Positions 1 through 64,000 of a DNA stretch of 64,000 nt are shown here, one piece after another. This DNA comes from Takakia lepidozioides (lineage: Eukaryota > Plantae > Bryophyta): positions 55,366,001 through 55,430,000 of the forward strand of contig CM060732.1 in the NCBI GenBank assembly GCA_030704615.1, in the 5' to 3' direction. Numbering within the stretch: the first letter of the stretch is position 1; every line of letters starts with the position of its first letter. Position numbers and translations under genes: made by a program. Under the pieces are notes generated by a model. The model searched no databases, was not told where the DNA came from, and saw nothing but the letters and a program-made list of their open reading frames with translations.

Positions 1-2199
1 ATCTCCCTGGCTAGACCAAAAATGCACCAACCCCACATCAAGTACTCCGTCTCCCGGTATTCTCTTACCCACTCCACTCATCACTTGTCACAAGCGAAAC
101 ATTCCCCACATGGCAAGGGACTCCCACAACAACATGCCGAGCTTTCACACGGCCTATCCACATAATTCTCTATCAGCAACTGTGCCGCATATTCTCCCAA
201 CTATTATGCATGTGCTCTTTCTCCCAATGCCTGCTCCACCCACCTCCCACCCTACTGGTACTGATACCCCGTGGTGGTGTCCCTGTGTCGTTGGTGCTTA
301 CAGGTACCCAATGGATTCTGGTGCACACAAGCCAAAGGACCTTCATATACCCATAGCTCACCCCTGGCATCGCCACCCCGACAGTTCCTCTGCCGCCTCC
401 CGACACTTACCCCAGTCAGTTCCTCCCGCAACTCTTAATGTTATGCTCAACAAAAACTGGCTACACTACCGGTAAGTACCCCACCCACCTTTATACTCTC
501 CTAACATGCTCAATCAAAGTTGTCAACGGTTCTCCAATTTTGCAGTGTCCACTAGCTCTTCAATTGCACGCACCACACCACGGCTACTCCACAAGTGTCA
601 GGCGCCACTCCATCATCAGCTCTCAAATATGCAAATGCCCAGTCATGCTTTGCAGTCCTCCCTCAACCAGTATCACCTACACGCCATTGAGCCATTGATT
701 TTAAGAGAAATAACAATTCCAGAATCCATACTCACTAGATCCGTGGCATAATGTATCATAATAAACATATGACATACTCATCACTACATGTGAAGTGAAG
801 ATAGTATCACAAATTTATTTCTTTTATAATTCACATTACTATGTTGTGTTGTATTTTGGTTTAATATAAAAATCAACTTACTCTAATACTTTATTATTTG
901 AATATACTAGAGGATGACAATCATGCCTAAGTTGCACCGTAACACTCGTACTTGGACCAAGCTCCAATGGGTGCAAACAACTATATTATTAGTATGTATG
1001 TTAATTATTTTATTTTGGCAAACAAACATAAGACTACTCTTTATGCCAGACTCATATGCCAATGGAGCTTTTATTATTTTTCCATTACATAGTAATTATC
1101 CTAGTAGTGAGTCGATCCAAATTTCAAACCTACTTGATAAAAACAAAGCTCAATATAGAATGATGTTCAGTAATATTAACAATGCGGCATTATTCATGTC
1201 CCGAATATCTTAAATTATTTGTGTAGATAGGTTTTTGTTTTATCTAAGGGCCTTAATCAGACATGAATAATGGTTGGCTTATTATAATACCATTACATGT
1301 ATTTAGTTTATAACATATTTAATTGATGTAACATATAATAAAATAACATTGTATTTGTAGGGAGCAAATGAACTCTATGAACCGACCTTATCTAGTGAAT
1401 TGTCGAACTGACTCAAACTGTCAAAGGATACAAGCGGAAATTAATTTAGATGAAGATCACTTTGGTTGTGATGCGAATTCGTCTTACTCTTGTGGATATG
1501 GAGCTTATTATGCGGATGGTTACACTTCTTTTGGTTATGTGATGCAAGATGTTATTACTGTAGACCTTATTGAACATGTAGCTGCTAAGAAAACAACTTT
1601 GTCCCCTCGTATTTATCTGGGGTAAATATCGCATGTCATGGATCCAATTGTCATATTGTTATGACATTTCATTATTTGATCTTACAAAGTTATAAGATCT
1701 CATGTGGAATGAATGTTTTTCCTTTCAATTATAAATTATTACAATAGCTATATATATTTTAAATATTAATAAAAATATTACGTAATTAGAATTAATGAAT
1801 AAATTACCAACATCGACAGATGTGGGGTTCGACAAAATCCGGCTATCGAAGGTGATGTTGACATGGTTGTAAAAGATGGAATGCTTGGCTTAAGTGGATC
1901 CAACACTGCACTACCTGGACAATTAAAATTGTATGGTATCATTGGAAAGAATACACTAGGGCATTGCTTCAGTGATCGAGGACTTGATCAATCAGGTTAT
2001 CTATTTATTGGAAATCATGTTATTACAAGAAGACCACAAGTAGTTTGGACCAATTTGGTCCATGAACCTCAAAATTCATGGTAAGATTTTTAAAACGAAT
2101 TCCACAATACTTCTTTACTTTGTAACATGTTTAAGTAAAATTGTCCATTGAATTCTTCTTGATACTACATATGTATTTCTTTTCTTTTGTTCAGTGCAT

Positions 2200-2420
2200 T
2201 GATTATAGCACGGAAGCCCTACACCATGCTTATGAATCCAATCACATGCTAGCCTTGCTGATCTAGATTTTGAAAAAGCTTTTGATGTGGATTGGGCATT
2301 TTTGCTTAGAGGTTGGAGCCTTGGAGAAATCGGGTATTACAAGAGACTGCCTGGCATGAATTTAAATTCTGCTGTTTTCGTCTCCAATAAGGTCATAATC
2401 AACAACGCATTAAGGTTATC
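2200..2420 (+). mobile_element. LINE (L1-like) reverse transcriptase fragment
   Basis: Translates LDFEKAFDVDWAFL at ~2262-2303, the conserved non-LTR RT motif. Confidence 0.75.
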
Positions 2421-3059
2421 ATCCTAAGTTCAGCCCTCCTTTGGACCTATAACTCATGTTTCATTCCCAGTTTGAATGCAAACATAAAGTAATGCCTTGA
2501 ACGTGGGGCGAGTGAGCCAAATTCGGTATGAGTACCAAACTTGTAGAAGTCATGCTACTTGGGCACGATCTAATTCTCTAAAAGTTAAGAAACAGGGAGG
2601 GGGTGCAACCTGCTTTCTTATGCCCCTGTAGATCGGCAAAACGCCAATTGGGTACGAAACTCCTGTGACCCCTAGTTTTGGTAAAGAAAGGAGTTTCATC
2701 CAATCTTTTTTCCCTTCGTATTAGTTCGATCCCAAGTTTTGCAACCCATCCTCTATTTTGGCCAAAGTGGGGATACTCACCCCGAGTTTGTGGTATTTAC
2801 GGATAACTTAATCGTAAATAACTTAATTATCTTCTTCTTTTCCTCTCCATAGATCCGTGAAACAAGGCTGTCCGCTTGTTCTTGTTCTCTCCCTTAGAGC
2901 AACTGAGCATGCTTCTATGGGGTTTCCGGACTAGTCACCGCTAATTGTAGAAAGTCGGTGGCCACGTAAAAGACACTGCTTCAACTTCCCAATGACTTCT
3001 GCGGGGAGATGATCTCGGACTGATATGGTTACAAGATGGCCTAGCACACACTCTTTTTG

Positions 3060-3310
3060 GTCATTTGATCGGACATGATCTAACAAATCAACAACATTGT
3101 GCTATGGTCATAACAAAAATAATTAGTCATAGTTCAAACTTAAGAAGAATGACTGCGAGATGGAAAAAAGAAGTCCAATATCCATGTAGTAAAGGTGCTT
3201 GCACATTTCCATATAGTATTGACCAAAACACAGCGAAGAAGGCAGTGTGTGATAGTCTCAGGAAGACGTTGAGCGCAAATGGAACATGGGATTGGAGCTG
3301 TTAGCATGAA
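3060..3310 (-). mobile_element. LINE ORF2 C-terminal zinc-finger (zf-RVT-like) fragment
   Basis: PCSICAQRLPETITHCLLRCVLVNTIWK in ORF 3140..3532(-). Confidence 0.6.
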
Positions 3311-3584
3311 TTGGACACATGTAGTATGCGACAAACAAGTTTCCACATGAGATTGGCTGCCTATCTTCTCTCTAGACATCCGCCCATATCGTTTTCCACT
3401 AAGTTGGAGCACCATGAGCATTTGAATTCCATAGAAAGTGGGGGCCTCAATAAAGAATAAGCCCCTATTAACCGTATAACCAAAAAATGGATCATCATTT
3501 TTGGACACCATTGCCGTGAGTCTTTGGATCAATTGGAGCTGGCTAAGTGGTGCTCATGGGGACCAACAAAATATCCTCAAGTAC

Positions 3585-4081
3585 TTTTGGACTAGATTTT
3601 TGATGCGACATCTGGATAGTCTTTTTGACAGTAACTAGTCAACTAGTTACGCACAGGTTACTTGTAACCAACTAGCAAAAGACTAGCTTATAAATAGGAG
3701 GTAACTGCACCACCACACCTATAACCAGTGGTGATTTAACTAGAACTCTTGTAAATCAACAACACTATCAGGCAGGTGGGAGAAGCAGTGGCCTGCAACT
3801 CTTTGTACATAGGGTTGGTGCAGAGCGGTCTCTTTCTCTCGTTGCCTTGTGATCAGCATTCTTGTAGGTAGCACGGAAGGTGCTCTGTATGTATTTGTGT
3901 GAGCTGTAGACTATTTGATCGTAGCCTGTGGGTTGGATGCGCAAAGTAGCAGCAATTAGTTAGTTTGCTAGTAAAGTCAGCATTGTATTCCTTGACATGA
4001 GCAATACTAAATCTGGTTATTGGTAAAAGATTGTGTCATTTGTCTTCGGGCTAGGTTGAACTTGACTAAACATATTCAAAA
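3585..4081 (+). repeat. Copia 5' LTR (TTTTGG...CAAAA termini)
   Basis: The first ~110 bp match 6413-6520. It contains TATAAATAG and is followed directly by the PBS. Confidence 0.75.
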
Positions 4082-4094
4082 GGTTATGGGCCCA
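4082..4094 (+). promoter_or_regulatory. Primer-binding site GGTTATGGGCCCA (half-tRNAi-Met type)
   Basis: Same PBS type as used by Drosophila copia, Ty5 and Osser-like elements (anticodon-arm region of initiator tRNA-Met). Confidence 0.75.
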
Positions 4095-4900
4095 AGAAGA
4101 CTGTCTAGATGTCGTAGCAAAAATCTGGCCCAAAACTCCCACTCGACGTATGAAATAGTCTTCTTATTAATAACGTTAAGCGCTGTCAATCCAAGGAGTC
4201 TAAGCATATACTGGTACTTCATGGTTGGCAGAGGCTTTATGAATACATCGGCAATCTGATTATCAGTGTGGATATAGGTCAGGGGCCTTCTTCATACTTC
4301 TCTCGAATGATGTCAATGTGCTTGGTACGGCGGTGGAACTTTGGATTTTTCACAAATCGAATGCAGGATTGGTTGTTGCTCATCAGGTTTGTTGACTCTC
4401 GCTGTGGGAAACCAATACTCTGCAATAAACGGCAGTACCACACAATTTCTTTGGTGGCCATAGCTCCAGCAATATATTCAAACTCAGTGGTACTGCCGGA
4501 TGTGCAGGGTTGCTTGCGGCTAGTCCAACATGTCGCTGTTGAGGAAAAGTACTACCCCGGAATGGCACTTACGATCATCAATATCAGCAGCATAGTCGCT
4601 ATTACAGTAGGTTGACATGGTATGTACTGCATCTGATCCAGCGTCATGGTTCGATTGAACCGATCCCTCGTGATGTGCAGACCAATGTACACCTGAGGCA
4701 CTCCTCTGGTAATCATGAAGGCTTTGCCCATACGGGTCAGAATGTCAAGTGTTGAGCTTTCCTTCAGATTGAAAATCAATCCATCATCGACAAATCTTGC
4801 CAATAGCAATTGAGGATTAATGTCGGAGTGGTAGACGCAAGGATCGGCATCGCTGGGCTTCAAGCCATGAGTGGTGAAAAAAACGTTGAACCGTTTGTTC
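4095..4900 (-). mobile_element. Inverted Copia RT-RNaseH-PPT-LTR-start fragment
   Basis: ADPCVY...FVDDGLIF (4552..4863-) and KNPKFHRRTKHIDI (4279..4461-). 4095-4360 is a diverged reverse complement of ~6170-6455. Confidence 0.85.
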
Positions 4901-7717
4901 TAGGTTCACGCTCATATTGAGATTGAAGCTCACAGTCTTTTGATTTTCATTCTATTTCAAAAATTTTGATTTCCAAGCTACGTTTTTCTTTCTTTAAGCA
5001 AGTGTGAGAGATAGCAGGCTGAGTCATGGTGAGTGACTCTTCAAAGGCAGATCTGAGTAACATTGAGAGATTCAATGGTGAATAGGTTCGACGGAAATGC
5101 GGCATCGCATTTAGCACTGACTGCCAACCACCCTTGCATCTTTATCGTCTCTCGGGATGCGATAGGGAGGTATCCTGATCAAACGGCCACTAATGCGGCA
5201 GTTGACTCAAGGAGGCTGAAACGGCAGTTGAAGGGGTCATTGCTAGCACATGTTAGGAGGCGGCGGTGTGGATCAAAACCAAACACAAGTTATTTTCTGA
5301 GGAAAAGAGCTCATGGACATCGCAGAGCCAATGCCTACCCGAACAAGTAATGCAAATGACGTGCTCAAGGCACAAGATGATGCTCCAATGGAAGAAGAAA
5401 GATAATCAGGCCATTAGTATTTTCTGTCAAGTTGTCAATCGTAAGCAGTTGAAGGATCTGATGGGGTACGAGATCTAGCGTCGTTGTGGACAAGCTCAGT
5501 GCCGTGAACCACGAGCAGCGATCAACATACAATATGCATCGCTTGCATATAAGTGCAGCATGGAAGAATAAGATACCATCGTTGATTTTCTTGGGAAGAT
5601 TGAGCTGATCTTGAAAACTCAACTGCAAGGATTGGGGGACGCCAGTATCACCGATTCCTCAGTGATTGCCAAGGTCTTGTGTAACCTACCCTCAAAACCT
5701 CAAGCATTTCCGTTTGGCCTGGATAGTGTTCTAGATGGTCTCAATAAGAATCTCGAGTTGCTTATCTCTCGATTGCTGATGGAAGAAGGGCGAGAGAATG
5801 AAGGAGTAGATGAGTCAAAAACCAACAAAACATTTGTTGCGTCGAAATTAGGCAGTCATCTAGCTTGCCAGCAGGCTGGCCCTCGTTGACTCTGGAGCAA
5901 AGGAAGGCTCGGAGAGAAGCCAAACACAAAGAGAAGAAAAACACCACATGCTTTAATAACTGTGGAGAGCGGGTCATTGGGCCAGAGGGTGCCAAAATGA
6001 ACCCAAGGCGAAGGGAGATGCCAAGACTTGAAAAGCGAGAAAATTGAGACCAAGCCAGCTGCTTCAACCTACAAGGCCTGGATGGCCACAGTGGATAGGG
6101 TGACGAGACATAAGCATCCGGATCGCTGACTTTGGATGCACGCAACGCATGACAGGCAGGGGAGATTGCATGAAGAATCCATGGTTCCACCGCCAGACCA
6201 AGCACATCGATGTTGCTATTCATCTCATTCGAGAGAAGTATGAAGAAGGCCAGATCAATGTGACCGGCTACATCCACACTGATGACCAAATTGCCGATGT
6301 ACTCACAAAGCCTCTTGCCAAACGCGAAGTACCAACATATGCGTGGACTCCTTGGGGTTGACAGCAGCTTAACGTTGTTAATAAGAAGACTGCCCCATAC
6401 GTCGAGTGGGAGTTTTGGACTAGATTTGTGCTACGACATATGGACAGTCTTCTTGACAGTGTAACTAGACAACTAGTTACTCATTGGTTACTTATAACCA
6501 ACTACAAAAGGCCAGCTTAACCCTTAAACGCCCATCGAGCCCGTTTTGGGTTTTTGTCCTCATTGAAGCTGTATATCTTTTTGACGTTTTCTCGGATTTT
6601 GGCGAAATCTGCCGTTGAGAGGCCCCAGAAGCTGACCATCTGCAACACTTTACGGATTGAGAAAATGATCTGTTGTGATGAAGTTTAGGGCTTTGAGGTG
6701 CGAGAGGGTCTGCTTGGCCCCTCCCGCCGCTCTCGCATGCTGGCCTCCCGTGGTTCCTGGCAAAGTCTTCTCTTCGTGCGCTTTGTGTCATGGTCGTGGG
6801 ACCCCCTACACTTTGACTAAGTGTCACGCCCTGATTACTTGGCCAAATCCCTTCGTTTTTGTCTTGTCGGATGAAGCATCCCAGGCGGATGCACTGGGAG
6901 CAGATTCAGCTCAGATGGATATCATCCGGTCAGTCAATTTCCCCAAATTACCAAATCCAACTTAATTTTTCTTACTTGGGGGCCCAAAAATGGCCCCACA
7001 CTCAACGGTGGCAAATACGCAGATCTAGATGGATTGCCTCCAAATTGGCATGTAAGTGCAGGAGGTAGGTGAGCTGCTACTGTCCGGTCAAAATTTTGAA
7101 TTTTCATTTTGCAGTGAGTTATCTACATTTTTCGCTGTTTTTTATTTGAAAAGTTGACAAGGGGGTGTGGGCATTTTGGGTTAATAAGCCATAGATCTGA
7201 TCCAGGGAAGAAGAAATGATGTGCTCCCTAACTAGCATGCTTGAGGGGCTTGACATATGTGTAAGAACTTTGGGGACCCATTTTGCTAAGAAAACAAGAT
7301 TTGGGTGTATGGATCAATTATTCCCAAGCCCCCATGTTTTTTCCTTTTGTGTAATTTGTGCCCAATTGACGAAGGCACGTCGATTCAGGGATGTTGGAGA
7401 AGCACCCCACAATAAATTCCTAACCAAAGTATTAAATATTTGATCAATTATATCCGAACCAGGTACAATGACGCACTGAACCACGTTGCTACAAGCCATA
7501 TTTGATTGACAACCAAGGTACTGCCAGTGATTTGATAGATTCATAGAACACATATGATCGAGTTTACTAGGATCGGTATGGAGCAAATGTCCAGTTTGGA
7601 CAGCTCTATGTGCTCACATCTTTGGAATATTTGGAAAGCTAGGTATTCCAAATTTAATGAATGCATCCATTCATGCATAAGAGTGATTATTATGTATAGA
7701 GTTCACTAAGACTTAAC

Positions 7718-8180
7718 TAGGGTAGCCTGTGCCATTGGCCCAAGTGTCTAGTGTCATCTAAGTCCAAGTGCAATCCCCTATGTCGAGACCCAAATGCGAC
7801 CTCTAGGGTAGCATGTGCCGTTGGCCCAAGTGTGCAATGTCATCTAAGATATTCTATGTATCCATTGCGTCTTCTATGTCGAGGCCCAAGTGCGACCTCT
7901 AGGATAGCCTATGCCGTTGGCCCAAGTGTCCAGTGTCATCCAAGTCCAAGTGCAATCCCCTATGTATACATAGACCCTGCAGTTTGGGAGATCTAGGGTA
8001 GCCTGTGCCATTGGCCCATGTGTGAAGAATTGAATTGAAATCTAAGCCCAAGTGCAATCTTCTATGTATCCAAGTGCTTCTCCCATGTAGAGGCCCAAGT
8101 GCGACCTCCAGTGTCCAATGTCATCTAAGTCCAAGTGCAATCCCCTATGCATCCAGAGACCCTGCAGTTTGGAAGATCTC
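7718..8180. repeat. Degenerate tandem repeat (GGCCCAAGTG / CTAAGTCCAAGTGCAATCCCC units)
   Basis: Units recur visibly; the peptides CRGPSATS and GPSVQCH repeat in the ORF track. Confidence 0.8.
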
Positions 8181-8189
8181 CACGTCATT

Positions 8190-8410
8190 GTTCCAACAAA
8201 GCCCACTTTGCTATTTTTGCAATCTCCCCTGTCGAGGCTTCATATATTGATATATCCACTTTGCTATTTTTCACGAATTTCCAGCGACCAAAAGCACTTG
8301 AAATTCCAAATCTCCCACGTGAAGGGCCAATCACTGCTCTAGGAAAGCCCACTTTGCTATTTTTCCCGAATTTCCAACGACCCAAAGTACTTGAAATTCC
8401 ACATCTCCCA
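8190..8410. repeat. Short tandem repeat (CCACTTTGCTATTTT ... GAAATTCCA)
   Basis: Three CCACTTTGCTATTTT copies and two ACTTGAAATTCCA copies. Confidence 0.65.
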
Positions 8411-9549
8411 CACCGCGCGTCCAAAAATCATGAGACCAAGCCGGTGCACTACTCCTCATCGAGGGCTTTCCAACGGCACCAAGCACCGGGATTGGCCCCG
8501 CGGTTTGGGAGATCTCAATGACACTACAAACAAAACAAAACAAAACAAACAAACTGCCTTCCTTCATATATCGATATTGATGTATGAGGCTCAGAAGGCA
8601 TGGCATGTGTTATGTACTGCAACTTTTCTCGCAGGGTGCATTGAGGATATGAGATTGTAGTAGCTTCTCTCCGCTTTAACCACTTCTGGGAAAGCAATTT
8701 CATGTGCACTTGGACTTCCGAATTAAGAGTTATATGACGCGATCAACTCTCGGCGTGCTAGGAGCTAGCTTAGCACTAGGTTCCCCACTATAAAGAGCTA
8801 GAGGTCAATTGGAGACACAAGCTAGCTATCTTTCAAACCTTCTTTTAAAAAAAAAACAGATTCTGATTTCTTGTTAGTCCCCTTTTCTAGCTCCACCTCG
8901 TCTATTAGCTTCAGATCCTCTATTGTACCCATTGTTACAAGGCAGAGCCCCTTACTTTTGTCTTATAGCTCCTCCGCAAGGTTAATTTTTTCTTGCTTCA
9001 TTTTGAAATAAATTTCAAAGGGTTTCTTTCCCCATTTCTTTAATAAAAAAAATTAAGAAGAAAATTTTCAATTATAATACATCAACCCGTATGCTTAATG
9101 TTTGTGCAGCACAATAGATTATCATGTAGCACGACTTTCATGCATACGCTATGGAGAGTATTCCATAGATTTGCTCGACAAATATCAACTTCTTGTGTTT
9201 GATACCGGCACACCATCTACACATCTTTTTCAAGAGACCTATGATATGTTGATTTCTCTAGTAAGTATTTTCTCAAAACTTATAAGACATGTAGTAGAAG
9301 CGGTCAAGTGTATTTTCAGTGAGGTTACAATACATAGTATAATAACGACGTCAATATAATAATATTAAAAATTAACATTTTCAATAATTGTTTGGAAACA
9401 GGTGCGAGAAGGCATTTTAGCAAAATCAACATCATTAATTGAAACCATTGACACACTGATTTTTTTGTGGGTAAGTCCTAGATACCTTCCGTGTAAATGC
9501 ACGTCTCTGATGGAATACGGGCTTTCGGTCGATTTGTTGCGTCTCTCAG

Positions 9550-10170
9550 GAGCCTCTCAGGAGTGACATGGAACTGAAGGGAGTGTAACTCCAGTTGGGG
9601 TGACACTTGGTTACATGGGAGGGAGTGTAACCTTCACTAGGGGTTACACTAGGTTTCATGGAAGGGACTATAAGTCTATTTGGTGTAAGGATTCGAGGGG
9701 GCCGCCGCTCTACCTGAATCCAGCAGAAGTACCGGATTGCACGCGTGCATTAAGTCCATTTGTCAATCTTATCAGTTGAGACGGCGGGCTCTCCCTTACC
9801 AATCATAGCTATATATATATATTGTATAGTATGGGAGTGAGGAGAGGGGTAAACTACAAGGCAGTGGTACGCTAAGAGTGTTGTGTGTGGATGTACATTA
9901 TTCCTATTGTTTTCCAGGGGAAACTTGGGACAGAGCCCTGAATGTTTTTTGTAAATCCAGCGACCGCCACTACTGGCGGTCGCTTTTATTTTAATTCTTC
10001 CATAGTAAGTGAATGCGGTTACGGGGTGGTTTCCTTACAGAAGCCTTCACGGCCTCCAAGTGGTTATTTTTTCTACTTTTTCTAGATTTGACATGCCAGA
10101 AACCGGTGTACCGTCATGTCAGAGATTGCACGTGTGCATTCAGTTCTCACATCATTCCTAGTGTTCTCCG
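9550..10170. repeat. Dispersed repeat shared with 44560-44970
   Basis: 9562-9607 is the reverse complement of ~44815-44860. 10087-10170 matches 44881-44965 in direct orientation. Confidence 0.7.
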
Positions 10171-11419
10171 TTGGCGCCCCCCCCCCCACCCAAAAAAATG
10201 AAAAAAATGAACAATTTCTGATCAGCGGGTGGTTGCATAGTGCAGTCCTCTTGTGATCGAAAGTTCAACCTTGGCTACGGCGCACATTAGAAAAGGCCCG
10301 GGAGTTCAATGCGACCCCTTCGGTCCTGCCTGCGTGGCACCCCCCGCCACCACACCACATGAACTCTGTGGCACATGACACCTGTCACCACCACCCAACA
10401 TCGCGCGCGGGACACATCGCATGAGTCGGATGGACAGGATGCAACATGATCCATGTGCTGCAATCACCCATGATGATGGACGGCTTGACATGACAGGATG
10501 TGACACATACTCATATATGGTCGTAGGGAGATCGCGATGATCATGCTTTCATGCTTTTCGCGGTCCAGTTCGCACGCACATGGTGGACCTGCCGATTCGA
10601 ATGCGGCCCTTCAGCTGTCACTCCCCACGTCGATGCTTGATTGATTTAATTCATGGCAGCCACAGGACAGGTTTTCCAAGCTTCCTGGCGTTTGCATGGC
10701 CCGAAATGTATGATCCCGGCGGAAGCGGTGTTACAAGCACTTCCTTGAGGAGTATGCATTGCGGCTGTTATAAACTGTTGACTGAGTTGTGGCGGTGAAG
10801 CGATTACTCATTCGACTTGAGTATAAGGTTTCTTTTTGGAGAATTTGGAAGTCATTCGTGTGATTTGCAGCTATTTTCTTCCTCTTACTTGCCATTTCTG
10901 TCTGTTGCAGTCCATTTGCGTGCTTCATGTTTTAGTTTGAGTTCTTGCTTTCACATTCCAGCAAGCTTTGCTCTACTGGAGGATTCTTCAGGAGGAGGGT
11001 AGTGGATTTGGAGTGGGCGCCAATATGGTGAAACAATCCTCCATGCGCGAAGCGCGTCGGACATACAATGAAACGTACGACTCTGATGAGTGGGAAAATC
11101 TCATATGCGAGGCTCACTCAGAGGCAAGGGTTGAGTAGCCCGGTGATGATAATAGGAAGCCATTCAAGTGTATCCACTATCTTAAGCAATATAAAGATAA
11201 GAAGAAACTTAACATTCACAGGATAAATGGCTGTGATGCTGCTGTGGGAAAGGGTGGGCCTAAACTGAAAATGTACCCTGTTTTTGAAAAGGGGCAGAGG
11301 CACATCATGGAGGCTGTTCTTAGTAAGCACGGGATGAAGCCTCCTTCCTGTAAGTTGATGAAGACGAGGGTAGAACGCGAGGAGACGACGGCAGAAGAGA
11401 ACCTAAACGTAGGAAGCAC

Positions 11420-13900
11420 ATGAGTCTTTGGAAGGAGCCGGGAGTGGACCTTGATGATGATGATGACGATGACAATTTCCAGTTGTTGGACACACCACCT
11501 GCACTGCCACAACAGACTGTTAGACCTCAGTGCATTCGAAAGGACTCATTGGACGCACCTCTACCATCACAGGAAAGTCTTCCATCTGAGCGCATTGTAA
11601 AGTCTACGTTTGTACGACCTCCTACCGTGCCGCAGCAAAGTCTTCGACCCGAAGTGCACGTTGGAGTTGCATCTTCAAGTAGACAAGATGGCAGACCTCC
11701 AATGCACATTCTGAAGTCCACAACCCTTGCACCGCTAAGTAGAAAAGAGGCAAGGGAAGGCTTTGTCAAGGCGTCGTTGCTACTGACCTCGGATATTGTT
11801 GTGCCTCCCATACCCGCACCTGTTTCATGCCCAGGACTGACCTATCTGATGAAGTTTGACTTGTTGTCCGACGGATTTCCATCTCTGGACGAGCCTTCTT
11901 TTCTCAATCGCCTTGTGGCTCTTAGTGGGAACTTTGAGTTCAGGGACCAAATGATGGGCAACGCTTTTGGTCAATGGTGGCTTAAACGACAGGTAACACA
12001 CCTTCTTCTTGGCCTGCACCTTCATGGTCACAACTCCTTCTTTGATGATGCGTGTCTTTGCATTTTGTTTGAAGTTGCCTTTCAAGTTTAGGGTTTTTGG
12101 TTACTCTTCCTCTATTACTGACCAGCTCCATGACTCTGCAATGGCGGGGGAGCAGTTTGATGCACCTCTAGAGGAGAAGACAGCTGTGGAAAATGTGGTG
12201 GAGCTATTTGCCATACGTCTTGGAGTAACTTGTGACCATCCCGCTCAGTTGGCGGAATGCCAACTGGTGATGGCACATCACAAGTATGCCATGGCATTGC
12301 TGGATTTCGAAATGAAAGAATTGCAGCCCAATCTGAGTTGGAGGCTCGTAGAAGGCAGTTTGTTGACGACAACATGGCAAAATGGGATAGAGAACAATAT
12401 GATGAGAAACAGGAGGGAATCTGGGGTTGGTCCCCTCTGTACCAAATTGTTGCAGCAGGTGAGATCCCTCAGTTGCCCCCCGATATGTTCACACATTCTG
12501 AGGATGAATCTGATAGGTTGATGGTCATTCTTGAGGCTGCTCGCCACCACGCTCCACCTCCAAACATTCCGCTTTTCAGCAGGGTGTTCCGTCCGGTTTG
12601 GATGTCTCATGTTCACAACATGAAACCTATGTCAATTCCCCGAAACTCCATCTTGTTAACTCTCCGAAATCATCTTCTCAACACAGAAGATGGCCAGTGT
12701 GCCATTACAAATGCGGGTGAGAATTTCCTGCAGATTGGATACTTCCTGTACGGAGGCATGCCCCCATACGAGGAAGCCCGAACCCAGGTGCGTGATGGGC
12801 TTGCAGCCCTTTGGGGAGTGCGGAAAGAGGACTGCGAGCACCTTTTTGAAGATCTGCATTGTTTCATGCGCGAGGTCCAATGCAGGGCTATGCGTGACCT
12901 CGCCGTTCTGAATCCTATTGCCTTCAGAATATTGTGGTGTGGGAGTATACCAATTGATGGTGCAGGGGGCAAGAAAAAGCCTTGAAGGACTTCAACAAAA
13001 TTTTGAAGCATCGGGAGGATGTCGACATGGGTTGGCTTCCTTGTCCACCAGGTGTGTATTGCCCTTACCACGGTTCGTGCTACTGCATTTCAGTTCCTGG
13101 TGGTTCTTAACAATGTCCCTGGTGTTGTTCTCATTTCATTTCTTGTCACGGCCATATTTTCACAATGCCGATGTTGGTGTGCAGGCTGTCTTGACTACGG
13201 TGAAACCAGCCTACATGACAAGCTTGAGGCTGCCCAACAAATCGTCCATGAGGTCCACATTGAGAGGCTCGCAAGGGATGAGGCACGTTTCTGCAATGCC
13301 AAGTGTGGACATAAGGAGGCGGCTGTCCTTGAACCGCAGTCAAGCGCACTCGTCACCTGAGTACAAATACGAACATGGGGGCACTCATTTTGGCCGCTAA
13401 CGGCATGCAATTCCACACCTTCTGATGAGGCCAACAATGCCGTGGTAGAACATGTGTTGTCGGATCCTGTCCTCCCCCAGGCCCAAACGATCCCGCCTGT
13501 TGAAGAAACTTGTGGCGACATACAGTGCCCACAACCAGGTCCCATGACTCAACTTGAAATGGAACTAAGCACCACTCAGGTATTTCCTGGATTGGGTCGA
13601 CCGCCTCCCCTTGTGGCCTCTTTCACTTCGGAACAAACCCTCTATGACATAACTGAGTTCCAAAGTCCACCACCCCTTAATATGCGATGTCCCACTGATG
13701 AGGGTGCTATTGTACATGCAGTAAGCACTCTTGGATCTTTCCTTACCCCAGCTACCTCAGTGCTTAGACATGGGACAGAGCCTCCCACCCCCAATGCAAT
13801 GGTTCTCGCATTGCCTTCGCCCATGCGACCTTACCAAATCTTGTTGATGGTGCTGATACATTCACAGTATAGAGGCTACTACACGATTTCATGGTGATGT
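11420..13900 (+). pseudogene. Fragmented large ORF of unknown function upstream of the Ulp1 domain (probably TE-encoded)
   Basis: Consecutive + ORFs 11420..12091, 12257..12985 and 13442..13897 have protein-like composition and frameshifts. No family was recognised. Confidence 0.4.
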
Positions 13901-14307
13901 ACATGGCAGCGTCCGGGCATTGAATAAAAATGCAACCACTACCACCTTTGCCAAACCCAAGCCCATCCATACCATGGTTGCTGCCAAGGCAAAGGATGCG
14001 TTGCCCCAACCAGCTCTTGCATTGCAGCGCAACAAAACCATGTCCAGGTATCCAGTGCCATTGTGGTTTTTTTTAATGTTAACGGTCTCTCCTCTCCAGA
14101 TTGGAAATGGTGTATGTACGACGTTGCACATCCATTGACATATTGGGCTCTTGGATGTGCAGGATACATGAAGGCCTCGAAAACGTATCGTGAGTTGCGA
14201 CGCCTGTGCACCCTTTATCATGCATGATATGGTATACCTTCCATCCACAGTTTGCAAGTGGCCCGCATGTGCATAATTATGTGGGCGGATTCTCATAGCA
14301 ATGAGGT

Positions 14308-15378
14308 ATGTGCCTTTTTTGCAGGCGGGCCAATGGTGCAATGGTGGCAAAAACACATGACATATGGTTTTTGAAGGGCTCTCGGGTTTCGCAAGTTCCT
14401 CTTAGACTAGAAGATGCAGATGACTTGCTCTCTGCAAGGGGGTGGACTAGTGACCGTCTGATGGACTTCTGGGTGTCAGTTAAAATACTTTCTCTTCCTG
14501 AACATGTGTGCAATAAAATCCGTGTTGTAGATAGCTTCACATGGATATGCCTTCGCGATCATTGTGCAAAGCAGGCAAATCAAGTCGACTCCGTGCGGAT
14601 TTGGATGCAAAGACGGTTCCCCTTCTTCAGGAGTGAGGGTGTTGAAGCCCTTATTGTGCCAATTTTATGCAAGTGAGTACAATGTGTATGCATTTCTACC
14701 TTCTTGTTGTCGTACCTTTGAAGAAGGTCATGCTCCATTGCTACATATGGACTAACCTGCTGTTGTTGCCCCCCTGTGCAGTGACCATTGGAGTCTGGTT
14801 ATCTTGGAACCGTCTCGCTACCTTCACTTGAATAGCATAAGAAGTTTGCACAAGTACCGTGCTTTCCAGCCATTGTTTGGTACTTTATGGGCCATGGTCA
14901 GAGGAATCAGCCCAGGAAGCCCCCAGTGGAAGGATGCGACTGACCTCAAGCGGTGGTTCTGCCCGCCGGTTCCACAGCAGGCCAACACATGGCAGTGTGG
15001 TCTGTTTGTAGCTCATTACATTGAGCTGTACTGAGTGCAAACGTACTTGAATCCACAACCTGGTGGTGCAGGCCCGGTAAGAGGCAGCTGCTCGTGGTTT
15101 ACATGATCATTTGCTGCATGTTTTAGTTGTGGACGTTCATGCAGCTCACATCAGACTGGTTCCCTACTGAGGCCGTGCGCAAGAAAAGATATGAACTTCA
15201 AGACATGATTTTGCACGAGCTTGACGGTCACCCATCGCACGAGCCTCCATATGCAGTGCCCAAACCCCCACGCAAAGTTGGAGATTGCAGCAGCCCTATC
15301 CTCCTTGTGGCCACCACTCCAGCTCCCCTCACACGCAGACGGTGTAAACGAGCCAGGAAAGTCGGCAAAGCGTTGTGA
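14308..15378 (+). pseudogene. Ulp1-like SUMO protease (peptidase C48) domain, TE-associated; exons ~14308-14672, 14782-15076, 15145-15378
   Basis: GWTSDRLMDFW, VVDSFTW, LIVPILC-N-DHWSLVIL (His), HLNS (the usual Asp reads Asn), PQQANTWQCG (Gln/Cys), WF..KKRYEL. GT/AG introns are in phase; premature TGA at 15032-15034. Confidence 0.85.
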
Positions 15379-15779
15379 CATTAGATACAATTGGCTACAA
15401 AAAGTATTATTTATTAATTGTCTACCTTCCTGCGTTGATTTTTGTGATCCTTTGCTTCCCACAACTGTGTCTTATTCTTCTTACAGGCAACACATTTCCG
15501 ACCGTCAGTGCACGTTCTCTGCTTTGTTTTGCAAGTTCGCTTCAGTCCCTCTTTCCTACCCCCAGTCAGCCCTTCTCTACATTGGGGTATGCTATTTGGG
15601 GATGTCTCTTCATTCTCTCTAATGTTTTCGATTCAAGGGCATGTTGTTCAACATGATGGCAGCCAATGGGATCCCCGTTGCCCCACAATCTGCTCACACT
15701 CACTTCACAGTGCCACATTACTGGTCCGTTTCCTTGCTTACATGTATTGTGCAGTGACATAATGCCCAATACTGAAGAC

Positions 15780-17900
15780 TAGGACTGTTTCAACAAGTAT
15801 ATGTTGAGAAGCACTGGTAACTGGGGTATTTCAATGTAGCTCCCTGCATGCAACACATGCCTACATTGCATATACAAGCAAGCCAGGAACTGCATGCAAA
15901 GGAAATTGGTAACACCCCGCACATACCATTCCATGCAACAATCGTAAATGGGCACAATACACACCCCAGTGCAATCAGTCTCCCTCGCAATCACAAGAAT
16001 GTTATTGTGCTGGTGCCAGTGTGGCAATTGGTGTCTCAGCAATGATATTTAATATAATTCGTGCCAAGCACCTGTGCTCTACACGCCACGAGGTCCAGTG
16101 TGTTGCACAATGGTGAATCAACAAAGTGTAGGGTTTTCTATGCGTGCCATTCGGATTTCCATGGTGATACATACACAGAAGGCACCTGATATCAGGCTCG
16201 GAAATAAACTCCACAGCGGCATGATGGTTGTCTATAATGCACACCAACCGTGATTGCTCCAACATACGAAATTCGGGACGTTGTGGTCCATACATTTCTA
16301 TGTCTATGGCACAATGTTTGAACACATGGGCCTCTCCATCCCCCATCTCTCTTTGCCGTTGTCTTTCATTCAAACACATGAAAGGATTGAATATGCTGAT
16401 GTTTCCCCTCCTCGTATACCTGCTCTCCTCCATCTTCACCGAAGCCTGTGCACTTCTCTACAACAATGGTGCCCGTCAACCAAAAAAAAAATAACTGTTC
16501 AAATGTCCTTTCATACTTCGGCCCCAATTTGTACCCATCCCTATCTCCCAAGGAATATACACTTCTTCTACTTCATCCACTTATGTGTTCTGATTTCAGG
16601 GTGCACAAATGCAAGCCTGCCTTGCCAGCATCATGGGAGCTGCAAAATCATTCCTTTTGAATTTACATACTTCCCATGTGACCTGTATGTAGAAGGGTAG
16701 TGACACATAAGAAACGTCCCTTCCCTTCTGCTAATTGCTTTAGGCCAATTGAATGTAATCTTGAAGGTATCACCCCAGGAAAGGAAGATTACGAAAGCAA
16801 ACAATATTATGCATAAATGCCTATTGGTTTCATATGCATTTAATTAAATCTCAGCAAGTTCTGTGTGAACGTATGGATGACTGTGGATTGAAGGGTGCCT
16901 TTACCAACTGTCAGGTACCCTTCATAATTGAATTTCACTTCACCCACAGCCCTCTTGAAGCTGGGGGACAAACACATGCAATCAGACCACACCATGCTTG
17001 CTTCAGCAACATTTGTTCAGATCTTCAGCATGGAACATGCACATTTGCATGCAACCCCTTATGCACTTTTGGTGCAAACGAGGCAGTACTGAACGACCAA
17101 GCAGTTCCTCTAGTTCAGCAATACTTATGAACTGCCCCACAAACTCCAGCCTCAGTTTTTGAAAGAGCAAACACATGCACTCAATTGGATTCCCACCTTA
17201 AGACGCCGACCGTGTCTTCTATGAAGCATTATCAATTACTTCTCAGATTTTGGCGTGGACGATCCTGCCCCACCTACAAGCAAAGCTGAGAGGGCTGGAC
17301 TGACTCTAAGAGCACCCAAGTCCTGCACCAGCTCATCCATGGCAGAAGTCTCATCGATGTCGGTTTTGTCAATCAAAAAAGCAGTAGTGGGAGTGAGCCC
17401 CACAACCAACTAACACTATGCTCTCCTCTCTCAACCCTATACTGCTTCTTTAGTCGCACTGTAAAGCTACCCTTCACCATCACGTTAGTTTTTATACCAG
17501 CGAGGGTCTTCTTCAGGTCCACAATGGGGACCTTGGATAGGAACCCGGTCTCGTCTGCCTCCACGATGCTGAAGATCTTCTGAGGACTCCGCAAGTTCAC
17601 CTCCAACCACAAGTACTCCCCAGAAATCCGAGCCTTCGTGGTTGTGTCCACATGAAATCCTTTCGCCTGTGCAGCACATGCAATCACATTCCAAATACAC
17701 AAAGGAACCCCCATAGTAAAATATTGCATAGCATATGACTTTGGGGCATTCGGGTTGTATAACAACACTATTCCTTCTGGACACAGTGATTTCTCCATGC
17801 TGGAACCAAACAAAATGTTTGCAACGACAGTGCGTGTCCCTGCCAATCACGGCTGCAGCACATCCGAGATATTGCGGGGATCTAAGTACCTGATGGCTGT
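15780..17900 (-). other. Cluster of fragmented unknown ORFs convergent with the Ulp1 gene (e.g. 17373..17846, 16002..16439)
   Basis: Protein-like ORFs with no recognised family; cut at ~17940 by a LINE. Confidence 0.3.
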
Positions 17901-17939
17901 TCAATGAGCTCAGAAATTGTTTGAGAGGCACGTCTCAAT

Positions 17940-19340
17940 CTTGTTTTGTCGAAAAAATATTTAATCATTTTTCTCCTTTTGTGGACCAGTTGACACCCGC
18001 CTGCAATTTCCACTTCCTCTCCTGGATTTTGTGATGAATGTCAAGGTTGTTTCTGGCTTGGACATATGTACGGTATGTGTCTTCATCACAGCGAGTGGAT
18101 TCTATTTTCGATTGACAAACTTTGAGGCATTTGTTTAAGGCTATGACCTTCCTCTTCATGATGCTTGCTAGTTCCTGACTCATCCTCTGACTTTCAATAT
18201 TGACAGCCTTCAGCTTGGCCAGGAAGAGATGCGTAGGGTTCAGGAGGTCACTTCCCGCCTGAGTCCAAACCCTTAGCAGGCCTTGCTTGAAGCTTGGCAG
18301 CTTAAGGAGGAGGTTATTTATTTTGTAAAGGCCTCTACCCCTTCTGTAAGAGTCTGGTAGGGTTATGGAGAGGGTAATTGGTGCATGGTCAAAGCATAAG
18401 GGTATTGGTTCTTGAGGGGCTCTCTTAGCATATTGAACTAAGTCAAGGGAAAGGTAAGCTCTATCAAGACGAGCCATACTTAGATCTGCTAGAGAGCGGT
18501 TATTGGACAAGGTATAGGTGATGTTTGATGACTGTCCAAAGATTGGTACTGCTTCTGTGAGGTTGTGTGTTGCATGCAGTTGAACCACTAGTCCATTTCT
18601 TCTAGGTTTGAGGTAAATAACCCCGCGCCTCTTCTATCCTCTTGCATCTCCACCATATTAAAATCTCCGGACAATATCCAACTATCTATTGAAGGTTGTT
18701 CCCTCAATTTTGTGTTGAGAGTGTTCCAAAATTCCGCTCTGTCAGTAGAATCGTTGGGTGCATAGATATTCACCAGCCCAATCGGACCTGTTGAGTTGGG
18801 TAGGGATAAGGCACAAAATTGCAATCTTCCGGGGAGCCAGGTGTCCTGCGTAGTGAGGAACGGTTGAATGGTAGGAGAAAGAAGTATTGCAGTACCTCAT
18901 TTCGTACCCGTGGAAGTGGGTTTCCATAAGGAGTTAGCTAATGGCCATAGAAAATCAATGAGGCTATCTATTTTCCCTTGATCTAGTTTATGCTCCTGCA
19001 GGAATATGATGGAATGATTTGCAAGGAAGGGAGTCAGCCAGATTTTGATTTTCAGCCTTTTTAGAGAAGTTGGGTCTGCTCCCAACCCTCTTATATTCCA
19101 TGAATGGAGGTTAAAGATCATTGGCAGGTCAAGGTAGGCTGAGGCTGATAGTCTCATTTGATAGCCTAGAAGTGTGATAGAAGAATTTAACCCTATTGTC
19201 TCTTGGTCACAGGGAATTTTTCCAGACATAATTGTTCGAGGGCTTGCGAGTTTTATTCTGGATGAGTATGAAAACCCCTCTTGGTTTTGTGTTTTTGGGT
19301 AGGTCATGGGATGAAAGGAATTGTTCTGTAGACCCTCCAT
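17940..19340 (-). mobile_element. LINE (L1-like) ORF2 APE endonuclease fragment, frameshifted
   Basis: SWNIRGLG, IFLQEHK, VNIYAPN, WILSGDFNMV, ARLDRAY, FDHAPI, LYKINNLLL across ORFs 18897..19340, 18588..18824 and 17965..18588. Confidence 0.92.
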
Positions 19341-20099
19341 TTGATGCTAAAAATATTGCATAAACTTATATGTATTGAACATTAAATAAATCAGAGTGCA
19401 AAAACTTGTTGAATTATCATGGGAAATTAGCCCTTCAATCCAATTGACTAATCAGTCGAATCAAAACTATGTCGGGCATTCCCATATATATTATGTACAA
19501 AAATAAGTGTAGTCAATAGAATGTCAACATAATTTGGATCAAAGGGCATGAACTGATAAATTGTTAGATCAAAGCATGCAACAGAGCCACTAATGACGCT
19601 TCCATCAGGAGTATCCATGGAAAAGCTGAAACATCATATTATGCCATAGTTATCAATATAATGATATGTAGATATCAAGAGGTGGAGATCACTCTCGAAA
19701 ACTAATCTGCAAGCACCTCAAACAACAAGGGACAAAGCAATAGTATGCATATATATGCAGTTGCCAAAAACGTGCTAGGAGAAGTGGGGTTTTTAGTAGT
19801 TAGTTTACAATATTTTTTTTAAAGGGTAAAAATGTCCAGATATATGAAATATTTTCTCCCAATGTAAGCCTACAAATTAATATGTGAATTGGAGATGTCT
19901 CGGCCATATGGATTTTTGGAGGTTCCCAGTGCTTTGTAAGCTTTATGGGCCATGTCACCCATTAGATTTTTTTTTTTTTGTTTTTTGTTTGGAAAAAAAA
20001 CAGGAACAGGGGGATTGTAGCCTTAATAAACTTTATTATAACTTATTGTGGGGGGAAAAAAATTAAAACCCTGATTACACCATAAGGCACACACACCGT

Positions 20100-21500
20100 A
20101 ATCAGTGTTCTAAGAACCATGCATCCTCGAGAAGAGGACCTTGCTTATATGAAACCACATCAGGGACCGCGTCCCAAGAAACCAGACCATTTTAATGCCT
20201 AATTGAAGAACTGCCTACAGCTGAATGATCTAAACAAGACTCCTTTTAATAAACACTAAGGTAGAAAGAACTTTCCCATGATGAAATCCATTGACTTTTC
20301 TAAAAGCAGAAAGGATTTATCTGTAATTAAGACTCGAGGCTTTCGAAAAAGGTTTGAGATACTTCAGTTTACATCTCACTCAAACTCAGGGGAAAGAGTG
20401 GAGGGGGACAAGGAGGTCTCGCCACACTGGTGGAGGGAGTTCGGTCCAAAGACATTGGTCTTGCGCTGGGGTGCTACAGATGAGACCTTGGTGGCCCCAG
20501 GTGTTCTGAAAGGCTGCACGAATCGTTGTTGCATTCCTACCATTCTTGCTGATGTCTGCAGTTTTAGCCCACGCTTTTCTGGACTCAGTTTGCAAATCAT
20601 AGAAAATGTTCGAGAATAGAGAAGAAATCGTGGAGGTTTGATAGAAGCTTGGTGCACAATGGGGGCTTTATTAGGTGGACATGTTTTTATGTTGTGTTTT
20701 GAGGAGTTATATGATGTCAATGCATTACTACACATGTGATAGGTACTTTGCAAGTAGAAGGGGATTCATTCCTTGAGGCAGCAGTTACCACAAGGCTTTC
20801 TTCCATGGGCTCTACATTAAAGATCCACGATGATCAAAATGTTGGACGTTTGGTTGCTTCCATTGACCAAACATGTCAATGGCTTTCGGAAGAACACTTG
20901 GGGAGCCATTTTTATCTCCAAGTGTTGTTGTGCCTGACCCGGACTACTTACTATGTCATTCTAGGTCATAATGGATAGAAGTGTAACAAACAAACATGCT
21001 CTGGAGATCTACTAGAACTTCTTCCCGGAGCTCATAATTCAACATTGCGAGCGATGTGTGCAACGTACTTCTGATCAGGGTAATCCCGCAAAATTCCTAA
21101 AGATGTATCTTTGGCTTAATCTGCCAATAAACTTCCTTTAGACACAAAGTTGGATCATGCTTGCAAGAAAGCAAGTCTAATGTATGTTTTCCATACATTA
21201 GATTTTTGAAGCATCTTCGAGATCAATGTACTACTATCATCTATGCTCTTCCTGAGACCTGACTACTAGATTGTGGTCTCTTATACTATTACAACTTAAG
21301 TCTTTTATGTGGCTGAAAGACAGCTGCATGAGTCTTATCCAACAATTGGGCCCAGGAAGTAAAATAACTCTTTGTACACAATGTTCGCATTTCAAAGTTT
21401 GTGAGACATTGTACTCATCATATGCTACTTGCCACAGCCTTTGTCCACAATCCCTGCACCAGCGTACATGCTTTTGTGAGATATGAGAGAGATTATTGAA
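20100..21500 (+). mobile_element. Highly decayed LINE ORF2 3' remnant (tentative)
   Basis: Trp-rich fragments (SPHWWREF, CQWLSEEHLGSHF) of the kind seen after the RT domain in plant LINEs; many stops. Confidence 0.35.
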
Positions 21501-22293
21501 AGAGATGTCTATGCTAAATTGTTACAACTTCCTTTGGTTATGTTGTAAGGGAAAGTATACATATTTCGTTGTCAAAGCCATTATACTATGTTTCATGTGT
21601 ACAACTATTTTAGTTACTCGATCAAGAGGGTTCGGACCTCGGTGAGTGGGACCAATGTGAAGAACAAAGATTGATTTTCTTAATTTTGAACCATTGTTTC
21701 TGAGGGCAGCCCTTGAGATGATATACTTGTCACGGTTAGAATCCAACAAGATCACCTTGCCCCAGGACCCTAATTCCTTAGGAAAGATTTTGACGTGGCA
21801 GCACACAAATCTTAGCATGAACCATTAATTGGTTCAATTATCCGTAGCCAATGTCCACCCCAAAAAAATGCTATTGGATACATGTGATTTAAAGTCAGCT
21901 AGAGTACAAGTGGGAATAACATATATAAGGTGAGGCCATTGATTTATGCTTAAGTTCATGTTGTTTCAAGTGATCTAATTACAATCACTTGTTTTCAACA
22001 ATAAGATACCTTCAAAGAAATCCTCAAAGAAAGTTGAATTAGTACAACTTCCCTTCCAGATAACTTAGAGTTCAGCGCCAAACACCAACATTTTCATTTT
22101 GTAAAATAAAATGACAAAAATATACATAAAGTCTCACCAAAAAAAAACTGGACATGCGAGCAGTTTGGCACCAAACTATGTTGTGTGTTGGATGAACATA
22201 TTGTTTTTTTCTTTTTTTTCCTCTACATGACACGGGAATAAGTCCTCATTCTTTGGAGAGGTATTGATAATATATTTTTATTTTCATTTTATA

Positions 22294-22520
22294 GTTGGTG
22301 GATCATTAGCTCATTTTAGCAAAATAATTACTTTTAACACATGTTTATAGAAATTAAGCTTGATCTTTTACCTATTCGAGCTTTTGGTTATTGAAGATGC
22401 TGACAATTCTTGTCTTCCATCCATCCAATACGGTGGAGTTCATTATCATATATAAATACATGGTCTCGCATCAAAAAGCTACAACTTCAACAAAACAATA
22501 GGCTTTAAATTTAAAACGGC
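22294..22520 (+). pseudogene. Possible degenerate C-terminal exon of the aspartic protease pseudogene
   Basis: Reads ...LLVIEDADNSCLPSIQYGG...(stop)IHG...YNFNKTIGF, resembling the CL/IIG/YD..IGF C-terminus of plant A1 proteases. It contains stops. Confidence 0.4.
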
Positions 22521-23919
22521 CACTACTTTAAAGAACCTTATTATAAAGTTATCGGTTCATATCTAATGGTTTTGAAAACAAAAAAAACAAAAAAAACACA
22601 TCAACTACTATTGTAAGTTTTGTGAGTCACTTCTAGATGCATTTGGATTCATTATATAATATGAATACATTATTTTACGTCACGTGAAGTAAGAAATCTG
22701 ATAACATTAGTATAACACTATATATAAATTAAACAGTGACACGCAAACTTTCTTTTCTCCTAAATACATTATTATATTGAATTTGCTTTTAGTTTACGTT
22801 TGGCCAAACTATGTTAGAATTATATTATTTTTTGCTTGTTAAAGAATCAATATTAGCAATAATTGAGCGATATTTTCTAATGTATAAATACCTCCTAACA
22901 AATTATAATCCGGTTCTTTGTTGGAAATGTGTGGTGGGAAAACAACGAAGCAAGCCATTACTGTAATTTCATCCTGCATTAGATTAGAATACTAGTTAAT
23001 ATGCATGGACTTCCTCATCTCATTTCAATGCAAATGTTTTTTTATAATATATGTGACATGTCAATTATAAATATAACTCATATGTGTATGGGGATTACAA
23101 ACCCTAAGACTTCATATATTGATGTTGTTGCGCAACATGTATATTCCTTCTCAAAATCCAACTCTCTCTCTCTCCTCTCAAAAACTAGCATGGGGCTAAG
23201 GAGATTTTTTTGTGAAAATCATCATCCTTGCTACTATTACTTATTAGCCGCCTTCTCCACTGGTGGCGCATCCCTACATGAAGATAGCTGGAAGAAAAGG
23301 ATGGATGTCCCTCCTACTAACTTCCTGAGACGTTTTCAGAACCTCTCTTTGTAACATCTAGAATGGATCATGATTTTTGCTGTGACATTCATCACTCTTC
23401 TTTTCCCGTATAATGCTGCTATGTTGAATGCGGTTGCTATTGCGGTGCCTCATTTGAAGAGCAATTGCTCTGCCCTCAGTGAACACTTATGAATACCGGT
23501 GCTTTGCCTCCATTGAAACGCAAACAGGGATGATTGTTCACTATTCTTGACCTTCTTTCTGATCCCTCTCGACACGCTGTCCTTGAAAAGGTGACGTGCC
23601 TGCTTCCCCTCTCTAAGGCTGCTGCATATTGATGAGAAACTGAACTATTTGCTTTAAGTTTCCTATCTCTACCTTCCCTTGCATACTGGCACTCACTAAC
23701 TACCTCTTTCTCTCACTGGGAAGCTGGTCCTGGGAAGCGTTTTCACAATTATGGACTCTTCAGCTCCAGCTCCCTACACTCGCTTGAGTATCCCACTCTC
23801 TCACCTCGCTCTCTCACCCCTGGCTTTGTTACATGTCTGCATTCTGCTCTTAGACACTCATTCTCGCATTTATCTCCCGTTTCTGTCTTTCTTGTTTCTG
23901 CCTTCGGCTATGGCTTCTA

Positions 23920-24100
23920 GAGGTGCAGCGTAGCTACGGCGTGAGCCCAGCCCTGTGAGCCTAGGAGCTGAGCTCACGTTGTAGCTGCAAAGCGTGAGCT
24001 GAGCTCACGCTTCAGGGAAGCGTGAGCGGCACAAATCTGCTGGAGAAACAGGTCCTATAGGCGAGGATTGCAGGAAGAGGGCCTATTACCGTGGAAAAAA
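23920..24100. repeat. Terminal (TIR-like) region of a Mutator-like element, rich in GCGTGAGC/GCTCACG
   Basis: Shares GCTA-NNN-YGTGAG and GGAAG..GCCTATWACCGTGGRAAA with the end of the element at 56509-58305. It lies just 3' of the transposase gene. Confidence 0.7.
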
Positions 24101-24344
24101 CAAAGGGGGCCACCATGCACCATGTCTGCAATGTCTGCTCAAAAAGAGGAATATGAAAATATGGCAGATTTGAGCTCAGAATGATTGACACACTTTATTT
24201 CAATTCACAGATAGACGCTTACAATGAATGGCATGTGCATTTGCCCTGGTTCCGTGAACGAAATGTATGTGTTTGTCCTAAATGCAAAGTCTTCACACGA
24301 TAACCTGGAAACTAGCATGGGAAGCCGGCATGGCTCATATGTGT

Positions 24345-27210
24345 TCAAAGAGAATCTGGCGGAGCCCTACGTGAGGTGTCCTGCTGCAGAAGGGTGATGA
24401 CTTCTCCGTAGCCTAGTGTGGCTTGGTGAATGAATTCGCAGCACATAATTACAAGGTATACGTAATATTGATGCTTGCAGGGGACCCACTTCCCTCTCAT
24501 GCCGAGAGCGCCCTCACGCATCGTTACAAAATCCGGACAAGTGCACGTAGGGAAATTCCCCACGGTAACCTGATATTCTTTGCCATGAAGAACTGAGTCA
24601 ATAGACAGCACTGTGTAAATCCGTCCATACCCCGGGGCAGGGACTTTGGTGGTATGAGTCACCCGAGCCTGCAAAATTCTAGCCGATTCCATCTTGCAGT
24701 CGTGATCTGCACCCGAAGCGACACGGCGTACTGTTTTTCCTCGCCTTCCAAATGGGGGACCCTGGATTGCAAAGGGGAGCCTTCAGTGCACCTGTTCAGA
24801 GCTCTGGCCATCTTCGATGGGTCTCCGGACCTACTCGCAGCCCTTAGCATCAACAAAGTCGTATCAGGGCCCTTGCCTCCGCCCCGTCCCATCAGAAAAT
24901 TGCGGTACCTGGTTTGTTGTGTAAGTGCCCGCACCATGTCATCAGCAGTGGCCATATACAAGTCACATCCTGCTTTGGTAGACTGCTGCATCCAGGCGTT
25001 GTGAACAGTCTCCGCCAAATTACAGGATGGCATGTCGGCCAAGTCCTCCAAGGACATGTCTTGCAGGAGGCATTGCATGCAAATGTGAGGAACGAAAGTC
25101 AATGGAAGAGGTTCTGCAAGTGACAATCCAACAACCCCAAACGAACAGGCACGATGCAAAGTGAAATTTGTGTTTCTGGGATTGAAGAGGCTTACCGTCG
25201 TCATGAAAGCTCCCCACTGTCTGTACCTGAAGTGCCAGAAAACCAACCAGTCCTCCAACTCCTTTAGGTGGATACCAGTAGCAGCACCAGAGGAGAACCA
25301 CCAAGCCCGGATTGCTTGGTAAGTGCTCTCAACTTCTCCCATTGAGGTGGCATTTTTGTACTTTAGGCAGAGCCTTCTGTGCTCCAACTGAAGGTCAGGG
25401 CGAATGCAGCGCTTTGTATGACGTGCCAGGGATTGACTCCAATGGAAGAGGCATGTGCGCTCCCTATTTTCCATTGGGACCTTAGGATCCCCCGAACCAA
25501 ACACGCGTCGCACTGCATTGAAATTTGCCTGTGCACTATCAGCCATGAAGCCCGCAAAATTTGTGTTCTGCATTCCATTGCGCTGCATGACGGCCATGAG
25601 CGAATTCCACATGAGCATCTGGGATTCAGTGTCCTCCGACTGCATATCACAAATTGCTATGGAGAGCACACGCTGGTACGCTGGTCGTACACATGGCACG
25701 CCATGGTTGTCCAACCCTTCACCCGTTTGCAGTGATCAAACATTAACCAATATTTAGCCAAATCTCCTCCAGGTTGCATTCGGCGGACTATGCTCATACC
25801 ACTGCCTTTGCCCACTGTGGAAATCTTGAACAATTACACCTTGGACGAGCCTTGGTCAGGGAAGATACTGTTTGGAATGAATTTTTAGCGACTCCTCCGT
25901 TTGAGGTCCATAATGTTGTCCATGATCCAGCACTGCCTGTGCCCATTCTGAGTGCATTCACCTGGTTTCGAATATTGGGAGAGCTCAACACAGAGAAATG
26001 GTCCATCACTGCATCAAGCGAATGCATCCAGCATTGGTTGTGTCGCATCCCCTTCACCCAGTATGTGTTTTTCCAGGAATGCCTTGCTAGCTGCAAGCGC
26101 TCTAGCAAAAGGTGCAACACAAGGGGCATTGTGGAACTTTTGCTTCAGCAGATTTCTAGCGATGTCCACGCTATCCCTGCAACTTCCTTTTGACACAGGA
26201 TGCTTGTGTGTACCCATATGAATGCAGGCACGAGTCATTGTCTTGCATCGGTGTGCCACCTGGTACATACGAGTGTGGCACACAGAAACACAGGACGGGG
26301 AAAGTTTGTAGAACCTGCACACAAAAGTATTGGTCTTGGGAGGGGCAAGCCCTGGGGTGAAAGGATTCAAGGGCACACCTTCCCACTCACTTTCGTTTGG
26401 TTTAGCCCTGTTTCTCAGGCGAGGGCAAGAAATATTCACGCACTTGCAATGCCCAACGCAAACCGACCTTCGAAATTTCAATCCAATGTCGTTGTGGATG
26501 TTTGATGTTTTTGTCCTGCACCAAGGGTGTCCGTCATGTTTCTTGTCCATGCCCTGCAGAAGCCCAGCTAGTCCACTAGAAGACGTGGGAGGGTTAAGCT
26601 CAAACAAGATGTCCCCATCAAACTCTGCTGGCACATATTGAACCTGCTGCATCCAAAGGGACTCCCAATCAACAAAACGCAGCTCGCTCTTGCACCCATG
26701 CACCCTTGCGAGGGCTTTCAATTTCGGAATGACACTCGTTATCTCCTGCAATTTGTCATCATCCAAGAATGGAGTGTGCACTGGCAGATGAATCTCAGAA
26801 ACATCCTCAAAGGACGAGTCTGAAAGAGTCACAAATGTAGTGGATGTGCTCACCTCTTGTTTCACATGAACTGTGCCCTTCTGCTGCACGACCAATGCTG
26901 CAGTGCCAGGGGTAACTACTGATCCTGATTGTCTTCTCTCTTTTCCAGGGACCCGGTATGTGCCTGGAAGGACTCTCCACTTCCTTCCACACTCGCCAAC
27001 CAATGGTTTCTCCAAGTGCCCAGAATCCAAATTCCCATCCTCGTCATACACCTCTTTTTGAACAAGCAGAGAACCCAATTCTAGAGGGAACACTGTAACC
27101 AGCTCATCCTCATGAACAACTGCAAACCCCTCGTCATCTGTAGTGGCAGTCAGTGGAAGACTACCTGCATTGGAATGAAATCGAGCGAGTCTATCTCCCT
27201 CCCTGGACAT
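24345..27210 (-). pseudogene. Mutator-like (MULE) DDE transposase with N-terminal GCM/WRKY-like zinc domain and C-terminal SWIM finger; disrupted
   Basis: N-terminal PWCRTKTSNIHN...CVGHCKC..C...IHMGTHKHP. Core WLMFDH (D), FMADSAQAN (D), CLFHW (CxxH), CNLAETVH (E). SWIM CTCPDF...CKH. Frameshifts and stops around 25700-26020. Confidence 0.85.
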
Positions 27211-28504
27211 GTTTTCCTACACTGACCCAAAGTTGCGATCCACAAAGGGTCCCCCGAACTGATAGCCCGTAATTCTCGAAAGGGCATCCACCCCAAACGA
27301 ACTGAGGTGAATAAGGGTAGCACTGACCCAAAGACTGCGGGTGATGCATGCAATGGATGTAAGAATGACATGCACGACGAAAGTCTGCACCGAACTTCGC
27401 AGCCAGCCACACTGAGAGACACCAACCAGAAAAACTGTTTTCAAAGACAAGAAGCCACAAGAAGCCGTACTGTATTTGGATGAAAAACAAATCCTGAACA
27501 TGACATAAAACCATCCATTATGGAAAGACGGCAACGACCCTGGAGACCAGTAAACAGGAAACCCCAAATCTAATGAGGTTGTGTTGTGCCAGAAGAGCAA
27601 AGCACAAACACTGACACTCCGGGGGATACCTCGCACGAATGTGTGTAACACATCACCATTGCCGACACAAACCTTTATACCAAATGACCCCATTGCGACA
27701 GTGACGGTGAAATGCAAATCGCAGGGTAGGCAGTACAACATATGTGGATGCATATGTGAAGCATAATTATTGCGAATCTACAAGTACTGCTCGAAATTGA
27801 ACTAGCAATAGATTTTTACGGCATTTTCAAATTTGAAAGAATGCAAGAAGGCTGCCATGTATTGGCAGCCGGTGAAGTACATCTGACATATATCACAAGT
27901 ACATGCAACGGCAAAGGAAGTGCCACCACTTTTTTTCTTGGATAATACAAAGACGTAGAAATGGATGAATTCCGTTCGCACACAATGATAACACCCGCAT
28001 CCAAATATGGTTAACAATGTCCAATTTTTATTTTGGATACATGCCAAAACAACCCTTGTTGCAAACGTCAAACTGGAGAGCTCTAGAGGCAGCGTGGGGA
28101 GCCCTTGTTTCCACCGGAGGAGGAAGAGAAGGAAGTCGTTATACTTTACGAGCACTAGGGACAGGAATAGAGCCAGACATGGAATGAGGATGGAAAGAGT
28201 AGACGAAGAGGAAAATGAGGAAGAAGAGGCAAAGAGGAAAGTTTGGCGATGGAAGAGTAGGATTTTGGATAAGAACAGCAGCCCGCCATACTTCCGAGAA
28301 CAGTTGAGGAGGAGACTGCATCCGAGGAGAGACGGACGCCGAAGATGATGTTGATGCTGGCCTAAGGAAGTAGCAGATAGTGGAAAAGAGGATGGGGGAG
28401 ATGCTCCAGAACATGCTCGGCGTAGAGAGCAGTCCGAAGCGCAAAGGGTCCCCGGCGATTAGGGAGTCTTCTGGAGCAGTAAAAAAAAAGGTACAAGTGA
28501 TGTC

Positions 28505-31500
28505 CACACCTATTTGGAAGCTCAAACAGAGTGCCACAACGCACACTCTTTGAGACCCACCTTTGTGCACATTTTTGATGTGAAAATCGGCCAATTTGGG
28601 CCTCTATGCCTGGTTCAATCCACCACTGATTGGAATCTCAAACAGTGTGCGGCAATGCACACAGTTTCAGACCCCATTTGATTTTGATACAAAAATCTGT
28701 CTAGTTCAATCCACCACTATTTGGGAGCTCAAACAGTGTGCGGCAACGCACACTGCTTGAGCCCCAACTTTGGGCTTGTTTTTTGATACAAAAATCGGCC
28801 CCAAACGGGCCTGTATGTCTAGTTCAATCCACCACTATTTGGAAGCTCAAACAGTGTGCGGCAACGCAAACTGCTTGAGCCCCCAACTTTGTGTTTGTTT
28901 TTTTATTCGAAAATCGGCCAAAAACGGGCCTGTCTGTCTGGTTCAATCCACCACTATTTGCAAGCTCAAACAGTGTGCGGCAACGCACACTGTTTGAGCC
29001 CCCCTTTTCATTGTTTTTTTCATGTGAAAATCGTGCACACAGGGGCCTCTCTGTAAGGTTCATTCCACCCCTATTTGGAAGCTCAAACAGTGTGCGGCAA
29101 CGCACACTCTTTGAGCCCCCACTTGACATTATTTTTCCATGTTAAAATCGGCCACAAAGGCATCTCTGTCAGGTTCAATCCACACTAACCTGGCAGCTCA
29201 AACAGTGTGCGTCAATACACACTGTTTGAGCCCCCCTTTTGCCTTGTTTTTTGGTGTGAAAATCGTGCACACATGGCCTCTCTGTCTGGTTCAATCCACC
29301 CCTATTTTGAAGCTCAAACAGTGTGCGTCAACGCACACTATTTGAGCCCCCTTTCTCATTGTTTGTTTCATGTTAAAATCGGCCACATAGGGCATCTCTG
29401 TGAGGTTTAATCCACACTTACCTGGCAGCTCAGACAGTGTGCATCAACGCACACTGTTTAAGCCCCCCTTTTGCCTTGTTTTTTGGTGTGGAAATCATGC
29501 ACACAGGGCCTCTCTGTCTGATTCAATCCACCCCTATTTTGAAGCTCAAACAGTGTGCGGCAACGCACACTATTTGAGCTCCCCTTGTCATTGTTTGTTT
29601 CATGTGAAAATCGTGCACGCAGGGGCCTCTCTGTAAGGTTCATTCCACCCCTATTTGGAAGCTCAAACAGTGTGCGTTGCCGCACACTATTTGAGCCCCC
29701 TTTTGTGCTTGTTTTTTGATGTGCAAAACGGCCACATAGGGCCACTCTGGCAGGTAGAATCCACCCCTTATTGGCAACTCAAACAGTGTGCGGCAACGCA
29801 CACTGTTTGAGCCCCCCTTTGTGATTGTTTTTTGTTGTGAAAATCAGCCACATAGGGCCACTCTGGCAGGTTGATTCCACACCGCATTGGAAGCTCAAAC
29901 AGTATGCGGCACCGCACACTGTTTGAGCCCCCTTTTTGCTTGTTTTTTGATGTGAAAATCGGGCACCTAGGGCCACTCTGGCAGGTTGAATCCATCCCGA
30001 ATTGGATGCTCAAACAGTGTGCGGCAACGGACACTGTTTGTGCCCCCTTCACTGCCTGCTTTTTGATTTGAAAATCGACCACTCAGGGCCACTATGCCAT
30101 GTTCAAATCACCCCTTATTGGAAGCTCACACTGTTTGAGCTTCCAATGCGGGGTGGATTCAACCTGCCAGAGTGGCTCTATGTGGCTGATTTCACACCAA
30201 ACAACAATCACAAAGGGGGGGCTCAAACAGTGTGCGTTGCCGCACACTGTTTGAGCTTCCAATAAGAGGTATTTACAACCTGCCAGAGTGGGCCCAAGGT
30301 GGCCGATTTTCACAATAAAAAACAAGCAAAAAGGGGGGTTCAAACAGTGTGCGTTGTCGCACAGTGTTTGAGCTTTCAATTTGAGGTGGATTCAACTTGC
30401 CAGAGTGGCCCTATGTGCCCGATTTTCACATCAAAAAACAAGCAAAAAAGGGGGCTCAAACAGTGTGCGTTGCCGCACACTGTTTGAGCTTCCAATAAGG
30501 GGTGATTTGAACATGGCATAGTGGCCCTGAGTGGTGTGCGGCAACGCACACTGTTTGAGCCCCCTTTTTGCTTGTTTTTTGATGTGAAAATCGGGCACAT
30601 AGGGCCACTCTGGCAAGTTGAATCCACCCCACATTGAAAGCTCAAACAGTGTGTGACAACGCACACTGTTTGAGCCCTTTTTTTGCTTGTTTTTTATTGT
30701 GAAAATCGGCCACCTTGGGCCCACTCTGGCAGGTTGTAAATACCCCTTATTGGAAGCTCAAACAGTGTGCGGCAACGCACACTGTTTGAGCCCCCTCCTT
30801 TGTGATTGTTGTTTGGTGTGAAAATCGGCCACATAGGGCCACTCTGACAGGTTGAATCCACCCCGCATTGGAAGCTCAAACAGTGTGCGTCACCGCACAC
30901 TGTTTGAGCCCCCATTTTGCTTGTTTTTTGATGTGAAAATCGTGCACCTAGGGCCACTCTAGCAGCTTGAATCCACCCCAAATTGGATGCTCAAACAGTG
31001 TGCGGCAACGCACACTGTTTGTGCCCCCTTCACTGCGTGCTTTTTGATTTGAAAATCAACCACTCAGGGCTACCATGCCATGTTCAAATCACCCCTTATT
31101 GGAAGCTCAAACAGTGTGCGGCAACGCACACTGTTTTGGGGCCCCTCTCTGCTTGTTTTTTTATTTGAAATCGGGCCAAACTGGGCAAGTATGCATGCTC
31201 AAAACACCCGTAGTTGGAAGCACGAATAGTGTGCGGCAACGCACACTGTTTGTGCCCCCTTTTTGGCCCCCTCTCTGCTTGTTTTTTTATGTGGAAATGT
31301 GCCACATAGGGCCAAATGTCATGTTCAAAACACCCCTATTTGGAAGCTCAAGCAGTGTGCGGCAACGCACACTGTCTGTGCCCCACTCTCTGCCCGTTTT
31401 TTTGATTTGAAAATCGGCCGTTCAGGGCCAGTGTGCCATGTTCAAATCACCCATTATTGGAAGCTCAAACAATGTGCGGCAACGCACACTGTTTTTGGCC

Positions 31501-31560
31501 CCCACACTGCTTGTTTTCTGATGTGAAATTGGGCCACACATGGGCTGTCTGCCATGCTCA
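28505..31560. repeat. Tandem array of ~27 units (~116 bp), each with hairpin CTCAAACAGTGTGCG-GCAA-CGCACACTGTTTGAG
   Basis: Hairpin starts counted at 28521, 28637, 28728, 28846, 28965, 29082, 29197, 29313, 29429, 29545, 29662, 29778, 29894, 30009 ... 31464. An inverted block lies at ~30127-30533. Confidence 0.95.
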
Positions 31561-31631
31561 AAACACCATCGTTTCTTGCCTCTCTCTTATATCAATTTGA
31601 ATGAACAACCCTACAGGAGAAGATGTAAAGG

Positions 31632-31811
31632 GTGGCGGATGAGAACCCTTCGGGGCAGGGGAAGGAGATCATTGTTGATGTGGACGATGAGTTCTATGAA
31701 AGCAAAGCTGCTGAGATGCTGGGGGGTCAGAAGATAATCTCTCAGCTTGTGGTGCAAAGTATGCTTGCCTCGGGTGGGAGGTTGAAGATTCCCCTGTGTA
31801 GGTTGGTTTTT
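31632..31811 (+). pseudogene. Truncated ORF start (…EIIVDVDDEFYESKAAEM…KIPLCRL), interrupted by the Crypton-like element
   Basis: Protein-like N-terminus begins right after the array and changes abruptly to AT-rich sequence at the 31806 direct repeat. Confidence 0.4.
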
Positions 31812-34558
31812 GAGATAAAATTTCTTTCACGACACGAATTTTCTTTCAAAAACTTTCTTTCCAAATTTCCATCAATGTAGACAAAAAGGAACGCTAAGCA
31901 GAGAAACTAAAATCAATAGAAGGTATTTTTGGCTGTATTTGTGAACGCCTCGTACTGGCAACATTGTCTACAGTTTCTAACTGACTCAGGCACATGTGAT
32001 AATCAGTTCCCCTTCAATTTCTTAAGAATGTCAGCTGTGGTTTTGCTATCAAGCACTTGCAGCGTGATGTTGCCGTGAACAACTTCAAAACTAGGTCCAA
32101 TGTGTGTCACATTTCCTGTTGAGATAACCTGGTTACAACCTCCAAATATTCTCTCCAATTTATCGCTATTCTGGTTCAAGGCTTCGATGATAGCATCTTG
32201 ACCTTCTTGACTCTCCCAGAATGAGTCGTCGTCGACTTGGGTAACATTACTCTTACAAGGAGCCGTAGTAAGAGCTGATGATGAAGTAGAGTAGGATTTC
32301 TGGTTAATTTTGTCACTGACAGAGAGAACACCGCTCGAATGAATCGCTGGAACTTGAGAGTGCATAATATTTGAATTAACTGCTCCAGTAGATCCACTTC
32401 CCTGAGAACCGCCATACTCAGATTCAATTACCCTTTTGTAATTATCTTTCTCTTCTTCAAGAGCTTGTTCATATGAAAGAGGCTTTCCATTGCACACTTC
32501 ACCAGATATAATTCGTTGCAGGGCACAATCTCTCACCATTTTGTTCATTTGATTGTATCTGCATACAAAAGAATAATAGCAATATATGAGTGTAAGATAT
32601 TACCAATTGAAATAACCACAAAAGCAGGAAACATAGAGATCTAGATAGAATGTAACATACTTGCCATATGCCTTAGCACTCCTGTGACCTGTAAGCTCCA
32701 TTCCATGTTCTCGTGGAACATAAGCCTCCTCCATCCGTGTTATTCCAACACCGCGACCAGTCTTGTTGGTAAGAACTTTGCCCGCTAATTCTGGCACATC
32801 TTGTTCATGTAGGAGCGCAACGAATTTCTACCTACATGAATCTTCGAGAACCAGACATCATCAGTAAACTTCCATTTCTGCCTTGGTGTAAGGAACATAG
32901 GGTGCGGCCCTAATTCCTGAGGAGTCCACGTAGGTCGTTTCTTGATCAGCAGTTTGTAGAGATCAATTACATGTGCATCCTAACAATCAATAGGTTTTCT
33001 ATGATCTTCTGCACTGCAATGATTGATATCCAGTTGATAATTCTTGGAGATGCCCTAGTAAAACCTACAAAGAAAGTACAAAATGTCAAGCCAATATAAG
33101 TGTGAAGGTACTTTGACTAAAAAGCATGTTAACATAATGGAATTCATGCACTGATCGTATGTTGTGGCAAAACATGCAAAGAAAATACAAGATGTCAAGC
33201 CAACGTAAATCTGAAGGTATTTCCAAAAAGCATGAATTAACATAATGCAATTCATGCACTCACCGCAGAACAACTCCCAACCGCGTCTCGACTAGAGTGA
33301 AATCCTCTTCGTCCACTTTGCGAAGCTCTTACGAAGAAATTTCGAGTACACATGTAGCTAAACCGCATATTGAGACCAGATGGTGAGTCAGGCTGACAAA
33401 TTTTTTGGCTCAACATAAGGATTTCTTCCTGCTTAGTTAGCACATCGTTTTTTTTAACAACGCGTCCCAAACCTGCATTGCATGAGCGACGAACAGCCTT
33501 GTCCGCGGCCAGTTTCACTTTGGCATATCTCGGATAATTCATAATGTTGAAGGTACAAGCTGACGCTTCTCCAGACTCTACTATCCGCATCTCGCATCGT
33601 GCTTTTATAAGACGTCCCAAAGCTCTGAACATCGACTGTATACTCCCTGGAGGGTACAAAGAGCCATCGCTCTTAGTCACCTCTAATATGAATAATGTTA
33701 GCATGTCTACTAACAATTTCACATCAGTTTCTGACAGGTCCGCCACTGATTTTTCTGTCGAGTAACCTTTATGCTCCCTCCAGCAGTCGAATGCTCGACG
33801 GGCCCATAACTCACCGTGCTTACTGCGACGCTGACCTCCTCCCAACACATTCTGCAGCTCACTCTCGTCAACCTCTCGAAAGCGCCTAACCAAATTAACA
33901 TCACTTCTAGGCTGCGTTGAAGTACGTGCTTGCGGATCCTTGTCATCACCGTTATTAGGCACATCATAATCATCATCAGGTACCTCCTCAAAATCTTCGA
34001 CAAGAGGAATACACGTAACGACCTCAGAATTAGTGCTGGCTTCTACAAATTCTAGAAAACCAGCAACCTCAACGTCATCACAGACATTAAAAGAACTCTC
34101 CAAACCTGATTCATATGGAGAGCTACGAGTAAGAGTAACTCTAGCTTTAGATATGATATCGTCAAAAGCTTGAGAGATACCAAGATCAAACGGATGTTCA
34201 GCATGAATTCCCAAACAAATTTTTTTCAGCGATGAATCTTGAAAATATTCGACACTCATTGTTTACCAAAACGGCATGAAATAATTGCAACATGTCAATC
34301 AACCATTCTACGCCTGACGACGCCACGTCGAAGATAAGGCACACATGATAATAGAATCCAAATTAAAAGCAATGCAAGGACGAGATCAGTATCTGCACGG
34401 GGACCTGATGTCTTCAACGCGACAGATGCACTGCAAAGAACAAATGTAGGTTTAAAATAAGAAAGGGTGGAAAACGTGTCAACCCTAGAAAGAAATGGCC
34501 ATCGAAAAGATGGCGGACCGGAAAGAAATGAGCGGGAAAGAAAAATTTCCCAGTTTTT
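31806..34558 (-). mobile_element. Crypton-like tyrosine-recombinase DNA transposon
   Basis: GTTTTT direct repeat at 31806-31811 and 34553-34558. TTTCTTTC x3 (31821, 31840, 31854) mirrors GAAAGAAA x3 (34488, 34521, 34536), with a 9-nt gap to the repeat on both sides. It contains a single YR gene. Confidence 0.75.
32003..34259 (-). pseudogene. Tyrosine recombinase, DUF3504/Crypton (ZMYM/KCTD1/QRICH1-related) type; exons 34259-33264, 33064-32661, 32558-32003
   Basis: WARRAFDCW, FILEVTKSDGSLYPPGSI, FFVR (catalytic R), SKNYQ, LYKLLIKKRP, VWFSKIHVGRNSL, TNKTGR, TGHRS..YGK|Y. Frameshifts at ~33328 and ~32797 and two TAG stops in exon 2. Confidence 0.88.
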
Positions 34559-34716
34559 CACGTTTGGGAAGGGTCGTTCCCTCGTTGCTGGTGCTCTCAA
34601 ATTCAGGAAGGACCTTGGGAACGACCCTTCCCTAATACTTATCCCACGTGTGGCCCAACATGCATGCACGGTCCGGTTCCGTTGCTTTTACAGCCGTTAC
34701 CAGTCCTAGGCGGTTA

Positions 34717-35160
34717 GAGCATGACCAGCAGTGGCGCGGTAAACAGACAAGCCAACGGCATTATACTAGCCCATTTTTGCCCGGAGCCCATATAGTAGTG
34801 TGGCAGCTGGTGGGAAGGCCAGCAGCATGGCAGCCTCCCATAGCAAAACCCCCACTCCCGCTGGGCGCCAGGCTGAGATGCGCGCCAGGCTGAGATGGTT
34901 ACGTTGACTTGTGGGCCCGGCCACCTACCACGCCACCTGTCAACACACGTGAGCGAGAATGCCCGGATAAGACGTTGCCGTAAGGGGTAACGGGGACGGC
35001 AACGGAATTCTAGATGCCGTGCTTGAAGTGCGGATTTGCGAGGCGGCCGGCACTATAAGGAGTGGGGTGGTGCTGCTGGGGACGCGGGGAGAGCCCCCAA
35101 ACCGCCGGCCACGGCAGAATGGAGTTGGCGCGTCTGAAATGGCCGCTGCTGGCCATGCTC
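34717..35160. mobile_element. PIF/Harbinger (Tourist-like) MITE
   Basis: TIRs GAGCATGACCAGCAGTGGC / GCCGCTGCTGGCCATGCTC, flanked by TTA on both sides. Confidence 0.8.
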
Positions 35161-35928
35161 TTAACCGCCCAACTCTGGTCACGCGGGGACCGGCACCTCC
35201 CCCGCACGTGTGAAATTAAGAGACAATAAAACCCGCTACCATTGCAAGAACTTCATAGAACTGCTACAGAGAAAACACGTGAACTGTGGGGTTCTGATTC
35301 ACCAACATCGTCATTGATCCCCAACATATATTCTCGACGTACTGAACAGATCTAAACCTCAGAATCGGAACATAAAGCTTGTCTGTAGGCGAGCATGTGT
35401 TGTATCCAAGGGACAAAGTGGTAAGTAGCCAAGTTGATGAGCCCTGGCCCATGTTGTAAACCAATGTCAGGTTCTTTCCCGGTACAAATGAGGAGGGCAA
35501 TTGTTCTTTTTTGGGGGCGTGTTTTTTGGCAAATGAGGGCAAATAGATCCACACATGTTTTTTGGTCCAGCTTATATCACTTGCTGGTGGTGGTATTAAG
35601 CTAACTTGTCTACAACAGATAAGGTGTGGTCAAATTGGGGTGGAGATGGCAAGGTACCACCAGACCTTCCGCAATTAGGAACCGTCAGAGTGCACAGGGT
35701 TTTAGGATTCCAGTCTCCTGAAAGCATAACTAATTATATGGCAAGCACTCCTAAGATCAAAGCTCCTCCCACAGGTCCATAAAAAATCTCCCATGGCTTT
35801 CAAAAAACAGAGCCCAAATTGTCCACTAGGTACTACTTGTTACACTGTTGAACCTATAAAGGGCAGTTGGCAGCCAACAACCCATGAATGTGTATACTAG
35901 CTAGCGAATAAAATTTGGCAAGACACCC

Positions 35929-38006
35929 TCAGTCACGGCACATCACTGAAGTTGAAGATGACTGAGACTGCAAAATTTGGAGCGTTTCTACAAAAGAATC
36001 CAGGGTCTTCTTGGAAGAGCCACCGGGCCCTACAGCATTTCGTACTGTTACACTCAAATCCTTCACATTTTTCCTTAACATCTCTCCTCGCTCCTCTTCC
36101 ATCAGAAGCCTCACGGCCCTCTCTACCTCCTCCTTGCCAACCAACCCATCATCGGATCCCTGGACCCCAAAAGCAACTTTTAGTACGTCTACAAGGAGTG
36201 TTTTGTTCATGTGTTGCTCTGCTTGAATCGGCCAAGCTATCATGGCCACGGCCATGCACACACTCTCCACTGTGGAGTTCCACCCACAGTGGCTCAGGAA
36301 ACCTCCAACCGCGGGATGGGCAAGGATCTGCAACTGTGGCGCCCATGCAGAGAACACTAATCCCTGCTTCTTAGTCCTCTCCATGAAACCTTGGGGGAGG
36401 AAGGTAGAGATGTCACCTTCCATACCTTGTGGAGCTCTTAGGACCCAAAGAAAGTTTTGCCCACTTGTCTCAAGCCCGAGAGCTAGTTCATGAATCTGTT
36501 TGGCAGAGAGAGTAGCTATGCTTCCAAAGGAGACATACAGAACAGATGAGGGCTGCTGTGTGTTCAACCAGTCTATGCACTCATTACTGTCTGAACTCGC
36601 TTGTGATGGGTTGTTGAACATGTTCTCCTTGTTTCCATCTAGGAGCGTGGGTCCCACCATTAAGATGCTAGGCACCTGCAAGGAACCGTATGTCAATTGC
36701 ATATAAGTAAGATGGTATGGCTGTAAAGGTGCCACTACCACTGAAACTGAATTGAAGTACTCGGCCAGCAGCCATGAAACTACGCAACAAGATATACCCT
36801 GAGACTAATTCATCTCTGGGCCCTGTAATATCCCTGTGTGTTAAATGTAAAGATACTGACCTGAGTTGTCTTCGACCCACTTCGAAGTACATCTCGAAGG
36901 CCTTCGATTACGGAAGATTCCATTTCGTAAACACTATTCACAAGCACCCCCTCAGCTTCCCATAAACTCTCTGCGTTATCCACCAAAAAGCCAAAGTCCG
37001 CCTTTGTCAGCAAGCTTCGAGGCAGATCCTGAGGTTTGACGGGAGGAAACGCCGGAAGGACAAATGGAGCCTGTTGAGCTGACGTCGGAATCCGACCTTG
37101 TGCAACAAAATAACGTAAGTGGTAAAGCAGGGAAAGAAAATGTGCTGGTGATGAAAACAGACAATATCTCGGAATCCGATACTTGGTAGCTGTAACCTGC
37201 CATTCAAGTTGTGTCACTCGTGAGGTGTATATCGGGACTGAATAGATAACTTCCGTTTGCAGTGTTACTCAAGATAAGGTAGTAGATTCCATACAATGTC
37301 ATCTGTAACGCATTATATCTTAATCAAGCAAGCTTATTAACAAGCTGAGAGAATGTGCATGGGCAGGCATACCACTTACTAGAGCAATGCACTATCCTCC
37401 CAAATGTGGTAGACCTAAAGATTCCACAATGTTCAAATATCTTGTGTATCTTTCTCGGCCTAGCTTATTAGATCAATGGCGAATTCATAGTACCGAGTGG
37501 CATGTACGCTTGTTGTAGAATCACATGTGCTCGACACTGGAAACTGCAAATACAACCCTGAATGAAAGCTCTCTTGTAATGCAATCATAGGCACCTACCT
37601 GAGTCCAACCCAAGAACATGTCGGAGATGATGCATACAGGAGGACCTACGAGGGTAGCCCGGGGGGGGTCCATCAGTGATCTTATGAGTTCTTCAAATGA
37701 TGCTTTCATGGCATGCGATGCCGATGCCTCTTTCAAGCCCGAAATGCTCGAGCTGTTTAGCATTGCAAATCCCACAGGAAACTCAAGGGCTACCAATTGC
37801 ACATTGTGGCTGAACGCAAAGCCGGTGTCATCAATCAGGGCCCGTTTCGCACTAGAGAGATGTGGAGTCGTGGTCACAAAGGTGACAGTGATGCCATAGC
37901 CAGCCAAGATCTTCGAGAACTGCACGAAGGGGCCAATGTGGCCTGCCGCCGGAAAGGGGAAGGCAACCACATGGACTCCAAGGAGCTTAGCTGCCTGCGT
38001 CGCCAT
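35929..38006 (-). CDS. Family-1 UDP-glycosyltransferase; exons 38006-37599, 37196-36861, 36675-35929 (~496 aa)
   Basis: HVVAFPFPAAGH (catalytic His), CIISDMFLGW, SVLYVSFGS, and PSPG box WAPQLQILAHPAVGGFLSHCGWNSTVES...WPIQAEQ. Both introns are phase-0 GT/AG and the frame is open throughout. Confidence 0.95.
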
Positions 38007-41000
38007 GATGAACAGGAAGGTGTGCACCTTACAACAGAATCCTGCAAAAACTGGAAAAGTTTCTCATGAGCTTGAAATAGAGGTCGACTAAGCAGGCTGA
38101 GTGGGAGAGATCCCAGGACCCAGGTTCATGTGGAATTGGCCATGGTGTATGGTGTGGGCTTCCCAGAAACAACCGAAGCTTGGGCACCCTCATTGGCAAG
38201 GGAGGACTGGTTACCAAAAAATCGCTGGACTCATATCAATTTTAGTTAGTGTTCACATGAGGCTCTTCGTCTACAGTTGCAGTCTTTCAGCAAAACATCC
38301 CATACCCATATTAGCTGAAGGGCAGCCCTGCATACACAGGCCCTGGAAGAAAGTTATCGTTATTGTGGAAGCAATTGAGAGGGATAAAGCGTGCAGGCTG
38401 AAATATTGAGTCTGGAGAAAGGTGATGGAAGGGCTACATGGCCTTACCTCAAAGCAGGCCGACTGCGTAACCGCAACTTCTGCGAGGAGATGCCGGCTGC
38501 TGTCCGCCTGTAGTAGGAGCACGCCGCAACAGGATCGCCGCGGGAAATTGGCCCTGTCCGCTGCCACCAGCTGCTGCTGCGCTTCCCGCCTGCCAGAGGT
38601 GAGCACGATCACACCTGAACGTTCGTAAGGTCACTAATGCATCCATTCCATACTCAAGCAAAAGACGAAAACACTGCTCAAGTTTACAATTGATAGCCAA
38701 AGTTTCGATCCAGCTGCAGGCTACCTTACGACAAACAAGGTGCTGTGCACACACAGTGGAGTCCTCTGACGGATTCCTGCCGAGTAATTTGAGAGTCTTA
38801 GCCAAGTAGGCTGATTGTACCCTGCCCTACCTTAGAGCTTCCTACTGCTCCACTATCTCCGAACTCTCACGATATGCACCAAAGCTTGTTCAGTCTGATG
38901 CGCTGATATCGCCAGGACAGACCCATGTTTATAGGCCACCGCTCTCCCGCACAGCTGTTTCTATTTGGAATATAGTGGCGAGGACCTGACGAGGACACGG
39001 ACGCAACATGTGGGGTTACTCGTGAGGCCGGCATCCTTGACCATCGCACCTCAAGCTCTCAAGCGCTCAAGCTCTCAGACAAAAGATTTGGCAATATATC
39101 TATCCCGCTACCAAGTTCCAATGTCACGTGCATTATAGTGCACTTGTGTCCAAGATGGAGGACGGAAAAATAATTGGGTTCATGTATATTGCAGCACTGA
39201 CACCAACCAGTCCAGACGCCAATCAACCAATATCAACGTGCTGGTTGTTGACCATGAAACCAAGGCGGCGCCCCACTGAGTCTGTAGTGTTCGTTGCAGC
39301 TGCCATTACCAGCGAGAGGCTACAATGAAGTATGCCGGATTACAAAGCTATCTTGACGTGCACGCTATATGATCTTCCTAGCACGGACGCTTTCAGTTTA
39401 ACACACCCTAGCACAAATGATACGGCAGCAAGAAGGCAACAAGAAACTTCATGACTTCTAAGTCGGTTCTAGCAAAACAATCTTAGAACTAACAAATCAA
39501 ATGACTGATGTCCGATCTACTGCGAGGACGCACCCGCTGTTTGATTCCGCATTGGAGCTACAGTGTGCTTTGCAACATAGATAAGTAGGGACTTGTTTGG
39601 TAGGATACAGCAAATCTAGTTCAGACCGATGCAGTGGAATTCTCCTTATGTAAGTCTTCATTCCAGCAGATGATCTGGACCAAATTTGTGCATGTACGAG
39701 GAAAGACTTTCAAGCACTTACGATCCTCAGTACCGAGATGCCAAGATGCTCAGTAACAGTGCACCTTCTGCTAAGTGCCACAGGAGTTCGCAAGTGAGAA
39801 CTGATTTCATGGCAAAAGTCTCCGCGAGAAACTCAAATGCAAACTAAGTGGATCATATGCGAAAGTCTCCAAAGGAAAATCTAAGTTTTCGTCGAATCTT
39901 CTAGTAACCTTGAAATTAAATCTATTACTTGTACTTAATTCATAGGATCGTGTAGGATAACGTACTTGCGTTGTGAGAGCGATGGCTAGCTTGATGCGCA
40001 GTTGTGGAAGAAGCTGTAGAACAATGAGCCTGATTCTTGTACCATTGCTTTGGAGCCTCACCACCCAACCTTAGAACCACTACAAGAAGAGAGTGTCATA
40101 AAACAACAACTCTATCGAGCCTCTTATATAGGCTAAACGCAATCTGTAAAAGACTTGCCTTTTTCACACCTACTTTTACTACATGTACAAAGTAGTCCCA
40201 TGATGGACTTACTTTACCTTAACCAAAAGAGTCTCCAAATTTAGAGTTTCTAATGTCTTCAACTTTTGTTCCATAATACATACCTTAGATCAATCAGGTA
40301 GTCTAGTGCTATGTAGTCTGTTGGTATGAGTGTGATTTCTCAAACGTTCATGGTTTGAATTCCCAATGGCGAATGGATTTGTGGTTGATTGTGGACAACT
40401 AGGTATCGAGTTGAACGTATTGTACCTATCAGTTTCTGAAAGTACCTTCATGGAGGTAGTTCTTAGCTATGAAACTACTGGCAGAGAGGAAGTTATGAAT
40501 ATTTCCAAACCAAAAAATTTGTAAGTCCTAACATCCTATAACGCTACTATCTCCATGGAGGTAGTCCTTGATGTGGTGGGAGGAGGCTATACAAAAATTC
40601 AGAGACCCTCCTGGAAGGAGCCTCTACCGAAGTGTTTGTTTCTCTTTCATTTTTCCAAAATCACCAAAGCGACACATGTAAATTCTACGCAGCGTCCATG
40701 TGGTAGCCAGGTGGCAGGGTCAGAAAAGTGACTATATAACAGGTGGCACGGTTTAAAAGGTCCACGTAGGTAAAGTCCAGCTCCTTGATATTCAACTATT
40801 GCCGCTTTCTGGCGAATTTTACAAATTTTACCCCCATAATTCATTTGTACAAGTAACTGACCCATTTCCAGATCGAAATCTGGCGATTTTCTGCCAAAAA
40901 AAAAACACACTGCTCTACCGACTCATTTGCGTTCTCATGGAGGAAAGATGACATGTATCAACGACAGTCAAACGGACCCACCAAGGGCAACTTAAGCATG

Positions 41001-41408
41001 CGGGATATGGCGGGGGTACCTATGAGGTGGAGCAGTATAAGAACTCGAGAGCATATGACAATCTTATCCTCTCGCGATCGGCCTGTGATTCACTGGGAAT
41101 TTCGGCTACATGTGATTAAGAGTTTTTTCCTCACTGTACGTCTGAACGGTTGATCCAATATACTAAAGCCTTGTATCCAGATAAAAGCTGCCTGCACAAA
41201 CCTCAGATGCAAACAGTTTCATTAGTCTTAAACTCGGTGTAAAATATCCACGCCATTCTCTGAATCTCTTTTGAAACTTTGTCCCCCAGGAGGGAGCTAT
41301 GCCCTGCAAAGCAGTATTCTTGTTAGTACTTGCATCCATAATCTCTATGTGTGTAGCTCAGGATGGCGAGAGCGGAACAATTTGTGCAAACGATCTCTGC
41401 TGTACTTA

Positions 41409-42105
41409 GGATAGAAGCACTCTTCATGGCGCAGGAAAATGGGTAAATGTAATAACTTTTTGTGCTTTTAACCTATGAGATCATGTAATACCTTAACAGA
41501 AAGCTCTTAAGATATACAACTTTTCTTAGTTGAAAGTTGAACGAGATTCTGACTTTATCTGCTATTAAAAGTGGATAGAAGTAGAGAATGTCAATGTCAG
41601 CCTATGGTACACCTTGTCCCTATCATGACTCATTCATATCTCATTAATATCTTTTCTACCTGAGATGGTAACCAAAAAACAAAACCAAAAATACCATTGG
41701 AAAGCGCTTAATGTGGCCCATCTTTTTGTAGTTGGAGCAATTTTCATTAGAGGACAACTACCTATAGCAATTTAAGGGTAAAACAAGTGGGCCCATCATG
41801 GCGCACAAGATATATTGCTTGTTTGGTACATTGGACTTTAACCATTTTAAGAAATTAAGATACCATTGGAAAGCTCTTGATGAGCCCCATCATTTTGTAG
41901 TTGGAACAATTTTCAGTAAAGTTCATCTACCTAGGGTAATTTGAGTGTAAAGTGATTTCATATTGTAGTTCATTCCTCTTTGGGTAACCTGCTCTCCTAT
42001 CATGGCGCACCCCACCCGTTCCAAAACTGGGCATATTTTCTTGCACCATGGGCGCACTTTGAGCGCCACTATGGGGCACATGCGCCAAGATCAGTGCTTC
42101 TACCC
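41409..42105. mobile_element. Non-autonomous TIR element (MITE)
   Basis: GGATAGAAGCACT..CATGGCGC and GCGCCAAG..AGTGCTTCTACCC form inverted ends, flanked by TA. Confidence 0.6.
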
Positions 42106-42120
42106 TAGTCAGTATTTCTA

Positions 42121-42919
42121 CTGTACTTACCTAGCTTATTAGGCAATAATTAATTCAAAATCAGGTGCCTAACTATATTTAGAACATTTTTGGAAAATGC
42201 GCCTAAAACCTGGAAAAACTCCTGAGAAGTGCCTAATTGCTCAAAAATCCAAAATGTCCAAACATGTGGAAAAAATGCCTAAATTATTTTATTTAAAGTC
42301 CAAAAAATGGTAAAAATGCCTACAATTTAGATTTTCATGTCCATACAACTTCCAAAGGGCCTTGCAACATCTTCATAAGTCTCAACGCCTACCTCATGTG
42401 AATCTTCTGATTATGAGAGAAGGTTAAGGTCAGGAACATCACGATCCTCAATATGCATGTTTGCAAGACATCAGCTAATGCTCTCAATGAGACTTCCATC
42501 AAGGTAGACATCAGGAACCTCCATGGCAAGATCTCCTTCCACTTGGGTGTTTGGGTTTGAAAACAAAGAAAATGTAAAATTGGCTCTCATTGCCTCACCT
42601 CGAAAGGCATCTTCAAATGCTCGTAAAATTCCACAAAGTCTCCAACTTGACAAAATCATCTCCCGTTGGCACTTCACCTCCACCCAAGACTCATACAACC
42701 AACATTATGTGTTTTTTAAATAAAATAACCTCAACCATAGTTTTTGAGGGAGGTAAAAAATAATTGTTCATCATTATCCTGGGTCGACTGAAATACATGC
42801 CTAATATTTGGAAATTACCTAGTTGAGGTGTCTAAATAATAAAAACGAATCTGCCTAATAATATTCCATTTTTATTAATTATTAGGCGCGGAAGTGCCTA
42901 ATAAGCTAGATAAGTATGG
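42121..42919 (-). mobile_element. Tc1/mariner (pogo-like) deletion derivative
   Basis: TIRs CTGTACTTACCTAGCTTATTAGGCA / TGCCTAATAAGCTAGATAAGTATGG with TA TSD. An internal remnant ILSSWRLCG resembles the tail of pogo DDE transposases. Confidence 0.75.
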
Positions 42920-42960
42920 TATTGTTGGTCCTCCAATGCTTAATGCGGCAAAGGATGTCT

Positions 42961-44140
42961 GAGCGCCCTGCCTAGGGCTATTTGTAAAGTACTCCTACAA
43001 GGCTTATAGAGCCCCTGCCATGGGGGACCAATTAATGTGGGGGTCACATGCCCCCACATTAATGGCTCCTTGTGTGGCCCAGCATTAATTGCACTCCAGC
43101 CTCCATGAGGCCCATGTCATGCTATGGCCGCCATAGCGAGCCTCCATGGTGCCTCCATGCTCCACATCCACCATCCATGCGCTCCATCTGTTTCATAACC
43201 CCATGATCCATCCCCGTGTCCTCCTCAACTCATTTTATCAATTTATAATGCAACAAAAAACATTTAGTTGCACTTTAGTTGGTAGTTCAGCTGGTAAGTG
43301 CACAATGTGTGAACCATGTAGTTTGGAGATTAAACCCATTGCACTACCCCTGTCCGTGTGTGGATTGTTCATGGCGGTCCTCCGTAGTCTAAATCATGGG
43401 CTGTTGCTACTAAGTTTTTTTTTTTCTCTTCAAAAAAGAGAAAAAAATGTTAAGGGGCTGATCTGAAACTGAAATTGTTGTTTAAATATTTAAAATTTCA
43501 TACTCTCAGTAGAGTTAAGGGGCTGATCCGAAACCAAAATTGTTGTTGTTGATAAGAAACCAATATTATTGTTTAAATATTGGTTAAATTGATTAATACA
43601 TTGTTTAAATATTGTTAAATTATTTAAATATTGGTTAATATAAACAACAATATTGGTTTCGTATCAACAACAACAATTTTGGTTTCGGATCAACCCCTTA
43701 ACATTTTTTCCTCTGTTTTGAAGGAAAAAAAAAATCTTGGGAGTTACAGTCTACGATTGAAGCTATTGAGGACCGCCACGAACAATCCATACACGGAGAA
43801 GGATAGGGCAATGGGTTTGAACCCCAAACTACGTAAGTAACACATTGTGCGCTTACCCAACTGGGTTACCAATCAATATGTATCTTAATGTTATTTGTTG
43901 CATTATAAAATGATCAAAATGAGTTGAGGAGGGCATGGGAATAGGGAGCATATGGATAGCATGGATGGTGGATGTGGGGCATGGAGGCTCGCTATGATGG
44001 CCATAGCATGGCATGGGGCCTCATGGAGGCTGGAGTGCAGTTAATGCTGGGCCACAGCCATTAATGTGTCCCCCTTGGCAGGGGCTCTATAGGGGAGACC
44101 TGGCAAGAGTAGATTACAAATAGCCCCAGGCGAGCGGGGC
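42961..44140. mobile_element. Foldback element with ~550-bp imperfect inverted arms and an AT-rich centre
   Basis: The arms align as reverse complements (e.g. GCACTCCAGCCTCCATGAGGCCC / GGGCCTCATGGAGGCTGGAGTGC; TCCTCAACTCATTTT / AAAATGAGTTGAGGA). Confidence 0.85.
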
Positions 44141-44160
44141 CATGCTCCAATGGAACCACT

Positions 44161-44250
44161 GTCACGACCCCACCTGTCGGGCACCGAAGTGAGAAACATA
44201 GTCACCACGACCCCACCTGTCGGGCACCGACGTGAGAAACATAGTCACCA
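44161..44250. repeat. ~45-bp tandem duplication (CGACCCCACCTGTCGGGCACCGA.GTGAGAAACATAGTCACCA)
   Basis: Two adjacent near-identical copies. Confidence 0.85.
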
Positions 44251-46104
44251 GTGAAGTGTTTGACAGTCTCCTCTCGAACCGGGATAGCTTCTATACGTAC
44301 GATTCAGTCATTGCTCTAAGAAAATAAAGAAAGACAATAGGAATAATGTAAGAACTTAATGGAAACGTGTGACCTGACGATACATTAGCCGGATTCCAGC
44401 AGCCTGGACTCATGGGGGGCCTGTCAAATCCTCCCCACCCCCTCTTACCGCGGTTTCATTATTAAATACTTAAGAATCCAAGTGGGTTGCAAGATGTAGC
44501 GTGATGGTAAGATGATAATATTGCAGGTGGCAAGGTTTAGGGTTTGACGCTTATTGGGAGGCTCTTGCAATGTAACCCCGGTCGGTGTAACCCTCCAATC
44601 AGTGTAACCCTCTGTAACCCCGATTTCTCATGTAACTCTGGTTAGTCCATTTTATACTTAGCCAAATTTGGACTTAGTCAAATTTCGAGACCACATGTGA
44701 GTGACACCAAGTGGAGTTACACTCCATTTTGTGTAACCCCAAGTGGAGTTACACACCTCTTCATGTAACCCAATGTAACCCCACATGGAGTTACACGCCT
44801 CGTTGTGTAACCCAGTGTAACCCCGACTGGAGTTTACACTCCTTCAGTTCCATGTCACTCTCAAGAGAGGGTGGGGAAAATTTGACGTGCCGGAAACCGG
44901 CGTACCATCCTGTTAGAGGTTGCACGTGTGATTTAAGTTCTTACATTATTCCTATTATCTTCCGAAAATAAATACTCAACTTTTGGAACCACCGGCAACT
45001 CTTGGGCCTAGTTGTGAGAGACCGCCGCATTCGTGTACAGCTATGAACAACCGGTCGTGGTACTTTCGATTTGAGTCCCAACAACTTAGGGCCAACTTCC
45101 ATGTCTCAGCCAAATCGGCCAAGTTATCCAAAGTTTGGAGCATGGCCAACTGGTGGCATGGATGGTTGATTTTATGTGCATAGGGTTCAAAAGTAATCGG
45201 AAACAGGTCTGCATCGCTCTCCAAGGCCCGGACCAATTGAGCATGTCACTTGGCAAAGGGTGGGTCCCGCGGGAGTCAAGAGAGATGAGCAATGTGCACA
45301 AAGGTGACCTTCACAGCAGGTAGATTAGACATGGTAACCCAGTACAACAGGTGAAAAGCGATTACCGATATCGGCCATGAACTCTGGCGCCAAATTCCTA
45401 GGTATTGCGCTCACCGATGTCGGTCACCGATATCTGGGCGCCGGCTAAAATTAACGCATGGAAGCAAGTCGTCATTTTTGTCATCTAGTATCAACTTGGC
45501 CGAATGCCGATACATGAAAGTTGGTCCTTTTAGGTTGAAAGAGTTGAATGGAGGGGTGTGTAGTTAATTCTGCAGCTTAGGCGACTCAGTTGGAGTCGCA
45601 ATCTATAGTACTAAACCCATTCATCTAGGGTCACTCATCACTTGAGCAATTGATTTTTTGAAGTGAAGTTGATCAGTTGAAAATGAACTTAGTAAAGATT
45701 TCAGCACTTGCGTCCTAAATCAAGTTTCCGCATTTAGTTTGAGCTTACTACCAATGATCAGTAGCTCAGTTGGATACGTAGTGCACTGAGTGCCACCCAG
45801 ATGGTTCTAGCGTCGAATCCTGCTACCCTTGACGGGTGTGGTATGTTCTTCTCCCCCTTCCCTTGGGCAGTGTCCCCTTTCATGGCGAGGTTACTGTTAA
45901 AGAGGTTTTTTTTTCCTCTCACTATAATTAAGGGGCCTGAATTGTGAGTTGTCGCTCCCAAGTGTTTCCTTTTTGGAAACACTTTGTGTCACTTGTCTTG
46001 ATGTTGTAATGGCGATAGGGTTATATTACATCAACGAGATGTGGTGTAAAAAGACGGGCCTACGCAATAAGCCCTAGTTACTAACCTTTCACCTAGAGTT
46101 CATG

Positions 46105-46340
46105 TTCATACCCGTTACCTGCTGCCCTGCAACGGAAGAGAAAAGGAAACAGGAACGGTTCCTTCAGTTCATCATCAGAGTTATTCAAGATACCAACTTC
46201 ACACCTGACACCTGCTGCCCTGCAGCGGAAGAGAAAATGAAACAGGAACGGTTCATTCAGTTCATCATCATAGTTATTCAAGATACCAACTTCACACCCG
46301 ACATCTGCTGCCCTACATCGGAAGAGAAAAGGAAACAGGC
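46105..46340. repeat. 93-bp tandem repeat, ~2.5 copies
   Basis: CTGCTGCCCT...GAAGAGAAAA..AAACAGG recurs at ~46118, 46211 and 46304. Confidence 0.85.
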
Positions 46341-47618
46341 TCGGTCACTCTAAATCAACGGTAAGCAATTGCAAATGCTAATAGCTTATCGTTGGTGCAG
46401 CAAAATCACCACTAAGGGATGCATTCCCATGAGATGTCATCATCCACTAGCACTCAGTATTCCCTTTTCACCATGAGGCCACAGTATACATTCAGCCCCT
46501 TGTCTCTCACATTTTTTATTTATTTTTCCTCTCTTACTCATCATTTGTTCCTTCCCTCATTTGCCCAGCCTTCAAGTAGATTCAACAGAGGCTGGCCCAG
46601 GACCATAACGCCACATTCGCAAATTGCACACCCATGAACATCTAGGGAGCAGAGTAAGAACACATCCCTATCACCAGCAGTTCTAAAGTGTGAGCTAGCA
46701 AGCTACCTCTACAGCAAAGAACTCAGAAAGTGAACACATTAGACATCTCCTAAGTGTGCATGTATTGGAAACTCAAAACAGAGAATGTGATGTCCACTGC
46801 CTAGCTGCAGTGGGCGGTATCCAGGTTCAAACATCATCTTCCTCATCCTCTTAGATTCGGGCAGAGTCAGCCCATCCTACTTGCCATCTTTTCTCATGCA
46901 TTACCCCATCACTTAACCTCCTTATCACCTCTCTCTCTCACATCTCAAAACAGAACCAAAACCAAGAGAGTCTCCTGCCCTACAACATAATCACTCTTCC
47001 TCTACTATAGTCCTCGTCATAACCACCCACAACTCTCCATCTCTCTCCTCCATCTCTACCTTCCACGGTAAGTCAAGTGGGAGCGTAAGTGCCACAATTC
47101 GGTGCCACCACTTCATGTATGTCCCTAGAGCTCTATCTCGCTCATAATTCCTCGCCACTATGGCCTGCTGCTGACTGCCTCCATCCCAGCTCGATTCCCG
47201 CCATTGCTGACACAAAACATGATGCAGCCCCTCAAGCTCTAAATGCTACCGCCGATTATAAATAATGCGCCGAACGCTTCTTTAAAAACCCTTAAGCGCA
47301 CACCCTCGTGCTTGAAGCCCACTGTAATAACCCTCCCTCTCGAGCAGCTAGAAGCTCTAGACCGAATAGCCCGAATGTCGTGTGAAGGAGCGGAATCCAT
47401 CCACATATGTTTTCATCCATAAAGATGCACTGATGACAAACCGCGATTTCATCCATAGTAACCAACAACGGATTTCATTAAGGGACTTAGCCAAAATGTG
47501 TACCCAGGCTAATAGCCCCTAAGTGCTTGAGAAGAAAAATTGAAAATAGGACAGAAGAAATTGCACCACAGAGATCTCTCAATCTAGCGACTACTATATG
47601 ATGCTCAAAATTGGCTTA

Positions 47619-48761
47619 GAGCATCTCCACGGTGCCACGGCACTTGCCCCAAAACAACAATCTAACGGCGCGGGGTCCAAAAAAGTAGCGCAGCTTGCTC
47701 CACGGTTGGCTCAGCCTGGTAGAATTGCTGCCAGCCCCCTAGGGGAGGCCACTTCCAAATATTCCGGTACTACGTGCAAAAAAACATAGGGTACAATATA
47801 TTCTTGGCAGATAAAATTTATAAAACAATTACAAATAAATATGGGTACCAATAAATCGTGGTTTTAAAATTTAAATTAATATAGAGTGTGAAATATGGAA
47901 GCTTTTTATTTTATTTTACAACTACCAATAGGGTCCTAATAACTACCTGGGACACGTGTCGTCTAGTTACTGGTTTATCAGGTGGATTAGACTAATCATA
48001 TGTGTACAATTTCTAAGTTCTATGATGAAAACTGCAAACAAGGACGGATGTTCATCTAGTTTTTCCATGTGAGTAGGGTTGCGTGAAGAAACGAGAGAGG
48101 GTAGCATGTCGTGTGGTGTTGATGCTCTCAGTTTGACACTGAACATTTTGCTAGGCAGATCGCGCTGGTATCGTGCTTGCAACGGCGTACTTAGGTTTTT
48201 CTCCTCATTGTGACAACACAAAATGCGTTAGGAACTTGCAATGGAGGGGGGGGGTCAGTTTGACAGCATAGGGCGATTCATATTTTTTATTTTATTTCTA
48301 ATATAGCGTGCCTAAAATTTGCTAGCAGCAGCAGATTATAATTAATATAGCCTGCAAGAAAATATAGCATTTTACAAATTTATGTAAATATAGGGTGGTT
48401 GGTAAAGACCAAAATTAAAATAATACCCCCCTATAAAATACATTTTTTTGCGCGTGGTACATAAAAGATATAGGGAGTGACCTCTCTGAGCCGGCCCCGC
48501 CTTAAATCCCGCACTCTGCCAATTATATGGGACCCCTCCAACCAGGGTACACTAGATTTGTGAGTTATTTCTGAGTTAATGAGATATGATGTCCTCGGTC
48601 AACGCGCCAAGTGATCGAGGCCTGCATGGGGGCTATCTTTGCCGGGTCTTGTACCATCCCAACCGTGGAGTGTCAGCCAACCAGTCCTTGTAAAAAGTAC
48701 TGTCGCCCCTCTAACAAGGGTATATAACGTTTGACGGGCCGTGCTCACCGTGGAGATGCTC
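47619..48761. mobile_element. PIF/Harbinger MITE
   Basis: Perfect 16-bp TIR GAGCATCTCCACGGTG / CACCGTGGAGATGCTC; TTA at 47616-47618 and 48762-48764. Confidence 0.88.
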
Positions 48762-48764
48762 TTA

Positions 48765-49164
48765 GAGCATTCCCACCGGGGCCTGCTATCAGCCATGGAA
48801 GAAAGTTCCATGTCAGAGAGGAAAAACACAAAAACCATGCCCCACCGCCGCACGCTACAACGCGTGGTAAGGTTCCGTGCGCTCCAAATTGGCTGCGACC
48901 CTAAACGTTGCCGTGTCCTTCTGGGCCGTTATGTCTCACGCAAGTCAACGTTAGACGAGTCAAGCGAGTATCTGAAGTCAAGCGAGCATCCCACACCTGA
49001 GACGCTGCGCGCGAGAGGTTGAGGCGGGAGGTTGGCGTGAGATTTGCCGTGCAACGGTGGGGAGCATTCTGCCTGCAGGCACCCTATCTTCTTGCGCACT
49101 CTGCACATGCCTCAATAAAAGGCAATTGATGTACCCTTATACCAAGCCATCGGTGGGGATGGTC
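48765..49164. mobile_element. Second PIF/Harbinger MITE abutting the previous one
   Basis: GAGCATTCCCACCG / CGGTGGGGATGGTC imperfect TIR with TTA on both sides. Confidence 0.65.
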
Positions 49165-49324
49165 TTAGGGTCAGATTCTCCTTCCTCTACCTGTCAGTGA
49201 AGGTAAAGGGGGAAAGTAGCACGGTAGGCGGCGTCACGATTGAGGGGGAGATCAACCGCAAAGGATGCCTCGGATACTCTGTCACGCCGACACATAAAAA
49301 ATGGATGAATTTTCAGGTTTTTTC

Positions 49325-50073
49325 TTCCACTTCATCGGTCTGAACTAGATTTGTTGTATCCTCCCAAACAATTCCCTACTTATCTATGTTGCAAAGCACA
49401 CTGTAGCTCCAATGCGGAATCAAACAGCGGGTGCGTCCTCGCAGTAGATCGGACATCAGTCATTTGATTTGTTAGTACCTAGTGGACAATTTGGGCTTTG
49501 TTTTTTGAAAGCCATGGGAGATTTTTTACGGACCTGTGGGAGGAGCTTTGATCTTAGGAGTGCTTGCCATATAATTAGTTATGCTTTCAGGAGACTGGAA
49601 TCCTAAAACCGTGTTCACTCTAATAGTTCCTAAATTGCGGAAGGTCTGGTGGTACCTTGCCATCTCCACCCCGATTTGACCACACCTTATCTGTTGTAGA
49701 GAAGTTAGCTCATCTTCTTTCAGCGTGGGTAAATCATTGCTATACTCTTAATACCACCACCAGCAAGTGATATAAGCTGGACCAAAAAACATGTGTGGAT
49801 CTATTTGCCCTCATTTGCCAAAAAACACGCCCCCAAAAAAGAACAATTGCCCTCCTCATTTGTACCCCGGAAAGCCTGACATTGGTTTACAACATGGGCT
49901 GCTCATCAACTTGGCTTCTTACCACTTTGTCCCTTCGATACAAGACATGCTCGCCTTCAGACAAGCTTTATGTTCCGATCTGAGGTTTCGATTTGTTCAG
50001 CATGTCTAAAATATCTGTTGGGCTTAATCATCAACGACGGTGATCACAACATGTGATCAGAACCCCAGAGTTC
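49325..50073 (-). repeat. Inverted partial duplicate of the UGT locus flanks (39488-39638 joined to 35275-35835)
   Basis: 49325-49476 is the reverse complement of ~39488-39638. 49473-50073 is the reverse complement of ~35275-35835. Confidence 0.92.
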
Positions 50074-51632
50074 ACTAGTTCAGCTTATTAGAGAGGGGTT
50101 ATTCATCTACTTCTATTAACTTAATATGTCATGGTTTGTGTTTTTTTGGGGGCCCTGCGTGTGCAGAGCCCCCTATGTAATAGTAACTAGTAACTAGTGA
50201 TAAAGATAAAGATAAAGATTCTTTAACGTCCAGTGAATTTACAGAGCCTGCTGCTGAAAACACAGGCCATCGAGGGTCCAATGGACGGTCTGAAGGCACA
50301 TGTTGAAGGATTGAACACAAGATCACCTAGGTTATGCACAGGCAAGGCACAAACACCCAACCACTGGGCTACCTGCTCAAGTAGTAAGTGAGAGGGGAAG
50401 AGAGGCCCGGCTCTCTTTATATACGCTCACACGGCGGTGGGACCTTCTTAGAAGCCGGCCGAGGCTTAGCGGTGGGACCCTTCTAGAAGGTTACCTCCGC
50501 CATGTATACTTCTCCAAACCACCTCTAAAAATCTACTTCCTAGAAACCCCAAAACGGGTGTCGTGGGGTTAAGCAACTAGGTGACCCGAAACAGAGGTGG
50601 CCCGGGTCGCCTAGTTTTTCATCCAACCGTAACTTTGATGGATGAAGGTGGATGAAGACGGTGTCTGAACGAAAAATGTAGCGCTGGAAGTCCTCTACAA
50701 GTTCGACTTTACAGCGCAAAAAATAATTAAAGGCCTGCCGTGAGGAATTGTTGAACCCGAATCTGCCTATACTTTGTGAGCAGGTACTTGAAGCGGTTCA
50801 TCCCAGTGGATGGATGAACACGGGTACAGGCAGGGCATATCCTGTTTTGGGACAAAAGTGCCAAAACAAGCCTCGTCCGTGAAGCGTCCCGTTCCAGTTA
50901 CATTGGAAATGCAGTCAAAGTACACCTTCCCAAAACAAAATACTCCTTCCAAACATGGCCTGCAAAGGAAGTGTCGTGTGCACATAGAGAGGCAAGTACT
51001 CAGTCGTGTTCTCCAAATATTCTACTACAAGTTGGTCACCCCTTAACATGCAGGGATGCCAGCGTAAAAATAAGTGAATATTATTATTTATTTATTTTTT
51101 AATGATTAAACTAAATTAGATCTACAAACAAAAGTCAGTGTCCAACGTGACGATCTTTGATTGCCCAAATCCAGGAACCTTGTTCGTGCCATCTTTTTTT
51201 GACAAGTTGATGACAATCAGAGAATAAAACAATATTGTTATCAATGAGCCAATATATGTATATACATATATATGGTGCTTTCTAGTTGGGTTCTTTAATA
51301 TTTGCTGGGGAAAGAAAATAATCAGCTGAAGTACTTTCTAGATTTGATACTGGTTTGTCTTCTTCCTCACTCACTCCATGCTATATAAGAGTACTAAATA
51401 GACTACCTCTTACTCTCCCAATCTCTGTCTATATATTGCGGTCCTTCTTCGTCTTCTTCCTGACTTTCTACATACTCTATACATGAACACTAGATCTTAA
51501 TCCATGAGGTCTCTCTCTCTTATCATACAAGTCCACTTACATGTATAGGAGAGAATATGAATTGCCGTCCAAGCTGAAGCCAAAAAAGTAGTAGACTGTC
51601 AATGTTAAGGCTACTAAAGATGAAAATACCGG

Positions 51633-54600
51633 ATGTTGTTTGTATATGTTGTATGTTGTTTTGTTACTTCCATCACTGCACCGCATCACCGTGGGACCAG
51701 TTCCTCAAAAATCCTACATATAAAGCTGTACGTATGGACCACAACTAACCCCCAATGTAGTGAATTTTTCCCTCCTGCTTGTCTATATGTACTTTCATAT
51801 GATTATTCTCTATGTCTATCAAGCTACGCTGTTGTACCTCTAATCCATTTGCTTGACCTTGAAAGCGAGAACCAAATTGGAAACTATCTTATACACATTC
51901 CTGATCATCTTTCGGATGGTCAACTCCTAGGGACTCATACATGAGAAATGTAAAATCCTTTTATTTTTTTCACAAATGACTCTAGTTGTAAAGAATGTAC
52001 TCATAAGACGTTGTTTGTCGTAGCCTTGTGGCCTCTAGTTGTAAAGAATGTACTCATAAGACGTTGTTTGCCGTAGCCTTGTGGCCTCTAGTTGTAAAGA
52101 AAGAGATACATAGAATGTACTAAGACGTTGCTTGACATAACCTAAAAATAGAGTAGATACATAGAGAAGAATCACCAGTAGGCGGGCTGGGGAAGTAGCT
52201 ACCAACCATCCCACGTGGTTTAAGACAGTGGGAAGTCGACATGGCCGTGAGGATGGACAGACTATGATTTTTAAACCATAGCGAAATCAAGCCCTAACAT
52301 ATACTGTAAAGACCAAAATATGCTACTAATTTCAAAGGAAAAAGATACATGGAGCTTACGAACGTCAACAGCAAAAGATCTCAGTACTCCCCAAGCTAAC
52401 ATCGATAGTTCTTCAAAGTATAATATGGTTTTGAGAGAAAGAAAGAAGAGTGCAGTACTGTTGTGTCTGCATGAATTCAAAGGTTGGGAGTGAACTGCGT
52501 AATAAATTTTAGGGGGCACATTTGCACTTAGGCACCCATGATCAGTTAGTGAACAATCAACGACCTAACGAAAATCAGGGCCCCACTTACATGAGTCAAC
52601 TAGTTTTAAAGTTAGCGGTGTCAGTTATAAGGGGTGTAGTGTATGTATGTCAGAAGTCTGCCAGTTGAGAATCTGTAAGTTAAGGGGCGTCTCTTTCTCA
52701 CGACTACAATATGGAAGGTTTAAAGTGCTGGCTAGGACATGGGGGGAAAGCTGCGGACATGAGTAGAAGCTATGAGAGGGTAGGAGTTGCGCAAAATGTC
52801 TAATTAGTTGAGTCAAGAGCTGCGTGAAATCTCTTGGAATGTCATATAGGCATTGAACTCAGAGGAGAAGAAGAAATGACAATTTCCTCGCCAAGAGTGT
52901 TCTTAACCCCTTCTCAACGAAGACCTAATGGGGCTACTATCGAGTTACTGCGCCCATTAGTTAGTTTAAAATGGCTCTTTAATTAACACTTGAAAGGTAA
53001 CATTTATTTAGGTTTGACTGTGACTTGGAGTAATCATGTGGTGTTTGCAGAGTTGGCCTACTCATGGTGGGCCCGGAACCCAAAACCGCAGGCAGGCCAT
53101 ATTCGAGACCAAGATTACTCGACATACAGTATCAAAGCTTAAGTTGAAATGGCAGTTTGATTCCCAAGGCGAAATTTCTGTCACGCCCTCCATTGTAGAT
53201 GGGACAGTATACTTTCCCAACTGGAGTGGTTACGTCTACGCATTAGATGCAGCGACTGGGAACCGTGTGTGGAAGACGAATCTAACCCTCATAACAAACA
53301 GCAACACAACGATCTCTGCAAGATCAGCAGTTGTAGCGGGTGATCTGGTGCTGGCGGGGGTATATGGCCCTGCCACCTTGGTTGCTCTGGATCGAGCCAC
53401 TGGAAATCTCCGCTGGTCGGTGCTACTGGACACACATCCCTATGCTATCATCACCATGTCTGGAACCGCCACCAATGGGTAACTTATTGCTACTCAATTT
53501 CTACTCAACTCTGCCTAAACTTATATATATCCTGCGTTAAATAACCTTATCTTCAGGTTCTGAATAGATTAAATAAGTAAATTAATGGGAACCATTTTGA
53601 AGCATATCATTATCATACTGTTGTAACAATGGCTTCCTAGTGAGGAGATTTATTTACATCTTTTAGTACTAGTGTATGCAGGGACCATTTAACTTTACTA
53701 ACTTCATTGTCATGTACAAAGTATTGGATCTGAAATTTAACTAGAGCTGGGGCCAACTTATGCTTGCTACTACTTCCAGTACGAAAACCCAATGTTCAGA
53801 TTGAAAGACTTCAGCTCACTCTATCTCTATTTGCAGAGCGTATTATGTGGGTGTATCATCCTCGGAAGAGAATGCATCACCACAAACTTGTTGCACTTTC
53901 CAAGGCAGTTTTGTGAAGGTTGCTTTAGATACAGGCACTGTCGTGTGGCGGACATCTATGTTACCTAGCAATGGCGGCAAAAGAGGTTTATATGCCGGCG
54001 CATCCCTTTGGGGCAGCAGTCCTTCAATCGATTGCGAACGAAATGCGGTCTACATTGCCACAGGGAATACATACTCAGTGCCTCGCGCAATCAACACATG
54101 TCAAGAAGAGCAAAACAACAAAACAGTGCCTGATTATCCGGACCCTTGCATCCAGCCTGACGATCACTCCGAATCCATTCTTGCACTTGATCTCGACAAC
54201 GGGACGATAATTTGGGCGAACCATCTGGGTAGCTTTGACACTTGGGTTGGCGCTTGCATATTTGATCCACCCAATTGCCCACCCATTGCCGGACCCGATG
54301 CTGACTTTGGTGAGGCACCCATGCTGCTCAGAATTTGGCAAGGTCACGCAAACAGCAGTGAAGGGGGTGAAGGGGATGACAGACACTACTGGCGCGACGT
54401 TGCGATTGTTGGCCAAAAGAATGGGATCATGCATGCTCTGGACCGTGACACTGGTGCTGCTCTATGGAATTCGGTATGTACAATACTGTGACCTGTCTCT
54501 TTTTTTACCTTTCTTTTAAATTTAGATATATTTTAAAAACAGGGGACGGTGGCCCTGGAAATTTTATTTGGAATTATTATAAAACCCCTAAATAATTTTT

Positions 54601-55723
54601 AACTTGTAGGAGTAATTAGCCTTTGTAACAATAATAATAATATAAAATTTAAGAAAGGGGACCTGACTCCTTGCCAATGAGAGGCAAGGAAAAGATAACC
54701 AAGTTATGGGTAAATATTTACCTGGATGCACCCTATTTAACCTTATCCTTACACTTGATTTGTCCCCCTATGGTACAAAGGGTAAATCATTTAGAGATAC
54801 CTATTCTCCTGGGGTAAATACATATAAATGGAGGGTAAAAGCTGCATAACTCTGCTCCAAGGCCGTCGTCCCTAGTCCCTACCTACCAGTGAATTCATAG
54901 CTTGACAGAGAGGAAATATAAATAACCTCACCTCATCAGCCCTACTAAGCCTATTATTATTTTTCAGTTTTCATTTTCATTTTTTTTATTCCTTTGGGGA
55001 AGCCCTTGGAGCTTTTCTTTTTCTTTTTTAAGAAAAAAAGGCGATGAAGGCCCTGATTTGATTTCAAATTGTATGGGGCTGGTGTTTCCTTGGAACAAAA
55101 CAAAAAAAACAAATTTTTTATTTTTTTATCATAACACTGATTTAAGGGCAGACTCCATTTGCTAGTTAGTGGTGCCTACATCACTAATGGCATACTACAT
55201 TATGTTTGAAAACCCAACCAACAAATATTACAATACATTGACACAGGTGGCAGGACCCGGAGGCGTGGAGGGGGGTATAACATGGGGATCGGCGACGGAT
55301 GGGACACGAGTGTACACAAGCATGGTAAATAGTAACCATGAAAACTTCACCCTCATCCCGACCACAACCGTGATCACTGGAAGCGGATGGGTAGCATTGA
55401 ACGCAAGAAATGGCAGTGTCTTGTGGTCGGTCCCTGTTCCTCATGGTGCTGTTGGCTACGGACCAGTTTCAGTTGTGAATGGAGTTGTGTTTGTTACATC
55501 ATCCGGTAGTGGGGGGAATGGTGCAGTCTATGGGCTAGATGGAGCGAGCGGAAAAATATTGTGGGCATATGAAAAGACCGATGGGAGTATATCGGGAGGG
55601 GTTTCGATAGTTGATGGTTGTGTGTATGTTGGTTCAGGAAGCGGTCGCTTCACTCATATTGGTTTTCCCTTTTTTACCAAGGGCACAACACTATACGCTT
55701 TTTGTGTGCCTGAATTAATATAA
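51633..55723 (+). CDS. PQQ-binding beta-propeller / polyvinyl-alcohol-dehydrogenase-like secreted protein; exons 51633-51731 (tentative), 53051-53478, 53837-54473, 55247-55723
   Basis: Trp-docking repeats (VYALDAATGNRVW, VALDRATGNLRW, LALDLDNGTIIW, YGLDGASGKILW), vicinal CC in SSSEE...TCCTFQGS, and WGSSP, DADFG, GGITWG. The internal GT/AG junctions are in phase. The first (signal-peptide-like) exon is inferred. Confidence 0.88.
51980..52135. repeat. ~53-bp tandem repeat in the putative first intron
   Basis: CTCTAGTTGTAAAGAATGTACTCATAAGACGTTGTTTG.CGTAGCCTTGTGGC x2 plus a partial copy. Confidence 0.85.
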
Positions 55724-56180
55724 ACGATGAATTTTTTTTGAAAATTTTATCAATGGTAATTTGTTATTTTCATAATTCGGCATATGGTGCAGCTTGTGTT
55801 TGACGCAAACATCATCTACTACACTAACTCAGAAACAGAAAGAAGAAATAAAAGGAGGATGAAAGAATTAGTTGTAGCCATGGAGCTCGAGGAATGCGCG
55901 GGCATTTATCTGTAATTCTGCATCAAAGAGAGATGATAAGGAATAAATCCAAGTCCCTATCCAGATTTACAAATCTGCCCTAATGTTCCAACAAAGGAAA
56001 TTAATGAAAATTTATTGCACTCCATTTGAATGCTTCCTCCCAATAGAGTCCATGCTCAATCAACACCTTAACATTGCATAAACTGTGCTTTGGAGTAAGT
56101 AACTGGATTTTAAGAAAATCTAGACTTTCCAAAGTCCAGGAATAACATTTATTTATTTATTTAAATTGAATAAAAATTAT

Positions 56181-56480
56181 GATTGGCTAGGTTTGCGGGC
56201 CCCTTCGCCCGCCGCCGCATGAATCTCGCGCATGACGGGTGCGTGGCAGGCGTCGTTTCACGGAAGCCCTCCCCTAAAAAATACGATTGGCCACGTTTGC
56301 GGGCCCTACGCGCGCCGCCGCTTGAATCTCGCGCGTGGCATGCACCGTTTCACCTAAGTCCTCCCCTAATAATTATGATTGGACAGGTTTGAGGGCAATG
56401 CGGCCGCCGCCGGTGCACGCCTGCCATTGTATACCCATGGCGAGGTATCGTATGGGTCTGCCTCCCCGGGTATAAAAGGG
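56181..56480 (+). promoter_or_regulatory. Promoter-like GC-rich segment: three GATTGG (reverse CCAAT) repeats followed by TATAAAAGGG
   Basis: GATTGG...GTTTG.GGGC at 56181, 56285 and 56377; TATA at 56471. Confidence 0.4.
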
Positions 56481-56508
56481 GAGGCTCCATGGTTCATTCT
56501 CCCTCTCA

Positions 56509-58305
56509 GAGGGAAGCTAGCGTGTGAGTGCGCTCACGCTTAGTGCGCGCGCTTAGTGCACTAAGCGTGAGCAGACTTCGTTAAGCGTGAGCAGATCTCT
56601 TAAGCGTGAGACACATAAGGGAAGCAGAGCCTATAACCGTGGGAAAAGCAGGACCTATTGTCGTTGGGGCAATGTTGACTGGAACGGAGGGTAACATACG
56701 ATGCCTGGGACCTAAGACGTCAAGTTCCATGTAGGAAAATTTGAGAGGAATGTGTGGTGAAATTCTTAAGGATTAATGGCTATGTGGAATGGATGAATGT
56801 AGGATGAATGTAGGATGACAAAAGATGAATGAATGAACCATGGATGACAACAACACGAGGTTAATTTTGGAGAACTTGAAATCAACCTTGTGTCAACACG
56901 AGGTTGATTTCCGAGTGGACGTGCATGATTACGGTTTTTTTTTTGTTTTTTTGAAAAAGGATGCTTTCATTTCTCAAATCAAAGTTGGGTCAACGCAAGG
57001 TTGATTTGCATCATGCGACTTTTTTTTTTTGCATTTGTTTTGTTTTTATTTGGTTCATGCAAATCAACCTTGCGTCAACGCAAGTTTGATTTGAGAAATG
57101 AAAGCATATTTTTTCAAATAAATAAATAAAATCGCAGGATGCAAATCAACCTTGCGTTTATGCAAGGTTGATTTGAGGAATGAAAGCATCTTTTTTCCAA
57201 AAAATAAATAAAATAAATAAAAAATAAAAAATTGAAGTCGGAGGATGCAAATCAACCTTGATTTGAGAAATGAAAGCTCTTTTTTGCACTGTTTTTTGCA
57301 TTTTGTATGGGCAAGGTTGATTTGAAAAAATGGAAGCATTTTTTTTTTTTAAAAGAATAAAAAGTTGAAGTCGTAGGATGCAAATCAACCTTGCGTTGAC
57401 ACAACCTTGATTTGAGAAATGAAAGCATCCTTTTTGTACTGTTTTTTGTATTTTGTATGGGCAAATCAACTTTGCGTTGACGCAAGGTTGATTTGAGAAA
57501 TGAAAGCATCTTTTTTTCCAAAATAAAAAATAAAAAAATAAATAATGGAAGTCGCAGGATGCAAATCAACCTTGTGTTGACGCAACCTTGATTTGAGAAA
57601 TGAAAGCATACTTTTTCCCCCAAAAAAAGTTAAAGTCGCAGGATGGAAATCAACCTTGCGTTGACGCAATCTTGATTTGAGAGATGAAATCATCTTTTTT
57701 GCACTGTTTTTGCATTTTGTATGGGACACAATCAAGGTTGCGTTAACGCAACCTTGATTATGCTATGGATTTCAATCGCATCTTTCGGGAAATAAATCTT
57801 CGTCTTGTTTAGTGTTTCGTGTCTTCTAGTCTTTTGGGAAGTTCAGGGATCAACCTTGCATCAACGCGACATTGATTACAAAGGGGTTTAATGGGAATTA
57901 ACAAACACCTGCTGCATCTGTGTTTTTTGAATGTATGGTTCAAGTATATCTATCATATCCTCATTCCGGGGAAGTACTTGAGCGATGACCCTCGATAATA
58001 CATCCAGTCTTTAACATCCACTCATCCGTTGTTCATGCATTGCGATATGTCTATCCATCAGCCATCTCGCATTCAACCATTCATGAATTATTCATCTATC
58101 ATTCATCCAACATTCATCCAACATTCATCCAAATACGAATGATATGTACAGTCATTTCCGCGGAAGTAGGTCTCCCAGGGCTTCCTCATCCGCGATTGTG
58201 GGCCCATGCACCCTATTACGTGAGCATCTTTCCGCTCACGGATTGGCATCTTCCCGTTCACGCATCTTTTCGCTCACGTGAGCCGCTCACGGACTAGCAA
58301 TCCCC
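56509..58305. mobile_element. Non-autonomous Mutator-like element with internal hairpin array
   Basis: 9-bp TSD TCCCTCTCA (56500-56508, 58306-58314). Termini GAGGGAAGCTAG / CTAGCAATCCCC, with long imperfect TIRs carrying GTGAGC and GGATGAATG/CATTCATCC repeats. Confidence 0.85.
56850..57880. repeat. Tandem array of ~12 hairpins AAATCAACCTTGCG-(TCAA/TTGA)-CGCAAGGTTGATTT
   Basis: Copies at ~56879, 56976, 57061, 57143, 57382, 57463, 57563, 57647 and 57730, plus collapsed or half copies. Spacers are A/T-tract rich and of variable length. Confidence 0.9.
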
Positions 58306-60089
58306 TCCCTCTCACACTTTCATGACGGTGAAGCCCTACTAAAACTTAGAGCCACGAGTTTTGAGATCTTGAGAAGGAGTGAAGGGAGTGAAGGGAGCGA
58401 AGGGAGGGTCAGTGATTTGCATCAGATCTGCGCTCAACATTTGTTGTCTGTTGCGTCTAGCAGTGTTCAGGATTTTGTTTGTTAGTTTCAGCTGTGCGGT
58501 CGTCGTTCAGGAGGGCATGAGAGCTGGTGGCGAGCCCGTGCTGGTGTCGTAATATAATTTGATTGGTGCATTGCTGCTGCGATTATTCTTCAACCACCAT
58601 GGCAAGCTCACGGTATATACTTTCGTATCTTCCCACAACTGATTGCATTAGGATTGCATTAGGTAACCCATGCATTTTCTCAGGGGAGGTCTCTCGTGCT
58701 ACTCAGGGGACCTCTCCCGTGATAAAACCCATTATCGCGGTAGGTGAATGTCACAGGAGACCTCCCGTGATATTTAAGACGTAGTATCCAAGAGTGTAAT
58801 AGAGTGTATAATGTCGACTGGGAATGAGGTCATCCCCAAAGAGTAAGTAACTTCCATTTCGTTGACCTATTATTTTCAGTTTGAAAATGAGTCTGGAAAC
58901 AGGTACTGCACACGCTGAGGGTCGGTCAGGATGTCAAAAAGAAAACACTTTTGTGTTGTGATGTGTTGGGAATTGAAACGGAGGACTCCGTGAGGGATAA
59001 CAGGTTTACCCTTGCTGTGTTCATCCGCGAGAACGCCAGGAAAGGGGAGAAGGTATTTGGGTTCTCTGTGGATGCCATGAGTCTGAGTAGTGATCTGATG
59101 GGATTCGCGATTCGGATGGGTTCAGGGTCCCTATTGTCAAAGACTACCTGGAGATGGAAATCCTCAAGAGCTGGGAATACCTTGACAGAATTCTCTACAA
59201 TAGGAGAGACAATAATTGGAGGTACAACAACTCCAATTGGAGCAAAAGATTACATTGATGTCGTCGTGCAGATACATCATAGATGATATCCATCCACGTG
59301 GCGGCCATGCAGAAGTTGTACTATCGGGTATGGGAGGCCCCCCGTCATAGTCATTATGGCAAGTAATTAATGAAACGATTCCCCTTGCTGTACAAGCCTC
59401 ATGTATAGGTGCAGTTGGCCTCATGCCCCAGCATGCAAATGCGGGTCTATATAAGGGCAAGATCTTCCCTCTCATTTCATTCAATCTTGGCGAAGCCCTG
59501 CCGAATTGTGGAGTGCAGATGCTGGATTGACTCAAGAGTGGTGGAAGGGTGGTGGAAGGACGGAAGTGGTGTTTCATCTCTGCATGTTTGTTAGTCATTC
59601 TCTATCAGTATTTTCCATAAGAGTTACACACTGAACTCACGCAGTTTCTGTTTTTTTAGCCTGGCACAGCGAAGAGGTACTATTCCATTAGACGTTCTCT
59701 TTGCTCTTTTTTGAATCTCATTTATCTGTCTTCGTCATCTCCAGTTATACCATTGATTGTGACGGGAGATCTCCCGTCATCTTGAGCAGATCATTTCCAA
59801 TTTGTGATCTGGAACGCTACTTTCTGTTTATCTTTTTCTGCCCATAGGAGATCACAGAACGGGAAACCTCCCATGATCCCTTAGTGTTATTTGCATTTGT
59901 GGTGTGCATAGATTTTGTCTTGCACAATCCAGAATTGTTTTGTGGATTCTCACTTATGGGTGAGGCGACTATAAAGGGAGATCTCCCGTCATCCTGCGGA
60001 GTGTTGCCGCATTTGATATATTCATCTTTTCTACTTTTTTTTGCTTCCTATTTTTTACTCGAGGGCATAGCAGGGGAGATCTCCTGTGG

Positions 60090-60492
60090 TTGAAGATGGT
60101 TACCACCTGTGGACAGTTGTATGTCGGAGAAGCCGTGAATTTAATCCAACTTGTCGGCTCTCCAGTTCCCAGAATTGTCGCTGAGGGTACATGTCTGAAT
60201 ACGTCTGGAGAGGGATTTTGTCATGGCAGACGTCTTTCTAGTAGTTTAGTGAGCGTCATATTAAAAACCGTGATACATGGAATGGAGTCAATTAGCTTGC
60301 CGTATTCACATCCAGATGTGGAGACTTTTGGAGAAACCTTGGGAACACCGATTGTCTGGAAATTTAGTGAAATTGAAAAACTTGTGCGAATGGAAGGTAA
60401 GGTGTGCTTGTCTGATGCTGGAGCGAACACGAATGTTTTGGAGGATACAAGACAGAAGGACAATACAGATGGTGTTGAAGGTGTTAGAGGAC
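60090..60492 (+). pseudogene. En/Spm (CACTA) Tnp1/TnpA-associated domain fragment
   Basis: IVAEG...FCHGRRL..VSV..V....LPYSHP...FGETLGTPIVW pattern; cut by the LTR insertion at 60493. Confidence 0.6.
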
Positions 60493-60604
60493 TGTAGGGG
60501 ACTTAGACACTTATACGAGATCTGTAGGGTACCCTTAATTTTTGCACAGACTGAGACCAACAGGAGCCTTAGGGGTGACAGCAGCGCACTATAGAGGGGG
60601 GTTA

Positions 60605-60890
60605 CACAGCCAACACATACGTCACAGTCGTCACAACCGACACAGCCCGTCACAGTCGTCACAGCCGACACAGCCAACACAGCCCGTCACAGCAGTCACA
60701 GCCCGACACAGCCAACACAGCCCGTCACAGTCGTCACAGCCGACACAGCCAACACAGCCCGTCACAGCAGTCACAGCCCGACACAGCCAAACACAGTCGC
60801 ACAGCCAGTCACAGCCCGTCACAGTTTCGCACAGCCAGTCATAGCCCGTCACAGTTTCACACAGCCAGTCACAGCTTGACACAGCGGTCA
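60605..60890. repeat. CACAGCC/CACAGTC minisatellite inside the putative LTR
   Basis: Dozens of (GT)CACAG(C/T)C units. Confidence 0.9.
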
Positions 60891-61407
60891 CATCATAGGG
60901 AACGAAGAGTAGGACAGGGAACGACTGTGGGGAACAACACCTGCGAAGGGAACATGTTAGTTCACAGACGACGGTTAGCGAGGGAAACGGTTAGAACCGC
61001 GGAGAGGAAGATAAAGGGAGAAACGGGGAGATGAGGATTATTATTCGGAGGAGGACTTCTTAGTCAGGCTGGAGCGGAGATCGGAAGCAAAAGATGGAGA
61101 GCACGGTGAAGAAGGAAAGAGGATTAGTAGATGCTTGTTATATGCAAAGCTGTAGTGATATTGTTGAGCAGATTAGAGACATAATGGCTTCGGCCTGATA
61201 CCTGATAAATCATAATCTGATACTTACACGATACAATCACACTGTGTAGAGAGATCTGAGTGAAGCTGTGGATTGAATGGATGAGTGAAGGAAACCGATA
61301 GATTGATGAAGCAAACTGATACTTAATTATCAATGGTAAGGTAGCTAAGATGAATGCGAAAAGGGAAAACAAATAGGAACACCCCCATGATACACTAGCT
61401 GTAGGTC

Positions 61408-62103
61408 ATGACTGATTGTTCTGCGCGGGCTGAGTACTTAGAGATTTCCAACTCTTCTATCTTGGAGTTTCCGCCTCGGATAGCGAAGGGATGGGTGAGT
61501 AAAAGCCGCGCGACATTTGGCGACCATACTGGGGACCTGGGACATGAACAACCAGATGTGACAGGCATCTGGTGGGATCATGGTGGTTGGACCATTAAAG
61601 AATTTGAAGTGAATCAAATTCCCTGTGGAACGAAGGAAGAAAGATTGTCCAAACAATTCTTTCAAAGGTTCTTGGAATTGCCAGACGGTTGTAAAGAAAA
61701 TATTCTTAAACGAGTGCATGATGCTGATCCAGAATGGGGTCTGGAGAAAGGAGTGATAAAGATTTATCAGGTAGCCTGTAGAGGAAGAGCACGTTGGTTA
61801 CCAACATTGGTTTATGTGATAGCATTGCTATCCATTAAACGAGTAGAGTTTGAAGGCTGGGAAGAAAGAAAGGTGAATGTTTATACTCATATGCATGAAG
61901 AGCTTGTACTGGTAAAGAATTGGATTCCAAAGGATATTTTGTGGATCAAACTCACACCAAGAACAGCTTTTCAGACTTGTTTGCCATATGGTTATATGGT
62001 AACAGAGACTTCTAGTATAGCTAAGGGTGCATTGAAGCTTGAAAGAAACCCAGGCATATACGAGAGATATTACAGAAGAGAGTTTTGGTTATTGCCACAT
62101 TAA
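61408..62103 (+). CDS. Unknown 231-aa ORF between the putative LTR and gag
   Basis: Uninterrupted ATG-initiated ORF with globular composition; no family recognised. Confidence 0.5.
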   Translation: MTDCSARAEYLEISNSSILEFPPRIAKGWVSKSRATFGDHTGDLGHEQPDVTGIWWDHGGWTIKEFEVNQIPCGTKEERLSKQFFQRFLELPDGCKENILKRVHDADPEWGLEKGVIKIYQVACRGRARWLPTLVYVIALLSIKRVEFEGWEERKVNVYTHMHEELVLVKNWIPKDILWIKLTPRTAFQTCLPYGYMVTETSSIAKGALKLERNPGIYERYYRREFWLLPH

Positions 62104-62840
62104 AAGAAATGAAAGACATGGGACATGAGTGATGAAAGAGAAGCTAGACGACAGAGATATTCAGCAAAAAGAGAAAGCTATCTGAAAGCTAATTATCCAT
62201 ATCTTTGGAGAGAGGAATAGACATAGGGGAAGCATCTGGACCTCTCACACCATCAAGATCAAAGAGTGCATCACCTATACCGGAAGAACTAGAGTTGGAT
62301 GCCACTCCTTCTGTTTCTTTGCAAGAAAGATTAAGGGAATTGGTACAGGAAGAAGATCAATCACGAGGTGAAAGATCTGAGGTACATCCTGGATAAAAGA
62401 CTTGACAGAAATCTTTGATAAGAGTTGGCATGGAACACCAAAAGCAGGAACTCCAGTTTCTGAAGCAGAAGATGAAGAAAGAGAAGAGGATGTGGCAGAG
62501 CCAACGGAGAGTTCAGACTCTCCAACACCATTACAGTTGAGTTACATGAGTGAAGAAGAAACCCAAGGGCAGAACTTGGAGGATGAAAACAGAGAGAAGA
62601 AATTAGAAGAGGAAAAATATGAAGAAGTAGACCCAACAGCTGAGGTTGAGACTACAACCAGGACATCCCAACCTGTTGGACCTGGATCAAGTGGAGCACT
62701 TGGATCATAGGCCAACGAAGGTGTCGGCTCAGGGGGATCAGGCGGGCTGCCTGGATCTGGCTCTGGGGGGACAGGGAGTGTGGGAAGTAGTGCAACTGAA
62801 GCTGGGAATACTGTGAATATCGTGGGGCCAGAAGCAAGGA

Positions 62841-63750
62841 GTGCTCAAGGGCCACCACTTGGTGGAAGATCCACCACAAAAAACAACAGGTCCAGAAGGA
62901 CCAGCACCAGCAAGGGTGCCAGCACCTGTCAGTGGGCAGAAGGTAAGGCCAAGGATGGCGTTACAACCAACACGGGCAAAACCACCCTTTCCAATATATT
63001 CAGGAAAAGGGGATCCCGATGTACACATTAGCCAATTTGAGCACATGTGTATAGTGAACAATGAGAATGGCGATGATGCCAAGATGAGACTGTTTCCTTG
63101 TTCACTTATCAAGAAAGCAAGTGAATGGTACGCAAGATTCCCTGATAATCATTTCCTAACCTGGAATGGCTTGAATACAGCATTTCGAAATATGTTCAGG
63201 ACAAGTAAAACTGAGGATGAAGTGTATGGAAGTTTACAACAGCTGAAGCAGAAGAAGCATGAAACTGTTGAAGAGTATATGGAGAAGATGGAATTGATGA
63301 TGAAAAAGCTGGCTGCAGTACCAGCACCCGGTTTACAGAAGACTTGGTTTGTGAGTGGACTAAGACCAGAGTTGCAAAAGAAAGTGGATATGTTACCCCA
63401 CAACACAGTGGAGGAGGCATTTGAAACTGCGAACAGAATTGAGCAATTGGGAATGCTCAGGAGAGAAAAAAAAGAAGATGAGGACTCTGAGGATGAGTCA
63501 GAGAAGAAGAAGAGCAAGAACTAAAAAGAAAGAGTAAGAGAAAGGAGAAGTTGAAGAGGGATAACTATGAAAAAAAATTGGAAGAAATCTTGAAGAAGTA
63601 TGCCACAGAGGCTGCATTGGAGGAAGGGTGTATGGTGTGCAAAGTGCCAGAATGAAGGCCATACCACCACAGAATGTCACATGAAGGGAGAAACACTGTA
63701 CTATCTGTAAAATGGATAACCATTCTACTGAGAATTGTTACTACAACAGA
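62841..63750 (+). pseudogene. Gypsy gag (capsid plus two zinc knuckles), disrupted
   Basis: YSGKGDPDVHISQFE, LFPCSLIKKASEWY, TWNGLNTAF, LKQKKHETVEEY, WFVSGL. Then CAKCQNEGHTTTEC and ICKMDNHSTENC after stops and frameshifts. Confidence 0.88.
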
Positions 63751-64000
63751 AGGACAGCTGCAAGAGAACCTAGGCAAGTAAGGGTGCATCAGGTGCAGCC
63801 CCAGCAAGAAGAACAATGATCAGGACCACTATGGAAGGTCTGGTGGTTATAACAATGGCATGGAAGGGAGAGGTAATTCAAGAGGGAATTACCAAGGAAA
63901 TTCCAGAGGCAACTATCAGGGTAATCCAAGGGGGAATTACCAGCCCGGGAATCAGGATTATAGAAATAATCCAAGAACAGACCAAGGGCGAGGACCCAAT

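Follow-up and report, generated by a model that had tools for sequence, protein, structure and literature searches.

A probable Crypton-type DNA transposon, decayed and structurally complete, with an offset terminal inverted repeat in the genome of Takakia lepidozioides

The window analysed here, a whole stretch of 64,000 nucleotides from contig CM060732.1 of the Takakia lepidozioides assembly GCA_030704615.1 (positions 55,366,001 to 55,430,000), carries on its minus strand an intron-containing tyrosine recombinase gene, which runs from 34259 to 32003 and has a coding region complete from ATG to stop. This gene had been proposed in an initial annotation, together with three TTTCTTTC motifs on its left (starts at 31821, 31840 and 31854) and three GAAAGAAA motifs on its right (starts at 34488, 34521 and 34536), the outermost motif on each side lying exactly 9 nt from a GTTTTT hexamer (31806-31811 and 34553-34558), and all of these observations were confirmed. 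JGI, E2 and L001 denote related families that are described below. The features of the locus, from the 5' to the 3' side of the gene, are:

34626-34640, minus strand: 5'-terminal motif AAGTATTAGGGAAGG, a 15-nt pattern taken from the 5' ends of E2 and JGI
34563-34635, unstranded: 5' hairpin module, with 19-nt arms that are 95% complementary and a 35-nt loop
34560-34563, unstranded: ACGT lying internally, flanked by the inner repeat and the hairpin and corresponding to ..CCAA-ACGT-AATCGG.. of the JGI family
34553-34558, plus strand: right GTTTTT, internal rather than terminal once the ends are redrawn
34488-34552, plus strand: 5' inner inverted-repeat arm with three GAAAGAAA; L001, the nearest family, has four TTTCTTT in the same place, right after its inner repeat
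33264-34259, minus strand: exon 1, coding for a variable N-terminus, a Cre-like N-terminal DNA-binding domain and the region of the first Arg; the frame is broken near 33321-33331 and again at the 3' end of the exon
33055-33263, minus strand: intron 1 (or an insertion), 209 nt, GTGAGT..TAG
32661-33054, minus strand: exon 2, with the catalytic Lys region (GISKNY) and the KTGR and GHRS motifs; broken by a TAG and a frame break
32559-32660, minus strand: intron 2, 102 nt, GTATGT..CAG; its removal restores frame and alignment exactly
32006-32558, minus strand, with the stop codon at 32003-32005: exon 3, the C-terminal region; the splice yields ..AYGKYNQMNK.., which aligns with the L001 relative
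31811-31861, plus strand: 3' inverted-repeat arm with three TTTCTTTC; 16 of 21 positions align with the 5' inner arm, at a z of only about 2 against shuffles
31806-31811, plus strand: left GTTTTT, the left member of the direct repeat
31800-31803, unstranded: weak candidate for the 3'-terminal core, AGGT, one change from ACGT and in register with the inner-core ACGT in an alignment of the left end with the inner repeat
31623-31632, plus strand: alternative and less likely 3' end ATGTAAAGGG, resembling the reverse complement of the L001 3' end GCGTAAAGAC

Read in gene orientation, the layout is a short core, the hairpin module (34635-34563), ACGT, the inner inverted-repeat arm with three TTTCTTTC, the three-exon recombinase gene, the outer inverted-repeat arm with three GAAAGAAA, and a short core.

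The gene has lost its frame at three places, one near 33321-33331, one where exon 1 ends and one between 32788 and 32827; it also carries an in-frame TAG at 32980-32982 and, downstream of the third frame break, a second TAG at 32785-32787, and the copy is no longer able to make a recombinase. It had already been called dead on a count of two frameshifts and two stops; the call stands, and the count found here differs from it within the same order of damage. Intron 1 contains an internal 109-nt tandem duplication (33060-33152 and 33169-33260) and is missing in the L001 relative, and at the position of intron 2 the relatives are intronless. The catalytic motifs can still be read in the broken pieces as ..FFVR.., ..SKNY.., ..KTGR.., ..GHRS.. 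and ..YGKY.., and an alignment of 12 relatives brings R, K, KxxR, H and Y into register, the residues being mapped by motif order and not by structural superposition. Where the usual HxxR begins with His, each of these 12 plant relatives has Lys.

Protein relatives were sought with single exons or stop-free pieces as queries, the exons being used unspliced. A full HMMER search gave 324 relatives at E<=1e-3, with a best identity of 49%, and the named relatives all come from Riccia, Marchantia, Calypogeia, Physcomitrium, Ceratodon, Diphasiastrum and Adiantum, that is from bryophytes, lycophytes or ferns, which supports the proposal of a land-plant Crypton lineage. In a tree built from exon 1 alone, our sequence forms a clade with the Riccia and L001 families (SH-aLRT 98), and the nearest clusters in a protein atlas are of the CryptonA/DUF3504 types. 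The link to DUF3504 depends on the level at which it is sought. The piece at 32788-32979 matches PF12012 (DUF3504) at E 2.2e-6 with 28.3 bits, under the curated gathering cut-off of 29.7 bits, and of ten further proteins, nine of them of plant lineage, just two match at E<=0.01, P0152 with 28.2 bits and the non-plant-like P0018 with 162.9 bits. When the plant profile was compared by hhalign with a bona fide DUF3504 protein, the two aligned over 281 columns with a probability of 98.5% and E 1.5e-15, pointing to a clear homology with DUF3504/QRICH1 modules at the level of profiles.

A search of PDB with sequence profiles gave no significant match, QRICH1 appearing at E 1.8. As our own copy is broken, the fold was considered on an AlphaFold model of the intact relative P0090 (core pLDDT 80-95), which matches Cre over both domains (E 1e-8, TM 0.62 by target, about 345 columns) and further matches the Tn1549 integrase, XerA and QRICH1. 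The predicted protein would have a two-domain Cre-like fold, composed of an N-terminal helical DNA-binding domain and a catalytic domain.

Some of the plant relatives look domesticated, judging from their domain composition. In a Physcomitrium gene a Coilin N-terminal domain is fused to the N-terminal part of the recombinase, and from a Marchantia protein, which has a near-identical counterpart in M. paleacea (same 90%-identity cluster), the GH..Y region is missing. The existence of such genes lends something to the idea that our sequence is the pseudogene of a domesticated, recombinase-derived host gene and no transposon copy, which we nevertheless consider very unlikely: the sequence is flanked by the same architecture of hairpin, inverted repeats and motif clusters as its mobile relatives, and it lies between a satellite array and other repeats. 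In an empty-site search within the window, the left flank proved to be a 116-bp satellite that ends at 31567, and the right flank had no satellite except for one 16-nt match.

The surroundings bear also on the origin of the contig. DUF3504 Cryptons abound in Glomeromycota, fungi that inhabit such plants (PMC13465315), so that contamination by non-plant DNA, for example from a mycorrhizal fungus with Glomhopper elements, might be entertained; the initial annotation had listed contamination among the findings that would overturn it. A plant-type (Streptophyta-type) UDP-glycosyltransferase adjoins the element at 1.3 kb and speaks against it, the named relatives are all from chromosome-scale plant assemblies, and none of the 31 proteins whose source was looked up (all but two from the best 150 matches) is fungal, which leaves this origin barely credible.

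Beside the recombinase, no domain match falls within the element interval. Pfam searches of the four recombinase pieces and of two short ORFs that overlap the element ends gave only DUF3504/QRICH1, and neither they nor the ten largest ORFs of the window showed a reverse transcriptase, RNase H or methyltransferase domain; seven of these ten ORFs had no Pfam match and the other three were UDPGT, a retrotransposon gag and PQQ. This speaks against a retrotransposon fragment of the tyrosine-recombinase kind (DIRS/Ngaro-like), stripped of its reverse transcriptase, a reading suggested by the fact that DIRS-type elements, too, pair a recombinase with inverted repeats and have an internal region of complementarity. 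We regard such a fragment as highly improbable, given also that the gene contains spliceosomal-type introns, that complete relatives of 2.9-3.65 kb carry the recombinase gene alone, and that the closest known proteins are of the CryptonA/DUF3504 types. A Crypton-type element in a land-plant genome, with a tyrosine recombinase as its sole gene, is the reading that the evidence supports.

The initial annotation had placed the ends of the element at the two GTTTTT hexamers (31806-34558). Other copies of the same family were sought without success: word-index protein searches with exon 1, the C-terminal exon and the conserved middle gave one 43% match and otherwise nothing, and neither a protein-pattern scan nor a two-arm hairpin DNA pattern scan found any in JGI metagenomes. 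Related families have better defined ends. In the JGI family an identical 843-aa ORF lies in at least 3 left and at least 3 right flanks, with homology breaking off at A(C/T)G|TATTGGG.. and ..GATTACG(T)|; this family also has an additional upstream ORF of 132 aa. The E2 family is represented by three copies of 2.93 kb, 94-95% identical, with ends (C/T)GTACTAG.. and ..TTTTAACG|. The relatives with defined ends measure 2.93 and 3.65 kb and contain the recombinase gene alone. From the ends of JGI and E2, which were set by multi-copy comparison and with which L001 agrees, a common plan emerges: a short core (ACG(T) or AGTG), a 5' hairpin of about 110 bp, an inner inverted repeat, the gene, an outer inverted repeat and a core. 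In both JGI and E2 the 5' palindrome of about 110 bp is followed by an inverted copy of the 3' end; this inverted repetition, just interior to the 5' hairpin, covers 22 of 22 positions in E2 (read from the junctions) and 22 of 25 in L001, the family nearest our copy, whose hairpin arms measure 46 nt. An earlier candidate for the L001 3' end, at about 11398, was dropped in view of the inverted repeat at 11652-11676. The terminal cores are ACG(T) in JGI, (A)CG in E2 and AGTG in L001. Elements built on this plan occupy different genomic sites, and in JGI and E2 their homology ends exactly at the short cores. At least one family looks recently active, and we infer recombinase activity in the lineage from the identical intact JGI-family copies at several sites.

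A hairpin module of the kind carried by all three families sits at our locus just outside 34558, with a folding z of -6.6 (none of 200 shuffles was as stable). The 15-nt end pattern of the relatives has a single match in the window at <=1 mismatch, where 0.12 are expected, and this match lies at the outer base of the hairpin, while its inner base has ..CCAA-ACGT, like that of the JGI family. A profile built from the 5' modules of the relatives gave weak collinear nhmmer matches at 34640-34620 and 34576-34533 (E 1.6 and 4.9). Because the hairpin and the end motif of the relatives recur outside 34558, the 5' end of the element can be placed near 34637-34641, about 80 nt farther out and by way of relatives from other families, with the right GTTTTT becoming internal. 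The 3' end is a candidate placement near 31800-31811; the left boundary of the initial annotation was probably right to within about 6 nt and its right boundary is not supported, the hairpin module and end motif lying beyond it. The alternative 3' end at 31623 is less likely and finds no backing in an inverted repeat with the 5' inner arm. Gapped local alignment of our 5' and 3' regions with the ends of the relatives was not significant on its own.

The clusters of motifs are more than chance. Counting both strands, the window has 13 occurrences of the 8-mer, whereas dinucleotide shuffles give 3.9 +/- 1.9 and none of 100 gets to 13; of these occurrences, 6 fall in the two oppositely oriented clusters. 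Beyond the 8-mers, alignment of the two ends with each other was not significant (a marginal z of 2 in one test). The hexamer GTTTTT, with 62 occurrences on the plus strand of the window, is unremarkable in itself; what stands out is solely its placement directly beside the inverted arms on either side (1e-3 to 3e-3 by a rough estimate). That position is what recommends the reading of the initial annotation, in which the element spans 31806-34558, GTTTTT is a 6-bp crossover core duplicated at the ends, and the hairpin is unrelated flank or a separate small foldback element. The hexamers stand in direct orientation, like tyrosine-recombinase attL/attR sites; the 7 nt beside the 3' arm and the 7 nt beside the inner arm are not mirrored and hold the direct GTTTTT repeat instead, for which this reading accounts and the redrawn ends do not. 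Furthermore, no clean direct repeat was found between the redrawn termini, where the plus strand reads AGGT on the left and ACTT on the right, each one change from ACGT. On the other hand, the 9-nt spacers between GTTTTT and the 8-mers mirror each other at only 3 of 9 positions, the hairpin is internal to the element in three relative families (fixed by multi-copy homology in two), and the match to the end motif of the relatives, at 34626-34640, lies 80 nt beyond 34558. On balance we find it unlikely that this reading holds exactly. Like the boundary at 34558, the circle junction drawn from it, GAAAGAAA-N9-GTTTTT-N9-TTTCTTTC, is unsupported; the cores of the relatives are of ACG(T)/AGTG type.

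Taken together, these comparisons of sequence and architecture make it probable that the locus holds a dead and structurally complete Crypton-type DNA transposon copy of about 2.84 kb on the minus strand, reaching from about 31800-31811 to 34637-34641, whose single gene encodes a Cre-like tyrosine recombinase of two domains, a member of a DUF3504-related branch that is restricted to non-seed land plants. The element is a variant and not a plain member of the Cryptons, because the 3' end recurs inverted just inside the 5' hairpin, in our copy as the mirrored 8-mer clusters, and classical Cryptons have no terminal inverted repeats.

For this element with redrawn ends, we propose that the recombinase would pair both ends and exchange strands at the short identical cores. 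A circle would be released whose 3' arm, hairpin and inner arm would make up one long palindrome, and it would reinsert at a target with an identical short core. As for the 8-mer clusters, their most likely role is that of accessory sites bound by the recombinase or by its DNA-binding domain, and the 5' cluster may have an additional role in the promoter or 5' UTR. More tentatively, and with considerable doubt, we hypothesise that non-seed land plants own an old Crypton-like branch that works unlike those described: the joined ends would be a long palindrome, prone to form a cruciform and thus Holliday-junction-like, the crossover would lie asymmetrically in one arm, the recombinase would use a topoisomerase-IB-like Lys for the first active-site His, and family-specific 8-mer clusters would serve as arm-type binding sites.

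The searchable Crypton literature spans fungi, animals, oomycetes, a diatom and Chlamydomonas, and our literature search found no paper on Cryptons or DUF3504 elements in land plants. A 2022 review of land-plant transposable elements lists no tyrosine-recombinase elements, with DIRS so far only in green algae (PMC9033089). If our reading is true, a branch of recombinase-only transposons extends across liverworts, mosses, lycophytes and ferns and would add a superfamily to the plant repertoire, and plants would gain a native Cre-like enzyme with a definable site. The plan of a hairpin plus an offset repeat could be a recognisable annotation signature for the ends of Cryptons, which are notoriously hard to define. 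Our copy is a dead specimen; it is useful as a worked case and warns that short direct repeats do not suffice for placing ends.

Compared with the CryptonA/DUF3504 elements of animals (Kojima and Jurka 2011, PMC3212892) and with Glomhoppers (PMC13465315), the plant elements are alike in having a two-domain Cre-like recombinase as their sole gene, a small size, introns and, in the relatives, short direct repeats at the ends. They differ in their land-plant hosts, in the Lys described above, in Pfam scores below the cut-off, and in their 5' hairpin module and offset terminal inverted repeat; no terminal repeats were found in animal Cryptons (PMC3212892), and the ends of Glomhoppers are undefined (PMC13465315). 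The plant proteins also have a conserved C-terminal extension, whereas animal Cryptons reportedly have no C-terminal domain. With CryptonF (Goodwin et al. 2003, as cited in PMC3212892) they share the proposed excision as a circle and reintegration at a short core-identical sequence, leaving direct repeats of 4-6 bp; unlike the plant elements, CryptonF has a GCR1_C domain, belongs to a different recombinase branch and lacks inverted repeats and a hairpin.

The P0090 model finds its best structural matches in Cre/loxP and the Tn1549/Tn916 integrases, at a sequence identity of 13-16%. The Tn1549 integrase acts on a circular intermediate whose junction consists of the joined ends. These systems are of bacteria and phages, and their sites have 13-bp arms and a 6-8-bp spacer, in contrast to a palindrome of about 150 bp here. 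DIRS1-type elements likewise have a recombinase and terminal repeats in inverted orientation, together with an internal stretch that is complementary to their ends; DIRS elements encode a reverse transcriptase and RNase H and move through RNA.

The recombinase gene, modelled from tblastn with relatives and direct reading of the sequence with the exons searched as separate pieces, has three exons:

34259-33264, minus strand, exon 1
33263-33055, minus strand, intron 1, with an internal 109-nt tandem duplication
33054-32661, minus strand, exon 2
32660-32559, minus strand, intron 2 (GTATGT..CAG, 102 nt)
32558-32006, minus strand, exon 3, with the stop at 32003-32005

Removal of intron 2 restores the frame and gives ..AYGKYNQMNK.., a residue-for-residue match to an intron-less relative. 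Since the nearest relative, the L001 element, has no counterpart of intron 1, the latter may be specific to the family or may be an insertion. The copy is dead, as had been proposed: the reading frame is broken three times (near 33321-33331, where exon 1 ends, and in the interval 32788-32827), and an in-frame TAG codon stands at 32980-32982, a position occupied by Tyr in a relative.

For the DUF3504 assignment made in the initial annotation, the piece 32788-32979 did match the Pfam family (E 2.2e-6) but scored 1.4 bits below the cut-off, a threshold missed by most plant members. With exon 1 as the query, a full HMMER search retrieved 324 proteins at E<=1e-3, with a top identity of 49%. Sources were looked up for 31 of them, and the named ones were all Riccia sorocarpa, Marchantia, Calypogeia, Physcomitrium, Ceratodon, Diphasiastrum or Adiantum, the remainder being metagenome or SRA contigs. 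A profile of twelve plant members aligned with 98.5% probability to a protein having three strong DUF3504/QRICH1 modules, and the closest named atlas clusters were DUF3504/Phage_integrase families of animals. The structure model of an intact relative, P0090, matched Cre across both domains, and also Tn1549 integrase, XerA and QRICH1. The alignment conserves the motifs ..IRG..EL.., ..SKNYK.., ..TNKSGR.. and ..TGHK..Y..YD, and KxxR replaces the usual HxxR in all 12 relatives and in the window copy (KTGR). In a quick tree, exon 1 groups with good support with the Riccia families and the L001 family, and the sister clade of this group contains a Diphasiastrum protein and members of the E2 family of elements.

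The Marchantia polymorpha recombinase relative P0046 (MARPO_0141s0031) lacks the ..GH..Y.. catalytic end and has a near-identical counterpart in M. paleacea (P0172, same 90%-identity cluster); the pair may represent a domesticated Crypton gene of liverworts. In Physcomitrium patens, LOC112281767 (P0155/P0007), which has several annotated isoforms, fuses a Coilin N-terminal domain to the N-terminal and first catalytic part of the recombinase and is a candidate domesticated fusion. An ENA metagenome protein of 1476 aa (P0018) has three tandem DUF3504 and QRICH1 modules with degenerate catalytic motifs, and at the Adiantum capillus-veneris locus of P0036 the fern Crypton-type gene is followed, 4.7 kb downstream, by a Replitron_HUH gene.

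All the short sequence features previously listed at the margins of the element were found:

31821, 31840 and 31854 (starts), left side of the element, 8-mer TTTCTTTC
34488, 34521 and 34536 (starts), right side of the element, 8-mer GAAAGAAA
31806-31811 and 34553-34558, GTTTTT, on both sides outward of the outermost 8-mer and separated from it by exactly 9 nt

With both strands counted, the window contains 13 instances of the 8-mer, where dinucleotide shuffles predict 3.9, and the two oppositely oriented clusters, which are real features, hold six of the 13. GTTTTT occurs 62 times in the window and is not significant on its own.

The plan of the ends was taken from relatives whose copies can be compared with one another. 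The JGI family (L002-L010) has an intact 843-aa gene, identical across all contigs and found next to three or more distinct sequences on the left and three or more on the right, and its homology runs from 688 nt upstream of the ATG to 2957 nt downstream, with the ends A(C/T)G^TATTGGGTAACGG.. (5') and ..CCGATTACG(T)^ (3'), where ^ marks the border. The E2 family (L013-L015) comprises three 2.93-kb copies, 94-95% alike, from a single ENA assembly, with the ends (C/T)GTACTAGAGAAGC.. (5') and ..GGCTTTTAACG^ (3'). The elements of both families begin with a long palindrome of ~120 nt, immediately behind which the last 22-28 nt of the 3' end recur in inverted orientation, so that joining of the ends would turn 3' arm, hairpin and inner arm into one long palindrome. 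For the L001 family, sampled as one genomic copy plus one spliced and one unspliced transcript contig, we found a hairpin at 8181-8289 with 46-nt arms, an inner repeat matching 11652-11676 at 22 of 25 positions, AGTG adjoining both ends, and four TTTCTTT right behind the inner repeat. Subterminal short repeats are present in every family and differ in sequence between families; the four ..AATTGGTGAC.. repeats in the 3' region of L001 (11178-11320, spaced ~45-50 nt) are a family-specific counterpart of the 8-mer clusters. A second repeat, 70-83% identical, links L001 385-1626 and 5238-5709 to L015 2691-3407; the assembly containing both contigs, ERZ25073694, harbours two or more Crypton families and resembles a plant genome within a metagenome record.

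The window copy appears to show the same end plan. Of the inverted repeats in the region, the strongest is a hairpin at 34563-34635 (19-nt arms, z -6.6), which starts 5 nt beyond the previously proposed right boundary. A 15-nt 5'-end pattern, for which the E2 and JGI 5' ends were the sole source, matches the window once at <=1 mismatch (0.12 expected), at 34626-34640 on the gene strand, coinciding exactly with the outer base of the hairpin. At the inner base the sequence is ..CCCAA-ACGT-.., like that of the JGI family, and a profile of the 5' modules of the relatives gave two collinear weak nhmmer matches, 34640-34620 and 34576-34533. Together these place the putative 5' end at about 34637-34641, and the right GTTTTT and the neighbouring ACGT would be internal to the element. 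Less certainly, the 3' end would lie within ~6 nt of 31806, because the sequence inward of 31811 matches the inner arm in inverted orientation at 16 of 21 positions (only marginally above shuffles) and AGGT at 31800-31803 is in register with ACGT. An alternative 3' end at 31623 resembles that of L001 and has no supporting inverted repeat.

The initial annotation had bounded the element at 31806-34558, with GTTTTT as a 6-bp crossover core flanked in a circle by inverted 8-mers 9 nt to each side. Its left boundary is within ~6 nt of our candidate 3' end. The right one conflicts with the family architecture, in which the hairpin belongs to the element, and the 9-nt stretches between GTTTTT and the 8-mers match as mirror images at only 3 of 9 positions. 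We nevertheless allow this model a small chance of being correct, because the 6-7 nt adjoining the two arms form a direct rather than an inverted repeat, a coincidence rated unlikely (about 1e-3 to 3e-3) and one that a 5' end at 34637-34641, with the hairpin inside the element, leaves unaccounted for.

Further coding features lie in the window:

35929-36741, minus strand, ORF with a UDP-glycosyltransferase domain (PF00201, E 2.9e-20)
62841-63524, plus strand, Ty3/gypsy gag ORF (Retrotrans_gag, Ty3_capsid)
24659-27753, minus strand, three large adjacent ORFs (351, 398 and 178 aa), no Pfam match at E<=0.001

The nearest atlas clusters of the UDP-glycosyltransferase ORF are all Streptophyta, and this neighbouring gene of plant type upholds the plant context of the element. 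A satellite array at 28500-31567 (period ~116 bp, ~25 units, 72-88% alike, with the block 30127-30533 inverted) ends 240 nt from the transposon, and an inverted repeat pair of ~600 bp (85.6% identical) occupies 35279-35835 and 49473-50075.

In the literature searched we found no description of Crypton/DUF3504 elements in plants, and a review of land-plant transposons does not list recombinase elements (PMC9033089). Published Cryptons come from fungi, oomycetes, a diatom, animals and Chlamydomonas; they are reported to carry short direct repeats and no inverted ones, and in animal Cryptons terminal repeats were not found (PMC3212892); DUF3504 Cryptons recently described in Glomeromycota have undefined ends (PMC13465315). 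By this comparison the element is a Crypton by gene content and probably by cycle, and a variant in its host range, active-site make-up and end structure: unlike the known Cryptons it resides in a land plant, its lineage carries KxxR in place of the usual HxxR, and its relatives have an inverted repeat and a hairpin, a plan that the window copy appears to share.
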